Source: Acidobacteriota bacterium (GTDB lineage: Bacteria; Acidobacteriota; Terriglobia; Terriglobales; Acidobacteriaceae). Taken from it: a stretch of DNA of 64,000 nt. Shown piece after piece: positions 1 through 64,000 of this stretch. The stretch is taken from positions 545-64,544 of the forward strand of contig JABCYV010000001.1 of NCBI GenBank assembly GCA_013290025.1, given 5' to 3'. Positions within the stretch are counted from its first letter, which is position 1, and every line of letters starts with the position of its first letter. The notes beneath the pieces were generated by a model. The model saw only the letters and a list, made by a program, of their open reading frames with translations. It did not search any database and was not told the origin of the DNA. The position numbers and the translations under genes were made by a program.

Positions 1-417
1 GCCTCCCCGCACAGGCGGATCCAGAGGACCCAGCGGCGTCCGGCTGTCGAACCACCAGATCGACCACTGGCCGGTCTTGGCATCGAACGTTCGCACGGCT
101 ACGCCGCGATACGGAGCTCCCGGTACGTGGAGCACGGTGTCGTCGACGTTGCTGTACCCACCCATCAGAGGCTGGCTGTCTAACGTCCCGTCGAATTCAA
201 TCCAGTCGTGGCTGCCAGCGAGCCGTTCCTTCAACTTCCGATGATGAGCATTCCAATGGCCGACGAGGAAATCGAAGTCGTGGAGCCCCCCGACGGCGGT
301 TTCCATTGGACTCGTTACGGGCTCCGAACTTTGGGGGTTTTGCGCTGCCAATAGTTGGGGAGCGATCAGGCATAGACTGAGAAGTGCTATAGCAGAACTA
401 CGGCGAAAGTTTTCCAC
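1..417 (-). CDS. secreted hypothetical protein (DUF1579-like), 3' end cut by window edge
   Basis: Minus-strand frame is open from GTG at 417 to base 1. The N-terminus VENFRRSSAIALLSLCLIAPQLLAAQ looks like a signal peptide. The FDFLVGHWNAHHRKLKERL motif resembles DUF1579-type proteins. It is absent from the ORF track because it runs off the edge. Confidence 0.55.
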   Translation of the reverse strand, partial: MENFRRSSAIALLSLCLIAPQLLAAQNPQSSEPVTSPMETAVGGLHDFDFLVGHWNAHHRKLKERLAGSHDWIEFDGTLDSQPLMGGYSNVDDTVLHVPGAPYRGVAVRTFDAKTGQWSIWWFDSRTPLGPLDPPVRGG

Positions 418-582
418 GTTGTTCTCCTTACTTCGGGCCGGCCTAAACTGCGAACGGCCGGCCTAAATGTTGCAGCGAATTCCTTAGTGAGCAGGCCCGA
501 AGCTTGGGGTTTCGAATTTTCAAAACTTGCAACTCGGAATCATAGCAATTGCGGTGAGTGCAGGCCCGATTGCCTCGAACCA

Positions 583-1548
583 TTAGGTGACCTGACGCTC
601 GGAAATGCTTGTCATGTAATGCCGTCGCCATCTTCCCGGACTGACCCCGACGAGTTGATGGAATGTGCGCGTGAACGCCGCCTGGTCATTGAATCCCGAC
701 TGAATCGCGATGTCGATCAGCGACATGTTGGTCTGGCTCATCAGTTGTTTAGCGCGGTCAATGCGATGCTGCATCAACCATTGGTGAGTGGAGGTTCCGA
801 AAGAGGTTTTGAATGAGCGGGCAAAGTGGCTCACGGAAAGTCCGCATTCGCGTGCAACCTCGGAAAGCCGGATCCGGCCATGCATGTTCTCGTGAAGAAG
901 TTCCGACGCTCGTCGCTTCTGCCATGGCGCCAGACCTCCCTTTGAACGCCTTGCTGTTTTCCGGAGTACACCGTACTGCTGGAGAAGATGTGCTCCGAGG
1001 ATGAGGCTGAATTGATCGAGAGCCAGCACAGAGAGACGGTCGCTCCGCCCAAGGAACGGAAGGATGCTTTTGGTGATCTGGGCCACAACTGGATCGTCTT
1101 CGAGCACAACCAGGCGAAAGTCACGTACCCGGCCAAAACCGAGATCCTCGGCAATGTCATCTAGTCCCTTGCGAGGGAGAGAATAGTGAACGTAATCGAA
1201 GGCACTACCTGCCCAGCATCTTGGCTGTGAATCGAAATCAATGACATTGGAGCGAAACGGGTGAACGGTGGATGTGGCAATGAGCTTGTCTGCTGTCCAC
1301 ACCTGGTAGCTCGGTGATGGCAGAGACTTAAGGGAAATCGACACTAGCAGAGCGGGGACGGGCGATAGCTTTGTGATTCGGTCAGGAAGCCCCGCCGGCG
1401 ACTGGAGCCGGGTGATAGTAAAAGTCCCCGGAGTACGAAACTGCGATGGAACCGCGGACTTCCCGTCCAATTGAATGAACGTCGTGAAGGGAGTTTCAGG
1501 TAACGTCTGCGAAGTCTTATCTGCCTTTGGCGAAGCGTTCTTGTGCAT
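583..1548 (-). CDS. AraC family transcriptional regulator
   Basis: C-terminal AraC-type HTH (LSEVARECGLSVSHFARSFKTSFGTSTHQWLMQHRIDRAKQLM...FNDQAAFTRTFHQLVGVSPGRWR). I chose ATG 1548 (MHKNAS), preceded by GGAGGAGG, rather than the track start 1668, which overlaps the next gene. Confidence 0.85.
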   Translation of the reverse strand: MHKNASPKADKTSQTLPETPFTTFIQLDGKSAVPSQFRTPGTFTITRLQSPAGLPDRITKLSPVPALLVSISLKSLPSPSYQVWTADKLIATSTVHPFRSNVIDFDSQPRCWAGSAFDYVHYSLPRKGLDDIAEDLGFGRVRDFRLVVLEDDPVVAQITKSILPFLGRSDRLSVLALDQFSLILGAHLLQQYGVLRKTARRSKGGLAPWQKRRASELLHENMHGRIRLSEVARECGLSVSHFARSFKTSFGTSTHQWLMQHRIDRAKQLMSQTNMSLIDIAIQSGFNDQAAFTRTFHQLVGVSPGRWRRHYMTSISERQVT

Positions 1549-1636
1549 GGCGACCTCCTCCGCTGCGGTACGTGCATATGATGCCAGATTGGAAAAGTTG
1601 GCCTCATGAATTACTTTCGCGGTCAGCACATCGCAC

Positions 1637-2395
1637 TCATGTGGCAACAACGAGACCACCTGCGGCACGAATGACCTCTCCCGTGATCCAGGCTGATTCG
1701 TCTGACGCTAGGAACACCGCCAGCGGGGCGATATCCGTGACGCGACCGAGCCGGCCGAGCGGCGTCTTCCCTGCCAGAACGGCGCCCGCCCCACCCGCAA
1801 ACGTCCCCGCGGTTACGTTGCCTTCGGTTTCTGTATGGCCGGGAGCGATGGCGTTGACCCGGATCTTGCGCGGTGCAAGTTCGAGCGCCAATCCCTTTGT
1901 CAGTGTTTCGATGGCGCCTTTGGTGGAAGCGTACAGCAGGGCTCCCGCCACGGGATGCGAGCCCACAATGGAGCTGAGGTTGATGATGCTCCCGCCGTCG
2001 GCGCCGAACCGTTTGATCGCCTCCTGTACGGTGAGAATCGTCCCCAGAACGTTGATGTTGCAGTGGAGGTGAAAGCTCTCTTCGGTGATCTCCGCGATGG
2101 CGCCGAAGCGGAATACCCCGGCGTTGTTGACCAAAACGTCCAGTCTTCCGAACGCAGAATCCACTTCTTTGAATAACCGCGCGACATCTGCGACCTTGGA
2201 CACGTTGGCCCCGATCGCGACCGCCTCGCCTCCGCTGTCGATGATCGCCTGAGCGACGCGTTCGGCGCCTTTCCGGTCGGAGGAATAGTTCACGGCCACG
2301 CGCGCGCCCGCAGCTCCCAAGGCCGTTGCAATCCCAGCGCCTATGCCTTTGGACGCGCCCGTCACTATTGCCACTTTCTCAGATAGTCTGCTCAT
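1637..2395 (-). CDS. SDR family oxidoreductase
   Basis: TGASKGIG Rossmann motif, NNAG, and YASTKGA (YxxxK) catalytic motif; 252 aa. Confidence 0.9.
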   Translation of the reverse strand: MSRLSEKVAIVTGASKGIGAGIATALGAAGARVAVNYSSDRKGAERVAQAIIDSGGEAVAIGANVSKVADVARLFKEVDSAFGRLDVLVNNAGVFRFGAIAEITEESFHLHCNINVLGTILTVQEAIKRFGADGGSIINLSSIVGSHPVAGALLYASTKGAIETLTKGLALELAPRKIRVNAIAPGHTETEGNVTAGTFAGGAGAVLAGKTPLGRLGRVTDIAPLAVFLASDESAWITGEVIRAAGGLVVAT

Positions 2396-2604
2396 AATTC
2401 ACCATTGTTCTTGATCCGGCTCCCCGTACCCCCGAACATCCATCGCTGTGAATTGCGTCTCGCGCGTATGGAAATCTCGATTTATGCTCCCTATGATAAA
2501 GAGCGTTCTTAAACAGCGCGTCAATTCAATTTTGCATCCTGAACGAATCGTCGGCAACCCCGTGATTGGTGCAGCGTGTTGCCCTCTCTGCTCGGCAAGG
2601 TGAT

Positions 2605-2964
2605 CCAGATTCTGGTGGTGCAGTTTGATTGTCATCCTGGAGCAAGCGCTCTTTGCGCCGCGAAAGCCTGGCCTGAGCGTAGTCGAAGGCGATCTGGGCG
2701 AGCCGTGCGAAGCGTCGCGTCCTTTGCGACGCAATATCGCACGCTTGGATCGCTTCCTTGTCAAACTGCAGCAATACCCAGATTCTGGTGGGTGGTGCAG
2801 TTTGATTGTCATCCTGGAGCAAGCGCTCCTTGCGCCGCGAAAGCTGGGCCTGAGCGTAGTCGAAGGCGATCTGGGCGAGCCGTGCGAAGCGTCGCGTCCT
2901 TTGCGATGCAATATCGCACGCTTGGCTCGCCTCCTTGTCAAACTGCAGCAATACCCAGACTCTG
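2605..2964. repeat. tandem direct repeat, units of 173 and 177 bp plus the start of a third
   Basis: 2605-2777 and 2778-2954 are near-identical by direct reading (a few substitutions and one 4-nt indel). The unit restarts at 2955 (ccagac...). Confidence 0.85.
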
Positions 2965-3128
2965 TATGCTTTGCAACTTAAGTGTTCTTTGTGCAACCAC
3001 TAGCAAGTCCGCTAAGGACGGCTTAAGATGTCTGATCTCTGTTCCTGAGACAAAGCCAAGCGGTTCTGGCCCACGAACCAGCCGGGCCTTCGCAAACCGG
3101 TACGGCACTCGCCAGGCAGGAGATTACG

Positions 3129-3623
3129 ATGATGACGAACGAAAGCCCAACGCAAAATGTGCCTGACCAACTGCCCGCAGCAAATGGGCTGGCAATAGTT
3201 CGTGTCACGATCGGCGCAATGTTGGTCTGCGTCTTCTTCGAAAATCTGGGAAAAGGTCTCTACACTGCATCGGGCTACGCAGGCCTGATCAACGGTTACA
3301 TAAAGACGAGTCACTCGCCGGCCGCGTGGAAGGCAGTGATGGCTTTGGCGGCGAGTCACGCCGCGATGGCGGCTCCTATGCAGGCGCTGACCGAGATCTC
3401 TCTCGGGATCCTACTCATCGTCGGTCTGCTGACGCGGCCGGCCGCATTCGTGGCTTTTCTGTATCTCGGGAGCCTTTGGATATCTGAGTGGGGCACGGCG
3501 TGGATTTGGGAGCTGCTGGTTCCGGTGCTCGCATCGCTCGGGCTCGCGGTGGGGCGTGCTGGTCGAGCGTGGGGCCTTGACGCCTTGCTGGCACGGCGCT
3601 CGCCGTCCTCCCCATGGTGGTGA
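3129..3623 (+). CDS. DoxX/DoxD-like integral membrane protein
   Basis: 164 aa with about 4 hydrophobic helices. The pattern LAIVRVTIGAMLVCVFFENLGKG is like DoxX-family proteins. Confidence 0.6.
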   Translation: MMTNESPTQNVPDQLPAANGLAIVRVTIGAMLVCVFFENLGKGLYTASGYAGLINGYIKTSHSPAAWKAVMALAASHAAMAAPMQALTEISLGILLIVGLLTRPAAFVAFLYLGSLWISEWGTAWIWELLVPVLASLGLAVGRAGRAWGLDALLARRSPSSPWW

Positions 3624-3639
3624 CTTGAGCCAAAATCAA

Positions 3640-4347
3640 GTGCGAGTGTCGGTCGTCATTCCTACTCACAATGAAGCACAGTCCATCGGTCGCGTCTTGG
3701 CTGATCTCCCGGCCAATCTTGTCACTGAGGTCTTGGTTGTAGACAGCAATTCAACCGACGGAACTCCCGAGATCGCCTCAAAGATGGGAGCCCGCGTCCT
3801 GCACGAACCTCGTCGTGGATACGGTCGCGCCTGTTTGACCGGACTGGCTGGTGCAAGTAGCCCTGACGTTGTTGTGTTCCTCGACGGCGATTACAGCGAT
3901 CGGCCTTCTGAACTGCCGATTCTTTTAGCGCCAATCACTGACGGTCGCGCCGATATAACGCTCGGTTCGCGCCTGCAGGGGCGGCGTGCTGCTGGGGCAT
4001 TGCCTTGGCATCAGGTATTTGGGAATCGTCTCGCCGCCGCCTTGATTAAGGTGCTTTATGGTCTAAAAATTAGTGACCTCGGCCCATTTCGCGCTGGCCG
4101 CGCAGACGTGCTACGCGCGCTCGCACTCGAAGAGACCACCTATGGCTGGGCGGTTGAAATAATTCTCAAAGGTACGCTCGGGGGATTCCGCATCGTTGAA
4201 GTGCCGGTGAGCTATTATCCGCGCATTGGGAAATCGAAAATCAGCGGTACGCTGAAGGGCACAGTCGGAGCGGCGTGGTTCATCCTGAGTCTAATCGTGC
4301 GCTATTATTTTCGGCATCGAAGAGCCGGAATGCCACGGCCAGCGTGA
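3640..4347 (+). CDS. family 2 glycosyltransferase (DPM1-like; possibly the rSAM/selenodomain-associated transferase 2 type)
   Basis: VSVVIPTHNEAQSI, VVDSNSTDGT and FLDGDYSD motifs. GTG 3640 is in frame just after the DoxX stop; the track start 3556 would overlap the upstream gene. Confidence 0.85.
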   Translation: MRVSVVIPTHNEAQSIGRVLADLPANLVTEVLVVDSNSTDGTPEIASKMGARVLHEPRRGYGRACLTGLAGASSPDVVVFLDGDYSDRPSELPILLAPITDGRADITLGSRLQGRRAAGALPWHQVFGNRLAAALIKVLYGLKISDLGPFRAGRADVLRALALEETTYGWAVEIILKGTLGGFRIVEVPVSYYPRIGKSKISGTLKGTVGAAWFILSLIVRYYFRHRRAGMPRPA

Positions 4348-4367
4348 GTCTAGGCACAGCAAGGACG

Positions 4368-4404
4368 GGTGGCCCACTCAAGCCCGGTTTTGGCTTGAGT
4401 GGGG
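4368..4404. repeat. REP-like hairpin, copy 1
   Basis: GGTGGCCCACTCAAGCC-cggtttt-GGCTTGAGTGGGG, a perfect 12-bp stem. The same element occurs at 10353, 10869 and (inverted) 11161. Confidence 0.85.
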
Positions 4405-4595
4405 CGGTTCACATGTCACAGACTTAGTCCAACGAGCAAACTAGATTGTCCTCATGCCATGCGGACTAACGCGGTTTCACCAGAGCGGCCAGAGTCATTG
4501 CGTCACTTTCTGCTGCTACCATCGCCGTCGGTTATTTACCACGCATGCAAGCCGACGGTGGTGGCTCAATTTGAATTTTTCAGCTTATAGTGCGG

Positions 4596-4703
4596 GGTCA
4601 TCCTGAGTGCAGCCGTTTTTCAGGCGGAACGAAGGATCTCCCACTGGCCGTATCTATGGGAGATCCCTCACGCGGCTGAAGGACGCCGCGTTTCGAGATG
4701 ACG
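4596..4703. repeat. nested imperfect palindrome (about 108 bp, MITE/REP-like)
   Basis: Three tiers of inverted arms: GTCATC/GATGAC, CAGCCG/CGGCTG, and a perfect 10-bp GGATCTCCCA (4634-4643) / TGGGAGATCC (4657-4666). Confidence 0.5.
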
Positions 4704-4986
4704 GCGTCGAAGGAGAATAAGTTCAAACTGGGCCACTACCAAGCCAATGGGTTGAGATCGAGTCGGAATGGACGGCGCGAAAACGCGAACGAGCTGCGGG
4801 AAGACTTTGTCCAGCTGCAGAACTGCCCCACTCAAGTTGAGGCGTTTGCGCGGCGTCTGAGCCGCGCGCCGAAATCCCGAGCAAGTCGAGGGACCTCAGG
4901 CCAAAAACCAGGCTTGAATGGGCCACCTGTCAGGAATCGTCGCACTTCGCCGCAACGTACTGCACAGTCTATAATTGCGCGCACGG

Positions 4987-7158
4987 ATGGCGCTTACTCC
5001 TGGGACAAAACTCGGCCCCTATGAAATTCAGTCCCCGCTTGGCGCAGGCGGTATGGGTGAGGTGTATCGCGCCACCGATACGAAGCTCGGGCGCGACATC
5101 GCGCTTAAAGTGCTCCCCGCCGAGATGGCGGAGGATCCGGAGCGGCTCGCGCGCTTTCGCCGCGAGGCTAAGGCTCTTGCCCAACTCGACCATCCGAACA
5201 TCGTCACTATCCATTCGGTGGAGGAATGCGACGGCAGCCATTTTCTGACGATGCAGTTAGTAGATGGACTCCCACTGGACCGCGTGATTCCTCAAGGTGG
5301 ACTCCCAGTCGAGCAGATCGTCGAGATTGCCAGTGCACTGGCCGACGCGCTGGCCGCGGCGCACGAAAAAGGCATCGTGCATCGCGATTTGAAGCCTGCA
5401 AATGTCATGGTCTCGAGCGAGGGCCGCGTCAAGGTTCTGGACTTCGGGTTGGCAAAAGACGTTGGCGCGTCTGACCCCGCCGACGCCACGCTGACCTCAG
5501 ACCACCGCACGCAAGCGGGCATGGTGATGGGGACCCCTGCCTACATGTCTCCCGAACAGACCTCGGGCCGCCCGCTCGACCATCGCACCGATATTTTTTC
5601 TCTGGGCGTCGTTCTTCACGAGATGGCGACGGGACGTCGCCCCTTCGACGGCAGTTCTTCCGCTGAACTGGTTTCCGCGATTCTGCGGGATACCCCGCAG
5701 TCCGTCACAGAAGTTCGCCCCGATCTGCCCGGTGATCTGGCACGGATTGTGCGCCGCTGTCTGGAGAAGGATCCGCGCCACCGACTGCAGACGGCGCGCG
5801 ATGTCAGCAACGAATTCCGCGATCTGTCGCGGACAGCATCACGCTCCGCCGTGACACCGACAACGGCACAGCGTGCCTCCACAACCCCCGGTTCCGGCAT
5901 CACGCGAGCCGACGAGGGATTCTGGGTGGCGGTGCTGCCGTTCAAGTACACGGGTAGCAACGCGGACGTCGCCGCTTTGGCCGATGCACTGGCTGACGAA
6001 ATTATTACTGGCTTCTCGAAGTTTTCCTATCTCCGCGTCATCGCGCGCAGTTCCTCGTCGCGATATGCGGACCAGTCGGCGGACATTCGCGCCGCCGGCA
6101 AAGAGCTGAACGCGCGCTACGCAATGGAGGGGACGCTTCGTCAAGCTGGCAGCAGGTTGCGGCTCGCCGTGCAGCTTGTGGACGCGGTCTCGGGCGCTCA
6201 TCTCTGGGCAGAAAACTATGAACGCACTTTCAGCGCAGAAGACATTTTTGCGCTGCAAGACGATCTTGTCCCACGAATCGTCTCAACTGTCGCCGATCAG
6301 CGCGGCGTTTTGCCTCGCAGGATCAGCGAAGAGCTGCGCAGCAAGAACGAAGAGGACCTGACCCCGCATGAGGCAGTGCTTCGCTCCTTCAGTTTTCTGG
6401 AGCGCATCAGCCCTACGGAACATGCCACGGTGCGGCGCATCCTGGAGCGCGCTGTGGAGCAGGCTCCCGACCAGGCTGACGCCTGGGCGATGCTGGCCAT
6501 CATGTACGACACGGAGTTTGCCGACGAATTCAATCCCCGGCCCAATCCTCTCGAGCGCGCTATGGCTGCGGCACAACGCGCCGTGGATCTGGCCCCCACG
6601 CATGCCCTCGGCTACTACGCGCTGGCCTTCACCTACTTTTTCCGCAAGGAGATGAGTTCCTTTCGTGCGGCCGTGGAACAAGCCGTCACACTCAATCGAA
6701 TGGATGGATCGGTCATCGGCGTGCTCGGTCTGCTGGTGCACCACGCCGGCGAGATGGAGCGGGGTACGCAGATGGTCGAAGCTGCCATGCAGCTCAATCC
6801 ACACTATCCGCCAGTGCTCCGCGTCACTGCGTTTCTGAATGCCTATTTTCAAGGCAAGTACGCAGACGCGAATGAGATCGCGGTTCGCATCAACATGCCC
6901 GGCTTTTTTCACGCCGCGGCGGTGCGAGCCGCGGCGCTCGGTCAGCTCGGCCAGCGCGAAGCCGCGCAGCGAGCCGTTCAGGAATTGCTGGCCCTCCGCC
7001 CCGACATCGCCACCTCAGTGCACCGGGACTACGCCAAATGGTGGAACCCCGAGCAAGTCGAGCATCTGATCGAAGGCCTGCGCAAGGCGGGGCTCGAGAT
7101 TGCAGACGAGCAATCATCGCCGGTCGCCAAACCCGTGGCCGAGGCAATCCGGAAGTAA
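4987..7158 (+). CDS. serine/threonine protein kinase with C-terminal TPR-like region
   Basis: Hanks kinase motifs GAGGMGEVY, ALKVL, HRDLKPANVMV, DFGLA and GTPAYMSPE. A helical-repeat tail follows. ATG 4987 (MALTPGTKLGPYEI). Confidence 0.9.
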   Translation: MALTPGTKLGPYEIQSPLGAGGMGEVYRATDTKLGRDIALKVLPAEMAEDPERLARFRREAKALAQLDHPNIVTIHSVEECDGSHFLTMQLVDGLPLDRVIPQGGLPVEQIVEIASALADALAAAHEKGIVHRDLKPANVMVSSEGRVKVLDFGLAKDVGASDPADATLTSDHRTQAGMVMGTPAYMSPEQTSGRPLDHRTDIFSLGVVLHEMATGRRPFDGSSSAELVSAILRDTPQSVTEVRPDLPGDLARIVRRCLEKDPRHRLQTARDVSNEFRDLSRTASRSAVTPTTAQRASTTPGSGITRADEGFWVAVLPFKYTGSNADVAALADALADEIITGFSKFSYLRVIARSSSSRYADQSADIRAAGKELNARYAMEGTLRQAGSRLRLAVQLVDAVSGAHLWAENYERTFSAEDIFALQDDLVPRIVSTVADQRGVLPRRISEELRSKNEEDLTPHEAVLRSFSFLERISPTEHATVRRILERAVEQAPDQADAWAMLAIMYDTEFADEFNPRPNPLERAMAAAQRAVDLAPTHALGYYALAFTYFFRKEMSSFRAAVEQAVTLNRMDGSVIGVLGLLVHHAGEMERGTQMVEAAMQLNPHYPPVLRVTAFLNAYFQGKYADANEIAVRINMPGFFHAAAVRAAALGQLGQREAAQRAVQELLALRPDIATSVHRDYAKWWNPEQVEHLIEGLRKAGLEIADEQSSPVAKPVAEAIRK

Positions 7159-7227
7159 TGCCTCCGGATTGGTCACGATAAACGCGCTTGTGGGATTGAT
7201 CGACCGCGTCCCAAAAAGCAGTCTGCT

Positions 7228-7959
7228 ATGGAATCCTCGAGCAAGAACAAAGCCCATTCGCCCAACGAAGGTCGAACGCTTGTTGTTATGGCGAAAGCAC
7301 CCAGGCAGGGCATGGTCAAGACCCGTTTAGCTCTGAGTTTTCCCGTTGAAGCGGTCACCGAACTCTACCACTGCCTCTTGAACGACACATTGGCGCTGGC
7401 GCGCTCATTAAGCGATGTGGAAGTTGCCATCATGTGCCCGGACACCGACGTAAACGAACTGGAGCAATTGGCAGGCAGTGACGCGAGCGTAGTTGCGCAG
7501 AAAGGGGAGGGCCTTGCGGCAGGGCTGACCTCAGTGTTTGCACACTTCGCAGCCTATGGCCGGCAACGCGTCGTTGCCTTCAACAGCGACAGCCCGCATC
7601 TGCCGGCTTCGGTCCTTGGAAGCGCGTTCGAGGCGCTCACCGCGCACGACGTGGTTGTCGGACCGACACATGATGGCGGCTATTATCTCGTAGGGGCCAA
7701 GGCCGCCCATCCTACGCTTTTCGATGGCGACGGCCTGGGCACTAAGAGCGCACTTGAGGCCCTGCTGGCGAGAGCTCGCGGGTTGCAGCTTTCCGTTGGC
7801 TTCACGGATCCCTTCTACGACATCGACGTCGAGGACGACTTAACTCGCCTTGCCGCGGAACTGCGGCTCGATCCGGCGAGGGCGTCACGAACCGCGGTCT
7901 GGCTGAAACAGTGGGGGCAGGCGGTGCCACAGTTGCGGACGGGCACGGGAGACTTGTGA
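7228..7959 (+). CDS. DUF2064 family protein (CofC-like transferase 1, rSAM/selenodomain-associated type)
   Basis: LVVMAKAPRQGMVKTRL N-terminus and the DGGYYLVG motif are typical of DUF2064 as I recall the family. Confidence 0.75.
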   Translation: MESSSKNKAHSPNEGRTLVVMAKAPRQGMVKTRLALSFPVEAVTELYHCLLNDTLALARSLSDVEVAIMCPDTDVNELEQLAGSDASVVAQKGEGLAAGLTSVFAHFAAYGRQRVVAFNSDSPHLPASVLGSAFEALTAHDVVVGPTHDGGYYLVGAKAAHPTLFDGDGLGTKSALEALLARARGLQLSVGFTDPFYDIDVEDDLTRLAAELRLDPARASRTAVWLKQWGQAVPQLRTGTGDL

Positions 7960-9251
7960 AGCTCACGCCATGCCGCAGGCTGTACGGGTTCGGCGTGATC
8001 TTGCTCGTGGCACTGACGATCTGCTCGCGCAACTTCGGCGATCGGGGTGGGCCGTACTTCATGGCCTCGTTGACGATTGCTGGCATCGCCTACCTGTTGG
8101 CGATCCGTGAGTTTTTCGCTACTCGAAAATTTGCCCGGCGAGTTGTGGTCATTGGGCTCATCCTGGCTGCGGTGTGGCACATCGAATTTCTTCGGCTTCC
8201 CGCGGGCATCGATGACGACATTCACCGATATGTTTGGGATGGCCGCGTGCAGCGGCTCGGCTACAACCCTTATATTGTCGTTCCCAGCGACCCCGCGCTC
8301 AGCGGCTTGCACACGCCTGAGACCCGCACGCTGAACAACCCGGACCTGCCAAGCCCATATCCAGCGGGTGCTCAGCTTTTCTTCCGCGGCGTAACAGCGA
8401 TACATGAGTCTATCTTCGCGCTGAAAGTAGCGTTCGTACTCTGCGACTTGGTGATCGTTCTCGTCTTGCTCGATATCTTGCGTCGTAGTGGCCAAGGAGC
8501 GCACTGGGTTCTGGCTTATGCCTGGAACCCACTGCTGGCGACGGAAGTGGCGGGCAGCGGTCACATCGATATTGTCGGCGTGCTGCTGCTGTTAGTATCT
8601 TTCGCCGCGCTGGAACGGCGCTGGCGTGCGGTTGCAGCCCTGGCATTTGGGCTGGCTGCCGCAGTGAAATTGCTCCCCATTGTACTGCTGCCACTCTACT
8701 GGAGGCGTGTTCGCATGCGTGATGCTGCGCTGGCGGCAGTTGTGGTCGGACTCCTATACGTACCATTTCTCAACCACGGCCGCATTCCGATCGGCTCGCT
8801 CGGCACTTACGTGCAGAGTTTCCGCTTTAATGATCCAGTGTTTGCAACCCTCGAGCGCGTGGCGTCTCCGCAGCTTGTCGTTGGGCTGGCAGTTCTCGTC
8901 GGCTTTCTTACCGCAATCTGCCTAAGAAAGCTAAGCAAAGCTCCAGCATGGTCTCCGGACTCATTTGCATGGCCGATGGCAGCATCGCTTCTCTGTGCAC
9001 CGGTCGTATATCCATGGTACCTGCTCTGGCTGCTGCCGTTCCTGCGGTCAGCCTCGACGCTGCCGATCATCATCTGGACGGTGAGCATTATCCCAACTTA
9101 CTACGTGTGGCATCTGCGCACGCTTGGTCGTCCGTGGTTGGTTCCTGGCTGGATTATGCTGCTGGAATACGGATGCGTGGCGGTGGCCGGTGCGATTGTC
9201 GGGTTGCGGCGGTTCACACGACCGGGGGTAACCCGATGTTCAACGGACTAG
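7956..9251 (+). CDS. polytopic membrane glycosyltransferase-like protein (DUF2029/GT87-like)
   Basis: More than 8 predicted TM helices. The loop GYNPYIVVPSDPALSGLHTPETRTLNNPDLPSPYPAGAQLFF is typical of mannosyltransferase-like membrane GTs. GTG 7956 overlaps the upstream stop (GTGA). Confidence 0.65.
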   Translation: MKLTPCRRLYGFGVILLVALTICSRNFGDRGGPYFMASLTIAGIAYLLAIREFFATRKFARRVVVIGLILAAVWHIEFLRLPAGIDDDIHRYVWDGRVQRLGYNPYIVVPSDPALSGLHTPETRTLNNPDLPSPYPAGAQLFFRGVTAIHESIFALKVAFVLCDLVIVLVLLDILRRSGQGAHWVLAYAWNPLLATEVAGSGHIDIVGVLLLLVSFAALERRWRAVAALAFGLAAAVKLLPIVLLPLYWRRVRMRDAALAAVVVGLLYVPFLNHGRIPIGSLGTYVQSFRFNDPVFATLERVASPQLVVGLAVLVGFLTAICLRKLSKAPAWSPDSFAWPMAASLLCAPVVYPWYLLWLLPFLRSASTLPIIIWTVSIIPTYYVWHLRTLGRPWLVPGWIMLLEYGCVAVAGAIVGLRRFTRPGVTRCSTD

Positions 9252-9579
9252 ATGTCGTTTGCGACGACCGCATGAATATGTCGTGGTGCAGTTTCCGCTC
9301 TTCTCGGCGGCCCTTCTTTGCGTGCTTTGCGGTCAAAAGCTCTTAACCGCAAAGTGCGCGAAGGAATCGTGAGGGACGAAAAGAAAGCCAAAACTGCATC
9401 ACCGCCCATAAGCACGCGAGGACACGATCACTCGAGGTGTGCTGTATAATTCCCGGCCAACCGAACAATTGTAAGTGGCTGACGTGGGTGAAGGGTACTG
9501 TGCCTAGATGCCCTGTACCCCAAAGCTTCAGCTCGTCATCCAACACAGCATTCGTTCAATTCACCAAGGAGCGAACTCC

Positions 9580-10317
9580 ATGACAAATGCGAACCGTGTA
9601 ACGATGATCCGTGTTCTGGCTTACGGGGTGCTGGTCCTTGCTGCAACTTCCTCGGCGCAGAATCGTCCGCCCATTCTCGAACAGATCGCCAAGACCTATG
9701 GCCTTGATTCGTACGGGAAAATTGAGGCGATTCGCTACAACTGGAACTTGGAAATCCCCGGAGTAGTCAAACTTGCTCACGCGTGGGAGTGGGAGCCCAA
9801 GACCGGCAAAGTCAGCTTCGAGAGTACGGATAAAGACGGTAAGCCGGTGAAGGTTACATATCTGCGCTCTCAACTCAGCACCCAGCCCGACGCCGTGAAG
9901 AACGAAGTTGAGCCGGCTTTCGTCAACGACAATTATTGGCTTCTGTTCCCGTTACATGCTTATTGGGACACCAGCGCAACCGTGGCCGATCAAGGTATGA
10001 AGAAACTGCCGATTGGCGCTGGCTCGGCCACGCTGGTCTCGGTGAAGTATCCCGCGGAAGCCGGCGGCTACACCCCCGGCGACACCTGGGAACTCTACGT
10101 CGGCAAAGACAACCGCGTCGAATACCTTGTCTTCCACCACGGCGGGACCAAGAAGCCGAGCCTCGTCAACGCAACCTGGGCAGGCTACAAAAAGGCGGGC
10201 CCACTGCTGATCTCAACCGAGCACCGCGGCACTGCCGATGGCAAGCCCCTGCACATCTGGTTGTCTGACGTGGCAGTTAAGGTGACGGGATCAGACACCT
10301 GGGTGGACGCGAAATAA
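9580..10317 (+). CDS. secreted hypothetical protein
   Basis: ATG 9580 is preceded by AAGGAG. Signal peptide MTNANRVTMIRVLAYGVLVLAATSSAQ. No family recognised. Confidence 0.7.
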   Translation: MTNANRVTMIRVLAYGVLVLAATSSAQNRPPILEQIAKTYGLDSYGKIEAIRYNWNLEIPGVVKLAHAWEWEPKTGKVSFESTDKDGKPVKVTYLRSQLSTQPDAVKNEVEPAFVNDNYWLLFPLHAYWDTSATVADQGMKKLPIGAGSATLVSVKYPAEAGGYTPGDTWELYVGKDNRVEYLVFHHGGTKKPSLVNATWAGYKKAGPLLISTEHRGTADGKPLHIWLSDVAVKVTGSDTWVDAK

Positions 10318-10352
10318 ACATCGGAAAGGTTCGCTTCTTCGATTGATGACAT

Positions 10353-10387
10353 GTGGCCCACTCAAGCCCGCCGTTGGCTTGAGTGGG
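10353..10387. repeat. REP-like hairpin, copy 2
   Basis: GTGGCCCACTCAAGCC-cgccgtt-GGCTTGAGTGGG. Confidence 0.85.
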
Positions 10388-10411
10388 ATCATCATCTCAC
10401 CATTTGCTAAA

Positions 10412-10855
10412 ATGCCTGCCGTGACAAGACGACTATTGATAGAATCGCTTTCCTCCTTGCCACTGCTTTCAGCAGCACTCCTGGCAGCCTCGCAACGCGC
10501 GGATGCTAAGCAAGCGGCAACCACGGTCTATGAGCTGCGTGTCTATCACGCAGCGACGGGAAAACTGGGAGAACTGCTGGCACGCTTCCGCGACCACACC
10601 ACTAAACTTTTCGAGAATCACGGAATGAGGATTATTGCTTACTGGACGCCGGTGGACGAACCCGAGAGGGACAATATGTTTATTTACATCCTTCAGCATC
10701 CCAGCCGCGAAGCCGCAACCGCCAACTGGAAGTCATTCCAGGACGATCCGGAGTGGAAGCGTGTCAAAGAAGAATCCGAAGCGAATGGCAAACTAGCAGA
10801 AAAAATTGATTCTACCTTTCTCGCCCTGACTGACTTCTCACCACGGTTGCGGTAA
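10412..10855 (+). CDS. NIPSNAP family protein with signal/Tat-like leader
   Basis: VYELRVYHAATGKLGELLARFRDHTTKLFENHGMRIIAYWTP is a classic NIPSNAP core. I chose ATG 10412 because the track start 10343 would translate the REP hairpin. Confidence 0.8.
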   Translation: MPAVTRRLLIESLSSLPLLSAALLAASQRADAKQAATTVYELRVYHAATGKLGELLARFRDHTTKLFENHGMRIIAYWTPVDEPERDNMFIYILQHPSREAATANWKSFQDDPEWKRVKEESEANGKLAEKIDSTFLALTDFSPRLR

Positions 10856-10868
10856 GAGGGATGAACAG

Positions 10869-10905
10869 GGTGGCCCACTCAAGCCCGCTTTTGGCTTGAG
10901 TGGGG
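10869..10905. repeat. REP-like hairpin, copy 3
   Basis: GGTGGCCCACTCAAGCC-cgctttt-GGCTTGAGTGGGG, immediately left of the RAYT remnant. Confidence 0.85.
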
Positions 10906-10913
10906 AGCAACAC

Positions 10914-11085
10914 TTCTGGCAAAAGCGCTATTACGATTTCAACATTCGAAACCATCCACAGTTTGTGGAAAAAGCTCCGCTACATTCGTCGGAATCCGGT
11001 CAGGGCCGGTTTCTGCCTTCGCCCCGAGGACTGGGATAGAACAGTTTCCGCCACTACATAACCGGCTGCGAGGGAGTTGTGCACG
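10914..11085 (+). pseudogene. remnant of REP-associated tyrosine transposase (RAYT, IS200/IS605-like), C-terminal part only, frameshifted
   Basis: Translates FWQKRYYDFNIRNHPQFVEKLRYIRRNPVRAGFCLRPEDWD, then shifts frame to NSFRHYITG. The N-terminal HUH/Tyr region is absent. Confidence 0.7.
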
Positions 11086-11160
11086 GCAGGGAGACTCTGT
11101 CGGACTGTGGAACTGTCATGATTAACTTCGCGCCCCACTGAAGTTTCCGCTCAGGGACGG

Positions 11161-11197
11161 CCTCACTCAAGCCAAAGACGGGCTTGAGTGGGCCACC
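11161..11197. repeat. REP-like hairpin, copy 4 (inverted relative to copies 1-3)
   Basis: CCTCACTCAAGCC-aaagacg-GGCTTGAGTGGGCCACC is the reverse complement of the consensus. Confidence 0.85.
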
Positions 11198-11215
11198 GGC
11201 CGGCCCGACGACACG

Positions 11216-12454
11216 TCAGCTAGTGGCCTTGAACTTCGCGACGATCGCCGTGATGTCGTCGTGTTGTTCCTGAAAACTGAATCGCCGAACACCATCCACG
11301 ATTGCGGTCAACAAAGCCTGGCACGGCAGGTCCCGATGTTGCTGAAGCGATTCAATCAGGCACCGCTCGCCAAATTCCTCTCCTCGCTCGTTACTGGCTT
11401 CGGTGATGCCATCAGTGTAAAGCGCAAGCACGTCCCCGGGAGAAAGCTCCTGTTCCCGCATCGAGCAAGTCCACTCTCTGAACAGCCCGAGCAGCGTGCT
11501 GGTGGACTCGAGCCGATCGACCCTGCCGTCGCTTCTTACCAAGAGACCTGACAAGTGGCCGCAATTGACGTAGCGCAGTCGCCGCGCCGCCTCGTCGTAA
11601 TCGGCAAAGAAAAGCGAGGCATAGGCACTGTCGCCGGTGTTGTCATAGAACAGGCGGTTCACAGACCGGAGCAACGCCTCGGGCTGTTCGAAGGCCAGCG
11701 CCGACTGGCTCCGCAGGCTAGCCTGCAAATTCGCCATCAGCAGAGCTGCGGCGATCCCCTTGCCGGAAACATCTCCAATGATCCACCCCAGCCGCTGCGG
11801 CCCGAGATTCAGGAAATCGAAATAATCCCCTCCCACCTGGCGCGCCTGCAGGCAGATACCCGCGTACTCGACCGTTTTCAGCTCCGGCTGAATCTGCGGA
11901 AACAACCGCGCCTGCACCTGCCGCGCTATTTCCAGTTCCTGGGCGGTGTGGCGTTCGGATTCGAGTTTCTCGGCGTGCGCCTGCCGGCGCAACTCCAGGC
12001 TTTGCCTCACTTCATCGAAGCCTTCCAGGCCAAACGCATTCCCGTCCGGATCCTCGAAACGCGCATAGGTGCCGCCCCACCCCGGCGTCTCCGGACCACT
12101 TAAGAAACGAACACCGCGTTCGCTCCATTCTTTGTACTTGGCGTGGACATCCTCGGTCATGAATAGGACCCAACGGTAACCGCCAATCAGTTTGTATTCC
12201 GGCGCGTCGGGCTTTGGTTCAACTAGCGCGAGATTCGCGCTACCGTCGGGAGGCGCCACTTCGATCCAGCGTTCGCCGGTAGGAAGGCGTTGTTCTGTGA
12301 GGAGTTCGAAGCCCAGCTGTTGCAGGTAGAACCGCTTACTCACTTCCAGATCGCGGACGAAAACGACGATGTCCTGGATCGACAGGTAGGATTCTTCACG
12401 GCCCGGGCGAAGCACGGTCCGGTTCGCCCACGCGAGAAAGGCGTCGCTGGCCAT
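11216..12454 (-). CDS. PP2C-family (SpoIIE-type) serine phosphatase with N-terminal glyoxalase/VOC domain
   Basis: N-terminal IQDIVVFVRDLEVSKRFYLQQLGFEL (VOC fold). C-terminal GGDYFDF, GDVSGKGIAAALLMANL and LYTDGITEA. Confidence 0.85.
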   Translation of the reverse strand: MASDAFLAWANRTVLRPGREESYLSIQDIVVFVRDLEVSKRFYLQQLGFELLTEQRLPTGERWIEVAPPDGSANLALVEPKPDAPEYKLIGGYRWVLFMTEDVHAKYKEWSERGVRFLSGPETPGWGGTYARFEDPDGNAFGLEGFDEVRQSLELRRQAHAEKLESERHTAQELEIARQVQARLFPQIQPELKTVEYAGICLQARQVGGDYFDFLNLGPQRLGWIIGDVSGKGIAAALLMANLQASLRSQSALAFEQPEALLRSVNRLFYDNTGDSAYASLFFADYDEAARRLRYVNCGHLSGLLVRSDGRVDRLESTSTLLGLFREWTCSMREQELSPGDVLALYTDGITEASNERGEEFGERCLIESLQQHRDLPCQALLTAIVDGVRRFSFQEQHDDITAIVAKFKATS

Positions 12455-12535
12455 CGGCGTGATTATAACGGGCCCGACTGTAAGTTCGTTGTCGGAACTA
12501 CAGGACTCTTAGTTCGCGAAGTGGTGCCAAACAGA

Positions 12536-13594
12536 CTACTTGGCGATCACTACGGTTGTGCAGGAACTGCTCAGCTTGGGCAAATCGCGATTTGCGGCCA
12601 TGCGGATCTCGAGTTGTGGGCGCTCGCCCCGAATGATCGGACAATAATAGTCAGGCTGGAGCAGTGCGCCTTGCAACCTGCGTCGTCCAGCACATCCACC
12701 ATGGCATGACTCCCGGAACTCGCAAGGCTGGCACGCGTCGGGAAGCGTGCGGGCTTGGTCGAAGGGCGCGGAGTCTAGAATATCGAGCCCCATCGAGATC
12801 AAATCCGACAGCGGCTCCCCCGATCCCGACCAATAAACGCAGGGCTGTGTCGTGGCGCGCGGCGTAACCCTCACGGTGCTTACGCCACAACCTCCCCGGA
12901 GCGGCGTGAGGCCCGCCATCGCTCGCACCAGCGGCTCGCCAATGGCGATCACGTCCGTTTCCGCAAAGAGACGCCGGAACCCCTCCCAATACTCTTCGTA
13001 GGACAACGCATAAATGTCGGATCGCACCGCTTGGTATACGTTCACACGCAGGGGAGCGTCAAACTGTTTGGCTACTAGCGCGACCTCCGCCAGACGCAAG
13101 TAGTTCGCCTTCATCATGACTGCGACGATGGTTACAGGCACGCCGAGCCTTACGCAACGTTCTGCTTGCCGGTGAATCAGCTCCCAATTGCCGTTTCCGC
13201 GCTGTGCATCCTGTTCCGCTTGCGTCGGGTAATCGAGAGAAAACTCAATATCGTGAAAGGCGCGCAACTCATTGTCCTCCAACACAGCAACACTGTGGCC
13301 GTTGGAAGTGATCGTAAGCTTGATGGGCTTTTTCCGCAGGTACGCCAGAATCGCTTTAAAGTCCGGATGCATGCCGTTCTCACCCGTGCCCAGATTCACC
13401 GAACGGATCGGCAGTCGTTCCATGACGGATTTCACCTGATCCAGAGAGAGGCGATCAGTGCGGGTTGGATCTCGGTAGCAGAAGGCGCAGGCAAGATTAC
13501 ATTCGTTGGTGAGCCCGAGTCCCAGCGCAATCGTGGCATCAGGCGCCCTCGCGCCCGATAGGATGGATGAAGATTTGCCGGCGACGTTATTCAT
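12536..13594 (-). CDS. radical SAM protein with C-terminal SPASM domain
   Basis: CNLACAFC (CX3CX2C) near the N-terminus. C-terminal GGCG...PC and CQPCEFRESCHGGCAGRR Cys cluster. ATG 13594 (MNNVAGK) is preceded by GGAGAA. Confidence 0.85.
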   Translation of the reverse strand: MNNVAGKSSSILSGARAPDATIALGLGLTNECNLACAFCYRDPTRTDRLSLDQVKSVMERLPIRSVNLGTGENGMHPDFKAILAYLRKKPIKLTITSNGHSVAVLEDNELRAFHDIEFSLDYPTQAEQDAQRGNGNWELIHRQAERCVRLGVPVTIVAVMMKANYLRLAEVALVAKQFDAPLRVNVYQAVRSDIYALSYEEYWEGFRRLFAETDVIAIGEPLVRAMAGLTPLRGGCGVSTVRVTPRATTQPCVYWSGSGEPLSDLISMGLDILDSAPFDQARTLPDACQPCEFRESCHGGCAGRRRLQGALLQPDYYCPIIRGERPQLEIRMAANRDLPKLSSSCTTVVIAK

Positions 13595-13614
13595 GGACCA
13601 TTCTCCATCAACCA

Positions 13615-14433
13615 TCAAGGCAAACGTGCGAAGCATTGTGTGTAGCGCGCGACTGCGGCATACTCTGGCCGGCTGCCCAGCTTGCGCTCCAGCTCAAGAA
13701 TCCGCTCATACTCGACGCTGCGAGAAATCCGCGACGGCAAATAATCCGCAAGGACGCGCACACCCCGCTCGGCAATCACCGTCAGCGACGCCGCTTTCAA
13801 CATAGCTTGCAGGCTGTCTGACGTAAATAGCCGTACCCAGCCTCCATACAAAGACTCTTGCCCCCACTCAGCGGTGAGGTTATTTTCCGCAGCCGCCAAA
13901 TCGCCCGCTTGGATAGCGGCCTTGAATACTTCGCCGGCCCGGTTCCGAACGAGAACTGACAGTATCGCTGCTGAATCCCGCAAAGTGCGGGCCGCGCCGC
14001 ACAACCCAGCAATCGGGTCGTCGAGATATTCCAGTACGTTGTGGCACAGAATTACGTCGAACGATGCACTGTGAAACAAGTCCGTCAACCGCGTAGCGTC
14101 CCCATGTTGCAGGACTACTTTGTCCGAAACTCCTGCTTCCTGTGCTGTGCGTTTCGCTATATCCAGCATCGCCGGAGACAAATCCAGCAGTGTAACCTGC
14201 ATGCCAAGCCGTGCCAGACGAACCGCCGTCGCTCCTGTGCCGCACCCGACGTCCAGCACACACAACGACTTCTCGGCCCGCGACCGCGGAAGAAAATCCT
14301 CCAGGTTGGCGAATGACAAGTCGGCGCGCAAGCGGCCCTCAGGTGTCTCAAGGTACGCGACATAATCCTGCGCACCATTCTGGAATCGTTCGTCGACGGC
14401 CATGGTGTTCATCTTTATGTGACGCTCATTCAT
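13615..14433 (-). CDS. class I SAM-dependent methyltransferase
   Basis: VLDVGCGTGATAVRLARLG motif I, and LLDLSPAML. Confidence 0.9.
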   Translation of the reverse strand: MNERHIKMNTMAVDERFQNGAQDYVAYLETPEGRLRADLSFANLEDFLPRSRAEKSLCVLDVGCGTGATAVRLARLGMQVTLLDLSPAMLDIAKRTAQEAGVSDKVVLQHGDATRLTDLFHSASFDVILCHNVLEYLDDPIAGLCGAARTLRDSAAILSVLVRNRAGEVFKAAIQAGDLAAAENNLTAEWGQESLYGGWVRLFTSDSLQAMLKAASLTVIAERGVRVLADYLPSRISRSVEYERILELERKLGSRPEYAAVARYTQCFARLP

Positions 14434-14608
14434 GCGACATTCAAGCGAGGCCGCTCCCCATCCAATCCCTCGTAAGAACCAATACCTAGATCAAGAGGAT
14501 AAGGATAGTCAAGCGAGGGAAGAAACTGTCCAGGCCAACAGCAAGCTGGTACAGATGGCAGTTCGGCCGGCATTCCCAGAGGCAAAATGAAAAGGCCACA
14601 GAAAACTA

Positions 14609-14629
14609 AGGCCCTCTCGCGGAGGGCCT
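14609..14629 (-). terminator. hairpin terminator downstream of the tRNA-Met 3' fragment
   Basis: AGGCCCTC-tcgcg-GAGGGCCT, a perfect 8-bp stem. On the minus strand it is followed by TAGTTTTCTG. Confidence 0.55.
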
Positions 14630-14647
14630 ATTTATGTGGGGTCAAAT

Positions 14648-14692
14648 TGGTTGCGGGGGGCGGATTTGAACCGCCGACCTTTGGGTTATGAG
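14648..14692 (-). other. orphan 3' half of tRNA-Met (CAT): anticodon loop to CCA only
   Basis: Minus strand reads CTCATAACCCAAAGGTCGGCGGTTCAAATCCGCCCCCCGCAACCA (anticodon loop, variable region, T-arm, acceptor 3' strand, CCA). Sequence 5' of it cannot form an acceptor, D or anticodon stem. Confidence 0.8.
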
Positions 14693-15134
14693 TGCAACCA
14701 TCAACAGAATCTAAAGACGATGCGCGGCGCAAAGAGTAACGCATTGTTCTCAAGAAGAGCGAACCGTAATCCTGGCTGCCCCTGTATTGCCCTCGTGAAT
14801 TGGTTTATATTCTGCGACCCTGTTACCGCCGTGAAAGAACCCGGTCAACGCGCGAAAAGTCCACTACAGGACGGAGGTTGGCGACTGCACGCGTCGAGAG
14901 TGGCTCTGTTCGCTGAGATCGCCGCGCGGCGCAGTGTCGCAGTTTAGACAAGTGACGCCCCGAGGCCTGTTCCCAACGCCGCTGCTGCAATTGAGAACGG
15001 ATCGAGCACGTGACTAGATCCCTTCTTGTCCTCGGCATTTGGTCCAACTCCGATTGTTCACCTAAGACACATTTGGAATTCGAATTGCTTCAGGTAGTGT
15101 CAGGATTTGTTGAAGACAAACCGATGGTGACGTC

Positions 15135-15542
15135 ATGGGAGTCCTCGTTCATTGCTCAAGTGTGTGCTACGCGGTCATACAGGCGTCCAGCAAAAAAGAT
15201 AGGCCTGAGCGATTGGTTATTGCCTATCACGATGAGAATTGCTTGCGCGATCTCATAGCTGCTCCAAGCATCATCGGGCTCGGCTTCGCGTCGCGCGAAG
15301 AAGCGATCGCGAACCTCGAAGGCCACATGTCAGACGCCCCTTCGAAACAAAAGCCTCGAATCACAGCAATGTTTCACGCGACTCATGAGAACGGTGACTT
15401 TCCGAGCCGGCACGGCCTCGTGAAGCATCGCAGAATCCCGCAAAGCATTCTGCAATCCGCTTTTGTGGCGGTCCTTGCCCTCTTCTACTCGAAGAACATA
15501 GTGTCCGTAATGATCCGCATGGCGCTAGGAGCTTCCTTTTAG
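15135..15542 (+). CDS. hypothetical protein
   Basis: 135-aa ORF in an AT-richer patch. No recognisable family. Confidence 0.3.
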   Translation: MGVLVHCSSVCYAVIQASSKKDRPERLVIAYHDENCLRDLIAAPSIIGLGFASREEAIANLEGHMSDAPSKQKPRITAMFHATHENGDFPSRHGLVKHRRIPQSILQSAFVAVLALFYSKNIVSVMIRMALGASF

Positions 15543-15613
15543 TTGTGTTGATCACCGATGCTTCAGGAAGATTAGCGGCAAGCGCGAGGTCAGAGCGCTT
15601 TCAAGAAGCTTGA

Positions 15614-15820
15614 ATGACAAACCGGAACAAGAAATCACGAATCACTGTCGCAGGTAGCCTTCCTGGTATGGTCTGCACACGGAAGCAAGCGAGCCATTTG
15701 CTGCAAGGCCTTCGGAAAGACTACCAGTTGCTTACACCGGAGGAGCGGAATCAAGTGAAGGGTTTTATATTGGGTTTCTATCCGAACGACAACCGCCGCG
15801 GTACAACCCCAACATGCTGA
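15614..15820 (+). CDS. hypothetical protein
   Basis: 68-aa ORF. No recognisable family. Confidence 0.25.
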   Translation: MTNRNKKSRITVAGSLPGMVCTRKQASHLLQGLRKDYQLLTPEERNQVKGFILGFYPNDNRRGTTPTC

Positions 15821-15870
15821 AATCGGAAGTGGAACATTGATCAAGCAGTTTCAGAAGAGTCTCATGGAAG

Positions 15871-16038
15871 ATGAAAAGATTGATAAAGAAGAAGTCTGGT
15901 CGGCTTCGCTACCTGGACCCTGACGAACGGGAGAAGGACAAAGAAGCCAATACAGCCACCATAATCGCAGTATTAGCTCTTCTGCTTATCGTTGGCAGTG
16001 TTTGGGTTTTACTTTGGTTTCGAGTAAGACAACCGTGA
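15871..16038 (+). CDS. small single-pass membrane protein (hypothetical)
   Basis: Found by hand because it is below the track cutoff. MKRLIKKKSGRLRYLDPDEREKDKEANTATIIAVLALLLIVGSVWVLLWFRVRQP: a basic N-terminus followed by one clear TM helix. Confidence 0.35.
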   Translation: MKRLIKKKSGRLRYLDPDEREKDKEANTATIIAVLALLLIVGSVWVLLWFRVRQP

Positions 16039-16107
16039 TGAAATTCACAAGGGATGGCGCGGAGATTAGCCGGGACCAAGGGGGACTGGATAAGGGGGCG
16101 GAGAACT

Positions 16108-17247
16108 TCAGTCTTTCTTGATGATAAATACTGTCTTGTCATCAATCTCGTCTTCTTCTCCAGTTTGGAGCAGATAGTCGTCTTTACTCACAGCGAATTC
16201 AAGCAAAGCATTGCAGATGTCTTTCGCTGACAACAGGCAGTGCTCGCGCACTACTGCTTCAAGTCTGCTGCGGTCTTGGGCATCGCTGCCATCGTATACC
16301 CCATCGGTGTAAAGGAAAAGAATGTCTCCGGGACTCATCAGTGTAATCTCGGCGACATCAGAGGTGCTTGCCCTCTGTCGGAATTGCAACGAAAAATACC
16401 GATTACGGTCTGGATGATCTTCAGGAATTTGCAGGCCTAACGCCAGGAATTGCGCCATCCGGCTCTTGTCGACATCCATGAACTTGCGGTACTCAGCCGA
16501 AAACACCAGAGGCGGCGGATGCCCAAAATTCACAAAACGAAAATGACCGTAAGGGCGCACTTCGCCATAGAGCATCGTCGCGATCTCACGACCGCTTTCG
16601 TCTTCACTTCTACCAAGCGCATTGCGTGCGGTCACCGATTGCGCCAATCGCAGATTCAGCTTCTCGAATAGCTCGGGGGTGGTTTTTCCGCGCCGGTCAA
16701 GTTCGGCGAGCATCAATGCATGAAATGTGTCGTGAACCGTTGACGCAATCTTGGCTGAGATGATGCCGTGCCCCTGGGCATCCACGAGTAGCACACCCGC
16801 GCTCGTGTAAAGCTCTTCCAAGTCCTCTGCCACCCGCACTTGTTCCGAACTCCGCGCCGCCCTGTATGCGGTTTCCATTTCGGATCTGAAGCCCGGTCTG
16901 GACTTTAACCATTCGACATGATCGTCAACCGAATTACGCGGAGGCTCATCTGCTCGTAACGGTTCAAGAAACTCCTTCGACAGTTTTACGGCCCGCTGGA
17001 TGCGAGCATCGATGTCATAGCGCTGCTGAAAATTTATGTACTCGAAAAGGTCTCCGCCGACGGTTCCCACAGGAATGGAATTCCCATACATCTCGATGCC
17101 AGGCAGATGCGGGATAGCCCCTTCAACGGGCATGAGCCGTTTGCGCAGATATTCATCGATTGTGAGCTGATTGTAGCCCGCAGCCGTCGAAAACTCGTGT
17201 TGCAGAGTTCCCTGAACTCCAGTTTTTTCTCGTGGTAGGGTCAACAT
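16108..17247 (-). CDS. PP2C-family (SpoIIE-type) phosphatase
   Basis: GGDLFEYINF, VDAQGHGIISAKIAS and LYTDGVYDG motifs. Confidence 0.8.
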   Translation of the reverse strand: MLTLPREKTGVQGTLQHEFSTAAGYNQLTIDEYLRKRLMPVEGAIPHLPGIEMYGNSIPVGTVGGDLFEYINFQQRYDIDARIQRAVKLSKEFLEPLRADEPPRNSVDDHVEWLKSRPGFRSEMETAYRAARSSEQVRVAEDLEELYTSAGVLLVDAQGHGIISAKIASTVHDTFHALMLAELDRRGKTTPELFEKLNLRLAQSVTARNALGRSEDESGREIATMLYGEVRPYGHFRFVNFGHPPPLVFSAEYRKFMDVDKSRMAQFLALGLQIPEDHPDRNRYFSLQFRQRASTSDVAEITLMSPGDILFLYTDGVYDGSDAQDRSRLEAVVREHCLLSAKDICNALLEFAVSKDDYLLQTGEEDEIDDKTVFIIKKD

Positions 17248-17260
17248 GCAAGAATATACC

Positions 17261-17863
17261 TCAGGGCTTCACCAGGTCGATCATCATCGAGCACCACTCC
17301 GCCACAGCTGTTTTGGCTTGCATCGAATCAACAATCAGTTCGATCAACAAGCGGCTGGATAGCCAGCTAGTTTGCGACATCACGTGGTCAGCTCTTAATG
17401 GTGCCGCGCCGAAATTGATAGCGAACCTTTTGCACCAGATCGAAACCGTCCGGTACTTCGACAAATCCAAATCAGCGCCCAAGGCGTAATTCTGGTCACC
17501 GATGTTCCCCTTGATTGTTCCCAGGTCGATGAAGGCAACGCGCTTCACAGTCTCGGTGTCTCTTGCATCTGCAGCCGCGACGAGGTAGACATGAACGTCG
17601 GGCCCGTTTGATGTTCTGAAGTTCGTGAAGCGAAGAATGCGACTCCCGTCCGCAAGGCGGTAGATGGCTGCGGTGCCTGTAGTCGGGTGCATTACCCCGG
17701 AGAAGGTCCCTGACTCAATTATTTCTGAGGACGAAGCGCCTGCCGCCGCTGGGAACGCTTCATTGATGTGTCGATTGACGACTAACCGCTCTGGCCGGAA
17801 TGCGTACCATGCGATAAACAGAGCGATTGCGATCGCGCAAAGCGTGAGTTTCCACTTATACAT
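17261..17863 (-). CDS. DM13 domain-containing membrane-anchored protein
   Basis: N-terminal TM helix. GTFSGVMHPTTGTAAIYRLADGSRILRFTNFRTSNGPDVHVYL...YRTVSIWCKRFAINFG matches the DM13 pattern. Confidence 0.75.
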   Translation of the reverse strand: MYKWKLTLCAIAIALFIAWYAFRPERLVVNRHINEAFPAAAGASSSEIIESGTFSGVMHPTTGTAAIYRLADGSRILRFTNFRTSNGPDVHVYLVAAADARDTETVKRVAFIDLGTIKGNIGDQNYALGADLDLSKYRTVSIWCKRFAINFGAAPLRADHVMSQTSWLSSRLLIELIVDSMQAKTAVAEWCSMMIDLVKP

Positions 17864-18610
17864 CTCGATGTCTCCTTCGAAATAAGAATTTTGGTCGCGC
17901 CAGCCGATTTCCGCCGTTCACCGGAGCAATCCGCCGTTCAAGCGGGAGATCACTCGTTACTCATTCCGGAATCCGTCTGAATAACCGCTGTAATGAGTTG
18001 CTCGATCACGATTGAGGCCTCTTAACAACGTGCTGTCTGGAACCAGATGTCATCATCTGCGCCATGAGAATTCAAGACAGAACCACCGTCCCAGGAGACG
18101 TTCATTCCACCGGATGAATGAGAGCACTAGCAGCCTGCGACTGCTCCCGTCGGACTTGCATGCTGCCGAACTGTAGTGCTTGAGTCGGATGCCGCAATCA
18201 AAGCTCTTACGATGAAGGTCACATGCACCCCTTTGCTTGGCAACTTATGCCATCGTTAATCATCAGTCTTGTAAGCTTGTCTGCTTCGATCACGTCAGCA
18301 ATTGATGTGCAACTGCTGTTCCAACCCTTGAAGCCTAGGGAGGCGTTCAGCCCTGCGTCGTTGTACCAGTGGATTCAACATCGTGAGAACGGCCTCTCAG
18401 GAATTACAATGACGCTCTCGGTGAGCTTCGGCTGTGCTCGTTGAGATAGAGACACCGTGACGCTATTTCGACAGCACTCGTCTCGAGAGCATGCCGGAAG
18501 TGGGCAGTTCTTTCATTCTGTGACGACATTGATTGGAACCTCGATTGCTGTTTTTTTCGACGGTTCGGAACGCAGCATCAAACTACGTCAATCGTTGAGT
18601 AGGAGATCCT

Positions 18611-19210
18611 ATGGCTATCATCTCGCGAGGTTTTGCCGGTCGACGCAGCGCCGCGGAAGCCAAACTCCCGCCTGGTCAATACCTCACCACGGATTTTCCC
18701 GTGTTGTCTGCGGGACCGACACCGCATGTATCCCTTGATCGCTGGGAATTTACCATCGATGACGGCAGCAACGTTTTGAAGCGATGGGATTGGAAGTCGT
18801 TTCGTGAGTTGCTCAGCGAGAGTATCACGGTTGATATACATTGCGTAACGCGATGGTCGAAACTTGGCACATCGTGGGAAGGGGTTTCGCTTGATGTCCT
18901 GCTTGCCGATGTAAGAACAGAGTTGCCCTATGCAATGTTCCGTTCGTATGGCGACTACACGACGAACCTCCCTCTGAAAGATGTTATGAACAAGCAGGCC
19001 TGGATCGCATTCAAATTTAACGGTGCCGACCTTGAGCCCGAACACGGCGGCCCCGCGCGGCTTTTGGTTCCCCATCTTTATTTGTGGAAGAGCGCTAAGT
19101 GGGTGAAGGGCATGACGCTGATGCCGCACGACAAACCGGGTTTTTGGGAGAGCCTCGGCTATCACATCTATGGTGACCCATGGCAGGAACAGCGGTACTC
19201 GGGCGAGTGA
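18611..19210 (+). CDS. sulfite oxidase-like molybdopterin-dependent oxidoreductase
   Basis: LPPGQYLTTDFPVL, IHCVTRWSKLGTSWEGV, GGPARLLVPHLYLWKSAKWV and GFWESLGYH. Confidence 0.9.
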   Translation: MAIISRGFAGRRSAAEAKLPPGQYLTTDFPVLSAGPTPHVSLDRWEFTIDDGSNVLKRWDWKSFRELLSESITVDIHCVTRWSKLGTSWEGVSLDVLLADVRTELPYAMFRSYGDYTTNLPLKDVMNKQAWIAFKFNGADLEPEHGGPARLLVPHLYLWKSAKWVKGMTLMPHDKPGFWESLGYHIYGDPWQEQRYSGE

Positions 19211-19941
19211 CGTGGCGTGCCGCAAAGGCTGTAGCGGTGCACGACGAAACAGCAACTGCACGGACGCTTGCACTTGCAATTTGCGATTGGCCAGGTCACG
19301 TCGCCGGCCAGCACGTTGACGTGCGATTGACGGCTCCAGACGGATATTCTGCGGTCCGATCCTACTCCATTGCTTCCGCGCCAAGCTCGGATGGGCGTAT
19401 TGAAATCACGGTCGAGCGACTACCGAACGGCGAAGTCTCTCCCTATCTGACGCAGGAAGTCGTGGTCGGCGATGAACTCGAACTGCGAGGTCCGATAGGT
19501 GGATGGTTCGTGTGGCGAAGCGTCCAGACGGAGCCGATCCAACTGGTAGCCGGTGGCTCCGGCATCGTTCCTCTTATGGCTATGATTCGCTCGCGTCGTT
19601 CGGCGGGCAGCAGCGCACCATTCCGGTTGCTGTATTCCGTCCGGGAACCAGAGACGGTTTTTTACCGCGATGAACTGCAGGCATTATCAAATCAAGGCGA
19701 CTCAGTAGTAATCAGTTACGTGTACACGCGAGTGACTCCGAAGGATTGGCCCAGACCCGCCGGACGCATCGACGCACCACTCATTGGGACGGGTACATGG
19801 CCTTCGACCCTTCGGCCAACCAGCTACGTCTGCGGCACGACCTCATTCGTTGAGCATGCCACTGACCTCCTGATCGCTGCCGGCCACGATCGTGAAAGGA
19901 TCAGGACAGAGCGCTTCGGCGCCACCGGAGAACGGAAATGA
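19207..19941 (+). CDS. ferredoxin-NADP reductase-like FAD/NAD(P)-binding oxidoreductase
   Basis: RSYSIAS (FAD) and GGSGIVPLMAM (NAD) motifs. GTG 19207 overlaps the upstream stop (GTGA); the track start 19180 is also possible. Confidence 0.85.
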   Translation: MTWRAAKAVAVHDETATARTLALAICDWPGHVAGQHVDVRLTAPDGYSAVRSYSIASAPSSDGRIEITVERLPNGEVSPYLTQEVVVGDELELRGPIGGWFVWRSVQTEPIQLVAGGSGIVPLMAMIRSRRSAGSSAPFRLLYSVREPETVFYRDELQALSNQGDSVVISYVYTRVTPKDWPRPAGRIDAPLIGTGTWPSTLRPTSYVCGTTSFVEHATDLLIAAGHDRERIRTERFGATGERK

Positions 19942-20213
19942 ATGCATCTATGAACTATCTTGACGGCAATGCTGCCGCAGGTGAATTGAGCACGATATTC
20001 GTGGCGGATATTACAAGCGCAGAGGGACAATGCGCCAATTGCGGCGGAAAGAAACCGTTTGCCGAGGCACATTTGTATATGCAGTGTCCTGGCCTCGTCG
20101 CGCGTTGTGCGCTCTGCGGGCACGTACTCCTGCGATTCGCCAATGTACAGGGGCGCGTCTTCCTCGATCTTCGCGGTATGACGTACTTAAGCGTGGACGC
20201 AGCCCCACAGTAG
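19938..20213 (+). CDS. DUF6510-like small Cys-rich protein
   Basis: LDGNAAAGELSTIF...CANCG...ARCALCGHVLLRF. The start overlaps the upstream stop (ATGA). Confidence 0.7.
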   Translation: MNASMNYLDGNAAAGELSTIFVADITSAEGQCANCGGKKPFAEAHLYMQCPGLVARCALCGHVLLRFANVQGRVFLDLRGMTYLSVDAAPQ

Positions 20214-20268
20214 GCAACCAACTAGCCAATGGCTGCCTTCGGTTTCGATAAGGGAGGCGAGTTCTCTA

Positions 20269-20634
20269 ATGAAGGTGACTGCCCTGACAATTCCTCTCCT
20301 TATGCTCGCCCTGATCGCTTTCGGGAGCTCGCTTTCGCGAAAACAGACCACGGCAACTCCGGACGTGCCTGATTACCGCTACGCCGATCCTTTTCGCGGC
20401 TCAGAAGGTGGAAAAACGCTCGTACGGGCTTGCGGGAACTGCCACACGAATCAGACGAAGTTGCCCTGGTATGGCCACGTAGTGCCGATCTCGTGGTGGA
20501 TCAACAGGCATGTCCGCGAGGGGACGCAAGCGTTGAACTTTACTGAATGGACAACGTATTCAGCGCGCCGCCAACGCGATGAACTGCAGTCGATCTGCGG
20601 AGTCGTCTCGAATGGCAGAATGCCGCCGGCTTGA
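20269..20634 (+). CDS. haem-binding domain-containing protein
   Basis: Signal peptide plus CGNCHTNQTKLPWYGHVVPISWWINRHVREGTQALNFTEW. Confidence 0.8.
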   Translation: MKVTALTIPLLMLALIAFGSSLSRKQTTATPDVPDYRYADPFRGSEGGKTLVRACGNCHTNQTKLPWYGHVVPISWWINRHVREGTQALNFTEWTTYSARRQRDELQSICGVVSNGRMPPA

Positions 20635-20676
20635 TATAGGGTTCTACATCCTGAATCGCGATTGGAAGCTAAGGAT

Positions 20677-20771
20677 AAGAAACTGATATGTGCCTGGGCA
20701 GCTAATGAGTGGGAACCCGAGAAGTAGCCATTCGCCGAACGAACGAAACCTATCCCATTCTTGAATGGTTC
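20677..20771. repeat. 95-bp direct repeat, left copy
   Basis: Matches 24137-24231 with about 5 mismatches (agaaactgatatgtgcctgggcagctaatgagtgggaac...). Confidence 0.9.
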
Positions 20772-20820
20772 CCACTCTGGTCGGCCAATCGGAAGTTGGG
20801 ACGCTTTCAGTTCGATTCTG

Positions 20821-20853
20821 CTGGATTGGCGAAAAAAGCAGCCTAGCGTGAGA
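20821..20853. repeat. 33-bp inverted copy of the ureG 3' end
   Basis: tggattggcgaaaaaagcagcctagcgtgagac is the reverse complement of 24235-24267 with 1 mismatch. It encodes ..GLAKKAA-stop in the plus orientation. Confidence 0.85.
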
Positions 20854-20941
20854 CACTCTTAATCCCTTTTTATTCCTTGCGAAACCCGCCGACTCTCGAA
20901 CACGACTCAAATTACTGTCGTGCCCCAGGACGACGTATCTT

Positions 20942-22591
20942 TTACGCTGCTTTAGTCGCAAGCGCGGGTCCTTTGCCATACACCGGCTTGTACACATGGT
21001 CACGAATGAACGCGACCATATCAGCAGGACGCTCCACGCGAGCGAGCCGGGAATCAAAGACCAGCTTCGCGACTCGCGCTGCCGTCTGGATTTCTGTTTC
21101 CAAAATGTTCGACTGCAGAGGATACAGAAGCCCCTGCTTCAGCAAGTCCGAGGATACCTGGTCCGCAACCGCACGCGCAGCCTCGATAAACATCTCGTCA
21201 GTGATGCGGGAAGCCTGTGTCGCGAACACTGCCATTCCTATTGCCGGAAAGATGTAGAAATTGTTGGCTTGGCCGGGCAGGAATGTTTGTCCCTTGAAGT
21301 GGACGGGCGGAAATTGCACGCCGGCAGCATAGATCGCCTTGCCGTTCGACCAGGTATAGGCCTGTTCGGGCGTGCACTCCGCGTGCTCGGTGGGGTTCGA
21401 AAGCGCAAGGACAACCGGACGTTCATTGATCCGCGACATTGCCTCGATTACTCTTTGTGTGAAGGTTCCACCGACCGTGCTCACACCGATGATGGCCGTG
21501 GGCTTGATGCTCTCGATCGCCGCCACAAAGTCCCGCGTGGGCGCGTGCTTGTGGGCGTAGGGCCTCTGGAAATCAACCAGATCGGGACGCGTGGTTTCGA
21601 GCAGGCCGTTGATGTCGAACATGTATACGTGTCCCTGCCCGTCTTGGAGCGTGAGACCTTCCTGGACCATCGCCGAACACAAGAGATCAGCAAGACCGAT
21701 GCCGGCTGACCCAGCGCCGAGGAATAGGTACCTCTCGTCACTGACTTTCTTACCTTTGATCTTTGCTGCGTTGATCATTCCCGCGAGCACGATTCCCGCG
21801 GTGCCCTGCACGTCGTCGTTGTAGACGCAGTACTTGTCACGGAAACGCTGCAGCAGGTGAACGGCATCCACGCCAGTCCAATCTTCGAAGTGAACGCAGC
21901 ATTTCGGGAACACTTCCTGCACGGCCTGCATGAACTCGTCGACGAACGAATAGAGGTCCTCGGTGCTCGGACGCGTCTTGCGCATGCCCAGGTACAAAGG
22001 ATCGTGAAGGTACTGTTCGTTGTTGGTGCCGGCATCGAGATACATGGGAAGAAGATACTGTGGCGGCACACCGGCGCACGCCGTGTACAGCTGCAGCTTG
22101 CCGATGGGAATACCCATCCCGTTGGCACCGAGGTCGCCGAGGCCAAGAATACGGCCGCCATCGGTGACACAGATGAAGCGGATGTCTTTCTGAGGCCAGT
22201 TCTTCAGAACTTCTTTGACCTTGCCGCGGCGGGCCATGGAGAGATACATGCCATGCGGCTGCCGATAGATGTGACCAAACTTGAGGCATGCTTCCCCGAT
22301 GGTAGGGTCATACACGATTGGCAGAAAGCGGGCCGGGTCGGACATGATGGTCCGATAGAACAACGTCTCATTGTGGTCCAGCAGGTTGATCAGGTAAATG
22401 TAGCGCTCAAGGTCGGTTGGCTTGGCTGCCAGCTGCAACATCACGCGCTGCAACTGCAGGTCTTCCGTTTCCGTTGCGTCAGGGACAATGCCGACAAGTC
22501 CGAGCGCCTCCTTTTCGGACTCGGCGAAGGCGGTTGATTTGTTGAGTAATGGGTCCTGGAGTACCTCGATTCCTCTCTTACTGGTGGTCAT
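20942..22591 (-). CDS. maeA: NAD(P)-dependent malic enzyme
   Basis: 549 aa. LQDPLLNKSTAFAESEKEALGL, FNDDVQGTAGIVLAG and GAGSAGIG are typical of malic enzymes. Confidence 0.93.
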   Translation of the reverse strand: MTTSKRGIEVLQDPLLNKSTAFAESEKEALGLVGIVPDATETEDLQLQRVMLQLAAKPTDLERYIYLINLLDHNETLFYRTIMSDPARFLPIVYDPTIGEACLKFGHIYRQPHGMYLSMARRGKVKEVLKNWPQKDIRFICVTDGGRILGLGDLGANGMGIPIGKLQLYTACAGVPPQYLLPMYLDAGTNNEQYLHDPLYLGMRKTRPSTEDLYSFVDEFMQAVQEVFPKCCVHFEDWTGVDAVHLLQRFRDKYCVYNDDVQGTAGIVLAGMINAAKIKGKKVSDERYLFLGAGSAGIGLADLLCSAMVQEGLTLQDGQGHVYMFDINGLLETTRPDLVDFQRPYAHKHAPTRDFVAAIESIKPTAIIGVSTVGGTFTQRVIEAMSRINERPVVLALSNPTEHAECTPEQAYTWSNGKAIYAAGVQFPPVHFKGQTFLPGQANNFYIFPAIGMAVFATQASRITDEMFIEAARAVADQVSSDLLKQGLLYPLQSNILETEIQTAARVAKLVFDSRLARVERPADMVAFIRDHVYKPVYGKGPALATKAA

Positions 22592-22612
22592 AATCCTTCT
22601 CCTTCCTATTTC

Positions 22613-24019
22613 TCAGGCAGCGGTTGCAACATAGGGTTTCACCATCTTGCTGGGATCGACGATGCGATCAAATTCATCTTCGGTGACAAAACCCAGCTTC
22701 AGGGCGGCGGCTTTGAGCGTTAGATCATTGTCCAAGGCGTAGTGCGCGATCTTGGATGCCTTGTCATAGCCGATTACCGGTGAGAGGGCGGTGACCAGCA
22801 TCAGCGAACGCTCAACATATTCTGTGATCTTCTTCAAGTTGGGCTTGGTGCCCTCGATCAGGAACTTGCGAAAATTGGTGCAGCCATCCGCCATGATGGC
22901 GATGGAATGCGTGATGTTGAAGATCATCAGCGGCTTATAAACGTTCATTTCGAGATAGCCACCGGCGCCGCCGAACCCGACCGCGACATCATTGGCCATG
23001 ACCTGCACAGCGATCATGGTGAGCGCCTCGCACTGGGTCGGATTGACTTTGCCAGGCATGATCGAGGATCCGGGCTCATTCGCCGGTATAAACAATTCCG
23101 CGAATCCGGCCCGCGGTCCACAAGACATCAGGCGAATGTCGTTGGCGATCTTGTACAGCGACACCGCCAGTGTGCGCAGCGTACCGGAAAGCTGAACTAG
23201 CGCGTCGTGAGCGCCCTGCACTGTGAATTTGTTGGGCGCGCTGACAAAGGGTAGTCCCGTTAGCTTGGCGATCTCGGCGGCTGCTGCTTCGGCAAACCCG
23301 GGTGCCGAATTGAGGCCGGTTCCCACCGCTGTGCCACCAAGCGCGAGGCAGTACACGCCGCTAAGTCCGGCCTCGATCCGTTCAAGATCATCTGTCAGCA
23401 TTCCCACATAGCCGGACCACTCCTCGCCCAACGTCAAGGGTGTGGCGTCCTGCATGTGCGTACGACCGATCTTTACGATGTCCCTCCACGCCTCCGCCTT
23501 CTCACTGACGGCGTTGCGCAGAGCTGCCAGCGCGGGAATCAGTCGTTGCTTCGCGTTGACGGCAGCCGCGATGTACATGGCCGACGGAAACGAATCATTC
23601 GACGACTGGGCCATATTTACGTGATCGTTCGGGTGTACTGGCGTTTTGCTCCCGAGAGGCGTACCAGCGAGCTGGCAACTGCGGTTCGAAATCACCTCGT
23701 TCATGTTCATGTTGAACTGGGTGCCGCTGCCAGTCATCCACACGTGCAACGGAAACATGTCATGAAGTTCGCCGGCGAGGATTTCGTCGCAAACCTGCAC
23801 GATCAATTTGTATTGCTGATCTCCGAGCCGTCTGCCGTCGTGGTTTGCGATGGCGGCGGCCTTCTTCAGGATGGCGTAAGCAGTGATCATCTCGCGCGGG
23901 ATCAGATCTTTGCCAATGCAGAAATGCTCGAGCGAACGTTGCGTCTGAGCACCCCAGAGCTTGTCTGCAGGAACTTCAACGACGCCGAGGCTGTCTGTTT
24001 CTTTTCGGATGTCGGTCAT
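22613..24019 (-). CDS. fumC: class II fumarate hydratase
   Basis: [16 protein letters not shown] signature. Starts [29 protein letters not shown] at ATG 24019, preceded by GGAGGAG. Confidence 0.95.
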
Positions 24020-24136
24020 ATTCTCCTCCGAGAAGGTAAGTGCTGAAACTCTCAGGTTGCTTCTATTTGAATCTAATTCCTCAAGGGTTACCTTCAAGGA
24101 ACTCGCGCCGTTCCTTCGCGAAACGTGTGACGTGCT

Positions 24137-24231
24137 AGAAACTGATATGTGCCTGGGCAGCTAATGAGTGGGAACGCGAGAAGTAACCATTCGCCGAACG
24201 AACGAAATCTATCCCATTCTTGAACGGTTCC
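24137..24231. repeat. 95-bp direct repeat, right copy
   Basis: Matches 20677-20771. It lies between the ureG stop and the fumC start. Confidence 0.9.
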
Positions 24232-24242
24232 GCTGTCTCACA

Positions 24243-24887
24243 CTAGGCTGCTTTTTTCGCCAATCCACCTTTCTCAATGATGAAGTTTGCAATCGGCTCA
24301 ACCCCTTCGCCGCTCTTCAAATTTGAAAAAACGAAGGGCCTCTTCCCGCGCATTCTGAGCGTGTCCGCTTCCATTACCCCAAGATTCACCCCTACCAGAG
24401 GAGCAAGGTCGATCTTGTTAATAACGAGAAGATCGGAGCGCGTAATTCCAGGACCGCCCTTGCGAGGGATCTTCTCACCTTCCGCAACGTCGATCACGTA
24501 GATCGTTAGGTCCGCCAGTTCGGGGCTGAAAGTTGCCGCCAAATTATCTCCGCCCGATTCCACAAAGCACAACTCTGCATGCGGGAATTTCTTGTTCATC
24601 TCTTCGATGGCAGCGAGGTTCATAGATGCATCTTCTCGGATTGCAGTGTGAGGACAGCCTCCGGTTTCGACTCCCATAATGCGCTCCGCCGGCAGTGCCT
24701 GCGCACGGGTAAGGATGAGCTGATCCTCCTTTGTGTAGATGTCATTCGTAATCACGTAAATGTCGTATGTGTCGCGGAGGCGCTTGCAGAGCGCTTCAAC
24801 GAGTGCCGTTTTGCCGGACCCGACAGGGCCGCCGATACCGACACGCAAGGGATGGGCTTGGGAATCGGAACTCGAAGTATCAGTCAT
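24243..24887 (-). CDS. ureG: urease accessory GTPase UreG
   Basis: [12 protein letters not shown]-loop, ESGGDNL and NKIDL motifs. Confidence 0.97.
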
Positions 24888-25594
24888 GACCGAAATAACC
24901 TCGTGTATTGGGTTTCATGAGATGCGGAAGCAAAATCGACCACGAACGCGGCCGAACCCAGATCGTGAATTGTTGCCTGTTCAGCTTGGGCAGCCACAGC
25001 CAGCACTGCTGGCTCAAGCTCGGCAATAGCAAGCTGTCCATCGGTTTGACCAAGAGGGATCAAGCGCACACCGGCCGTTACTAAGTTCGCGAGATAGCTT
25101 TGCAGAAAAGCGGGCAGGGCCAACGTGGCCGGAATGTCTTGCCTTGCTGCGCGAACTCCGAGAACCACTGATAAGACCGGTGCAATTCTGAGTTCCGAGA
25201 GTAATGCCGACAGACTCTCCATGAGAGTATCGGGCCATACGCGGCGCAATGTAGCGAGGCAGGCCGTCGCCTGCTGCGATGTTTCAAGTGCAAATTCCGA
25301 TGTCCCCCGAAAGGCGGCTGCGAGTTCCGCAATTTTAAGCAACTTTTCGCAGTCGTCATCTGTCGCCGAGCGCCAGGCCTCAATGAAGAAAATCGCTTCG
25401 TTTCGTCCTGAGCCATAGCAGAGATCTGCTTCCAGCCAATCCACAAGGCTTTTGCGATCATGAATGTGTCCCGCTTCTACGGCCCATTCGATACCGTGAG
25501 AGTAGCTATACGAGCCGGTAGGAAACGCGGGCGAAAGCCAGCTTTGCTGCCTCAAGAGTGCCACCTGTGAGACAAGCTGCTGCTGATCACTCAT
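24884..25594 (-). CDS. ureF: urease accessory protein UreF
   Basis: [21 protein letters not shown] motif. I chose ATG 25594 (MSDQQQL), which overlaps the ureE end by 8 nt. Confidence 0.88.
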
Positions 25595-26111
25595 GATGAT
25601 GTTGGCTGCCATGATGTTTGTGGTGGTGGCCGTGACCGTAAGCACCGCCTTCCGGCTGGAAGGCGGACTGGACCTTTTGAAGATCCGCCCCCAGGCCACG
25701 GAGCATATCTTCTATTACGTGGTCGGGCCGAATAAGAAGAACATGGTCTCGAATTTCGGTCGGCAAATGCCGATTACCCAGGTGCCATGCTAGGCGCATC
25801 AGCTGGATAGGATCTTTGTGTCTGACTTCGACAATATCCTCCGCAGCCGCCTGAACCTTTAGCCACCTTCCATCGTCCAGTTGCAGCCCGTCTCCTTCAG
25901 CCATGGCAACCGCTTGGGGAAGGTCGAGCAGGACATCTTCGCCTTGATCCCCAGTCAGGCGAATACGGCGTCGATGCCGCGCGTCGAAATCAAGAGTGAG
26001 CGATCCTGCCGCGTTTTCCGTCGGCCAATCCCCGGCGAGTCGATGAACGGAAGCGCGATGAGTGGGATCACCGTGAATGGAAGCGTTATGCGTGGTCATA
26101 GTCATACTCAA
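25587..26111 (-). CDS. ureE: urease accessory metallochaperone UreE
   Basis: Position in the operon, HLGNRHLP motif, and His-rich tail [16 protein letters not shown]. Confidence 0.9.
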
Positions 26112-27817
26112 TACATGAAATAACGTTGAGCCAGGGACAGTACTTTGGCCGGCTCACAGGTGAGAAGGCGGCCATCGGCCCGCACTTCGTAGGTTTCGGG
26201 GTTTACTTCCATGCGAGGCGTGGCATTATTCAAAATCATCGAACGCTTGCCGATCTTGCGCGTGTTGGATACGGGAAGAAGTTTCTTTGCCAGTCCAAGC
26301 GTTTCCCCTTTTTGGAGCAGCGCCTGGCTCACAAACGTCACCGAGCTTTCCGTCAAAGAGCGACCGAAGGCACCGAACATGGGCCGGTAGTATTCGGGTT
26401 GCGGTGAAGGGATGGAGGCGTTGGGGTCTCCCATGATCGCAGCCGCGATCGTGCCGCTCTTTAGCACCATGTCGGGCTTCACCCCGAAAAAGGCTGGATC
26501 CCAGATACAAATGTCGGCAAGCTTCCCAATTTCAATCGAACCGACGTATGTAGAAATACCTTGAGCTATCGCGGGATTAATCGTGTATTTCGAAACATAT
26601 CGTCGGGCCCGGAAGTTGTCGTTTTCGCCTTTCTCGTCGGCTAGCCGCCCAAATTGCTTCTTCATTTTGTCCGCGGTCTGCCAAGTTCGGATAATCACCT
26701 CACCCACACGGCCCATGGCCTGGCTGTCTGAAGACATGATCGATAGGGCCCCAAGATCATGCAAAATGTCTTCGGCCGCGATGGTTTCCTTGCGAATCCG
26801 GCTCTCGGCGAAGGCAAGGTCTTCAGGAACTCGCGGATCGAGATGATGGGTGACCATCACCATATCCAGGGCCTCATCGAGCGTATTTACAGTGTATGGT
26901 CGGGTTGGAGTTGTAGAAGCTGGAATAACGTTTGGTTCGCCGCAGACCTTGATGATGTCCGGGGCATGTCCGCCGCCCGCTCCTTCGGAATGAAATGTAT
27001 GAATGGTCCTGCCCTTGAAAGCGGCGATTGTATTTTCGACGAACCCGCTTTCGTTAAGCGTGTCGGTATGGATCAGAACCTGCACATCCATGTCATCTGC
27101 GACAGACAAGCAGGTATCAATAGCTGAGGGTGTCGTACCCCAGTCCTCATGAAGCTTCAAGCCGCATGCCCCCGCCTCGATCTGTTCAACGAGACCTGCT
27201 GCAGAGCTCGCGTTGCCTTTGCCGAAAAAGCCAAGGTTGATGGGAAAGCCATCAGCTGCCTGCAGCATCCTCTGAATGTGCCACGGACCTGGAGTACAGG
27301 TCGTTGCATTCGTCCCCACTGCAGGTCCCGTCCCACCGCCCATCATTGTGGTCAGGCCTGAATAGAGAGCCTCTTCGATCTGTTGTGGGCAGATGTAATG
27401 AACGTGCGTGTCGATGCCCCCGGCTGTCACAATCTTGCCCTCGCCAGCGATTACTTCGGTTCCGGGCCCTAGCACAATGGTGACGTTCGGTTGCACGTCA
27501 GGATTGCCAGCTTTGCCTATGGCGGCAATACGCCCGTCTTTGATCGCGATATCGGCCTTCACGATTCCCCAGTGATCGAGAATCAGGGCGTTGGTAATGA
27601 CGGTATCCACCGCGCCGTCGCTGCGCGAACGCTGCGACTGACCCATGCCGTCGCGAATTACCTTCCCGCCTCCGAACTTCACCTCCTCACCATAGGTCGT
27701 GTAGTCCTTCTCCACTTCGATGACGATGTCTGTATCCGCGAGGCGCACTTTGTCGCCGACAGTCGGGCCAAACATTTGCGCATAGGCAGCGCGGTTCATT
27801 TTTTTAGGCATTTTCAA
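26108..27817 (-). CDS. ureC: urease subunit alpha
   Basis: [35 protein letters not shown] and MVTHHLD motifs; 569 aa. Confidence 0.97.
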
Positions 27818-28141
27818 CTACCTCGCTGGCCCTTTCGGCAATGCTCCCATCACCGCCTTGTTGAAGCCATAAATCAGCCGTGCGCCTGCGTATGGGATTA
27901 GGGAAACTTCGCGCGACTGACCCGGTTCGAAGCGCACGGCGGTTCCTGCCGGAATGTCCAGGCGATACCCAAGTGCTGCTTTTCGATCAAAAGCGAGAGC
28001 GGCGTTGCTTTCGGCGAAATGGTAATGACTGCCGACCTGGATCGGTCTGTCGCCAGTGTTTGCGACCTTAAGAGTGATGGCAGCTCTGTCCTTGTTCAGG
28101 ACAATCTCGCCTGTTGCTGCAAAAATCTCGCCCGGAATCAT
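27818..28141 (-). CDS. ureB: urease subunit beta
   Basis: MIPGEIF...[20 protein letters not shown] 28141 has GAGGA 7 nt upstream; the track start 28147 sits too close to the SD. Confidence 0.93.
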
Positions 28142-28222
28142 GACCATGTCCTCTTAGACCTTTCAACTCGCTCTGCGATCTTCATTGCTGTCTTTCTTTT
28201 CTCGGATCAACCTTTCAATTGA

Positions 28223-28803
28223 CTATTGTTGTGGCAAATCCTGGTATGGCATTACGAGATACAACTCGGAACGTACCGGCAAATGGGCGACGTAAGGTTG
28301 CCCGTCTGAACCGTCGTGACTGAACGTTGCGAGATCCTCGTTGTGCGGCGTCATGATCATTACGTGAGGGCCGACGTGGTAGGTGTGGTCCTCGCTGTGT
28401 GAGGTTCCGTGCAAATCTTGAACCCATGCACCTGTGTACATGTACATCACGCCAATCTGGGCTATATCAACGGGACGGCCGGCCAGGCTGTCCTTGATCC
28501 ATTGCATGAAGTCTTGTCCAGGCACATTGGCTCGTCGTGCGGATAGCCGGGAACGCCCGGGAGACATGTCCAGTTGCTTTTCACGGGGCGCAAAATGCGA
28601 TACTGCGCGTTCGGATCCTTTGGATCCGCCGGCCAGTCCGCGATCACGGCATCTTTGGTGACAAATGCCAGCCCTCCTCGCAGTGCATCGGCGATTTTTT
28701 GTTCGTCTGTGACGGGCTTCTTGAGGGACGTATCCATTTGCGCCGAAGCAACGAGTGTAGCGGCGAAAAGTACAAAGCCAAGCAGTAGTTTGATCATGTC
28801 CAC
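28223..28803 (-). pseudogene. secreted hypothetical protein inside the urease operon, frame broken once
   Basis: ORF 28462-28803 (signal peptide MDMIKLLLGFVLFAATLVASAQ...PMCLDKT) continues in another frame as ...FMQWIKDSLAGRP...PYQDLPQQ (track ORF 28223-28834). The 1-nt shift lies near 28480. Confidence 0.6.
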
Positions 28804-28833
28804 TCCGATCGAGTCGTCTTCCCAAAGGAGACA

Positions 28834-29064
28834 TTAGCTCAATGCTTCGTCCAGTTTCGGCACATCAAAACCTACGATTACCTTGTCTTCGACGACCGTG
28901 ACGGGGCTGGTCATGAAGCCGAGCTTCTGTAGCTCCAAAATCGCAGAGGGGTCCTTCGTGATGTCCCTGTCATCGAACTGAATCTTTTTTTGTGAAAGAT
29001 ACCCCTTCACCTGGCCACAGAACATTCAGCCCGGCTGACTGTATACGATCACTTTTTTGGCCAT
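28834..29064 (-). CDS. glutaredoxin/NrdH-like small redox protein with in-frame TGA at the first Cys of CxxC (candidate selenoprotein, UxxC)
   Basis: From ATG 29064 (AAGGGG upstream): MAKKVIVYSQPG-TGA(29026-29028)-MFCGQVKGYLSQKKIQFDDRDITKD...VIVGFDVPKLDEALS. A 7-bp hairpin with GGUAU loop (28992-29010) starts 15 nt after the TGA. Confidence 0.6.
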
Positions 29065-29089
29065 GAACACCCCTTCTGTTGTTCCCGCC

Positions 29090-29392
29090 TCAGCGAATTG
29101 GATTGTGAATGCTCACAAGTTTCGTTCCATCGGGAAACGTTGCTTCAACCTGCATTTCGGGAATCATCTCGGCGATGCCTTCCATCACCTGGTCACGGCT
29201 CAGGACCTTGCGGCTTTCCGACATCAGCTGAGCAACCGACTTGCCATCGCGCGCGGCCTCCAGGATGAAATCGGTTATGAGCGCAACAGTCTCGGGATAG
29301 TTGAGCTTGACACCTCGTTTAAGCCGCTCTCGAGCGACAATCGCGGCAAGTGAGATCATCAGCTTGTCTTTCTCACGCGGCGTGAGGTTCAT
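29090..29392 (-). CDS. ureA: urease subunit gamma
   Basis: [34 protein letters not shown]...[16 protein letters not shown]; 100 aa. Confidence 0.95.
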
Positions 29393-29417
29393 GAACTTCT
29401 CCGTTCTGCGGCAATCT

Positions 29418-30329
29418 TTAGCATGCCCAAATTTTCGGTACTTGAAAGGGTCCGGAGCCGAGCTCTGGTCCGAATTGCTGAAGAAAGCTGCGCAAGGCAA
29501 GCTTCAAATCAAAGGACTCTTGCGTTGCAAAGCGGACGACGATAAGTCCGCCCACCAACGTCGCTGCACAATTGCATCCCAGGGAAGGAATAATCTCGCG
29601 CAAAAAATCCAGTCGTTTCTCTAGATAGGGTCCGAAATAGATCAGTGTTGCAACCGCCCTGCAGTTCGCGAGCAAGGCCTTCCTGGTAACCTGAGAAAAG
29701 ATCTCGTCGGTGATGCGAAAGCTGTCCGCCCAGATCAGCCGATCGTCTTTTTTCACGCGCCAGCTGTCGCTTATGTTGCCGCCGACCACGACTTCGCCGT
29801 GTGCGGTACGCCCCAACATAAGCCACTCGAGGGCAAGCAACTCCGCTCCAGAGGAGAGATAGATCTCTGTCGTCCGGTGAAGACGTGCCCAATTGAAAAC
29901 GATTGTTTCCTGCGGAAGCCATGCAAGCTTGGCGGACTCCTCTACTCTCAGCCTGGTCACAACGTGCGCTGGTTCATACAACGCCCGATAGACCTTTTCC
30001 GCAGCCTGTGAAGTCACGGCAATCGAGGCCTGCGGGAGCGCGGTGACAGACCACTCGAGCTGGTCGCCGCCCGCAATGCCTCCTGCAGTATTGATTAGTA
30101 CAGCCTCTTGCACCGCGCGATGTTCGGTTCTTGGGAACATGATGCGAATCGGAGACCGTTCAAAGACGTCTTCGATCCGGGTACCGTTTTCGGAAGCACT
30201 CAATACGATCCGGCCGCATCCGTCCGCACGCTGCAGATCCCGATCCGACGGACGCTCCTTACTCACATCTGGCGTACGAGAAAGACTCAATTCGTCGGTG
30301 ACATCGGATGGTGACATCGCGTCGAACAT
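29418..30329 (-). CDS. ureD: urease accessory protein UreD/UreH
   Basis: [14 protein letters not shown] motif. I chose the start MFDAMSPS (30329); the track start 30578 adds an implausible 83-aa leader. Confidence 0.82.
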
Positions 30330-30598
30330 CGGCTTGCACCAACTGGTCCGCTGGGCGCGAACGACACAATAATACATTTTTCTTTGATAGATATGTGGCG
30401 ATGCCCCGCCGCTGCTGCATGGCATCGCCTGTCCGCGGTCTAACTGCCCGCGGCTATTGGTAACGCTCTCTGGATGACGCTTACTGCTCCCCAATTCAAT
30501 CGTTTCGCGGAAGTACCTGCAGCGCGTCCGTTGCGGCAGATTTTCTTCGCGCGAGGCCACATGACTGAACTGGATCATTGCGCCCCCTTTGAACGGAA

Positions 30599-31921
30599 TC
30601 AGAACCCCGCCAGCCCCGCCGGGCTGTTGTAGGGAATTTTCACGCTGGTGATCTCTTTCAGCGAACCGTCCGGCTGGGTCGCGTAGCCCACAAGTTTCGA
30701 CGCATTGCCGTAAATCTGGTAGAGATAGGCGCCATCGGGCGAAAGCCAGCTATCGCTGGGGCCGCTGCTGACCACTCCATTGATTGCTCGGAAAGTGCCA
30801 TCTCCAGGGACCTTCGGGCTCGCGGGATCCTTCGCTATAGAGAGCACGTTGCCGTCGATGCGGTAGCTGCTGATGTCGCTGTAACCAAAGTTCGTCGTGA
30901 ACACCCATCGGTCATTCGGGGAGACTGCGAGCCAGCATAGTTCAGAGGGCCTGCCCGCGCTCGTGTCGAGCGTTACGGGTGCGCTGACCATGATTTTGCC
31001 GTTAGCGTCGACCTTGCCGATGGATACTCCGTCGCTAACGGCATATCCGACGACGAAGGTATCCGGCCGGTTGTGCAGGAAGGCGATGTAGAAGGGAGAA
31101 GCGCCTCTGGCGTCGTAAAATGAGGGCCCGCCGAGTGCGCCGTCTTCGCCCACTGGGAATACGACTATGCCGTCGGGGTCCGGTGCATTCGAAGCGATGA
31201 CGTGCAGTGCTCCGTCTTTGTGCGGGATCCAGAGAATCAGTGAGCCGTCCGGATTTTTTCTACTGGGCAACTCGTCGAACGTGGTGCCGACAAAGAGGAG
31301 TTTCCCGTCGGGAGAGAGCACGGCCATCGTTGGCACACGATTGGGCCAGTCCATCGTGTTCACCGAGTATCGCTCCGGGCGCGGCGTAAGCTTGCCTTCG
31401 CCGTCGACCGACATGAGTCGGAGATGGTCGGGACCGAACGTGTGCACCACGAAAAGTGTGCGACTCGATGGGGCATAGGCCACCGATTTAACGCCACCGC
31501 TTTGTGTGTTCCCCGTCCGCTTCACGTCCAGCAGCGTGAGACGGCCTTCCTTATTTGCCGCGAAGCTGGAGACGGAATTGTCGCCGGCGTTGGTAGCGAA
31601 CAGAAAGCGACGATCCGGCGTGAGAATGACACTACCCGCGCCCTCGAAGTCGTTCGGCCGGTTAATGTGGTAGATGGGGCTCAGTTCCCCAGAACCGGCC
31701 CCGCCGGTCGCGACACGTTCCACCTCGGCAAGCGCGCCGTTCGCAGACCGTTGGTAGTGGATGATGGCGTTCTCTACCTCGTTAGTTTGCATGTAGAGAT
31801 GGCCGCCAGCAGCTTTCTTCGTCTGCGTGGTTGGCGCTTGAGCCGATCCAACAGCCGTAAAAATAACAGTGGAAGCAGCGATAGCAATCAGTGTGAACGA
31901 GAGTCGTGATTTCGGCATCAT
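30599..31921 (-). CDS. secreted beta-propeller protein (lactonase-like 7-bladed propeller family)
   Basis: Signal peptide. HLYMQTNEVENAIIHYQRSANGALAEVERVATGGAGSG and repeated blade-like segments. Paralog of 32051-33343. Confidence 0.75.
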   Translation of the reverse strand: MMPKSRLSFTLIAIAASTVIFTAVGSAQAPTTQTKKAAGGHLYMQTNEVENAIIHYQRSANGALAEVERVATGGAGSGELSPIYHINRPNDFEGAGSVILTPDRRFLFATNAGDNSVSSFAANKEGRLTLLDVKRTGNTQSGGVKSVAYAPSSRTLFVVHTFGPDHLRLMSVDGEGKLTPRPERYSVNTMDWPNRVPTMAVLSPDGKLLFVGTTFDELPSRKNPDGSLILWIPHKDGALHVIASNAPDPDGIVVFPVGEDGALGGPSFYDARGASPFYIAFLHNRPDTFVVGYAVSDGVSIGKVDANGKIMVSAPVTLDTSAGRPSELCWLAVSPNDRWVFTTNFGYSDISSYRIDGNVLSIAKDPASPKVPGDGTFRAINGVVSSGPSDSWLSPDGAYLYQIYGNASKLVGYATQPDGSLKEITSVKIPYNSPAGLAGF

Positions 31922-32050
31922 GGCACCTTGTGTGTACTGAACGAGCGACTTATGGGAGCGCGGAAGGCTTCGGCCTTCCGCGCCCCGTCACGTAGTTAAA
32001 CTGCAATTCGTAAGCCACCGCGGCACGCTCGCAGTGCCCCGTTGGGGAAA

Positions 32051-33343
32051 TCAGAATCCCGCCAAACCCTCCGGGCTGTTGTACGGGATCGCGACGCTGG
32101 TCACCTCCTCCAGCGAGCCATCCGGTTTCGTGGCGTACCCCACCAACTTCGACGCATTCCCATAGATCTGATACAGGTATTCACCATCCGGAGAAATCCA
32201 GCTGTCGCTCGGTCCACTGCTGACGTCTCCACAAAGCCCCCTGAAGGTGCCATCGCCCTCGACCTCGGGGCACGCAGGATCCTTCGCGACTCTGATCTCG
32301 AGGCCGTCGATATGGAAGGTGGTGATGTCGCTGTACCCGAAAACCGTAGCGTATAAGCGTCGGTCATCGGGGGAGACGGACAGCCAGCAAAGTTCAGCGA
32401 TCGCGCCTCGCCTTGTGTTGATCGGTACGACCTTGTCGACGCCAATTCTGCCGTTTTCGTCGATTCTGCCCAAGGCCACTCCATCGCCGACGGCATATCC
32501 GATGATGAACGTATCCGGCCTGTTATGCAGGAACGCGATGTAGAACGGAGAACCGCCTCCTCCATCCTGGAAGGAGGGGTCGCCGAGCGTGCCGTTTGCG
32601 TTCACGCGGAATATAACGATGCCGTCGGGATCTGGCGCATTCGAAGCGACGGACCGGGGTTTGCCGTCTGGACCAGGCACCCAGAGAATGGGTGAACCGT
32701 CCGGATAAGTGCCGGAGATCGCAATGGGCAGATCAAACGTGGTGCCGACAAGGAGAAATTTCTCATCTGGCGAGAGCACACCCATAGTTGGAACACGGTG
32801 TGGTTTCTCCGGTGTATTCGCCGTGTATCGCTCCATGCGGGGCGTAAGCTTGCCATCACTGGAGACCGACATGAGCCGGATATGGTCGGGTCCGAAGGAG
32901 TGAACCACGTAAAGCATGTCCTTCGAGGGAGAATATGCCAGCGATTTGGCAGTACCGCTCTTTCCTTCCACGGCGTTCCCCGTCGGCTTGGTGTCGATTA
33001 GTGTGATCCTGCCCTGATCGCCCACGGCGAAGCTGGAAACCGAATTGTCCCCGCCGTTTGTGGCAAACAGAAACTTGCGATCTGGTGAGAGGATGACGCT
33101 ACCCGCGCCTTCAAAGGAGTTGGGCGCGCTCTCTTGGCCGCTGATCGGCTTGAAAGTCCCCGAACCTGCACCGCCGGTGGCGACACGTTCTACCTCTGTG
33201 AGCGTGCCGTTGGCGGAGCGATGGTAGTGAATGATCGCGTTCTTGACCTCATTGGTTTGCATGTAGAGATGGCCACCATGGCCGTTCATGCCCATCTCTC
33301 TTGACATCCCCATTTCTTTCGACATACCCATATCTTTTGGCAT
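32051..33343 (-). CDS. beta-propeller protein paralog with Met/His-rich N-terminus
   Basis: MPKDMGMSKEMGMSREMGMNGHGGHLYMQTNEVKNAIIHYHRSANG... ATG 33343 has GGAG 6 nt upstream. Confidence 0.75.
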   Translation of the reverse strand: MPKDMGMSKEMGMSREMGMNGHGGHLYMQTNEVKNAIIHYHRSANGTLTEVERVATGGAGSGTFKPISGQESAPNSFEGAGSVILSPDRKFLFATNGGDNSVSSFAVGDQGRITLIDTKPTGNAVEGKSGTAKSLAYSPSKDMLYVVHSFGPDHIRLMSVSSDGKLTPRMERYTANTPEKPHRVPTMGVLSPDEKFLLVGTTFDLPIAISGTYPDGSPILWVPGPDGKPRSVASNAPDPDGIVIFRVNANGTLGDPSFQDGGGGSPFYIAFLHNRPDTFIIGYAVGDGVALGRIDENGRIGVDKVVPINTRRGAIAELCWLSVSPDDRRLYATVFGYSDITTFHIDGLEIRVAKDPACPEVEGDGTFRGLCGDVSSGPSDSWISPDGEYLYQIYGNASKLVGYATKPDGSLEEVTSVAIPYNSPEGLAGF

Positions 33344-33421
33344 ATTCATCTCCTTTTTTGTCCTTTCAAATTGAATTCGATTTTTTGCGCGACTCAGCCA
33401 CGCTGACAGAAATCTCGGCAC

Positions 33422-34030
33422 CTAATATCCTTTTTTGTCACGAAGTAATGGATAGAACTGAATCCATGTCATTTCTGTGGCGGCGACATTGGCGATGTGG
33501 CATCCGGCACATTCGGTCACGGACTTCTCAGCTGCGGTCTTGTCATACGGCATTGGATGATGCCCAAAAGTGAAGAAGCCCCAGCCGTTGGTCTTTGCAA
33601 AGCGCTTACTGTCTTTTACTGTCAAGTCGATGCCGTTGTACTCGCCATTGAAGTACCCGCGTCCAGAAGGCTCCTTACGAGAGCCGTCTGGAAAAGTCGG
33701 GTTAAGAACCCGGGTCAGTTCTTTTACGATGACCGTTCCTTCTGGAAACTCGCCTGTCTTTAGATACGCATCGACGTTTTTCTGCTCGACGTACACGTGA
33801 TGATATTCAGGAAAGTTCGCCTTTCCATCATTGAGGCCGTTGGGCGTTAAGGGGGCCCCCACAAAAACCCACTTGCGAAAACCGGTTGGCAACTCCAACT
33901 TGCCATCAGCATCGAACACGGCGCTCGACTGTTCATTCTGGGCAGCCGCCACCGGTTTCGCGACCAGCAGGTACACGCCTGAGGCGGTCAGTCCCAGTCC
34001 AACGATGATCAGCAACAGATACTTTTGCAT
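33422..34030 (-). CDS. cytochrome P460 family protein
   Basis: Signal/anchor, FPEYHHVYVEQKNVDAYLKTGEFPEGTVIVKEL, and a C-terminal CAGCH haem motif. Confidence 0.8.
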   Translation of the reverse strand: MQKYLLLIIVGLGLTASGVYLLVAKPVAAAQNEQSSAVFDADGKLELPTGFRKWVFVGAPLTPNGLNDGKANFPEYHHVYVEQKNVDAYLKTGEFPEGTVIVKELTRVLNPTFPDGSRKEPSGRGYFNGEYNGIDLTVKDSKRFAKTNGWGFFTFGHHPMPYDKTAAEKSVTECAGCHIANVAATEMTWIQFYPLLRDKKGY

Positions 34031-34084
34031 TGCAATTCTCCTTGTGAAGCGTTTACAGAACCGAGTTTCTTTAGAGCCTTCTGC

Positions 34085-34645
34085 TTACTTCGATTTGAGG
34101 ACCGGGTAACCTTGCACGTACACCCAGTCGGTTGACTGAGCTGGAACATGACAACCCAGGCAGTCTTTTTTGTAGTTAGTTGCAACCTGTTTATCAGGCG
34201 CATCGGATTTGAAAAGGGCCCATCCCCATCCATCGCCCCACAGCGGATTGCCGGGATAGCGTCCCTTGTCGTCTTTGATCATGACGAACCACACTTTCGT
34301 TCCTGTAGCCCAATGTGCGTCACCGGTCGTCAGTTGCGCGTGATCAGTTGCAAACACCTCTTTAACCAATACGGTTCCGTCCGCGAACTTTCCATTCTTG
34401 CGGTAATACTCAGCTGTCCCTGGCGGCGCGTACGTGTAGTGCATCTCGGTGTTGTTGTTGAGATCGACCGGTGTATACACTCCAAGCGCCTGATAGAGAT
34501 CTCTAAAATCAGCCGGCTTGCGAATGTTTCCCGTCTTGTCGACAAGATCAAAGCCGTTGTGGCTGCTCACTGATTGAGAATTGATCGGCTGTTGGCCAGT
34601 CAAAAAAACAAGCGCAAGAACGAGCGATGCAATGCGAATCGACAT
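34085..34645 (-). CDS. cytochrome P460 family protein (paralog)
   Basis: Signal peptide, YYRKNGKFADGTVLVKEVF, GWGWALFKSD and CLGCH. Confidence 0.8.
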   Translation of the reverse strand: MSIRIASLVLALVFLTGQQPINSQSVSSHNGFDLVDKTGNIRKPADFRDLYQALGVYTPVDLNNNTEMHYTYAPPGTAEYYRKNGKFADGTVLVKEVFATDHAQLTTGDAHWATGTKVWFVMIKDDKGRYPGNPLWGDGWGWALFKSDAPDKQVATNYKKDCLGCHVPAQSTDWVYVQGYPVLKSK

Positions 34646-35570
34646 TTACTCCTCCTCCTGCTCAAACAATCGAATCGGTGTGAACGGCCAGAGTGGCATT
34701 CGCCAGAATGGGAAGTATTTGGAGCCGCCCCCAAAGGCCTCTGCCGATTCAAAAGCGATGGTTGCATAGCTGGAAGACTCAAGTGAGCTCCTCGTGCTGT
34801 TGCGGAGCGACTCATTGTTGCCGATCGTCGAGATCGTGTTTCTTCTCACGATGCGTTCCCCGTAGCGCATGCCGCTGCGTAGCACGTATCAGCAAACGAT
34901 GTTCCAAACCGGTTTCACGGCGAAAACTCGCAATCTCGTTTCGCTTCGCGACGCGTTATCAAGCGTGCGTGAATGGCGGCGAGCATGAATTCACCGCGAT
35001 TGTGATGAGGGCATGTGCAAGTAGCGGCCGTGACGTAATAGCGACTCTGTACCGCCTCCGCGTTGTTATGGCGACACCACGAATTGGATTAGGCGATTTC
35101 CGTTGCTACGCTGGCCTTATAGAAATTTGTGTTCCAGACGCCTCGCGAGCCGGCCACGTTGATTGCGGATTCAGGCTTCCCCAATCCATGGCTGTGGACT
35201 ATTGCCCGACGACAGTCAATGCGGACCAGACGATCCGACCCGGCCGCCGGACCCGCCCACTTCTTTGACCAGCTTTATATTCTCTGGTTCGGTCTCTCAG
35301 TTGCAGAGAAGAGCTCTGCACACTCCGGCTTGTAACCTGCCGCGGAAGAGAACCTAATGGGGTCGCGAATCATTTGGACGATGCTTGCATCTGGTGTGGT
35401 GCTAATCGGGGTTGGAATGATGCAGTTCAGGTTGACGGCGCTGCAAGAACCCGGCCCTCTTGAAACGCGCATTGCGAATCAGGCCAAGCACTTTACCATC
35501 CGCCGAGCGAGCAGCCACGGAATACCTCCACGACCAGTAGACACAAAAGCCAGCCGCGATGACACTTCTG

Positions 35571-36133
35571 CTCTGCACGGAACTGGAGGCGACAAGAATG
35601 TGCTTCTACCCGTGGGAAATGAACTATGGCCTGGTGCCGCGCTCCTCGGACTACGGGTCAAGGTCTTGGAGAACGGCATGCCTTCATCATTTCGACGGTT
35701 CACCGAGGCTGGTGTCGGAGCCGTCAATTCCAGGACGGAAGAGCTGGCACAATTTATCGCTTCGGAACGATATGGTTTCAGCAACGAAGGCTGATTGTCG
35801 TTGGTTATTCCAACGGTGCGACCCTCGGCGCCAGTTTGATTCTGCTTCACCCGCACTACCTTGCTGGTGCAGTTCTTTTCCGAGTGATGGTACCCCTGGT
35901 GCCCGATCTGATTAGGGATTTTAGCCATCTTTCGGTGTTTATCGGCGCAGCCCGCCTAGATCCGCTGATTCCGTTAGGCCAGCCTGAAGAACTGGGCAGC
36001 CCTTTTCGAGAGCGGTGGCGCCGATGTCACTATTTCATGGCACCAGGGCGGACGCGAACTCGGGGAGGATGATATTCAGGCCGCGAAACATTGGCTTGCT
36101 CGCGAAAGGGTTCGAAGAAAATTCGCCGCGTAG
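35571..36133 (+). pseudogene. phospholipase/carboxylesterase-type alpha/beta hydrolase, 5'-truncated and frameshifted
   Basis: Three frames read in series give LHGTGGDKNVLLPVGNEL...ENGMPSFRRF...ELAQFIASERYGFSNEG / LIVVGYSNGATLGASLILLHPHYLAGAVLFRVMVP...FIGAARLDPLIP / GADVTISWHQGGRELGEDDIQAAKHWL. Confidence 0.7.
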
Positions 36134-36184
36134 GCAAGGTCGGCAGGTCCGGCCGCGAGAAAAACGGAAGAAGGAGCACGATCC

Positions 36185-38281
36185 ATGACTAAGAAAAAGA
36201 TAGCGCTGAATATGGAAACCAATTTCAAATATGGCCATTCGAATCACGCTGTTGCGCTCGAGAATCACGGCTATCACGACGAGCCTCCGAGAAATGTAGG
36301 TGCGCGTTCGCGCCGCGATCAGCATACCGGGCACGTAGCCAAGTTTCGGGACAAGTTTTGGCTAAGCCTGGCACTTACACTTCCGGCGGTCCTTTGGTCG
36401 AGTGACGTACAGCATTGGCTTGGCTATCACGCACCTACTTTTCCCGGATCGCAGTTAATTCCCGCCATTCTGGGAACCGTCATCTTGGTATACGGAGGCA
36501 GCGTTTTCATTAAGGGTGCCTGGCCGGAGCTTTCCGCTCACCAGCCGGCCATGATGAGCTTGATCAGCCTGGCACTCGTGGTTGCTTTTACTGCCTCCGT
36601 TGCGGCAACTCTCGGCTTTTTCGAAGTTGATGTCTGGTGGGAGCTCTCAACCCTGATCACAGTAATGCTTCTCGGCCACTGGCTAGAGATGAAGGCCACT
36701 GCGCAAGCCCGAGGGGCTCTCGATGCACTGGCCGCGTTGCTGCCAGACATGGCTGAGCGGATAACGGAGAAAGGGATAGAAAAAGTGCCTCTTGCAGAGT
36801 TGCGAATCGGTGATGTCGTCCTCGTACGGCCCGGATCTCGTGTGCCCGCGGATGGTATCGTGGTGCAGGGCACGGCCGATGTCGATGAGTCTCTAATCAC
36901 TGGTGAGTCGCGAACGATTCCGAAAGCGCCAGGTGACGCAGTAGTGGGTGGAACCGTTGCCGAAGGTGGTAGCCTCCGATTGCGAGTGAAGGCAGTCGGG
37001 GAACAGACGGCACTTTCCGGCATTATGCGGCTGGTCGACGCCGCGCAGGCTTCCGGGTCGCGAACCCAAGCTCTGGCCGACCGCGCGGCCGCACTTCTTT
37101 TCTACGTTGCCGTCGCAGCGGGAATCCTGACGTTTGCCTGCTGGTGGCTGGCGGGTGACAGAGAATACGCACTCATCCGAACAGCCACAGTACTCGTTAT
37201 TGCCTGTCCGCATGCACTGGGGCTTGCAATTCCTCTTGTGATTGCGATTTCAACATCGCTCGGTGCACGAAATGGTTTGCTCGTGAAAGATCGCCTGGCA
37301 CTCGAACTGGCACACGATTTGGATGGAGTGATCTTCGACAAAACGGGAACTCTTACCCGCGGGGCTCCAGTGCTTACGGGAGCTGCGGCTGTCACAAATG
37401 TGGATGAAAGAGAAATGCTGGCGCTAGCCTCGGCGGTGGAAGCGGACTCCGAGCACGCCATAGCTAGAGCCATTGTTAGCGGCGCGGGTCGTCGTGGCAT
37501 CAGGCCAGAGTCAGCGTCTGGCTTCGAAGCATTGCCGGGGCGGGGGACACAGGCGACTGTTAACGGTCAGAGTGTGGCCGTGGGAGGCCCAAGACTACTT
37601 GCCGACACGAAGGCCACTATTCCGCCAGAACTCGATAAGGCCCTCAGTATCTGGGCGTCCGAAGGACGAACAGTTCTCTATGTCCTTCGACGCGACGCTG
37701 TGATCGGCGTACTCGCAGTCGAAGACGAGATTCGCCCCGAGTCTGCCGATGCAGTAGCCGCCCTGCACGAACTCGGCGTCCGCGTGGCGATGATCACAGG
37801 GGACTCCCAGGCGGTCGCAGAGTCGGTTGCCAAGCGACTCGGAATTGATGATGTCGCGGCACAGGTTCTACCTGCTGATAAGGCGGCCGCGGTCGAGCGG
37901 TTCCGGGCCGAAAACAAGACAGTTGCGATGGTTGGCGATGGTGTGAACGATGCGCCGGCACTTGCGACGGCGGATGTTGGAATTGCCATTGCCGCTGGCA
38001 CGGATGTTGCAGTGGAGTCTGCCGGAATTGTTCTTGTGCGCAGCGACCCGCGTGATGTTGTCCGCGCGATCAAGCTGTCACGAGCCACCTACCGAAAGAT
38101 GGTGCAGAATCTACTGTGGGCGACGGGCTATAACCTGATTGCAATTCCGGCCGCTGCTGGGATGTTTATCCGCTGGAGAATTGATCCTCCCATGAGCGTG
38201 GGCGCACTAGCGATGAATCTCTCCACGATTATTGTGGCGCTCAACGCCCAGCTGCTCCGTCGCGTGAAACTTGAACTTTGA
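36185..38281 (+). CDS. copB: heavy-metal P-type ATPase, P1B-3 (CopB-like)
   Basis: His-rich N-terminus (KYGHSNHAVALENHGYHDE..HTGH), CPH motif in VIACPHALGLAIP, DKTGTLT, and GDGVNDAPAL. Confidence 0.9.
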   Translation: MTKKKIALNMETNFKYGHSNHAVALENHGYHDEPPRNVGARSRRDQHTGHVAKFRDKFWLSLALTLPAVLWSSDVQHWLGYHAPTFPGSQLIPAILGTVILVYGGSVFIKGAWPELSAHQPAMMSLISLALVVAFTASVAATLGFFEVDVWWELSTLITVMLLGHWLEMKATAQARGALDALAALLPDMAERITEKGIEKVPLAELRIGDVVLVRPGSRVPADGIVVQGTADVDESLITGESRTIPKAPGDAVVGGTVAEGGSLRLRVKAVGEQTALSGIMRLVDAAQASGSRTQALADRAAALLFYVAVAAGILTFACWWLAGDREYALIRTATVLVIACPHALGLAIPLVIAISTSLGARNGLLVKDRLALELAHDLDGVIFDKTGTLTRGAPVLTGAAAVTNVDEREMLALASAVEADSEHAIARAIVSGAGRRGIRPESASGFEALPGRGTQATVNGQSVAVGGPRLLADTKATIPPELDKALSIWASEGRTVLYVLRRDAVIGVLAVEDEIRPESADAVAALHELGVRVAMITGDSQAVAESVAKRLGIDDVAAQVLPADKAAAVERFRAENKTVAMVGDGVNDAPALATADVGIAIAAGTDVAVESAGIVLVRSDPRDVVRAIKLSRATYRKMVQNLLWATGYNLIAIPAAAGMFIRWRIDPPMSVGALAMNLSTIIVALNAQLLRRVKLEL

Positions 38282-38590
38282 TACGGACACGACATCAGTG
38301 CATCCAGTCGCCATCGAAGACGCCAGCTTTCCGAATACCTTATATCGTTGAGAGCTCAACCCAACGAATTGCAAGAACGAATTGCGGCTCTCGAGCCGTC
38401 AACTTCTTGGGATTTCAAAGCGTTCATCACTCTCCATGATTTCCGGCCTGTTTGGACCAGCGGGCGGAAGGATTGCCTTGGCATTGTAGCCGGTCTAAGA
38501 TAAGCGCGTGTGGGGATTCTCCGAAAATTGGAAGTCAACCGGCAACGCCCTGCTTTGCCGAACCTACACTCTCAGCCATGGTGAAGTCTC

Positions 38591-39190
38591 ATGAAAGGCT
38601 CTCTCGCCAAAATCGCACTTGGCATTACCGACGATGAAGTCCGACTCGGCAGCCACCTGATCCATTTCTGGCACACTGACGCCGAATTCGAGCGCGGAGT
38701 TCGCTTTCTCGAGCTCGGGATCGCGGACGAATCCGAGTATTGCGTTCTTTTCGGCCATAACGAAGCGAACGAGCGCGTTTTAGAGATTCTGCGGACGAGA
38801 GGCTATGGCCTTGGTCGTATCCTTCAGGAGCGGCGACTCGTCATTTTGCGCCGCGAATCTTCTGCCTCGGAGACACTAGCGGGAATCGACGCTGCCTTTT
38901 CTGATGCTGTAGCCAAGGGGGCAACCGCGATCAGGTACTTGGGCAACCTTGGAATGGGCCAGGCTCAGTTGCCGGGTAGAGGCGCGGACGAGATAGTTGA
39001 CCTTGAGAACGGTGCGACCGCTCTCGCGCTTCGCTATCCGTGCGTAATCGTGTGCATGTACGATGTAAATACAGTCTCGGGTCGTCTTGTTCTAGATGGG
39101 GGATTTGGAACCCACCCTCTCGCTGTTTGCCGTGGCGCGTTGCGGAACAACCCGTACTACGCGACAGACAACAAAAGCATAGCGGCGTAG
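38591..39190 (+). CDS. MEDS domain-containing sensory protein
   Basis: HLIHFWHTDAEFERGVRFLELGI...EYCVLFGH...CVIVCMYD resembles the MEDS pattern. Confidence 0.65.
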   Translation: MKGSLAKIALGITDDEVRLGSHLIHFWHTDAEFERGVRFLELGIADESEYCVLFGHNEANERVLEILRTRGYGLGRILQERRLVILRRESSASETLAGIDAAFSDAVAKGATAIRYLGNLGMGQAQLPGRGADEIVDLENGATALALRYPCVIVCMYDVNTVSGRLVLDGGFGTHPLAVCRGALRNNPYYATDNKSIAA

Positions 39191-39202
39191 CGCCTGCAAA
39201 AC

Positions 39203-41485
39203 ATGACTGCTGAAGCACAATCAGCCGCCCAGACTAGCGAACCGCTAGATCTGCAAATGCTGACTGAGACGATTCCCGCAATGGTGGTGTGCGCACTGCC
39301 CAACGGCTGTGTCGAGTTTGCGAACCGGGCTTGGCAAGAATATACAGGCGGCTCATTGCAGCAACTGAGGGGTTCAGGCTGGCAAACCGCCATTCACCCT
39401 GACGATGTTCGCGGCTTCGCTGAAGAGTGGAACGCCAGTCTGTCAACCGGAAAACCCTTCGCGACTGAAGCGCGCATCCGTCGCGCTGACGGCCAATATC
39501 ATTGGTTCTTAATCCGAAAAGCTCTAGCTATTCCGCCCAATCAAGGCGGCGACTCGTCATTGCGCACTTTGATTGCTTGCGAAGACATCAACGACCGCAA
39601 ACAGGCTGAGGCTAAGCAGCGACAAAGCGAAATCCAGCTGCAGGTGTTTTTTGAAAACAGCCCCAACATGATTTTCTTGAAGGATCGGGAGGGCCGATAT
39701 CTTTACGCCAACCGGGAGTTCAAGCGGATCCGACGTATCACAGAAGAACACATCAACGGTAAGACCGACGATGAACTTTTTCCAGCGGAACAAGCTGCTA
39801 CTTTTCAAGCAAGTGATCGACAGGTGCTGGAAGCGGGCGTACCGATAGAGTTTGAGCACGTCACAATCCAGAACGACGGGGAGCATACGAGTATTGCCCA
39901 GAAGTTTCCCCTGTTCAACGCTGATGGTGAGACCTATGGGATCGGCGGAATTGTCACGGACATTACTGAACGTAAACGGGAAGAGGCATCGCGCCGCTAC
40001 ATCGAAGAGAGCCATCGGCTGGTGCTAGAAACGGCAAGTGACGCCGTAGTCACAATGGATGAGAATGGCGCAATTCGATTTGCGAATCCCGCCACTATGA
40101 GAATCTTTGGTTACGATCCGACGGAATTGATCGGGAAGTCATTGACTGTGTTAATGCCGGAATTCATGCGCAAGTTGCATGAGACTGGTTTCAGGCGCTA
40201 TCTGGCTACGGGCCAGCGGCACATCAACTGGCAAGGCACAGAACTCACTGCATTACGGAAAAATGGCGAGGAATTTCCGGTGGAGGTCTCCTTTGGTGAA
40301 CTGACCAGAGACGGCCATAAGGTATTTACCGGTTTCATCCGCGATATCAGTGCAAGAAAAAACGCGGAAGAGAAGTTGCGGGCAAGCGAGCGCAGTCTCC
40401 GTGAACTCACGGAGACCATTCCACAGATGCTTTGGAGCGCTGAACCGGACGGAGCAGTTGACTATTGCAACCAGCGCGCACTGGACTACACGGGATTATC
40501 GGCGGAACAGGTGCGAGGCGCTGGCTGGATGAAGACCGTCCACCGGGATGACATTGAAAGTATGTCTCGGGCTTGGACGGGCGCAGTTTCCAGTGGCGAA
40601 CCGTTTCAGCAAGAATTTCGCTGCCTGAGAGCAGCGGATCAAGCATATCGTTGGTGCATTTCGAGGGCTTTACCGCTGCGAGATCAAGGCGGTCGAGTTA
40701 TCAAATGGTTCGGAACAGTCGTGGATCTGCATGACTGGAGAGAAGCTCAACAAGCTTTGCAGATGACCCAGGCAGAGCTTGCGCGTGTTTCAAGGTTGAC
40801 GACGATGGGAGAACTGGCAGCATCGATAGCCCACGAAGTCAATCAACCCTTGACTGCCGTTACGAACAACGGCAGTGCGTGCCTGAGACTGCTCGCAAAC
40901 CGTAGCCTCGAACCTGAAGTCTTGCGCCGGGCTTTGGAAGAAATCGTTGCCGATGGCACTCGGGCCAGCGCTGTTATAGCTCGGATCCGCGGATTCATCA
41001 AGAAAGCACCGGTCGAGAAGACCGAACTGGACGCAAACGAGGTGATTCAGGAGGTGCTGGCTCTAGCCGGCCATGAGCTTCACAAGAATCAAGTCTTGGT
41101 CGAGTGTCAATTGGCGAAAACTTTGCCATTCGTGAGGGCTGATCGTATTCAGCTACAACAGGTCTTATTGAACTTGATCATGAATAGCATTGAAGCCATG
41201 ACTGGAGCCACTAATCAATCAAGAGTACTCGGTGTGGAATCCCGGATCGATGAATCTGGCGACGTACTGGTGGGGGTACGCGACTCAGGCGCAGGCCTCG
41301 GTTTAGAAGCAGATCGTTTATTCAAACCGTTCTTTACAACAAAGGCAAACGGTATGGGTATGGGGTTGACCATTAGTCGCTCACTCATTGAGAGTCACGG
41401 CGGACGTCTATGGGCCACAACCAACTCGCCTCACGGTGCTGTGTTTTCATTTACGCTGCCAGTAGCTGGCGAGAGTCCTTCATGA
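39203..41485 (+). CDS. multi-PAS sensor histidine kinase
   Basis: Several PAS repeats (WQTAIHPDD, WMKTVHRDD), HisKA ELAASIAHEVNQPLTA, and an HATPase G-boxes tail. Confidence 0.9.
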   Translation: MTAEAQSAAQTSEPLDLQMLTETIPAMVVCALPNGCVEFANRAWQEYTGGSLQQLRGSGWQTAIHPDDVRGFAEEWNASLSTGKPFATEARIRRADGQYHWFLIRKALAIPPNQGGDSSLRTLIACEDINDRKQAEAKQRQSEIQLQVFFENSPNMIFLKDREGRYLYANREFKRIRRITEEHINGKTDDELFPAEQAATFQASDRQVLEAGVPIEFEHVTIQNDGEHTSIAQKFPLFNADGETYGIGGIVTDITERKREEASRRYIEESHRLVLETASDAVVTMDENGAIRFANPATMRIFGYDPTELIGKSLTVLMPEFMRKLHETGFRRYLATGQRHINWQGTELTALRKNGEEFPVEVSFGELTRDGHKVFTGFIRDISARKNAEEKLRASERSLRELTETIPQMLWSAEPDGAVDYCNQRALDYTGLSAEQVRGAGWMKTVHRDDIESMSRAWTGAVSSGEPFQQEFRCLRAADQAYRWCISRALPLRDQGGRVIKWFGTVVDLHDWREAQQALQMTQAELARVSRLTTMGELAASIAHEVNQPLTAVTNNGSACLRLLANRSLEPEVLRRALEEIVADGTRASAVIARIRGFIKKAPVEKTELDANEVIQEVLALAGHELHKNQVLVECQLAKTLPFVRADRIQLQQVLLNLIMNSIEAMTGATNQSRVLGVESRIDESGDVLVGVRDSGAGLGLEADRLFKPFFTTKANGMGMGLTISRSLIESHGGRLWATTNSPHGAVFSFTLPVAGESPS

Positions 41486-42108
41486 CCGCAGCTTCCTTAG
41501 TTTTTGTTATAGACGATGATCCATCGGTACGTTCCTCGCTCAAGTTCCTGTTAAGCACAGTGGGGCTGCAGGCCGAAACTTTTGACTCAGCTGACAGCTT
41601 TCTGCGGAAGGAGCCTCCTGATATTCCTAGTTGTCTTGTATTGGATGTCCGGCTTCCGGGATTGAGCGGACTCGATTTCCAACGAGAGCTTGCGACGCGA
41701 AACATTTGTATCCCAATAGTTTTCCTTACCGGCCACGGCGACATTCCTATGAGCGTTCGTGCTATGAAAGCCGGAGCGGTCGAATTTCTTACCAAGCCAT
41801 TTCGTGACCAGGATCTTTTAGACGCTGTTCGCGTGGCACTTGATCGGGACCGTGCCAGGCGCAAACACGACGAGCAAGTGGCGGATTTTCGGCAGCGCTT
41901 CGACTCGTTGACTTCTCGCGAGCAGGAGGTAGTTTCCATGGTCGTTGCGGGAATGCTCAACAAACAAATCGCTGCTGAACTCGGAACCGCGGAAAGCACC
42001 GTAAAGGTCCAGCGCAGCCGGGCGATGGAGAAGATGCAAGCTGCATCTCTCGCGGAATTGATAAAAATGATCGAGAAGGTCAAAGCTCCTTTGGAAAAAG
42101 CCTCGTAA
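41482..42108 (+). CDS. FixJ/NarL-type response regulator (REC + LuxR HTH)
   Basis: VFVIDDDPSVR, LVLDVRLPGLSG, TKPF, and a C-terminal LTSREQEVVSMVVAGMLNKQIAAELGTAESTVKV. The ATG overlaps the kinase stop (ATGA). Confidence 0.9.
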   Translation: MTAASLVFVIDDDPSVRSSLKFLLSTVGLQAETFDSADSFLRKEPPDIPSCLVLDVRLPGLSGLDFQRELATRNICIPIVFLTGHGDIPMSVRAMKAGAVEFLTKPFRDQDLLDAVRVALDRDRARRKHDEQVADFRQRFDSLTSREQEVVSMVVAGMLNKQIAAELGTAESTVKVQRSRAMEKMQAASLAELIKMIEKVKAPLEKAS

Positions 42109-42211
42109 GCCAAAGCTTACGAGCATCCTCCTTTTTGCCAATCTAGAAATACCACAACCCAATAGATTTCTTTGCCCGCCAGGAATAATGTCACTTCAGT
42201 TGGAGCTGAGT

Positions 42212-42973
42212 ATGTCAAAGAATTTAATCTCGGTTGTTGACGACGATGCATCCGTCCTCCGGACCACAACGCTGCTGATTGAGTCTCTTGGGTTTCGAGC
42301 GGCAGGGTTCGAATCGGCGGAACTTTTCCTGAACTCTGGCCAGCTGCATGAGACATCCTGTCTCATCGTTGACGTCCGAATGCCCGGCATGAGTGGCCTA
42401 CAACTTCAAAGCCATCTCGCTGGGCTAGGCTGCAAGATTCCAATCATTTTTATCACCGCTTACGACGATACAATATCGCGTCAGCGTGCCTTGCAAGCTG
42501 GCGCTGTCGCATTCCTGGGCAAGCCGTTCACTGGCGAGACTTTACTTCAAACCATTCATTCAGCTTTAAGGGGACAATTGGGAGTAAGAAAGAATCTCAT
42601 ATCGCTAGTTGACGACGACGAGTCCATCCGCAGGACAACAACGTTACTTATCAAGTCTTTTGGCTTCCACGCAACGGCCTTCGAATCTGCCGAAAGTTTC
42701 CTGAAGTCTGGCCAGCTGCACGAGACATCCTGTCTCATCATTGACATTCAGATGCCGGACATGAATGGGCTACAACTCCAAAGCCATCTTGCCGCCGCAG
42801 GCTACAAGATTCCTATCATTTTCATCACAGCTCATGACAACAAAGAATCGCGTCAGCAAGCATTGCAAGCTGGTGCGGTCGCATTCCTAGGCAAACCGTT
42901 CAGTGACGAACTCCTGCTCCAGATCATTCGTGCAGCCTTGCGGCAGGATGACGGCACTGCGATGGCCAAGTGA
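42212..42973 (+). CDS. tandem double-receiver (REC-REC) protein without output domain
   Basis: Two approximately 120-aa receiver domains of high mutual identity (KNLISVVDDDASV... / KNLISLVDDDESI...). Confidence 0.85.
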   Translation: MSKNLISVVDDDASVLRTTTLLIESLGFRAAGFESAELFLNSGQLHETSCLIVDVRMPGMSGLQLQSHLAGLGCKIPIIFITAYDDTISRQRALQAGAVAFLGKPFTGETLLQTIHSALRGQLGVRKNLISLVDDDESIRRTTTLLIKSFGFHATAFESAESFLKSGQLHETSCLIIDIQMPDMNGLQLQSHLAAAGYKIPIIFITAHDNKESRQQALQAGAVAFLGKPFSDELLLQIIRAALRQDDGTAMAK

Positions 42974-43070
42974 CCAACGAGTCCACAGATGTGCGGATCA
43001 CGTGATTTCGCTTTAATTCCTGGTTTACAGGAGATCCCGGTGAGATGAGTTATCGAATGTGGGGTGAATT

Positions 43071-44105
43071 ATGGAATACAACAGAGTTCCGCAAAATGAT
43101 CACAATCGCCCTGAGTGTAGATTTGAAGAAATCATCGGCCATAGCCCTGCTCTGAAATCGGCACTGCTGGAAGTGGAACGAGTAGCACCGACCGATTCCA
43201 CTGTGTTGGTTCTGGGAGAAACCGGAACGGGGAAGGAGTTGATCGCCCATGCCATTCACAATCTGAGCCCGCGCTGCGGGCGCCCCTTCGTGAAGCTTAA
43301 CTGCGCTGCTATCCCCTTCGATCTCTTGGAGAGTGAGTTATTTGGCCACGAGAAGGGTGCCTTCACGGGGGCCGCGGCACAAACAATTGGCCGCTTCGAA
43401 ATGGCGGATACGGGAACACTGTTTCTTGATGAAATCGGAGATATTCCTCTGGCGTTACAGCCAAAGCTGCTCCGGGTTCTGCAAGAAAAGGAGTTCGAGC
43501 GGCTTGGAAGCGGCCGGACACATCAGATCAACGTCCGCCTCATTGCAGCCACACATCGTGATCTCACGGAGATGGTCAGTCGGAATGAGTTCCGCAGTGA
43601 TCTATATTATCGGCTGAATGTTTTCCCTGTCCTGGTTCCAGCCGTGCGAGAACGCCGAGAAGACATACAACCTTTGGTCTCGCATTTTGTCGAGGTATTT
43701 GCCCGACGCATGGGTAAGCACATTGACCAGATACCTCAGGCAACGATGAATGCCCTGATAGCGTACTCGTGGCCTGGGAATGTTCGAGAATTGCAAAACC
43801 TCATTGAGCGGGCTGTTATTCGCTCGGATAACGGAGTGCTTCCGAACCCGCTGCCTAGATCAAAAAAGGAGGATGCGGGCGCCACGACTCTTTCAAACAG
43901 CGCATTCATGGATTCGCAACGAGCTCTGATTTTGCAGGCGCTCGAGGCCACAGCTTGGGTGATTGGAGGACCGTTTGGTGCAGCGGCGCGCCTCGGTCTT
44001 AAACGTACAACCTTAGTCTCCAAGATGAAGAAGCTCGGGATTTACCAACCGCGGCGGCAACGAGTCATGGATGAGTTCAATGAGCGTTCGGAATTAACTA
44101 TGTGA
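43071..44105 (+). CDS. sigma-54-dependent activator (AAA+ plus Fis-type HTH) lacking an N-terminal regulatory domain
   Basis: GETGTGKE Walker [16 protein letters not shown] (GAFTGA loop), LFLDEIGD, and a C-terminal HTH. Only about 27 aa precede the AAA+ core. Confidence 0.9.
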   Translation: MEYNRVPQNDHNRPECRFEEIIGHSPALKSALLEVERVAPTDSTVLVLGETGTGKELIAHAIHNLSPRCGRPFVKLNCAAIPFDLLESELFGHEKGAFTGAAAQTIGRFEMADTGTLFLDEIGDIPLALQPKLLRVLQEKEFERLGSGRTHQINVRLIAATHRDLTEMVSRNEFRSDLYYRLNVFPVLVPAVRERREDIQPLVSHFVEVFARRMGKHIDQIPQATMNALIAYSWPGNVRELQNLIERAVIRSDNGVLPNPLPRSKKEDAGATTLSNSAFMDSQRALILQALEATAWVIGGPFGAAARLGLKRTTLVSKMKKLGIYQPRRQRVMDEFNERSELTM

Positions 44106-44688
44106 CGCACTGAATCACAAAGTGCAGGCGTACCGAAGCGGAGGCGAGGGCGCTGCGATTTTCCAACTGTGTGCATCCGAGAAGGACGATTACGGCAGCA
44201 CTCCAAAACAGCGCGATGTTTAGAGGGCCACGCTCCTGGCATTGATTGCGGGGAGCGTACAACTGAACCAAAGAGAACCAAAGGCCTGCCTGCACTCCCG
44301 ACTGCAATCAGACGCTTGCTTCTGCCAACCCAGGCGCTAGAACGCTGAGCGGTTCAAACCTCTTCATTTCAGTTCTCACCTTCTGTGCTCTTAGCCTCAA
44401 TTCCACTTCATTGCATGCCCGTTGCCATTTCGAGAAACAGACGTTTCTAGCCGGCATCACCGCAGGTCTGCTCGGTTATTGATCGAGTTCCGCTGCCGCT
44501 ACGTGTCGTCCCGAAGTCGCGTGTCGCGATAGCAACGCAGGCAAGTCACCGGGGTGCGTTGAAGAAACGAAATCGCGTCGTCGTGGCTTAGAACCTGCAG
44601 GTCTTTGAAAGGTCGATGACGCTTGAAAGTGCGTGGCGGAGTTCGCGAATCCTTAGCGACGAAACAAACGACACTTGCTGAGCGTTAA

Positions 44689-44704
44689 TGGAACCCGGCA
44701 TGCA
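44689..44704 (+). promoter_or_regulatory. candidate sigma-54 (-24/-12) promoter
   Basis: TGGAAC-ccggc-ATGCA has the correct GG-N10-GC spacing, about 28 nt upstream of the ECF sigma ATG. Confidence 0.45.
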
Positions 44705-44731
44705 TTCAACAGGTGACCACGAGTTCCATCT

Positions 44732-45355
44732 ATGGCGACCACGGCGATAGAAATCAATCCAGAAGCAGTTGCGGTCGAGTGTGATCAGAGAAGAATGCAG
44801 GAGCTAACAGACGTTATCACTAGCCACTCGCTTCGCTTTCGTCGAATCGCGCTGGGTCATCTGAGCAACGCAGCTGACGCGGAGGATGCAGTTCAGGATG
44901 CTTTGTTGTCAGCCTTGACACACGTAGACCAGTTCAAAGGGCGAGCCAAGATGTCCACGTGGCTGACGACGATCGTCATTAATTCCGCACGCATGAAGTT
45001 ACGTCGGCGTTTGTCGCCAGTGCAAATCGCTTTGGACGAAACCGTTGGGGAGCAGAATATTTCCGTAGTGGACACGGTGTCAGACACTCGACCCGATCCC
45101 GAAGAGGTATATCGCAAGCGAGAAATTGCGGAAACACTCGCTGATGCAACCTCCCGGCTCTCGCCCGCTTTGCGCAGAACCTTTCAACTGCGCGCCGTCG
45201 AGGGCTTCAGCATTCGCGAAACTGCACATCTCCTGCGAGTGCCAGAGGGAACAGTAAAGGCACGGCTCGCAAGAGCTCGTGTGAGGCTCAAGGAAGTGAT
45301 TGAGAAGAGCACCCGCGAAAGTGTGAAGCGATCCAGGCACAGTCGCCAACAGTAA
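44732..45355 (+). CDS. ECF-type RNA polymerase sigma-70 family factor
   Basis: Region 2 DAEDAVQDALLSALTHVDQFKGRAKMSTWLTTIVINSARMKLRRR, and region 4 FSIRETAHLLRVPEGTVKARLARAR. Confidence 0.9.
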   Translation: MATTAIEINPEAVAVECDQRRMQELTDVITSHSLRFRRIALGHLSNAADAEDAVQDALLSALTHVDQFKGRAKMSTWLTTIVINSARMKLRRRLSPVQIALDETVGEQNISVVDTVSDTRPDPEEVYRKREIAETLADATSRLSPALRRTFQLRAVEGFSIRETAHLLRVPEGTVKARLARARVRLKEVIEKSTRESVKRSRHSRQQ

Positions 45356-45434
45356 TCCGCAGAGATCGAGCACGGCGTAGATGTTGTGCACTGACTGACC
45401 TCGTGGAAGGCGGATCTTTTATCTTCATGAGGAG

Positions 45435-45659
45435 TTGCATATGGATAGCTCAATTCAATCAAACGCGCATGTGAGATCTGCCATCGTGAACTGCATCTGT
45501 CCCGAATGCGGCGGAGCCATTGAACTCGACTTTAACAAGTTCAGCTGCGTAGGAAGATGTGGGAAAGATTGGCGACCTATCTGGGAGAGCGAACACTGCA
45601 ACAGTACCCAAACACGGCGACGCGACAATCATCGGCAATTTCGCAATAGCCGGCGATGA
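45435..45659 (+). CDS. small Cys4 zinc-ribbon-like protein (hypothetical; possible anti-sigma partner)
   Basis: CICPECG...CVGRCG directly downstream of the ECF sigma gene. Otherwise unrecognised. Confidence 0.3.
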   Translation: MHMDSSIQSNAHVRSAIVNCICPECGGAIELDFNKFSCVGRCGKDWRPIWESEHCNSTQTRRRDNHRQFRNSRR

Positions 45660-45684
45660 CTGCTCGTACGAGGACCTAGCCTGC

Positions 45685-45912
45685 TCAAATGCAAAAAGTC
45701 CACATCGGGATCGCACCCTCTTTCGTGTGTGGGCCACCTGCTGCCGGTTCGCGAACTGCATCGCCAACCCCTTTTCCACGAGGTAACCGAAACTCAATCA
45801 CTTCCCCGGGTTCGGTGCGAGCTATGCAGCTAACTTTTTTCGGAAACGAATCTGGAATGTAAAACTTAATCACTTTCGCCATGACATCCTCCATCATCTG
45901 CCGCATCGCCAT
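45685..45912 (-). CDS. small hypothetical protein
   Basis: 75-aa ORF. The internal MAKVIKFYIPDSFPKKV resembles small conserved acidobacterial peptides (from memory only). Confidence 0.3.
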   Translation of the reverse strand: MAMRQMMEDVMAKVIKFYIPDSFPKKVSCIARTEPGEVIEFRLPRGKGVGDAVREPAAGGPHTKEGAIPMWTFCI

Positions 45913-45988
45913 CGTCTAACCTAGGCGGGGCCTACGTCCCGCGTTCGCCCACGACCGCATTTGATGACTTCGGCTTCTTCTGACGATT

Positions 45989-46231
45989 GTGAAAGCAACT
46001 GGCATGCCAAGACCGCTCACACTGTGGAGGAAACTTACGCGCTTTCTGGAATGTTCTGAACTTGAATTGAGCAATAATCTGGCGGAGAATTCGATGCGTC
46101 CTGTGGCTCTGGGTCGCAAGAACTGGATCCGCATAGGAAGCCCACAGGCGGGACCCAAGGTCGCAGCGATTTTCTCGGTCGTGGAAAGCTATCGGCGGTT
46201 GAAGCTCTCGTTGTGCGGGTTGTTGGCGTGA
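45989..46231 (+). mobile_element. IS66-family transposase C-terminal fragment
   Basis: ELELSNNLAENSMRPVALGRKNWIRIGSPQAGPKVAAIFSVVESYRRLKL matches the conserved IS66 TnpC C-terminus. No N-terminal part and no tnpA/tnpB. Confidence 0.75.
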
Positions 46232-46407
46232 AGGCCGTCAGCGGGTCCAGTACGATCTCCCGACACAACTGAGTCGCGTGTCTCGCCGTTGGTAGGTAAT
46301 GTGAAACAAAATCTTGCGCCGCGCGGAGGGTTGTCGGCAGCCCACAAATGGCCGCCGTGCGATTCCACAATCGAATGGTTCGCCCCGCTGTCGATGGGAA
46401 TGCGCAT
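46189..46407 (-). pseudogene. orphan C-terminal fragment of a histidine kinase (HATPase end)
   Basis: SIVESHGGHLWAADNPPRGARFCFTLP is the typical last about 30 aa of kinases like those at 39203 and 48460. It has no upstream kinase body and abuts the IS66 fragment. Confidence 0.55.
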
Positions 46408-46509
46408 CTCAACCCACCTCGACCTTTTTTGGCACCATCAACACCGATGGGACGAAACGCGTTATACTTGGCGCCGATAAATGGCGCAAAGTGTCGAAGT
46501 GAAGGGGCC

Positions 46510-47994
46510 ATGGCCCGGTCGAAGTTCCAATTACGGAATGCCCAGTCCCCCGTCCTACGCTACGGTCTCGCAGTGCTTTCCGTCTCCGTGGCGCTCGGCG
46601 GGGCGCTTCTCATCGAGCGCTTACGGCTCCGCAACATAACGCTCTTCCTGTTTGCCATCGCCGTGGCCGCCTGGTATGGAGGGACTGGGGCTGCCATGCT
46701 GGCGCTTCTACTCTCATGCATAAGCTTCGCTTACTTTTTCATAGAACCTTCTCACACGCTTTACATCTCACGTTCTGATATCCCTTACTTTATTCTTTTT
46801 GCCTTATTCGCATGGCTAGTCAGCTGGTTTAGCTCTGTTCGACAGCGCGTCGAGGCAGATCTTCTTCAAGCTCGCGAAAAACTCGAAATCGAAGTGTCGG
46901 AACGAAGCAGCCTGCTCAATCTCACCCATGACACGATTTTCGTCCGTGATATGAGTGACAGCATTCGGTTCTGGAATCGAGGGGCTGAGGAGTTGTACGG
47001 GTGGACGCCAGAGCAGGCGATTGGAAAGATCTCTCATGAACTTCTGCGGACCGTTTTTCCGTCACCGCTCGACGACATCCAGGCAGAGTTCCTACGGACC
47101 GGGCGTTGGGAAGGCGAACTCAAGCACACGAAAGCGGACGGAACCCAGGTAATCGTGGCGAGTCGTTGGTCCTTGCGCAGAGACGAGCGGGAGCAGCCTA
47201 TTGCCGTCCTGGAAACGAACAATGACATCACTGTGCGCAAGCGCAGGGAGCAAGAAATCCAAAGTCTCAATCAGGAGCTTGCGAAGCGTTCAACGGAACT
47301 CGAAGCCATCAACAAGGAACTGGAAGCGTTTGCTTATTCCGTCTCGCATGACCTGCGTGCGCCCCTCCGCCATATGGCAGGTTTTGCGGAGCTTCTGCGC
47401 AATAGCGCGGCCGCATCTCTCAATGAGAAGAGCAGGCGCTATCTAACGGTGATCCTGGAAGCGGCAAATCGGATGGGCACCCTGATTGACGACCTGCTCG
47501 CGTTTTCTCGAATCAGTCGTGCCGAGGCACACTATTCCACGGTTAGCCTGAAGCAGATCGTTCAAGACGCGATAGCCGAAGTCCGTCAGGATGCAAACGA
47601 GCGCAAGATCGTCTGGAAGATAGATTCACTGCCCGAATGGTATGGGGATCGGTCGATGCTGCGGCAGGCTATGGTCAACTTGATTTCTAACGCTGTAAAA
47701 TTTACGCGTGCACGGTCCCAGGCCGAAATCGAAATCGGATGCACTGACCACCAGAACGATCACGTGGTGCTGTTCGTTCGGGACAACGGCGTCGGATTCG
47801 ACATGAAATATTCCAACAAGCTGTTTGGCGTTTTCCAACGGCTTCACCCGCAAGAGGCTTTCGAAGGCACTGGTATCGGGTTGGCCACGGTTCAGCGCAT
47901 AGTACAACGCCATGGCGGCCGAGTATGGGCGGAAGGCAAAGTGGAAGGCGGCGCTACCTTCTACTTCTCACTTTCCAGAACAGGAGCTCACTGA
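46510..47994 (+). CDS. membrane-anchored PAS sensor histidine kinase
   Basis: N-terminal TM helices, PAS, HisKA AFAYSVSHDLRAPLRH, and HATPase. ATG 46510 is preceded by GAAGGGG. Confidence 0.9.
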   Translation: MARSKFQLRNAQSPVLRYGLAVLSVSVALGGALLIERLRLRNITLFLFAIAVAAWYGGTGAAMLALLLSCISFAYFFIEPSHTLYISRSDIPYFILFALFAWLVSWFSSVRQRVEADLLQAREKLEIEVSERSSLLNLTHDTIFVRDMSDSIRFWNRGAEELYGWTPEQAIGKISHELLRTVFPSPLDDIQAEFLRTGRWEGELKHTKADGTQVIVASRWSLRRDEREQPIAVLETNNDITVRKRREQEIQSLNQELAKRSTELEAINKELEAFAYSVSHDLRAPLRHMAGFAELLRNSAAASLNEKSRRYLTVILEAANRMGTLIDDLLAFSRISRAEAHYSTVSLKQIVQDAIAEVRQDANERKIVWKIDSLPEWYGDRSMLRQAMVNLISNAVKFTRARSQAEIEIGCTDHQNDHVVLFVRDNGVGFDMKYSNKLFGVFQRLHPQEAFEGTGIGLATVQRIVQRHGGRVWAEGKVEGGATFYFSLSRTGAH

Positions 47995-47997
47995 TAC

Positions 47998-48450
47998 ATG
48001 GACTCTTTTGGACGGATCTTACTGGTCGAAGACGACCCCAAAGATGTTGAGCTTACGCTAACGGCCTTGGATGAATACAATCTTGCGAACGAGGTCGTTG
48101 TCGCCACCGACGGCGAACAGGCGCTTGATTATCTGTACTACCGCGGCAAGTTCATGCGACGCGCCCCCGAGAATCCCGCGGTTCTCCTTCTCGATCTGAA
48201 ATTGCCGAAGGTCGACGGACTCGAAATACTGCAGCAGATCAAGGTCGACGAGAAACTGAAGATGATTCCGGTGGTCGTGCTCACGTCATCCCACGAAGAA
48301 AAAGACATGGTGGCCAGCTACAAACTGGGGGTCAACGCGTATGTGGTAAAGCCCGTAGATTTCCACGAGTTCGTGAACGCGATCAAACAGCTTGGCATCT
48401 TTTGGGCAGTCATCAACGAAGCCCCGCCCGGAAGTGCCAGGAAGGGCTGA
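47998..48450 (+). CDS. single-domain CheY-like response regulator
   Basis: ILLVEDDPKDVEL, LLLDLKLPKVDG, and VVKPVDF. Confidence 0.9.
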   Translation: MDSFGRILLVEDDPKDVELTLTALDEYNLANEVVVATDGEQALDYLYYRGKFMRRAPENPAVLLLDLKLPKVDGLEILQQIKVDEKLKMIPVVVLTSSHEEKDMVASYKLGVNAYVVKPVDFHEFVNAIKQLGIFWAVINEAPPGSARKG

Positions 48451-48459
48451 AACAAAGCG

Positions 48460-51400
48460 ATGAATTCTCCTGTGGGTATCCTGTATCTGGAAGATGATGT
48501 CGCCGACGCGGAGTTAGCGCAAGACACGCTCGAAATGGGCGGACTTGCCTGCGACGTGACCCGCGTGGAGACGGAGTCCGGCTTCCTCGCGGCCCTACAA
48601 CAGGGGGGAATCGACCTGATCCTGGCGGATTACGCACTGCCCTCGTTCGATGGCTTGTCGGCGTTGACTATCACACTGCGGCAACGGCCGGACCTGCCGT
48701 TTATCTTCGTTTCGGGAACGATGGGGGAAGAGGTGGCAGTCGAAGCTCTCAAGATCGGCGCGACGGATTACGTCTTGAAAACGCGACTGTCTCGCCTGGT
48801 GCCCTCGGTGCGCCGGGCGCTCCGCGAAGCCAATGAGAGGGCGGAGCTCCGCCGTGCTGAGCGTGAGCTCAAGGATCGCGGAGCGAAGATCAGGCGGTTG
48901 GTCGAGGCTAACATCGCTGGGATCTTCACTTGGGACCTCGAAGGTCGGATTCTTGAGGCGAATGATGCGTTTCTGCGCATCATCGGATACCAGCGGGACG
49001 ATCTCGCTACGGGCCGCCTGCGGTGGACCGACCTCACACCGCCTGAATGGCTTAAACTCGACGCACAACTGCGAGTCCCAGAGCTAAAGGCGACTGGTAG
49101 CTTGCAACCCTTCGAGAAGGAGTACTTCCGAAAAGATGGCACCCGCGTGCCCGTGCTCATCGGGGCTGCGACCTTCAATGAAACGGGCAATCAAGGTGTA
49201 GCATTCGTGCTCGATCTCACGGAACGCAAGCGGGCCGAAGAAACTCTGCGCGAGCAAGCTAATCTGCTCAGTCTGACGCATGATGCCATCTTTGTCTGCG
49301 ATATGAATGGAATGCTTAAGTACTGGAATCCCGGGGCACAAGAGTTGTACGGGTGGACGGAGGAAGAAGCGATTGGCAAGGTAACTCACGGCCTACTGAG
49401 AACGATTTTCCCAACACCACACAGCGAAATCGTGTCGGAAGTGCTCCGTGCAGGCCGGTGGGAAGGCGAGCTTGTACAGACAAAAAAGGACGGCAGTCAG
49501 ATTGTCGTGGCGAGCCGCTGGTCATTGCAGAGCGACGAGAGAAGTTCTCCGGTTGGATATCTGGAAACCAATAACGACATCACGGAACGCAAGCGCGCAG
49601 TATCCTTGCTGGCAGGAGAGAAACGGGTCCTTGAGATGGTCGCGAGAGGAGATTCTCTCGCTCAAATACTTGACGCGTTGTGCCGGCTTGTAGAAGAACA
49701 AGCCAGCGGCGTTCTGACCTCGATCTTATTACTGGATGGAAGTCGATTACGGCATGGCGCCGCACCCAGCCTTCCCAAAGCCTATACCGATGCAATTGAT
49801 GGCGCTGCGATTGGGCCCTCAGGGTTTTCCTGTGGAACGGCCGCCTACCTGGGCAAACAGGTCGTTGTGGAGGACACAGCAATCGACCCCTTGTGGGTGA
49901 ACTATCGCGACCTGGCTTTGGCCCATTCTCTGCGCGCTTGTTGGTCCACGCCGGTCTTCTCGTCACAAGGTAAAGTCATTGCAACCTTCGCTATGTACTA
50001 TCGCGCACCTCGACGCCCCAGTCAGCGCGACCAGGAGATCATCGAACAGATGAGTCGTTTGGCGGGAGTCGCCATTGAACCTAAGCTGACACAGGAGCTT
50101 CTGCGGCGCAGCGAAGCTTATCTGGCGGAAGCGCAGAAGCTCACCCTGACAGGCAGTTGTGCCATTGACGGCACTAATCGCGAGATCCAGTACTGGTCCG
50201 AGGAAATGTTCCGACTTTTCGGCTTTGATCGGCAACAGGGCTTACCAATGTGGGACCAGTGGGTGCAACGAATACACCCAGAAGACCGTGACAAGTTCAG
50301 GATGGCAGGTGATAGGACGTTCCTCGAGAAAGTAGATTGCGACGTCGAGTTCAGAATCGTGAAACCCGATGGAACAGTCAAACACATTCATGGCATCGGC
50401 CATCCAGTTTTGAGTCGCAATGGAGAGCTTGTTCAAGTGGTCGGCACCATGGTCGATGTCACGGAGCGCAGGCGTGCCGAAGAATCCTTGCGCCGTAGCG
50501 AGAGCTATCTGGCAGAAGCGCAGCGGCTCGCTCATATAGGAAGTTGGGCATTCGACGCACTTCAAAAGACACCGCTGTACCTCTCAGAGGAATGGTGTCG
50601 CCTGTTCGGGTTCGATCCAAAAGACGGTATGCCTACTTGGGAACAACGACTGCTGCGGGTTCATCCCGATGATCTGCCTTTATTTCAAGCGGCGGTCGAT
50701 CGCGCAACGAGAGAAAAATCGGAATTGGACGTAGAGTTCCGAATTCTGCTTCCGCGCTCCGCCGTCAGATACATTCGTTCCGTTGGCCACCCGGTTTTGG
50801 GCCCATCGGGGGAAGTAACGCAGTTCGTAGGTGTCACGATGGACGTGACTGACAGCAAGCAAGCAGAGGAAGAGCGTGAAAGATTGCGTCGCACTCAAGC
50901 AGAGCTGGAGCACATGAGGCGGGTGAGTACGTTGGGTGAACTGACGGCCTCGCTCGCCCATGAAATCAAGCAGCCCATCGGAGCCGCCGTAACCAACGCG
51001 GAAGTGTGCCTGCGATTGCTTGATCGCTCTCAACCCGATATTGCCGAGGCACGGGAAGCTGCTTTGGAAATGGCCAAAGACGCCAGGCGGGCAGCAGACA
51101 TTATTGACCGCGTCCGCTCGCTGTTCCAAAAGAGTTCTTCGGGTCCGGCGGTAGTCGACGTAAACGAAGTCATTGAAGAAATGGTTGTTATGCTACAGAA
51201 CGATGCGCATCGGCATTCAGTTACGATACACGCCGATCTTGCCGGAGGGCTCCCCCAAGCAATGGCCGATCGAGTGCAGCTGCAGCAGGTACTAATGAAT
51301 CTCATGCTGAACGGTATCGAGGCGATGCAGGGTGCCGGCGGCGAACTCAGCGTAAGATCGCAGTTGGCCGATGACGGCCAACTGCTGATTTCGGTCATCG

Positions 51401-51606
51401 ATAGCGGCGAGGGACTGCCCGCGGAGAGTGTAGACAAGATCTTCGACGCATTCTTTACGACAAAATCCCAAGGTACAGGTCTGGGATTGGCGATTACCCG
51501 TTCCATTGTTAAATCGCACGGTGGTCGAATTTGGGCCACTGGAAACTCCGATCGGGGGACAACGTTTAGTTTTACCCTGCCCAGTAGGGTCGCAGTAGCT
51601 GCATGA
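48460..51606 (+). CDS. hybrid REC-PAS-GAF-PAS sensor histidine kinase
   Basis: N-terminal receiver ([25 protein letters not shown]), multiple PAS repeats, a GAF-like block, His[18 protein letters not shown], and HATPase. Confidence 0.9.
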
Positions 51607-52229
51607 CCTCTCCCGATACTCCCACTGTGTTCGTTGTCGATGATGATGACCGCATGCGTGCGGCTATGCAGCGGCTGTTAAAGACGGTGGGGTTGCACTC
51701 GGAGTCGTTTGCTACGCCACAAGACTTTCTGCGGCGGAAGCTTCCAGACGCTCCCAGCTGCCTCGTACTGGATATACGACTTCCCGGAATGAGCGGCCTG
51801 GAGGTCCAAAGCAAACTAAACGAGACAGGAGCTCAGATCCCCATCATTTTCATCACCAGCCATGGGGATATTCCCATGACTGTCAAAGCGATGAAGTCTG
51901 GCGCGCTGGAATTTCTGACAAAGCCTTTCCGCGATCAGGACCTGATCGATGCGATTCAGCAAGCGCTGAAGAGCAATGCACAAGCGCGGCAAGAACAGAA
52001 CGAGCTTGCGCAATTGCAAGAACGCTACGCGAAATTGACAGCGCGCGAGCGCGAGGTCATGCGTCTCATTGTTTCCGGCATGCTTACGAAGCAGATTGCC
52101 TCGACACTTGGCACTACCGAAATCACCGTGACGGTGCAGCGTGGGCAAGTAATGCGCAAGATGGAAGCGAACTCGCCCGCTGAGCTAGGAAGAATGGCAG
52201 AAAGGCTCAAGCTTCCGACAGCCCCCTAA
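51603..52229 (+). CDS. FixJ/NarL-type response regulator
   Basis: Paralog of 41482-42108 ([23 protein letters not shown], LuxR HTH). The start overlaps the kinase stop. Confidence 0.9.
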
Positions 52230-52378
52230 CCCGTACCGCCGACCCCTACCCCGCCCCGCAGGCACGACTACGAACCCCCTTATACATACCTATCATCGCC
52301 TCTATCACAACCAATAATTGCGTTTTGCGCACAGCGGATCAATCTTGTACCTGTATGGCCAGAGAGAGGAAAGGGAAA

Positions 52379-52738
52379 ATGGTTGCTGTTATTGAGGATG
52401 ACGAATCGTATCGAGTCGCCGTGCAACGTTTGCTGAAATCGGCAGGCTTTTCAGTGCAATCGTTCGCCTCTGCCGAGGATTTCCTAAGCTCTGGCCGGCA
52501 ACACGAAACTGGGTGTCTGATCAGCGATATCCGCATGCTGGGGATGTCTGGCCTGGACCTTCAGGCTAAGTTGAATGCTGATCACTGCCCGATTCCAACC
52601 ATTTTTATTACTGCACACGGGGAAGAAGACATGCGATTGCAGGCAATGCGAGGCGGTGCAGTGAAATTTATGGTCAAGCCTTTTGATGGCGCAATTCTAC
52701 TTGAAAGCGTTCGAGTGGCCTTGGAAGCTGAGGATTGA
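52379..52738 (+). CDS. stand-alone receiver domain protein
   Basis: MVAVIEDDESYRVAV..., LISDIRMLGMSG, VKPF. ATG 52379 follows GAGAGGAAAGGG. Confidence 0.85.
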   Translation: MVAVIEDDESYRVAVQRLLKSAGFSVQSFASAEDFLSSGRQHETGCLISDIRMLGMSGLDLQAKLNADHCPIPTIFITAHGEEDMRLQAMRGGAVKFMVKPFDGAILLESVRVALEAED

Positions 52739-52774
52739 TTAAGTCGATTGCACGGTCTTTGGTAGGAGGTAGTT

Positions 52775-53809
52775 ATGGGCGCCTTTGAGAGACTACGCTC
52801 TGACGAACGCGAAGACAGAGACCGTCAATTTGATCACATTGTCGGCAACAGCCCCGCTCTTGAATCAGCTCTCGCGGAAGTGCAACGTGTGGCGCCAACT
52901 GATTCCACGGTGCTGGTTCTGGGAGAAACCGGGACGGGGAAGGAATTGATCGCCCGTGCCATTCACAATCTGAGCGCGCGCTGCGGACGCCCCTTCGTGA
53001 AGCTTAACTGCGCTGCCATACCGTTCGATCTCTTGGAGAGTGAGTTGTTTGGGCACGAGAAGGGTGCCTTTACCGGGGCCGTGGCACAAAAAATTGGCCG
53101 CTTCGAAATGGCTGATACCGGCACTCTTTTTCTTGACGAAATTGGGGACTTGCCGCTGGGCCTACAGCCGAAACTTTTGCGCGTTTTGCAGGAACAAGAG
53201 TTCGAACGCGTTGGCAGCGGCCGCACGCATCACATCAACTTGCGTCTGGTTGCCGCTACCCATCGCGATCTGGCGCAGATGGTTGCACGTAAGGAATTTC
53301 GCAGTGATCTTTACTATCGGCTGAACGTATTTCCTGTCGTGGTTCCGCCTTTGCGGGAGCGCCGGGAGGACATACGCCAGTTGGCAGTTCATTTCGCCGA
53401 GGTATTCGCCCGGCGGATGGGGAAGCACATTGAACAAATACCGGAGACAACGATGGATGCATTCATTGCATATCCTTGGCCGGGCAATGTACGCGAGCTC
53501 CAAAACCTCATTGAACGGGCCGTAATCCGATCAGACGATGGCGTGCTTCCGAATCCTCTGCCTTCACCACAGACGAATACAACACCCCCAATTGCCCCAC
53601 AAGGAACACTGCGTGATCACGAAGCAACTCTGATTTTGCAGACTTTGCGGGCTGCCGGAGGAATGATAGGAGGGCCCCGAGGAGCAGCTGCCCGGCTGGG
53701 GCTTAAGCGTACAACATTGGTCTCCAAGATGAAGAGGCTCGGGATATACCGACCGCGGTTTCAGCAACTCATCGATGAGGTCAACGAGGGACCGGAACTG
53801 GCGGTATGA
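52775..53809 (+). CDS. sigma-54-dependent activator lacking an N-terminal regulatory domain (paralog of 43071-44105)
   Basis: Same 344-aa length. Long stretches are near-identical at the nucleotide level to 43071-44105. GAFTGA loop is present. Confidence 0.9.
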
Positions 53810-54079
53810 GTCCCGTTCGGTGCCTTGCCCGGCGCGCTTGCACGGGCTCGCACAAAAGTTAGCTGTTCCTGCCTTAAACACCTTCTGAAACCAAATCGTG
53901 CCATATGCAATTTTATGTGCTACGCCAAATGTCGATATGGCGTCACGGCGATACTTCGACGTGTCCAATCCTGTTATCGGAAGTCTCTCGATCTTCCATC
54001 CCTCACGATCTTGACTGTATTCGCTTGATTTTAAGTCCGGTCGTCATACCTGAGAACAAGGCGTCCGATGACATCGACT

Positions 54080-54095
54080 TGGAATATCAGTTGCA
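54080..54095 (+). promoter_or_regulatory. candidate sigma-54 (-24/-12) promoter
   Basis: TGGAAT-atcag-TTGCA is a close match to TGGCAC-N5-TTGCW, about 50 nt upstream of the SDR start. Confidence 0.6.
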
Positions 54096-54146
54096 AACAA
54101 TCATGCGTGTTCGCGCTAGGTTGATTGCTCACGAAAGGACTTGGCT

Positions 54147-54899
54147 ATGTCAAAGAAGTTTAAGGGAAAGATCGCGGTTGTCACCGGAGGCTCGGCGGGA
54201 ATGGGCCTGGCTACCGCGAAGCGCTTCGTGCAAGAAGGGATGGATCACGTGTTCATTACTGGCCGCGGTAGAGACGCGCTGGATGCTGCAGCTGCCGAGA
54301 TTGGAAAGAACGTGACGGCGGTACAGGGCGACGTAGCCAAGCTTTCTGACCTTGATCGTCTATACGACACGATAAAAAAACACAATCGACAGATCGACAT
54401 CATTTTTGCGAACGCCGGCCTCGCGAAGTTGGCCCCGTTTGGGACGGTCGACGAGAAGTTTTTCGACCTCCACTTCGACGCCAACGTGAAAGGCCTCTTC
54501 TTTTCCGTGCAAAAGGGTCTTCCGCTGATGAAGGACGGAGGCTCCATCATCCTTAATGGATCCATTGCCGATATCAAGGGCTTTCCCGCGATGAGCGTGT
54601 ATAGCGCCACCAAGGCCGCGGTACGTTCCTTTGCGCGGACTTGGACAAATGACTTGCGCGACCGCCGCATCCGAGTGAATGTGCTGAGCCCGGGTCACAT
54701 CGACACTCCGATTCTGGAAGACCTTCAGCAGGGCGAGGCGCTCCTGAAGATGAAAAAGGAGATGGAGAACAATGTCCCACTCGGAAGATTGGGAGACCCC
54801 GACGAGATTGCCAAAGCGGTTTCATTCCTCGCTTCCGATGAGGCCAGCTATGTCTCGGGTACAGAGCTTTACGTCGATGGTGGCGTGGCGCAAATCTGA
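54147..54899 (+). CDS. SDR family oxidoreductase
   Basis: VTGGSAGMG, NAG, and YSATKAA (YxxxK). Confidence 0.9.
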   Translation: MSKKFKGKIAVVTGGSAGMGLATAKRFVQEGMDHVFITGRGRDALDAAAAEIGKNVTAVQGDVAKLSDLDRLYDTIKKHNRQIDIIFANAGLAKLAPFGTVDEKFFDLHFDANVKGLFFSVQKGLPLMKDGGSIILNGSIADIKGFPAMSVYSATKAAVRSFARTWTNDLRDRRIRVNVLSPGHIDTPILEDLQQGEALLKMKKEMENNVPLGRLGDPDEIAKAVSFLASDEASYVSGTELYVDGGVAQI

Positions 54900-54960
54900 G
54901 TGTTGCTGCAACGTGCTCTATGTCCTAATCCGAGAAATGTGGAAAGGACTGAAAACATGA

Positions 54961-55505
54961 ATGGCAAGTCTTCAATCGCGTTTAGATGATTTTAAGAAAA
55001 CATTCGAATCTGGAGCTCCACCGCACAACGCTCAGCATGAGGCAATCAAAAAGATGCATCGAGCGACAGCCGATCTCAAGGCATCAGGACTTGAACAGCA
55101 AGCGCTCAAGATCGGTGACCGTGCTCCGAGCTTCGCCTTATTCAATCAGGATCACGTGCAGGTGGTCTCGAAAGATCTTCTGCGCGAAGGGCCATTGGAG
55201 GTCAGCTTCTTTCCGGGGACACTGGTGACCTTATTGCAACATGGAGCTGGAGGCTCTACACGGAATCAATTCCGAAGTCCGAGTATTCAGTCTTTACGCT
55301 GCCGGATTACTTGCGCGATCTTTACAAGTCGTTCGGTAATGCACTGGACAGGTTCCACGATGAGGCGGGGTACCGATTGCCGATACCTGCACGCTACGTG
55401 GTCGACAAGCAAGGGATCATCCGGGCAGCCGATGTGAACCTAGATTACACAATTCGTCCGGAGTCTTCGAACACTCTCAGGCAGTTGCGGATGTTAACCG
55501 GGTGA
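54961..55505 (+). pseudogene. peroxiredoxin-like (AhpC/TSA, Prx-like2) gene with frameshift, internal deletion and TGA at the first Cys of the WCPYC motif
   Basis: Frame 1 reads ...GDRAPSFALFNQDHVQVVSKDLLREGPLEVSFF. The next frame reads RGHW-TGA-PYCNMELEALHGINSEV. The third frame reads FTLPDYLRDLYKSFG...YVVDKQGIIRAADV. About 45 aa expected between the last two blocks are missing. Confidence 0.7.
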
Positions 55506-55569
55506 GTGGCCAGCACTAAATTTGCGAGTCTAATTCGATCCGACGGGACGAGACAGAGAGGAAAACACT

Positions 55570-56376
55570 ATGAACACAGTTAAGGCTAACTACTTCGATG
55601 CCTATCGCAGTCTGAAGCTCACGCGAGACGCCACTGGTGTGCTGATAGCTGAATTTCACAGCAAGGGCGGACCCTTCACTTTCACATCGCAAGACCATAC
55701 AGAATTTGTGGAGGCCTTTTACCGGATTGCGCAAGATCGAGCGAACAAGATCGTAATCCTGACGGGAGCAGGCGGGGACTTTATTCCTGCCATCGATTTT
55801 TCATCCTTCGGCAACGTCGCCGATCCTGGCGTTTGGAGCCAGGTTCACGACGAAGGCACTCAGATTCTGGAAAACCTGGCCAACATACGGGTACCGGTGA
55901 TCGCGGCCATCGAGGGACGCGCCCATGTGCATTCCGAATATGCGCTGCTTGCGAATGTGATCGTGGCTGGCGAAGCTGCGACCTTCCACGATCTGCCGCA
56001 CTTCGCTGGAGGCATTGTTCCGGGTGACGGCATTTTTACCACATGGAGTTATCGCGCCGGTGTGGGTCGGGCGGAGGCGTTCCTACTGAATCCACAGCCG
56101 CTAAGAGCGCGTACCGCGCACGAATGGGGTGTGGTTGCCGAAGTTGTGGCGAACGGCAAGGCGCTCAGCCGAGCGCGGGAACTCGCTGCTCTGTACCTCA
56201 AGGTACCGGAAGTGACTCGCCGCAACACGCGCGTGCACTTCATTCACCCGTTGAAGGAGCGCATTGTTCGAGAAGTCGGTTACGGACTGTCACTCGAAGG
56301 AGCGTCCGCCGCCGACCTCGTGAAGGCAATGCAAGCCAACACAGAGCGTGCACCTTCCAAAGAACAAGTCGCATGA
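55570..56376 (+). CDS. enoyl-CoA hydratase/isomerase (crotonase) family protein
   Basis: VILTGAGGDFIPAIDF and VPVIAAIEGRA are typical crotonase-fold motifs. Confidence 0.88.
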   Translation: MNTVKANYFDAYRSLKLTRDATGVLIAEFHSKGGPFTFTSQDHTEFVEAFYRIAQDRANKIVILTGAGGDFIPAIDFSSFGNVADPGVWSQVHDEGTQILENLANIRVPVIAAIEGRAHVHSEYALLANVIVAGEAATFHDLPHFAGGIVPGDGIFTTWSYRAGVGRAEAFLLNPQPLRARTAHEWGVVAEVVANGKALSRARELAALYLKVPEVTRRNTRVHFIHPLKERIVREVGYGLSLEGASAADLVKAMQANTERAPSKEQVA

Positions 56377-56783
56377 ACGAAGAAGCTCCACCAGCCCTTT
56401 ATCGTCGCCGGGCAAGATTCGAGAAGCAATTGGGGGGCTTGTCATCCGCAAGTCCATCGTGATCACCAGAGCGTCGAAGGGGATCGGCCGCGCCGCGGCC
56501 GATCCCTTGGGCGGAAGGCAAAAAGATCGTTGGGTTTGTAAACCAACGGTCATGATCAGAGCCTGACACGGCCTGAGTTTCCGCCCACATCTGGCACACA
56601 ATTTGGTTTGTCAGAGCACTCCTAACCCCTTATCTAACGTCTGACCGACAGTCAGTCAGCTGAACACCGATCGCTCAGTGTTTGCACCCTTCGTTTCAGA
56701 ACATTAAATGATGAAATGGCTGGAAATCGAGCCTCCAGACCATTGATTCCACTGGAGGCGCTGAGGGGAGGATTTTGAAACAC

Positions 56784-57310
56784 ATGAGAGTCGCCATCTA
56801 CACACGGGCCTCGACGGGGAAGCAGGACACAGAGAACCAAGCTGAGCAGTTGTGGGAGTTCGCTGCGAAGATGTGTTGGACCATCTGCTTTGAGCTTTGA
56901 GTTCAGCGACGTGGTCAAAGGAACAAAGAGCGAGAAGGACAGACCGCAGTTCAAGCTCATGTTCGAACTGGCATCGCGAAGAGAGTTCGATCTGGTACTG
57001 TTTCTGGGCATTGGATCGGTTCTCACGCGAAGGCATGCAGCCGACACTCCATCACCTGCAACGTCTCGACGCTTATGGCGCGTGGAGGTCGTTCACCGAG
57101 CAGTACCTTGCCTCGACGGGTGTGTTCAAAGACTACGTGATATCCATTATGGCGACCTATCGCCAAGCACGAGAACATTGGCGGCTCAGAGCGCGTCAAG
57201 GCAGGACTGGCCAGAGCCAAGCGCGACGGTGCGCGATTCGGAAGGCCGCGAGTTTCGGATGCGAAAGCCAGTGGAACGACGCTGTGGAGACGCCGGCAAG
57301 AGAGCAAATG
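56784..57310 (+). pseudogene. serine recombinase (resolvase/invertase) pseudogene, multiple frameshifts, C-terminally truncated
   Basis: MRVAIYTRASTGKQDTENQ (catalytic Ser region) / EFSDVVKGTKSEKDRPQFKLMFELASRREFDLVLF / WALDRFSREGMQPTLHHLQRL / SERVKAGLARAKRDGARFGRP lie in different frames. Confidence 0.8.
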
Positions 57311-57322
57311 ACCGTGTCCAGA

Positions 57323-57778
57323 TTAAGAGTCTTCCTTGTCACCAGCAGCTTTGCGGCCCAGCTTCCCCATCACGTATGACTTGGCTAGCCCAAATAGCTT
57401 CATGAGATTCGACTGGGAGAGAAGTCCACAGAGAAAGAGAGAGATCCCAGAAAGGATGATGAAGATGAGGATCGAGATGCGGCAGAGCGCAGTGGCATTA
57501 CGCGGTAGATAGAGTAGTGCATACCAACACAGCGAACCCGTGATGACACCAAGCCCAACGTTCAGCCACAGGAACGTCGTGAGTGATAAGCGCGCACCTT
57601 GCTTCTGTTCGTATTTGCTACTTCGCTTTGCAAGGTCTATGGCTGCCGCCCGAATGTCAGGATTAGGGGATTTGTCCGCCAGCCGAAGCAGATCCATGAC
57701 TTGCTGGTGGGCTTGTTGCTGGAGCGATAGAGCGGAATTGCTTTTCCGTGATTGCTCAGCTTTGGCGGTATTTGCCAT
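57323..57778 (-). CDS. hypothetical 2-TM membrane protein (last gene of a 3-gene cassette)
   Basis: Soluble N-terminus followed by two long hydrophobic helices (LSLTTFLWLNVGLGVITGSLCWYALLYL; ISILIFIILSGISLFLCGLL). The start abuts the upstream stop. Confidence 0.6.
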   Translation of the reverse strand: MANTAKAEQSRKSNSALSLQQQAHQQVMDLLRLADKSPNPDIRAAAIDLAKRSSKYEQKQGARLSLTTFLWLNVGLGVITGSLCWYALLYLPRNATALCRISILIFIILSGISLFLCGLLSQSNLMKLFGLAKSYVMGKLGRKAAGDKEDS

Positions 57779-58164
57779 TACGCTGCGAGATCTCTCAGTG
57801 CATCCGTCGTAGGAGTGAATGCGATCTCGACCTTCAAGTCTGAAAGATCATGATCTCGGTCGCAGAAATCACAGTGAGGGGGTATTTCGTCTAACTCGTC
57901 AGGACTGTCTACAGTTGCGAGGAGGGCATTTTCCTTACGGCAGTAGACGTTGTAGACACGGCGAAGGACGCCCGCTTCCGATAGGAGATCAAGCAGCACG
58001 AACGCTTCACCGTCATTTAGATGGAGAGCTACAGCGGCGAGCTTCGGTATTATGTACTCCTGCCCGTCCTCCGTTTGCGCCTGGATGTATGCGACCAACC
58101 GATCGAGCAATGGCGCGAGGCGAGGATATTGTCGCTTAATGCTCTCGAACTTTTGAGACAACAT
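57778..58164 (-). CDS. hypothetical small protein (possible wHTH plus Cys pair)
   Basis: 128-aa ORF overlapping both neighbours. Contains the motif CDFCD. No family recognised. Confidence 0.5.
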   Translation of the reverse strand: MLSQKFESIKRQYPRLAPLLDRLVAYIQAQTEDGQEYIIPKLAAVALHLNDGEAFVLLDLLSEAGVLRRVYNVYCRKENALLATVDSPDELDEIPPHCDFCDRDHDLSDLKVEIAFTPTTDALRDLAA

Positions 58165-59125
58165 ACTCTACCTCGTCGTTGCTGCAATCGGCATTGACTT
58201 TAACGAAGCCTTCTTCGGCGTCGATGTGCGTAAAGACCTCGCGTGTCAGAAATCCGCTCGACACTTTTGGAAGCCAGTAGAATGACTGTGCATCCCATGC
58301 CCAAGTCTCGCCATACTTTTTGTACGCGAGCTGCCAGTCAGGGTTGTGTCTTATGTCCGCACGCGGCCCGCTAGTCTTGGTCTTGTAGTTCTTTTGCGTG
58401 GTGTGATCGTCGATGTGAATGCGAACGATGCGCGGATCTTCATTCTCGACCAGACTCTTGATCACTATTCGGAGTTCAAACGCTTCCACTTTACAGCCCA
58501 GAACATCGCGTGCCTTCTGAAGGTATGCTCCATAATACGCCTGTGCGGTTGGGCGACCGCTTCCGTCTTCGTACGAGTGCACGTTCTCTGGGGGATTGAG
58601 GCGAAGCTCGGCTGTTCCAGCTGAGAAATCAGCGATCAGAACCGCTCGTTTTTGGATGGGATATTTTTCAAGTCCGGTTCCCTGTGGATTGACTCTCACC
58701 AACTCCTGTTCTTCTGCCCATTTAACTCGAAGGAGGTCACCTTCGATGTGTGCGTAAACAGGTGACATCGCCTGCGTCTTTTTTCCCGCAAATGTTCGCT
58801 TCGTCACGATTGGGATCGCGAACTGCTTAAGGCGATGGACGAGGGCGTTCTGGGCAGTCTTGCCTTCGTGTCTCTCCATGCGAAAAAGGTAGATTCGCAT
58901 GTCACTTGCTTCTTCGAAGCCGATCAGCGCCGCCTCCAGCGCGTCTTCTGCTAATTGCTTTTTGACAATAAGTGTGACGATGTGGTCGGTAATCGCCGCT
59001 CTCGATAGTGCTGGAGCAGGGAGGCCAATGGCTTTCAACCATGCCCTTAGGCCTTCCACGGCGACCTTATCGAGGACGGGCTTGACCCGTTGCTGGATCT
59101 CTGGCGGGGTATTACCGTCACCCAT
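58136..59125 (-). CDS. hypothetical protein with SAP-like N-terminal motif
   Basis: 329-aa ORF. GLRAWLKAIGLPAPALSRAAITDHIVTLI resembles a SAP helix-extended-helix motif. The rest is unrecognised. Confidence 0.6.
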   Translation of the reverse strand: MGDGNTPPEIQQRVKPVLDKVAVEGLRAWLKAIGLPAPALSRAAITDHIVTLIVKKQLAEDALEAALIGFEEASDMRIYLFRMERHEGKTAQNALVHRLKQFAIPIVTKRTFAGKKTQAMSPVYAHIEGDLLRVKWAEEQELVRVNPQGTGLEKYPIQKRAVLIADFSAGTAELRLNPPENVHSYEDGSGRPTAQAYYGAYLQKARDVLGCKVEAFELRIVIKSLVENEDPRIVRIHIDDHTTQKNYKTKTSGPRADIRHNPDWQLAYKKYGETWAWDAQSFYWLPKVSSGFLTREVFTHIDAEEGFVKVNADCSNDEVEYVVSKVREH

Positions 59126-59390
59126 GTGGGTGTTGTCGCTCCCTATCGACTAACCTTGGGGATCAGTGGGGGCTTACCCGTATTGATGGTAGTACGAATC
59201 GTCTATAACACCTAGAAAATTCAATCCTTACTTTCGTGATTACCCTTGCGATTGGCGCCTCAGAGCGCAACCCAATATCGATGGACGCGAGTAGCAGAGC
59301 GGTGACACCCAACCACATTTTCACTTTACTTACCGCGAGCTGGGAGCTATGGTTTACGGTTCCGCCTCCTTCCCCCACTGAGGAGATTCC

Positions 59391-60101
59391 GTGAACAAGA
59401 TAGCGTTCGTAATCCTCCTGCTCTTGGCGGGCGTTGCAGCAGGACAGACTAGACCTGCGCGCGGACCGACACACAAGCAAGAGACACCTCACCTGCAATT
59501 CGTGAAGGAATTTGTTCGGGAACTCATCGAAGATGAGGACTTGAAAACGAATGGCGAGAAGGAACTCAATGAGGCGCATACTCCGAATGAGAAGTTCTCA
59601 GCGGGCATCTACTTCAGCAAGTCCACGCAGCTAGCGTTGCGCTCTCAGACCGCCATGCTCAAGAGCATGCACCTGAATGATCCATTTGACGATCTGATCC
59701 CAACTCTAATTGCGTTCAATCAACGCCAGATTGACTTGCATCAGAAGCTGATCGACATGAGCGGGAAGTTCCTGGCTGGACCCAAGCCCGGTGTGGATTA
59801 TCAGACGCTGATGGCGAAGCTACCGGAGATCCGCGCTGAACTAGACGACGTCCGGAAAGGCTTGTTTGACGCGGCACCCATGGTGTTCATGTCGCTGATC
59901 GACATGAAACCGAACTCTCAAAATCACGTCAACCACCTCATAATCACGAAAGCTGAGAAGGCCGACTTGCGAGATCAGCTAAACATCCTTCTGAAAGACG
60001 AGCCCGATAGGGGAGATCACGACTATTACATCAGTGCCGCGATGATACTCAGAGCTGCCCTGCAGAAGGACTACAAGTGTGCGGATGATCCCTGGGACTA
60101 G
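59391..60101 (+). CDS. secreted hypothetical protein
   Basis: GTG start, and signal peptide MNKIAFVILLLLAGVAAGQ. Confidence 0.6.
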   Translation: MNKIAFVILLLLAGVAAGQTRPARGPTHKQETPHLQFVKEFVRELIEDEDLKTNGEKELNEAHTPNEKFSAGIYFSKSTQLALRSQTAMLKSMHLNDPFDDLIPTLIAFNQRQIDLHQKLIDMSGKFLAGPKPGVDYQTLMAKLPEIRAELDDVRKGLFDAAPMVFMSLIDMKPNSQNHVNHLIITKAEKADLRDQLNILLKDEPDRGDHDYYISAAMILRAALQKDYKCADDPWD

Positions 60102-60104
60102 CAG

Positions 60105-60479
60105 ATGAAACCTTGGACATATGTTGCCGTTCTCTTCTTGACGACCACACTGTGGGGACAGGTCAGGGTCGCCACCATTACCAACGAAACCACACCTGCG
60201 TCGAAGGCTGTGATGACCGCGTTGCGGTCCAAGATCGCCAGCCATCCCAAGCAGTTCACGCTTGTGGATAGCAAAGACCCGGAGGTGAGCCTGCTGGTGA
60301 CACTCGATTGCATACCGCAGTCGCAGAAGACAGATCCGTTTGATTGTTTCTACACGACATCCTACGCCGGAGGCACTACGAAGTCCTTTATGGGCGGTGG
60401 AATCTACGAGGCGACCACGGCAGATGCGGCAGCTGACAACTTCTTGTCGGCGATCGCTCAAGACATCGTGGAAAGGTAG
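60105..60479 (+). CDS. secreted hypothetical protein
   Basis: Signal peptide MKPWTYVAVLFLTTTLWGQ. Lies 4 nt after the upstream stop. Confidence 0.55.
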   Translation: MKPWTYVAVLFLTTTLWGQVRVATITNETTPASKAVMTALRSKIASHPKQFTLVDSKDPEVSLLVTLDCIPQSQKTDPFDCFYTTSYAGGTTKSFMGGGIYEATTADAAADNFLSAIAQDIVER

Positions 60480-61041
60480 GATGGGATGGTGCGGGCGAAC
60501 GCGATTGAAAACCTCGAGGCGTGCCTCATGCTCACGCAGTCGAGTTGCAAGGTACCTGATCCCCTGGTTCCCGAACTCAAAGTGAAGATCATCAACCTGT
60601 CGCAGTATCTCCAGCACGGTGGTGGACTCAAGAAGTGAGTACCAACTGCGGTACCAACCACGGCTAAAGCTGCTACTGCATGACTACTGAAAAACTGCCG
60701 CAGAACCCGCTAGAACGTTGATAAACATTAGGTTTCCTCAACAAGCTCGGCAGTTGGCGGCCCTCAACCGTTTAATCAGTAGGTTGACGGTTCGATTTGT
60801 TCATCGTTGAGCCTGCGTATTGGGCAGAGTACTCTCTTGCTTATTCCGCAAGGGAACGCACGTTGTGCGGTGTAGAGATTGCGAGTGCGGCACACCTCCT
60901 GCGCACAGCAGGCTTCATTTGAGCTCGCGTAGCGCGTGCATTAGAGCCTCGACGACTAATGGAATGTCAGCCAGATGCCATCTGGTGACCTGTCGCGCAG
61001 TCAGCACCCCCGATGAAGTCAACGATCGAAGGGCTATCACG

Positions 61042-62316
61042 TCATGTGAAATAACGAAAGCGAGCATTTACCCTCTTGCCACTTGGGACTTGTTTCAAAA
61101 TGTCTCCTACGCGGCGAGCAGCCCGCACCGTAATAGGGTCACCCGAATCGAACTGAGTATTGTTGAAATTGAGCTTTGATAAGCCGACGAGCTCACGGGC
61201 GAGGTCGGCGGCACTGGTTTCGCCATCCTCGCGGACAAATTCTAGCGCTCGGGGTATGTAGGCGCCGGGGTAGACCTGGAAGTATGGAACTGTACCCTTC
61301 AGGTATACGATTCCGGACTTCTCATCGAACAGCATCGCGGTGCCACGAACCATCGGCGAATCACCTGCGCGTAAGATGCGAGCCCCTGATCGTCTCACGC
61401 TCACCAGATCGAGGAACTCGAGCTTCTCGTCCTCCGCCGCCCGCTTGAATCCCTCCTTTTCGTTTGCATTGAAGTAGGAGGTCTTGTGCATGACGAGCCT
61501 CGCGGGCATGGTCTTGTGCTCGCGCCGATAGGTTGCCAGACCATTGGCGAGCAACTCGTGGGCGTTCTCTTCGGACAAATGGGGGCTGCGGTCATCTTTG
61601 TCGTAACTGGCGCTCCCGCCCTGTACAATCAATCCCTCACCGCGCTCGTCGAAAACTTGGGCCACGCTGGTCATGAGCTTGTCGCCAGCCACACTTCGGA
61701 AGAAGCTCACACCTACATAACATGTGGTAAGCACCGCAGGCTGTCGGGCAAGACGCCAAGGCACGCCGCCCGCCTTGTAGTAAAGCGCCGTATGGAAATT
61801 CCAGGCGGTCGTCGCTTTATCCTGCAAGCGTCTGCCGCGCATGCGCCCCGCGGACACTGAGCCATACGTATCGGGCCGCGACAGCTGACATGGCAGCTGG
61901 AGATCGATCGCCTGTGCTTTGAACAGATCGTGAAAATTGAGACTGGAGGGCGGCGATGCCTGCTGTTCCGGAGCCGGCTCTTGCAGCTCATCGATCGGCG
62001 GGTCGGCCACCGGGGCGGCGCGCGGGGTGTCTCCTAATGCGAAGATCTCCGGCGGTGGCGCTACAACCAGTACATGGAGCCCGCTCCTTCCTGCGAGGTC
62101 GCGGGCGTGGTCCATAAAGGCGCCAACAATATGCGGTAGTGGATCAGACTTGGCGAGCGCCGCCAAGAGTTCGTGACGCGTGATTGTGCGCGTCGCCGCG
62201 TCTGACAACTCTAGGGAGGTTCCAAATACCTCTGTGTCATGCCTGGAAAGGACGGCCGGAGGGCTTTCAGCTTCTGTTCGTCCGAGGCGACACCGTGCTT
62301 GCAGTGTTCCAGCCAA
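61042..62316 (-). CDS. short prokaryotic Argonaute, main MID-PIWI part (continues from the 62211-62492 fragment after a frame break)
   Basis: EVFGTSLEL, LHVLVVAPPPEIF, TAWNFHTALYYKAGGVPWRL, CYVGVSFF, ARLVMHKTS, LNFNNTQFDSGDPITVRAARRVGDIL and the C-terminal FRYFT line up with SPARTA/SPARSA-type short pAgos as I remember them. Confidence 0.85.
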   Translation of the reverse strand: MAGTLQARCRLGRTEAESPPAVLSRHDTEVFGTSLELSDAATRTITRHELLAALAKSDPLPHIVGAFMDHARDLAGRSGLHVLVVAPPPEIFALGDTPRAAPVADPPIDELQEPAPEQQASPPSSLNFHDLFKAQAIDLQLPCQLSRPDTYGSVSAGRMRGRRLQDKATTAWNFHTALYYKAGGVPWRLARQPAVLTTCYVGVSFFRSVAGDKLMTSVAQVFDERGEGLIVQGGSASYDKDDRSPHLSEENAHELLANGLATYRREHKTMPARLVMHKTSYFNANEKEGFKRAAEDEKLEFLDLVSVRRSGARILRAGDSPMVRGTAMLFDEKSGIVYLKGTVPYFQVYPGAYIPRALEFVREDGETSAADLARELVGLSKLNFNNTQFDSGDPITVRAARRVGDILKQVPSGKRVNARFRYFT

Positions 62317-62492
62317 TCGCGCATCCCGTCTACGGTGGCCGTTGTCCCGATCACTCCGATTCGAATCGGGACAGGCACCCCGGTGCTGCCTTTGTCGAAC
62401 GTGCCAAAGGTCGAGAGTCCAGCGCGGATATCGATGTGCAATTTATTCTGATGGAATGCGAGCTGGGGCTCTTCTATGATTTGCAGCTTCAT
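62211..62492 (-). CDS. short prokaryotic Argonaute, N-terminal fragment (same gene as 61042-62316, different frame)
   Basis: MKLQIIEEPQLAFHQNKLHIDIRAGLSTFGTF...RPSFPG matches the short pAgo N-terminus (compare ...YIEEP.ILFAHGQK..D.RDGL.LFGP...RPMFPGFE.VF). ATG 62492 overlaps the upstream stop (ATGA). Confidence 0.8.
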   Translation of the reverse strand: MKLQIIEEPQLAFHQNKLHIDIRAGLSTFGTFDKGSTGVPVPIRIGVIGTTATVDGMRDWLEHCKHGVASDEQKLKALRPSFPGMTQRYLEPP

Positions 62493-64000
62493 CCCCCGAG
62501 CTCCTTGTCTCCGGAAGGGACTAGTAAGGGCGCATCCAGCGCTGTCAGAGAGCTCTCGTCCACACCGGATGCGAATCGAAACGAGACGAGGGGGGCGAAC
62601 TCAAGCAGCCGTGACCGATCCGCCCGAGTCCATGGTGCCCGAAGAGCCGCTTGCCATAGCAGCAGTTGACTCAACACCGAGCGGTTCCGCTCGAAGCGCT
62701 TGATTCCGGAGAGGCGATTCTCGTGAAATCGGTCCAAGTCCATTCCATTTCGGGTGAACCGATACGTCGGGGTGATCTCCAGATACCATTGGCCACCTAA
62801 GGACCGAAAGCGGCCTTGGAACGCGCCGTGGCGCAGGTACTTATGGGGCTTTCCGCTCTTCGCTTTGTGCTCATAATGCGAGACCACCGTAGCGGTGCTC
62901 CGGACCTTGACGTTCGGATACTTGAGACGCCGAGGCGATTCGTCCGGCCGACCCATGAAGGCGTACACGTCCTGGTCTTTGTGATATCGAATGCCCTGCG
63001 CCCAGAGATCTTCGCGCAGCGCAGCATTCAACAGGTGCACAAACAGGCGGCGCTTGTTCTCGTCATCTGAGATCGCCCACTCCTCAGTGTTGAATCGATC
63101 CAAGCCGCCAAGGTCGACGATCTTCTTCAGCCGCGAGCGCTCGGGATCGACAAAGCTATACAGATTGCCATCGTGTAGCGTCCATGCTCCGGGGACATAG
63201 ACCGCAGATTTACCTGAGACACCTTGCCTAAGGAGGAACCAAGAGTGCTTTACTGTTTTGGTCAGCGCTGGGGCAATGTACAAGATGTCAGGAAAATGCC
63301 TTAACGGAATGAGGTTGGCAAAGCCCTCCTCCACTCCGGCCGCCCGATAATCCCGTCCTTCTCGGGAATCGTCATGATGTAGTGCAGGAACCGGGTCGGC
63401 CTGCGGTTTCAGCGGTTCGCGCAGCGGGACCGGCCGAGTCCGAAGGTACCCGCGAGTAAAGGCCGAAGCTGAGGCGCACGCATACTTGGTCCAGGCATCT
63501 TGGCGCCTGAATCCGACGATATCGCTTATGCCCCGAATCGATAGCATCGGAGTTCTATCCCGAGTAGCTCGGTGAACGCCTGCTGACTCCATCTCGATCG
63601 CCAGAATGCCGCGGGCGCTCGTAATCCAGGGAAAAAGCACCCTGGGATCTTTCACAAGCCGGTCGCTGGAGGCGATGGGCCCTGCGGTGAACGTGGGCGT
63701 TCTCGCCGCGACTTCCTCGCCGTAATGCACTTGCAGCTTTTCCCGCAATTCCCGCTGCCAAGTCTTGGGTCCGTACAATTTTCTTGGGGCAGACTTGACG
63801 GCTGGCTTATGCGGCAACTCCGCCCACCATTCACCGAGCTCCGACTCGCGTGCACCGAGGTTCGCAATACCAGCTGCGATCGATTTGGCGATCGGACCGC
63901 CCCCGACGTTATATGTCGTATCCTCTTGGAATTTGCGCGCCTCGACGCTGAAGTCGAGGATTCGGGTTGAGAGAACGACATCCCCGAGGGTGATGTCGTC
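62489..64000 (-). CDS. nucleoside phosphorylase/nucleosidase-like (PNP_UDP-type) domain fused to an APAZ domain; 5' end beyond the window
   Basis: The frame is open to base 64000 (DDITLGDVVLSTRILDF...). N-terminal domain motifs are GDVVLS, IEMESAG and IRGISD. C-terminal half motifs are ANLIPLRHFPDILYIAP, EEWAISDD..RRLFVHLLN, YLRHGAFQGRF, WYLEITPTYRFTRNG and IKRFERNRSVL (APAZ-like). Confidence 0.78.
   Translation of the reverse strand, partial: DDITLGDVVLSTRILDFSVEARKFQEDTTYNVGGGPIAKSIAAGIANLGARESELGEWWAELPHKPAVKSAPRKLYGPKTWQRELREKLQVHYGEEVAARTPTFTAGPIASSDRLVKDPRVLFPWITSARGILAIEMESAGVHRATRDRTPMLSIRGISDIVGFRRQDAWTKYACASASAFTRGYLRTRPVPLREPLKPQADPVPALHHDDSREGRDYRAAGVEEGFANLIPLRHFPDILYIAPALTKTVKHSWFLLRQGVSGKSAVYVPGAWTLHDGNLYSFVDPERSRLKKIVDLGGLDRFNTEEWAISDDENKRRLFVHLLNAALREDLWAQGIRYHKDQDVYAFMGRPDESPRRLKYPNVKVRSTATVVSHYEHKAKSGKPHKYLRHGAFQGRFRSLGGQWYLEITPTYRFTRNGMDLDRFHENRLSGIKRFERNRSVLSQLLLWQAALRAPWTRADRSRLLEFAPLVSFRFASGVDESSLTALDAPLLVPSGDKELGG

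Follow-up and report, generated by a model that had tools for sequence, protein, structure and literature searches.

Classical glutaredoxins are characterized by a CPYC-type motif together with the GSH-binding elements TVP and GG-x-dD, and the small NrdH-redoxins have a flavoprotein disulfide reductase, not GSH, as their reductant. Selenocysteine (Sec)-containing counterparts have also been described: Sec-glutaredoxins with a UxxC motif constitute an experimentally supported family of bacterial selenoproteins (PMC13188914; PMC1794560), which bears out the statement in a preliminary description of the present DNA that Sec-containing glutaredoxin- and thioredoxin-like proteins are an established class. 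Since the class is already established, the novelty of a further Sec-glutaredoxin is limited. Acidobacteria are on record as selenoprotein users (PMC1794560). For the hairpin accompanying the UGA codon, the bSECIS model specifies a loop of 3-9 nt with a G in its first two positions, a stem of 4-16 bp, a UGA-to-loop distance of 16-37 nt and a minimum free energy (MFE) of -7.5 kcal/mol or lower (PMC13188914).

A candidate member of this class was located on the minus strand of the window, i.e. the whole 64-kb stretch of soil acidobacterial DNA analyzed, between the urease genes ureA and ureB. The coding sequence (28834-29064) comprises 76 codons, including an in-frame UGA, plus the stop codon TAA (28836-28834). 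It opens with ATG at 29064-29062, reads MAKKVIVYSQPG over 12 codons, meets TGA at codon 13 (29028-29026) and continues as MFCGQVKG. The start codon is preceded, with a 5-nt spacer, by the Shine-Dalgarno-like sequence AGAAGGGG (29077-29070), read directly from the sequence and in agreement with the AAGGGG indicated previously; purine-rich boxes also occur upstream of the start codons of related loci. Elsewhere in the window TGA serves as an ordinary stop, ending 25 of the 41 long ORFs, among them ureA, ureC, ureE and ureF.

When the TGA was read through as Cys, the product matched the Pfam Glutaredoxin profile PF00462 over its full length (positions 1-60 of 60, E 2e-13, 50.7 bits vs. a cut-off of 22.9). 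The 63-aa ORF by itself covered positions 11-60, missing positions 1-10, which correspond to the N-terminal beta-strand and first redox residue. The preliminary description had proposed that this ORF lacks the N-terminal strand and first Cys of the fold, and that the TGA occupies the site of the first Cys of a CxxC motif. Both proposals held, as the TGA lies opposite the first Cys of the glutaredoxin profile and opposite Cys13 of PDB 7c10_A ('Glutaredoxin'), the closest solved structure (E 8e-15, residues 1-75). These aligned cysteines and the conservation of the codon identify the TGA as the predicted Sec codon, supplying residue 1 of a U-M-F-C redox motif; the putative resolving cysteine, Cys16, is encoded by TGT at 29017-29019 and belongs to an invariant Cys column (TGC 32, TGT 38). 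From the alignment to 7c10, the UxxC active site would be placed where the CxxC motif of the thioredoxin fold sits. An AlphaFold model of the Cys orthologue returned a pLDDT of 57 with an unmodelled N-terminus, the underlying alignment being shallow (20 homologues, mostly truncated).

The NCBIfam scan returned no model at or above its cut-off. The best match was the YruB-family model TIGR02196 (69.7 bits, profile positions 1-73 of 74), which is nonetheless the closest family although membership by the curated threshold of 88.55 bits was rejected. Identity as an NrdH-redoxin was also discarded, given a score of 54.2 bits against the cut-off of 85.75 for TIGR02194, the absence of the CVQC and WSGFRP motifs and the urease or mer-type context. 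The same applied to a classical GSH-dependent glutaredoxin, which does have a counterpart here in T-S-P but was discarded in view of the U-M-F-C motif, the C-terminal VGFD and a score of 31 bits against the cut-off of 90 for GRX_bact TIGR02181. The UXX-star models NF041212, NF041211 and NF041114 gave 52 bits, under their cut-off of 66; judging by the name, we take Sec in these families to lie two residues ahead of the C-terminal stop. No homology to known urease accessory families (UreD/E/F/G/H/J class) was detected, the matches being of glutaredoxin type only.

Comparison with relatives showed that the TGA is retained in 102 of 103 related gene copies, the remaining one having TGC, and in 69 of 70 distinct full-length genes. 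The TGA-bearing relatives belong to Acidobacteria, Syntrophobacteraceae, one delta-proteobacterial genome and Binatia, and the codon is kept down to about 40-57% protein identity across several phyla. Both flanks of the TGA are maintained at the protein level while varying at synonymous positions, over 12 codons upstream, where a column may use as many as 4 synonymous codons, and over 62 codons downstream; the start codon is ATG in 65 of the 70 genes and GTG in 3. The TGC orthologue (P0001/L023) lies in a ureD-ureA context, as in the window, and together with Cys13 of 7c10 it provides the Sec/Cys pairing that the preliminary description had suggested looking for among homologues.

These data bear directly on the possibility of a pseudogene, in which the TGA would be a nonsense mutation in what was once a CxxC glutaredoxin-like gene. 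Decayed genes do occur in the window, namely the frameshifted Gene X described below and a peroxiredoxin-like gene at about 54961-55500, which is frameshifted and truncated. However, a TGA shared by 69 of 70 distinct sequences with intact frames, strong amino-acid conservation and synonymous variation on both sides argues against decay, and the pattern named beforehand as the mark of a nonsense mutation, homologues all carrying TGC or TGT with no conserved hairpin, was not what we found. On these comparative sequence data a pseudogene is effectively refuted, and the probability we leave to it is negligible.

The conservation data also bear on an interpretation in which the UGA is the true stop of a 12-codon upstream ORF and the adjacent AUG re-initiates a 63-residue protein with a single Cys and no first beta-strand. 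ATG follows TGA in the window and in 53 of the 70 distinct genes, an arrangement resembling translational coupling, and the 63-64 aa form is the one present in all public annotations; but codon 14 is CTG, ATC, ATT, TTG or CTT in the other 17 genes, and the 12 residues encoded upstream show protein-level conservation and match the first strand of both the glutaredoxin profile and 7c10. Moreover, the re-initiated form would be devoid of profile positions 1-10, and the near-absence of synonymous change in the hairpin, reported below, would be left unexplained. We therefore consider re-initiation very improbable.

The candidate SECIS-type hairpin, GUGAAGG-GGUAU-CUUUCAC (28992-29010, minus strand), starts 15 nt after the UGA, and folding confirmed the previously described 7-bp stem including one G-U pair. 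With a 5-nt loop, a 7-bp stem and 22 nt from UGA to loop, the element agrees with the bSECIS model in all respects, the energy being borderline, as its MFE of -7.5 kcal/mol falls exactly at the threshold. It is mildly unusual with respect to shuffled sequences (z -2.5, 5 of 200 shuffles folding equally well), and most relatives tested gave values of -8.2 to -9.7 kcal/mol, with -5.2 for L005b. The loop is GGUAU in the window and AGUAU in most relatives, following the pattern N1-G-U-N-N2 with G27 and U28 invariant. Synonymous variation is reduced within the element, the hairpin codons showing an entropy of 0.31 bits vs. 0.82 elsewhere (p = 0.003), with Leu23 encoded by CTT in 70/70 genes, Glu21 by GAG in 69/69 and Tyr22 by TAT in 67/67. 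The fit to the model, the maintenance of the hairpin in relatives and these frozen sites support the original suggestion that position and loop type are those of a bacterial SECIS element.

The covariance check that had been recommended came out in favour of the structure: 98.7% of the cells in the hairpin alignment are paired vs. 35-65% in slid registers, and one compensatory pair was found, 20-36 (UA 39, UG 9, CG 3), the sole pair in which both partners change, as seen for 3 related sequences. Covariation taken alone is weak, as two-sided changes are no commoner than in shuffles, 278 of 500 of which reached an equal count. A long lower helix joining the UGA region to a downstream AUUCAG, predicted for the window alone, was not kept in the alignment consensus and was discarded. 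The Rfam gathering scan returned no SECIS family, its sole match being 5_ureB_sRNA, antisense to ureC. Because the relatives keep both the TGA and the hairpin, we do not regard their combination as a product of chance.

The hairpin is compatible with a further explanation, in which the UGA is recoded to Cys or another residue by a selC* tRNA-Cys resembling tRNA-Sec (UCA anticodon, possibly with a second SelB) or by an acidobacterial allo-tRNA, the product being an ordinary CxxC glutaredoxin-like protein. SelB*-dependent Cys delivery likewise needs a SECIS-like hairpin, one related locus (L005) comes from Syntrophobacteraceae, and selC* with selB* has been described in Syntrophobacterales and Desulfobacterales and allo-tRNAs in Acidobacteria (PMC5389517). 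However, all selC*-containing genomes of that study possess the complete Sec machinery, therefore selC* adds to Sec use and does not substitute for it, and the study did not report selC* for Acidobacteria (PMC5389517). Furthermore, a Cys product would make TGC and TGT selectively equivalent choices, so that they should be common, whereas they occur in just 1 of the 70 distinct genes. Recoding to Cys is thus highly unlikely in our judgement. As for the Sec machinery, no selA, selB, selC or selD was seen: ARAGORN detected no tRNA-Sec across the 64 kb of the window and 40 related loci, and E. coli SelD and SelA used as tblastn queries gave no match in the window and related loci (about 750 kb), a weak test. 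As these sequences represent a small part of any genome, the result is uninformative rather than negative.

Taken as a whole, 28834-29064 is very probably a genuine Sec-encoding gene with UGA-13 decoded as selenocysteine. Decoding would insert Sec into a Sec13-Met-Phe-Cys16 (UxxC) motif of a 76-residue glutaredoxin-like selenoprotein, and the hairpin would act as a bacterial SECIS tethering SelB with Sec-tRNA(Sec) to the ribosome while the UGA occupies the A site. The complete interpretation, a Sec13-Met-Phe-Cys16 redox protein encoded in a urease operon, is in all likelihood the best explanation of the locus. Annotation in public databases truncates this gene: almost every homologue in the databases is predicted as a protein of 63-64 aa that begins with MFCG, having been cut at the same TGA, and more than 200 entries consist of 63-64-residue 'glutaredoxin' or 'NrdH' fragments devoid of the catalytic residue.

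The urease operon of the window, assigned from the ORF list and the related loci, lies entirely on the minus strand. It contains the accessory gene ureD (29418-30578) upstream of ureA (gamma subunit, 29090-29392; Pfam Urease_gamma on orthologues), which ends with a TGA stop 25 nt before the Sec-glutaredoxin start. Beyond the Sec-glutaredoxin gene follow Gene X, encoding a secreted protein (28223-28803), ureB (beta subunit, 27818-28147), ureC (alpha subunit, 26108-27817) and the accessory genes ureE, ureF and ureG (24243-26111). Gene X is frameshifted near 28506 and has no Pfam or NCBIfam match; it is an intact 193-aa ORF in L030, L032, L036, L054 and L069 and is split both in the window and in the independent contigs L104-L106. 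A promoter and terminator scan of the operon returned sites no more frequent than in shuffles, which speaks neither for nor against a separate transcript. In UreC, Thr323 occupies the place of the mobile-flap Cys (MVMVTHHLD), and the idea that the Sec-glutaredoxin protects the urease flap cysteine was dropped because the flap residue is this threonine.

The placement between ureA and ureB had been considered unusual, but as a one-off it does not stand, since the order ureD-ureA-SecGrx-ureB-ureC-ureEFG is kept in 48 soil acidobacterial loci out of 101 related loci. Besides these 48 urease loci, the Sec-glutaredoxin occurs in 36 mer/metal loci. Copies about 90% identical were found in mer-like metal-resistance operons, where the neighbouring genes encode a glutathione-reductase-like flavoprotein and another candidate selenoprotein, the gene of the latter having a conserved TGA at a CxxC position and its own hairpin; the order in mer-type loci is MerR-MerTP-CopZ-like-reductase-SecGrx-MerT-like. 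In other metal-related settings the gene lies downstream of a CusA-type RND pump (L002) or beside CDF transporters, a Cu P-type ATPase and CYCXC-family proteins (L005-L007).

The recurrent redox neighbours are the glutathione-reductase-like flavoprotein and VKOR. In 16 loci the flavoprotein reductase gene immediately precedes that of the Sec-glutaredoxin, and 5 urease loci contain it; it lies between ureE and ureF in L059, and other relatives have it in or beside the urease cluster. The neighbouring 450-aa flavoprotein scored 311.6 bits as glutathione reductase and 306.6 bits as MerA, both below the cut-offs, and its identification as a true MerA was weakened by this equal score and by the lack of the C-terminal Cys pair. 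To our knowledge, no urease system uses a glutaredoxin, and we know of no thiol or selenol oxidoreductase that is a member of a urease operon. A literature search yielded no report of a glutaredoxin in urease operons among the matches listed, and no report of a Sec-glutaredoxin in mer operons. The conserved place of the Sec-glutaredoxin in the urease operon, its about 90% identical mer-operon copies and the flavoprotein in or beside the urease cluster appear to be new.

As to function, the protein may operate as a selenol/thiol-disulfide, or metal-thiolate, exchanger, with the NAD(P)H-dependent glutathione-reductase-like flavoprotein as its putative reductant. Within the operon it could keep Cys-dependent steps of nickel delivery or urease activation, e.g. 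the UreG Cys-Pro-His site, reduced or free of thiophilic metals. It is the conserved gene order alone that suggests a link to urease, and we put forward a urease-directed redox role only tentatively; counting against it, no reductase gene was found within the window and the flap Cys of the urease is Thr. A more specific scenario, which we regard as possible but rather doubtful, is that abundant soil Acidobacteria run a selenium-dependent two-component system of flavoprotein and Sec-glutaredoxin dedicated to urease, in which the latter protects nickel delivery or activation or carries Ni on a selenolate-thiolate site, the module being reused in mer-like operons. There, the Sec-glutaredoxin could supply the mobile metal-binding pair that the flavoprotein, having no MerA C-terminal Cys pair, is missing.

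Alternatively, the gene could encode a genuine selenoprotein whose Sec-x-x-Cys acts as a metal ligand, i.e. a metallochaperone or trap for Ni(II) destined to urease or for Hg(II), Cu(I) or other thiophilic poisons. Nickel is known to be coordinated by selenolate in [NiFeSe] hydrogenases, and the metal-resistance settings of the relatives (mer-type loci, L002, L005-L007) argue in the same direction. However, the recurrent neighbours are redox enzymes (VKOR and a flavoprotein without the MerA C-terminal Cys pair), and the predicted fold and motif are typical of thiol-disulfide oxidoreductases; we consider a metal-ligand function rather unlikely, about one chance among several. The redox and metal-ligand roles are mutually compatible.

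Re-annotation of these genes would add a common soil selenoprotein. The occurrence of a Sec-glutaredoxin between ureA and ureB, with a flavoprotein in or near the cluster in some relatives, suggests that the maturation or protection of acidobacterial urease involves a redox or metal-handling step hitherto unrecognised. Acidobacteria are major candidates for ureolysis in soil, and a urease role of the Sec-glutaredoxin would tie selenium to nitrogen cycling; if a urease-dedicated Sec system did exist, soil urea hydrolysis would partly depend on selenium supply. The near-identical mer-like copy beside a second candidate selenoprotein suggests, in addition, selenium-based metal detoxification modules.

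Compared with known RNA elements, the hairpin resembles the E. coli fdhF/fdnG SECIS elements and the bSECISearch consensus in lying within the coding region immediately 3' of the UGA, in its small apical loop containing G-U and in its spacing within 16-37 nt, but it has no sequence similarity to the fdhF element and consists of a short 7-8 bp stem with no long lower helix. YruB-family proteins (TIGR02196) and 7c10 have the same size and the same position of the redox motif, and the MAK-VIVY and VVGFD segments are shared with 7c10, but they carry Cys where the present protein has the predicted Sec. NrdH-redoxins are likewise small glutaredoxin-like proteins, and several sources label the 64-aa fragments NrdH, whereas their characteristic CVQC and WSGFRP motifs and adjacent nrdI/nrdE/nrdF genes are all absent here. 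UXX-star selenoproteins also combine a glutaredoxin-like domain with Sec and show weak profile similarity, while the Sec considered here is residue 13, at the canonical CxxC position. The protein also resembles the Sec-glutaredoxins of Geobacter, Alkaliphilus/Clostridium and Moorella, which are alike in the PF00462 domain, the thioredoxin fold predicted here from sequence, a UxxC motif with Sec for the N-terminal Cys and an in-frame stem-loop 3' of the UGA. With respect to these proteins, the present one has U-M-F-C instead of a CPYC-type motif and VGFD instead of GG-x-dD in the C-terminal half, its hosts are aerobic soil Acidobacteria and not anaerobes, and its gene sits within urease or mer-like operons.

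The candidate selenocysteine glutaredoxin-like gene (Sec-Grx, 28834-29064, minus strand) was read from the window upstream of its annotated start as AGAAGGGG-TGTTC-ATG(29064). The first twelve codons (ATG GCC AAA AAA GTG ATC GTA TAC AGT CAG CCG GGC) lead to an in-frame TGA at 29028-29026, followed by ATG TTC TGT GGC CAG GTG AAG GGG TAT CTT TCA CAA, and the frame ends with TAA at 28836-28834. The 63-aa ORF called by the ORF finder aligns to the Pfam glutaredoxin profile at positions 11-60 alone, whereas the 76-codon read-through, with TGA taken as Cys, covers positions 1-60 of 60 with an E value of 2e-13 and 50.7 bits (gathering score 22.9). A hairpin, GUGAAGG-GGUAU-CUUUCAC, with one G-U pair and a minimum free energy (MFE) of -7.5 kcal/mol, occurs at 29010-28992 and starts 15 nt past the UGA. 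The preliminary description had proposed the upstream ATG, a TGA at the position of the first Cys, the lack of the N-terminal part of the fold in the 63-aa ORF and the hairpin with its distance and single G-U pair; all its sequence statements are correct.

Sec-Grx was searched against 5.8 billion proteins, which yielded 205 relatives. Nearly all of the 120 matches listed are calls of 63-64 aa starting MFCG, indicating that they are cut at the same TGA as the window gene, and among these listed matches only P0001 (MAKKVTVYSQPACMFCG) is a full-length 76-aa Cys form. The comparison at DNA level drew on 8 loci from genomes, 80 from metagenomes and a number of contigs obtained by exact protein look-up, with gene copies collected by a pattern permitting any TGN at codon 13. 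This codon was TGA in 102 of 103 copies and TGC in the other one; among 70 distinct full-length genes, 69 carry TGA and one (P0001) TGC, thus providing the Cys/Sec pair that the preliminary description had suggested looking for among homologues. The TGA is carried by MAGs of Acidobacteria group 1 and by one MAG each of Syntrophobacteraceae (which has two paralogues), the delta-proteobacteria and Binatia, with protein identities down to about 40-57%. The 12 codons preceding the TGA are kept as protein (M-x-K-K-V-T-V-Y-S-Q-P-G), with as many as four synonymous codons used in a column, and the start codon, ATG in 65/70 genes and GTG in 3/70, has a purine-rich box ahead of it.

Interpretation of the gene as a pseudogene is at odds with these comparative data and deserves hardly any credence. 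A leader ORF ending at the UGA, with re-initiation yielding the downstream protein, also conflicts with them and seems improbable: the codon following the TGA is ATG in 53/70 genes and CTG, ATC, ATT, CTT or TTG in the remaining 17, so that the downstream part is not, in general, an independently initiated protein. The almost complete lack of TGC/TGT at codon 13 argues against a UGA recoded to Cys by tRNA-Sec-like tRNAs, which have been described (PMC5389517). Finally, an altered genetic code was ruled out, since TGA is the stop of 25 of the 41 long ORFs in the window, including ureA, ureC, ureE and ureF.

The two paralogues of the Syntrophobacteraceae MAG contig (L005, 2617-2844 and 9962-10189) each display the TGA and the hairpin, one of the hairpins preserving its stem by a register shift that includes a 2-nt bulge, and are surrounded by duplicated SAM methyltransferases, a CYCXC-family protein and CDF transporters. 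The delta-proteobacterial (L006, 4530-4760) and Binatia (L007, 1380-1610) copies are interrupted by additional stops or frameshifts in their C-terminal halves, in L006 also among the N-terminal codons, representing either assembly indels or decayed copies; both were excluded from the codon statistics.

When 54 distinct sequences were aligned without gaps, the seven stem pairs of the hairpin were formed in 98.7% of cells as against 35-65% when the 3' partner was slid by 1-3 columns. Stem pair 2 was U-A in 39 sequences, U-G in 9, C-G in 3 and unpaired in 3, the C-G cases combining a Val-to-Ala change with a compensating synonymous change from TCA to TCG; pair 6 is either G-U or A-U. Strict covariation is thin, with few independent events, as both-sided change affects one pair only and the shuffling control was unimpressive there. 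The Leu23 codon is CTT in 70/70 genes, against 4-6 codons at other Leu columns, and Glu21 (GAG, 69/69), Tyr22 (TAT, 67/67) and Val19 (GTG, 67/69) behave similarly; mean synonymous entropy was 0.31 bits across the seven codons of the hairpin and 0.82 across the remaining ones (Mann-Whitney p = 0.003). This synonymous-site constraint supports the hairpin more strongly than covariation does.

The published bacterial SECIS consensus comprises a stem of 4-16 bp, a loop of 3-9 nt with a G within its first two positions, mostly N1-G-[G/U]-N-N2 with N1 pairing with N2, a UGA-to-loop distance of 16-37 nt and an MFE of at most -7.5 kcal/mol (PMC13188914). The Sec-Grx hairpin agrees with it in every respect, as the preliminary description had anticipated from position and loop type: the loop is (A/G)-G-U-A-U with invariant G and U, and the spacing is 22 nt. 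The window MFE lies exactly at the limit; most relatives tested range from -8.2 to -9.7, and one of them, L005b, reaches only -5.2.

Urease genes flank Sec-Grx in 48/101 loci, in the order ureD-ureA-SecGrx-ureB-ureC-ureE-ureF-ureG. The preliminary description had correctly recognized the placement between ureA and ureB and called it unusual; the position is in fact conserved. The sole Cys form (TGC) occupies the same slot, and one of the urease-locus proteins is attributed by NCBI to 'Candidatus Acidoferrum sp.'. In the urease-type loci, the upstream side usually carries a lactonase-like gene and two cytochrome P460 genes; in the window, the stretch upstream of ureD (30599-34645, minus strand) comprises two cytochrome P460 genes together with a pair of lactonase-like beta-propeller paralogues sharing about 65% identity, and most of the related contigs (L013-L018) show this block along with the urease operon.

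The gap between Sec-Grx and ureB is empty in many loci and contains an amidase in some (L009) and a 193-aa secreted protein in others. In the window, the gene for this signal-peptide protein (gene X, 28223-28803, minus strand) is interrupted by a 1-nt frameshift near 28506, between ...CLDKTS and MQWIK..., while an intact 193-aa ORF occurs in L030, L032, L036, L054 and L069; searches of Pfam and NCBIfam gave no match for the protein. Since independent JGI contigs (L104-L106) are split identically, the window copy is probably a real pseudogene and not a sequencing error. Paralogues of gene X (41-56% identity) occur upstream of ureD or in the ureB-ureC gap of other loci.

In the Klebsiella, Sporosarcina and Helicobacter ureases, a Cys precedes the catalytic His in the mobile flap. 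The flap motif of the window UreC is MVMVTHHLD, with Thr at codon 323 (26849-26851), thus ruling out a redox-sensitive flap cysteine as Sec-Grx target. The window UreG has a Cys-Pro-His nickel site, a candidate target in the urease operon. The Rfam family 5_ureB_sRNA (RF02514) matched positions 27370-27658 (plus strand, 112 bits), antisense to ureC. A Helicobacter antisense RNA overlapping conserved urease alpha-subunit coding sequence served to define this family, and the match most likely reflects coding-sequence conservation, not a conserved sRNA.

A further 36 loci are metal-resistance clusters, with Grx proteins about 90% identical and the order MerR, MerT-MerP fusion, CopZ-N-terminal Fe-S protein, 450-aa pyridine-nucleotide disulfide oxidoreductase, Sec-Grx and MerT-like membrane protein. 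The 450-aa glutathione-reductase-like flavoprotein (L059 4143-5495; L056 8952-10310; L019 6077-7429), immediately upstream of Sec-Grx in these mer-type loci, contains a CxxxxC motif, lacks the C-terminal Cys pair of MerA and gives the same score with glutathione reductase as with MerA. Three relatives have it in or beside the urease cluster, in the ureE-ureF gap (L059) or after ureE (L056 and L057); it also has matches in urease loci L030 and L051, and no copy in the 64-kb window. More distant Sec forms were found downstream of a VKOR homologue or a CusA-type pump, and others have SAM methyltransferases, CYCXC-family proteins, CDF transporters and a copper ATPase as neighbours.

In the mer-type loci, a region downstream of Sec-Grx that is annotated as two ORFs of 64 and 104 aa (L019 8038-8616, same as L001) forms a single frame, LLLSPT-TGA-x-x-C-LRG, for a thioredoxin-like protein with a membrane anchor, which matched nothing in Pfam or NCBIfam. 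The frame also occurs in L002, L024, L037, L042, L061, L074, L076, L080, L081, L089, L092, L095 and L100; all 16 distinct sequences carry the TGA, followed after about 10 nt by a conserved G+C-rich hairpin (UUGCGGGGGGCUUCCGCAA), making this protein a second candidate selenoprotein. In the window itself, an AhpC/TSA-type peroxiredoxin-like gene (54961-55500, plus strand; Pfam E 2.5e-10, profile positions 1-49 of 124 only) reads ...SFFRGHW-TGA-PYCNMELEAL..., the TGA at 55226-55228 lying at the first Cys of a WCPYC motif, with a possible GGAGC-UGGAG-GCUCU hairpin, identified by eye, after it. With two frame changes needed and about 50 residues missing, this gene seems to be the remnant of a second selenoprotein gene in the window.

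Gene comparison establishes for Sec-Grx a conserved UGA at the predicted Grx catalytic position, a conserved SECIS-type hairpin, intact coding flanks and conserved operon membership, and we predict with high confidence that it is a genuine selenoprotein gene. By analogy with established bacterial Sec decoding, SelB carrying Sec-tRNA(Sec) would bind the hairpin and deliver Sec at UGA-13. The fold and the recurrent neighbours suggest that Sec13 and Cys16 might cycle between a selenol/thiol and a selenenylsulfide form, the glutathione-reductase-like flavoprotein being the likely reductant where co-encoded. Direct handling of Ni or thiophilic metals is a candidate role as well, and a metallochaperone function is kept under consideration in view of the metal-resistance contexts of the relatives.

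Among solved structures, the nearest is chain A of PDB 7c10, 'Glutaredoxin' (residues 1-75 aligned, E 8e-15), whose own Cys13 aligns to the Sec-Grx UGA and whose VVGFD aligns to VGFD. The best NCBIfam matches were the YruB family Grx-like proteins (69.7 bits, cut-off 88.55), NrdH (54.2, cut-off 85.75) and the Uxx-star Grx-like selenoproteins (52, cut-off 66), no NCBIfam family reaching its own cut-off. These structural and family matches suggest a small Grx-like redoxin of NrdH/YruB type with a U-M-F-C motif, devoid of the GSH-binding signature of classical glutaredoxins. The conserved place in the urease operon and the twin in mer-like operons are apparently undescribed. The gene, mis-annotated at present, belongs to a known kind, in line with the preliminary description, which had referred to an established class: UxxC Sec glutaredoxins are a bacterial selenoprotein family with experimental support (PMC13188914) and were catalogued in 2006 in Geobacter, Alkaliphilus and Moorella, when Acidobacteria were credited with three selenoprotein families (PMC1794560).

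Follow-up and report, generated by a model that had tools for sequence, protein, structure and literature searches.

The distal end of the window, by which we mean the whole 64,000-nucleotide stretch of DNA analysed here, quite probably carries a two-gene SPARDA-like (clade S2B) short Argonaute (pAgo) cassette with a PNP effector predicted to cleave ATP or dATP upon guide-directed activation, the window copy of which is most likely inactive. The initial annotation had proposed a PNP-fold nucleosidase fused to an APAZ domain and translationally coupled to a short pAgo, and each of these domains is now backed by profile, sequence and fold comparisons. It had also joined the two pAgo frames as if they formed one gene. 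Here the window copy departs from that description, since the frames are separated by a genuine one-base deletion that is found in nearly all sampled copies of the lineage.

Both genes lie on the minus strand. The frame from 62492 to 64000 is open up to the window edge (503 codons). With its stop codon it makes up the 3'-terminal 1512 nt of PNP-APAZ (62489..64000; residues 95-597), a gene whose start lies 282 nt past the edge. The 5' remainder beyond base 64000, the recovery of which had been suggested earlier, was taken from metagenome contigs sharing 99.99-100% identity with window positions 57001-64000. The full gene (L001:2385-4178) is 100% identical to the window in the overlap and encodes 597 aa, of which the last 503 residues are inside the window. 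All motifs quoted in the initial annotation are present in this frame, namely GDVVLS, IEMESAG, IRGISD, FANLIPLRHFPDILY, EEWAISDDENKRRLFVHLLN, RHGAFQGRF, ITPTYRFTRNG and KRFERNRSVL. The proposed coupling was found as well: the PNP-APAZ stop codon (62489-62491) overlaps the pAgo ATG (62490-62492) as ATGA (62489..62492), and the same 4-nt overlap occurs at four homologous loci (L007, L008, L009 and L011). The cassette was probably acquired horizontally, as its GC content (58-60% vs 53-55% in the surroundings) and an integrase gene just upstream of it suggest.

The N-terminal 290 residues have a PNP/MTAN fold, of which residues 95-290 are encoded in the window (63413..64000, minus strand). This agrees with the earlier statement that the domain is not SIR2, TIR, Mrr, DREN or HNH, and profile searches of the PNP-APAZ protein gave no DUF4365 or nuclease match. 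On the full-length protein Pfam PNP_UDP_1 matches residues 63-260 with E=1.1e-12 and 48.3 bits, above the gathering cut-off of 25.1 bits. The PADLOC model for the CBASS "Effector PN-superfamily" (Cap17-type) matches with E=3e-16 (profile positions 408-498), although its score of 57 bits is only modestly above the generic Pfam score of 48 bits. A profile comparison with MTANs in the PDB reached E=8.9e-16. Foldseek aligned the AlphaFold model of PNP-APAZ (pLDDT 78) to MTA/SAH nucleosidases with E-values of about 1e-12 and a target TM of 0.72-0.78, at an identity of just 14-17% to the solved enzymes.

The putative catalytic motif E230-M231-E232 (IEMESAG; 63587..63595, minus strand) has VEME as its aligned counterpart in solved MTANs and presumably matches E172-M173-E174 of E. 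coli MTAN. S253-D254 (IRGISD; 63521..63526, minus strand) aligns to the RA(I/L)SD motif, and D254 is the putative general-acid Asp, the counterpart of MTAN Asp197. In the residue-by-residue alignment E17 falls on MTAN Glu12, E230 and E232 on Glu172 and Glu174, and D254 on Asp197. E17, E230-M231-E232, S253-D254 and G87-G91 do not vary among 58 members of the family (62-85% identity) or across 23 diverse PNP modules, which speaks for an active enzyme. Both acidic motifs had been described as intact, and they are so here and throughout the family. D254 would be equivalent to D472 of Cap17 and D353 of DtcC, and the Cap17 D472A and DtcC D353A mutations abolish defence.

The domain is unlikely to be a housekeeping MTA/SAH nucleosidase (MtnN): the NCBIfam MTAN equivalog model NF004079 gave 28.3 bits (cut-off 169) and TIGR01704 gave 15 (cut-off 73.8), and in contrast to a stand-alone MtnN of about 230 aa more than 120 homologues carry the domain as an APAZ fusion. 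MtnN/Pfs enzymes share the fold and the catalytic Glu/Glu/Asp positions, whereas PNP-APAZ has a basic residue in place of Met9, approximately 60 inserted residues (about 140-200), the APAZ fusion and a defence-cassette setting. The same PNP module, up to 70% identical, is found at the ends of giant STAND/WD40 proteins as well as of TPR and kinase proteins. Since it ends giant STAND/WD40 proteins, the module behaves as an immune effector. Neighbours at homologous loci include the defence-island members Dnd, AbiJ, STAND, Fic and TIR. Together with the MTAN scores below cut-off and the Cap17-type PADLOC match, these fusions and neighbours suggest a module of the immune type rather than a housekeeping one. 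The PADLOC match, the MTAN scores and the STAND/WD40 fusions, along with an Acidobacteria "pAgo" member of the clade in the table of Rousset et al. 2023, also point indirectly to a possible place of the domain in the Cap17/DtcC clade.

The nucleosidase domain is followed by a flexible linker (residues 291-315; 63338..63412, minus strand). Its modelled pLDDT stays under 50 and it is not conserved in the family consensus; SPARDA has an analogous flexible loop that bridges DREN and APAZ. Downstream of it, residues 316-578 (62549..63337, minus strand) form the APAZ domain (N-L1-L2-like, "PNTD1-PNTD2"). Its presence had been read from sequence patterns, and it is now confirmed by the PADLOC Aga_REase-PNTD1-PNTD2 profile (E=8.5e-64), by alignment to the DREN-APAZ chain 9jsb_D (E=1.2e-27) and by Foldseek, which matched it to SPARDA APAZ chains with E=1.1e-16 and a target TM of up to 0.78. 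The PADLOC REase-APAZ models align via their APAZ part only (profile positions 156-410 of 429).

The pAgo gene is split into a 5' fragment (62211..62492, minus strand; 93 aa), which comprises native residues 1-87, six out-of-frame codons and a TAG, and a 3' part in a shifted frame (61042..62232, minus strand), which holds native residues 88-483 and the stop codon, that is, the rest of MID and the PIWI domain. The 5' fragment is supported by intact orthologues and matches positions 1-82 of PADLOC pAgo_I (E=1.2e-21), and the open reading frame 61042-62316 matches positions 82-454 of 455 (E=4.9e-120). Joined, they give a protein of 483 aa that covers positions 1-454 of 455 and consists of MID and PIWI only, in line with the short Argonaute of about 500 aa that had been claimed. 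Over its whole length the repaired pAgo can be aligned to SPARDA pAgos of 482-485 aa (9qbp_B, E=7.4e-87; 9jsb_A, E=1.3e-76), while the match to the SPARTA pAgo 8fex_B is weaker (E=1.9e-38). Mapped onto NbaAgo, the residues of the MID 5'-phosphate pocket are H188/K192/Q203/K240: R183/K187/K240/R221 of NbaAgo correspond to H188/K192/K240/R221, and N181/F182 to N186/F187. Five orthologues share all of the mapped pocket residues. At the base-1 position of the pocket, R206 stands in place of W201. Read by eye, the PIWI domain has CYVGVSFF and VMHKTS at the spots of the first and third Asp of active Argonautes, where inactive SPARDA pAgos have FLGIGFY and VVLKTS. The SPARDA filament-interface residues are partly lost (NbaAgo R287 is E286 here, and E253 is P252), so that the assembly geometry may differ from that of SPARDA.

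The pAgo and the APAZ domain are closest to the components of SPARDA (clade S2B), with a PNP module in place of the DREN nuclease. Among solved systems, the SPARDA complexes (9jsb, 9qbl, 9qbp, 9qcc and 9vx6) are the nearest relatives, with pAgo matches of E=1e-77 to 1e-87 end to end and APAZ matches of E=1e-27 (Foldseek 1e-16). Both systems are two-gene operons with the effector-APAZ gene upstream, a flexible linker between effector and APAZ and a conserved 5'-phosphate pocket. In SPARDA, however, the effector is a DREN nuclease (DUF4365, PD-(D/E)xK) that causes collateral DNA and RNA cleavage, whereas here the effector, about 290 aa long, is a nucleosidase of the PNP/MTAN fold that is predicted to deplete a metabolite, and some filament-interface residues differ.

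Full-length PNP-APAZ homologues of about 595 aa form more than 120 clusters, and this number of independent proteins rules out that the fusion is an assembly artefact. The gene pair is conserved in other genomes, as the pAgo lies directly downstream of PNP-APAZ in 20/20 independent loci from Acidobacteriota, Myxococcota, Bdellovibrionales, Steroidobacteraceae and Bradyrhizobium. The identities of both proteins co-vary among loci. No third gene conserved beside the pair was found among the compared loci.

PNP effectors in short pAgo systems have been described before. Rousset et al. 2023 ([quoted passage not shown]) listed them as a "pAgo" context (Fig. 2B) and proposed ATP depletion and abortive infection for them, and a 2023 review contains a "Cap17(pAgo)" entry (PMC10952713). 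The novelty suggested earlier therefore falls, since both the combination and the ATP hypothesis were already catalogued. In Rousset et al. 2023 the pAgo case is a bioinformatic mention without experiments; it does not describe that the PNP domain is fused to APAZ, to which clade the systems belong, which residues are conserved or how the systems are distributed. The pAgo example of their supplementary table comes from an Acidobacteria genome bin. Acidobacteria is also the phylum of the closest relatives of the window. The family of the window is almost certainly their pAgo-PNP family, and it may include their listed example itself. Both share a PNP effector on a short pAgo system with predicted abortive infection by ATP degradation; different in the window copy is the frame-broken pAgo. 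Our literature searches found no experimental study of any PNP short-pAgo system, which is consistent with the earlier statement that none has been characterised experimentally. The window locus is a further member of this already catalogued, uncharacterised kind.

Homology to the solved SPARDA complexes suggests that in intact copies the pAgo (MID-PIWI) and the APAZ domain would form a heterodimer. Its conserved MID pocket would bind a 5'-phosphorylated guide, which may be RNA. Pairing with invader DNA would then lead to a higher-order assembly of the kind known from SPARTA, SPARDA and SPARHA (a filament or a tetramer), and this assembly would join the flexibly tethered PNP domains and thereby complete MTAN-like dimeric active sites. 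These could cut the N-glycosidic bond of ATP or dATP, as shown for Cap17 and DtcC, and the depletion of energy would abort infection or plasmid maintenance, as hypothesised by Rousset et al. 2023. We infer ATP as the substrate, the guide type and the oligomeric state of PNP-APAZ/pAgo alike. Similar logic is known from SPARTA and SPARSA (TIR- or SIR2-APAZ with a short pAgo), which combine a guide-dependent sensor, a metabolite-depleting effector on APAZ and activation by oligomerisation, all of which would apply here; however, they deplete NAD(P)+ rather than the predicted ATP, and their pAgos are more distant (8fex_B, as above). Cap17 (CBASS) and DtcC (Detocs) share the PNP_UDP_1/MTAN fold, the acidic catalytic motif and the use as a modular effector on varied sensors. 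In contrast, they are activated by cyclic-oligonucleotide binding or phosphotransfer, not by a putative Argonaute/APAZ platform, and carry the PNP domain at the C-terminus and not, as PNP-APAZ does, at the N-terminus.

The same system could act on a substrate other than ATP or dATP, such as NAD+, a different nucleotide or nucleoside, a metabolite resembling MTA or SAH, or a nucleic-acid base. The fold and the catalytic triad are common to enzymes of many substrates (MTA/SAH, futalosine, purine nucleosides), and the low identity to solved MTANs noted above fits with this. Nevertheless, we consider such a substrate rather unlikely. All immune-clade PNP domains assayed to date, bacterial and eukaryotic, are reported to be ATP nucleosidases (Rousset et al. 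2023). Moreover, R14, a lysine in distant members, occupies the Met9 position of the hydrophobic 5'-alkylthio pocket of MTANs, which fits a phosphorylated 5' substituent, and the further invariant basic residues R208 and K211 lie beside the active-site strand. Together these residues argue for a phosphorylated substrate and against MTA/SAH.

One A is missing from the pAgo gene of the window copy at 62233..62234 (minus strand), where the intact allele reads ACA CAA GAG GTA and the window ACA CAG AGG TA. The deletion after codon 87 truncates the Argonaute sensor. An intact allele was found on contig L059, which differs from the window by 0 substitutions and one indel over the whole pAgo gene, and an alignment to four more distant orthologues confirms that the window copy lacks a single base. 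Both genes are intact in the orthologues and in the L059/P0246 allele but not in the window copy. The frame-broken allele is present on at least 27 contigs vs one with the intact allele. Contigs from at least seven different JGI samples carry the deletion, as do assemblies from NCBI, ENA and Logan. As there is no other difference from the intact allele, the deletion is extremely recent, yet it is dominant in the sampled population. Because the sensor is truncated by this single-base deletion, the window cassette is most likely inactive and probably represents a very recently inactivated copy. The PNP-APAZ gene is still intact in the lineage with the broken pAgo partner, and no significant relaxation of constraint was detected (odds ratio 1.6, p=0.13). 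An intact PNP-APAZ gene beside a broken pAgo could merely reflect the recency of the deletion, and residual function would be compatible with it as well.

It is quite improbable that the frame-broken allele still works, either as two polypeptides (93 aa and 388 aa, with reinitiation at the TTG at 62208) or through ribosomal or transcriptional slippage. The broken allele outnumbers the intact one and the rest of the pAgo gene has no further lesions; however, the lack of further decay is uninformative because no substitution has occurred since the deletion. The TTG opens a 388-aa reading frame 2 nt past the TAG, but no convincing Shine-Dalgarno sequence precedes it, and a split pAgo would lack residues 88-95 within the MID domain. 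A -1 slip would yield exactly the TQEVFG stretch of the intact allele, but neither a slippery X XXY YYZ heptamer nor a homopolymer is present at the deletion site (ACACAGAGG). Besides, in the other full-length orthologues with a single-frame pAgo (16/16) the pAgo is a single polypeptide of 477-483 aa. A sequencing or assembly error in a truly intact pAgo gene is highly improbable: the difference is a single base and L059 reads intact, but the deletion recurs across all the samples and assemblies named above at a site that is not a homopolymer, and L059 has 33 differences from the window in the APAZ segment next to the pAgo gene, so that it represents a separate haplotype rather than a corrected reading of one molecule.

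We propose tentatively, at somewhat less than an even chance, that the PNP-APAZ/pAgo systems are a distinct and widespread effector class that arose from a SPARDA-like ancestor by effector swap, that guide-directed recognition of invader DNA assembles the complexes and so pairs the tethered PNP domains into MTAN-like dimers hydrolysing ATP or dATP, and that the near-fixed sensor knockout is a snapshot of selection. If this is true, it would be the first Argonaute system that kills by ATP destruction, and the near-fixed one-base knockout of the sensor, which shares its community with an intact allele identical in every other base, would reflect selection against a costly or self-triggering system.

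The window carries a PNP-APAZ gene on the minus strand whose frame is open from the window edge at 64000 down to a TGA at 62489-62491 (503 codons). This stop codon forms an ATGA overlap with the start codon of the next minus-strand ORF at 62490-62492, which belongs to a short pAgo gene in two frames. The first pAgo piece (62211-62492, 93 aa) matched positions 1-82 of the PADLOC pAgo_I profile (E=1.2e-21) and the second piece (61042-62316, minus strand) matched positions 82-454 of 455 (E=4.9e-120). Every detail described in the initial annotation, including all quoted motifs, the ATGA coupling and the two pAgo frames, was seen in the sequence. The annotation had also called for the 5' remainder of the upstream gene beyond base 64000. 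Using the neighbouring complete gene at 58136-59125 we located the source population in six JGI metagenome contigs, which are 99.99-100% identical to window 57001-64000 and reach beyond the window edge. From these contigs the remainder was recovered, and the complete gene encodes 597 aa. The GC content of the cassette is 58-60% compared to 53-55% in the surroundings, and the closest relatives among database matches are Acidobacteriota (Edaphobacter, Terriglobia, 'Acidiferrales').

The protein combines an N-terminal nucleosidase-fold domain (residues 1-290) with a C-terminal APAZ domain (residues 316-578). The N-terminal domain matched Pfam PNP_UDP_1 (E=1.1e-12, 48 bits at a gathering score of 25) and the PADLOC model for the Cap17-type CBASS 'Effector, PN-superfamily' (E=3e-16). 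The C-terminal domain matched the PADLOC APAZ ('PNTD1-PNTD2') models with E=8.5e-64, and matches to REase-APAZ models were confined to their APAZ part. Among PDB sequences the best hit of this domain was the SPARDA DREN-APAZ chain 9jsb_D (1.2e-27), followed by other SPARDA APAZ domains and SPARHA HNH-APAZ. Moreover, we obtained an AlphaFold2 model from a 58-sequence alignment with P0001, which is 99% identical to the full protein, as first row. The model (mean pLDDT 78) comprises two folded domains joined by a flexible, disordered linker at residues 291-315. In Foldseek searches its N-terminal domain retrieved MTA/SAH nucleosidases (E about 1e-12, target TM 0.72-0.78) and its C-terminal domain SPARDA APAZ chains (E=1.1e-16, target TM up to 0.78). 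The proposed APAZ identity is therefore borne out by profiles, PDB sequence matches and the predicted fold.

Similar results were found for the pAgo. The frame-repaired protein of 483 aa aligned end to end with the SPARDA pAgos 9qbp_B (7.4e-87), 9qbl_B (1.3e-84) and 9jsb_A (1.3e-76), and matches to SPARHA (6.8e-55) and SPARTA (1.9e-38) were weaker. As the pAgo fragments gave no Pfam match at E below 1, the identification relies on the PADLOC and PDB comparisons. Since pAgo and APAZ are both closest to SPARDA components, their sequences place the system with the S2B/SPARDA-like short pAgos. In contrast to SPARDA, the PNP domain occupies the position of the DREN nuclease.

The catalytic residues of the effector domain are conserved throughout the family. 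E17, E230-M231-E232, S253-D254, R14, D16 and the G87-G91 loop were invariant across 58 members, and E17, E230-M231-E232 and S253-D254 remained invariant across 23 more diverse PNP modules. In the profile-to-PDB alignment VEME corresponded to Glu172-Met173-Glu174 of MTAN, RA(I/L)SD to Ser196-Asp197 and the EEE motif to Glu12, with residue numbers and roles as in the E. coli enzyme. The position aligned with MTAN Met9, a residue of the hydrophobic 5'-alkylthio pocket, was always Arg or Lys in the PNP modules. Beside the active-site strand, R208 and K211 add two more basic positions that are invariant or nearly so. Together these basic residues may represent an adaptation to a phosphorylated 5' substituent.

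The PNP module is also found in other architectures. With up to 70% identity and all motifs kept, it is located at the C-terminus of STAND/WD40 proteins of 1,400-1,600 aa in Kofleriaceae and at the N-terminus of TPR and kinase fusions. With these varied fusions the module behaves as a swappable immune effector. A housekeeping MTAN was rejected because of these domain contexts and because the NCBIfam MTAN equivalog reached only 28 bits at a cut-off of 169. Giant STAND-NTPase and WD40 proteins with a 62-70% identical PNP end were observed at the loci L025-L043 and L049 (e.g. L026:50-4885, L027:17-4864, L031:143-4879 and L038:17-4888) in MAGs of Kofleriaceae and Haliangiales. Some of them carry a CHAT-like segment, and the MAG DATMCI01 holds at least five such loci. 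Shorter PNP fusions occur in Sorangium sp. So ce375 (L042) and others. Rousset et al. reported that the PNP-domain effectors Cap17 (CBASS) and DtcC (Detocs) cleave ATP/dATP to adenine and that the mutations D472A in Cap17 and D353A in DtcC abolish defence.

The guide contacts of NbaSPARDA were transferred to the repaired pAgo by residue-level alignment. In the 5'-phosphate pocket R183, K187 and K240 of NbaAgo correspond to H188, K192 and K240, and the guide phosphate contact R221 to R221. In the base-1 pocket N181 and F182 correspond to N186 and F187, and W201 to R206. The guide 2'-OH contacts S447 and N451 are replaced by N445 and D449, both polar. This mapping suggests that guide binding by the intact pAgo is likely conserved. 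At the PIWI-PIWI filament interface R285 is kept as R284, the charge of R287 is reversed in E286, and E253 and F256 correspond to P252 and L255. Given these substitutions, the geometry of the higher-order assembly may differ.

The initial annotation had named a search for PNP-APAZ genes next to short pAgo genes as a check. We analyzed 20 loci, 4 obtained through homologues and 16 from species-representative genomes, which span Acidobacteriota, Myxococcota/Polyangia, Bdellovibrionales, Steroidobacteraceae and Bradyrhizobium. The pAgo was located immediately downstream of PNP-APAZ in all 20, mostly with the identical 4-nt overlap, and the identities of both proteins co-vary across loci (PNP-APAZ 47-85%, pAgo 57-91%). 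No flanking ORF family was common to more than 2 of 21 loci; the cassette is therefore a two-gene unit. The best 120 database matches share 62-99% identity with the 597-aa protein; nearly all have a length of about 595 aa, and all but one contain PF01048. An assembly-artefact fusion was rejected, since both domains occur together in more than 120 clusters of about 595 aa, all independent, and since 20 independent loci exist. Cultured hosts with intact cassettes are Bradyrhizobium sp. CCGB12, Bradyrhizobium sp. R2.2-H and Edaphobacter dinghuensis. Two loci, L048 (4001-4417, within a 119-kb contig) and L044 (1097-1591), showed only N-terminal PNP-domain fragments with 82-85% identity and no detectable APAZ or pAgo; these may be remnants of degraded cassettes.

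The four homologue loci have neighbours of the kind usually seen in defence islands, namely Dnd, AbiJ, STAND NTPase, Fic, TIR and integrases. In the window, three overlapping minus-strand genes of 151, 128 and 329 aa (57323-59125) are located directly downstream of the pAgo cassette. Between them and the cassette stand two adjacent plus-strand genes for small proteins of 236 aa (59391-60101) and 124 aa (60105-60479), with the signal-peptide-like N-termini MNKIAFVILLLLAGVAAGQ and MKPWTYVAVLFLTTTLWGQ and no PADLOC match. These three genes and the two small secreted proteins were rejected as partners due to the lack of Pfam/PADLOC matches and their absence from orthologous loci; the three-gene cluster may represent unrelated cargo of the island or an as yet unknown system. 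A plus-strand signalling cluster adjoins the island (48460-53809) and looks like normal chromosomal surroundings. Its Pfam labels indicate a hybrid histidine kinase of 1048 aa with multiple PAS/GAF domains, a response regulator of the GerE type, a stand-alone receiver and a sigma-54 activator, and genes for SDR and enoyl-CoA hydratase come next. PLSDB plasmids yielded no full-length PNP-APAZ; PNP modules, in part as PNP-HNH fusions, and DUF4365-APAZ genes occurred there only separately. The matches H13-H25 on Agrobacterium Ti/Ri-type plasmids (e.g. NC_010929.1:126126-126908) are 'HNH endonuclease' genes whose PNP module shares 26% identity with residues 7-293, probably the MTAN-HNH fusions of the SPARHA paper's discussion.

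Compared to four intact orthologues, the window pAgo is short of a single base and otherwise free of lesions. The break was present in all six identical contigs and in the related contig L012. Fragments of 388 and 374 aa, the main 99-100% identical database entries, imply the same break, which was found in at least 27 contigs from JGI, NCBI, ENA and Logan. One cluster member, P0246 on contig L059, has an intact 483-aa allele, and its pAgo gene carries one additional A (ACA CAA GAG GTA vs ACA CAG AGG TA in the window) but otherwise equals that of the window over 1.45 kb. As both pAgo alleles are identical but for this A, a single base at 62233/62234 has truly been deleted, and very recently; the deletion is polymorphic but predominant. 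Nothing supports a split pAgo product from the broken allele, although a TTG 2 nt past the premature TAG opens a 388-aa ORF. A programmed frameshift was rejected since the deletion site contains no slippery heptamer or homopolymer and the intact allele just has one A more. A sequencing error was rejected in view of the recurrence of the break across these databases and of the L059 comparison. The lineage-specific ratio of non-synonymous to synonymous substitutions in the broken pAgo was not significantly raised (24:40 vs 74:196, p=0.13), as expected if the deletion is recent. The window locus is most likely a freshly inactivated, pseudogenised copy.

Two contigs carried sharply bounded patches, in L012 with 10 mismatches within 107 nt (equivalent to 2919-3025 of L001, a metagenome contig with the full PNP-APAZ gene; PNP residues 179-214) and in L059 with 33 mismatches within about 470 nt (window 62789-63254, APAZ). 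Outside these patches the aligned sequence was identical save the 1-nt indel in the L059 pAgo, which suggests that related cassettes in the community recombine frequently. The left flank beyond base 64000 also varies among samples of this one population (L001:1-2385 vs L003:1-1932): the full gene is preceded by a MerR-family gene in L003, but by a tyrosine integrase in L001, L002 and L004-L006. Between L001 and L003, homology sets in 82 nt ahead of the PNP-APAZ start codon, with only 97.3% identity over the first ~700 nt, which indicates a recombination or insertion boundary. No tRNA integration site was found beside the integrase in L001 or L003.

Several further copies show signs of decay. 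The pAgo of L018 is spread over two frames, and the PNP-APAZ of L046 has lost an internal segment. In L024 and L028 PNP-APAZ is frame-broken, although, judging from isolate names, these may stem from long-read assemblies with indel errors. In P0251, a ~90% identical relative of 747 aa on a 900,615-nt contig in NCBI/ENA/Logan, the ORF starts inside APAZ and, by way of a frameshifted tail behind the C-terminal APAZ part, continues directly into pAgo. This relative represents either a further case of decay or a natural fusion that recalls the S1A SIR2-APAZ-pAgo. We interpret repeated inactivation as what would be expected of costly abortive-infection systems.

By analogy, the pAgo and PNP-APAZ would form a heterodimer which recognises invader DNA in a guide-dependent manner. 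The target may then induce oligomerisation, as in the tetramers of SPARTA or the filaments of SPARDA and SPARHA. MTAN-type enzymes are dimers with composite active sites; therefore, the approach of the tethered PNP domains would be a natural on-switch, judging from the fold. As with Cap17 and DtcC, the activated system is predicted to act as an ATP/dATP nucleosidase and to cause abortive infection.

Ryazansky 2018 and Koopal 2022 listed SIR2, TIR, Mrr, DUF4365 and DHS-like domains as APAZ partners, and PNP is absent from these lists. PADLOC v2 contains no dedicated PNP-APAZ model. Nevertheless, Rousset et al. 2023 had already described PNP effectors in short pAgo systems and proposed ATP depletion as their action; their supplementary table has an Acidobacteria 'pAgo' entry and a 2023 review tabulates 'Cap17(pAgo)' (PMC10952713), so that PNP-linked short pAgos are already catalogued. 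We found no experimental or structural study of a PNP-pAgo system in the literature, in which many subscription-journal papers fell outside our coverage. The window cassette belongs to a catalogued but uncharacterised kind. Of the initial annotation the architecture stands through profiles, fold and gene pairing and the mechanism is plausible, whereas novelty was overstated and the broken state of this copy missed.

The TIR, SIR2, DREN and HNH short pAgo systems have all been structurally dissected, whereas the PNP-linked class amounts to a one-paragraph bioinformatic mention. Our study shows that pAgo and APAZ are both SPARDA-like, that the family is broad and keeps a strict two-gene synteny, which residues are conserved, among them the basic one at the Met9 position, and that the window copy is most likely a freshly inactivated allele. 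Being most likely inactive, the window locus itself is of small biological importance. The natural allele pair, whose pAgo genes, one intact and one broken, differ by a single base, provides material for testing, and the PNP-APAZ/pAgo family is a good experimental target. If the prediction is true, adenine release might serve as a new reporter chemistry for pAgo-based nucleic-acid detection. Moreover, ATP depletion would join the outputs driven by Argonaute sensors, and the family would reveal how an Argonaute scaffold can activate a metabolic fold that is obligately dimeric.
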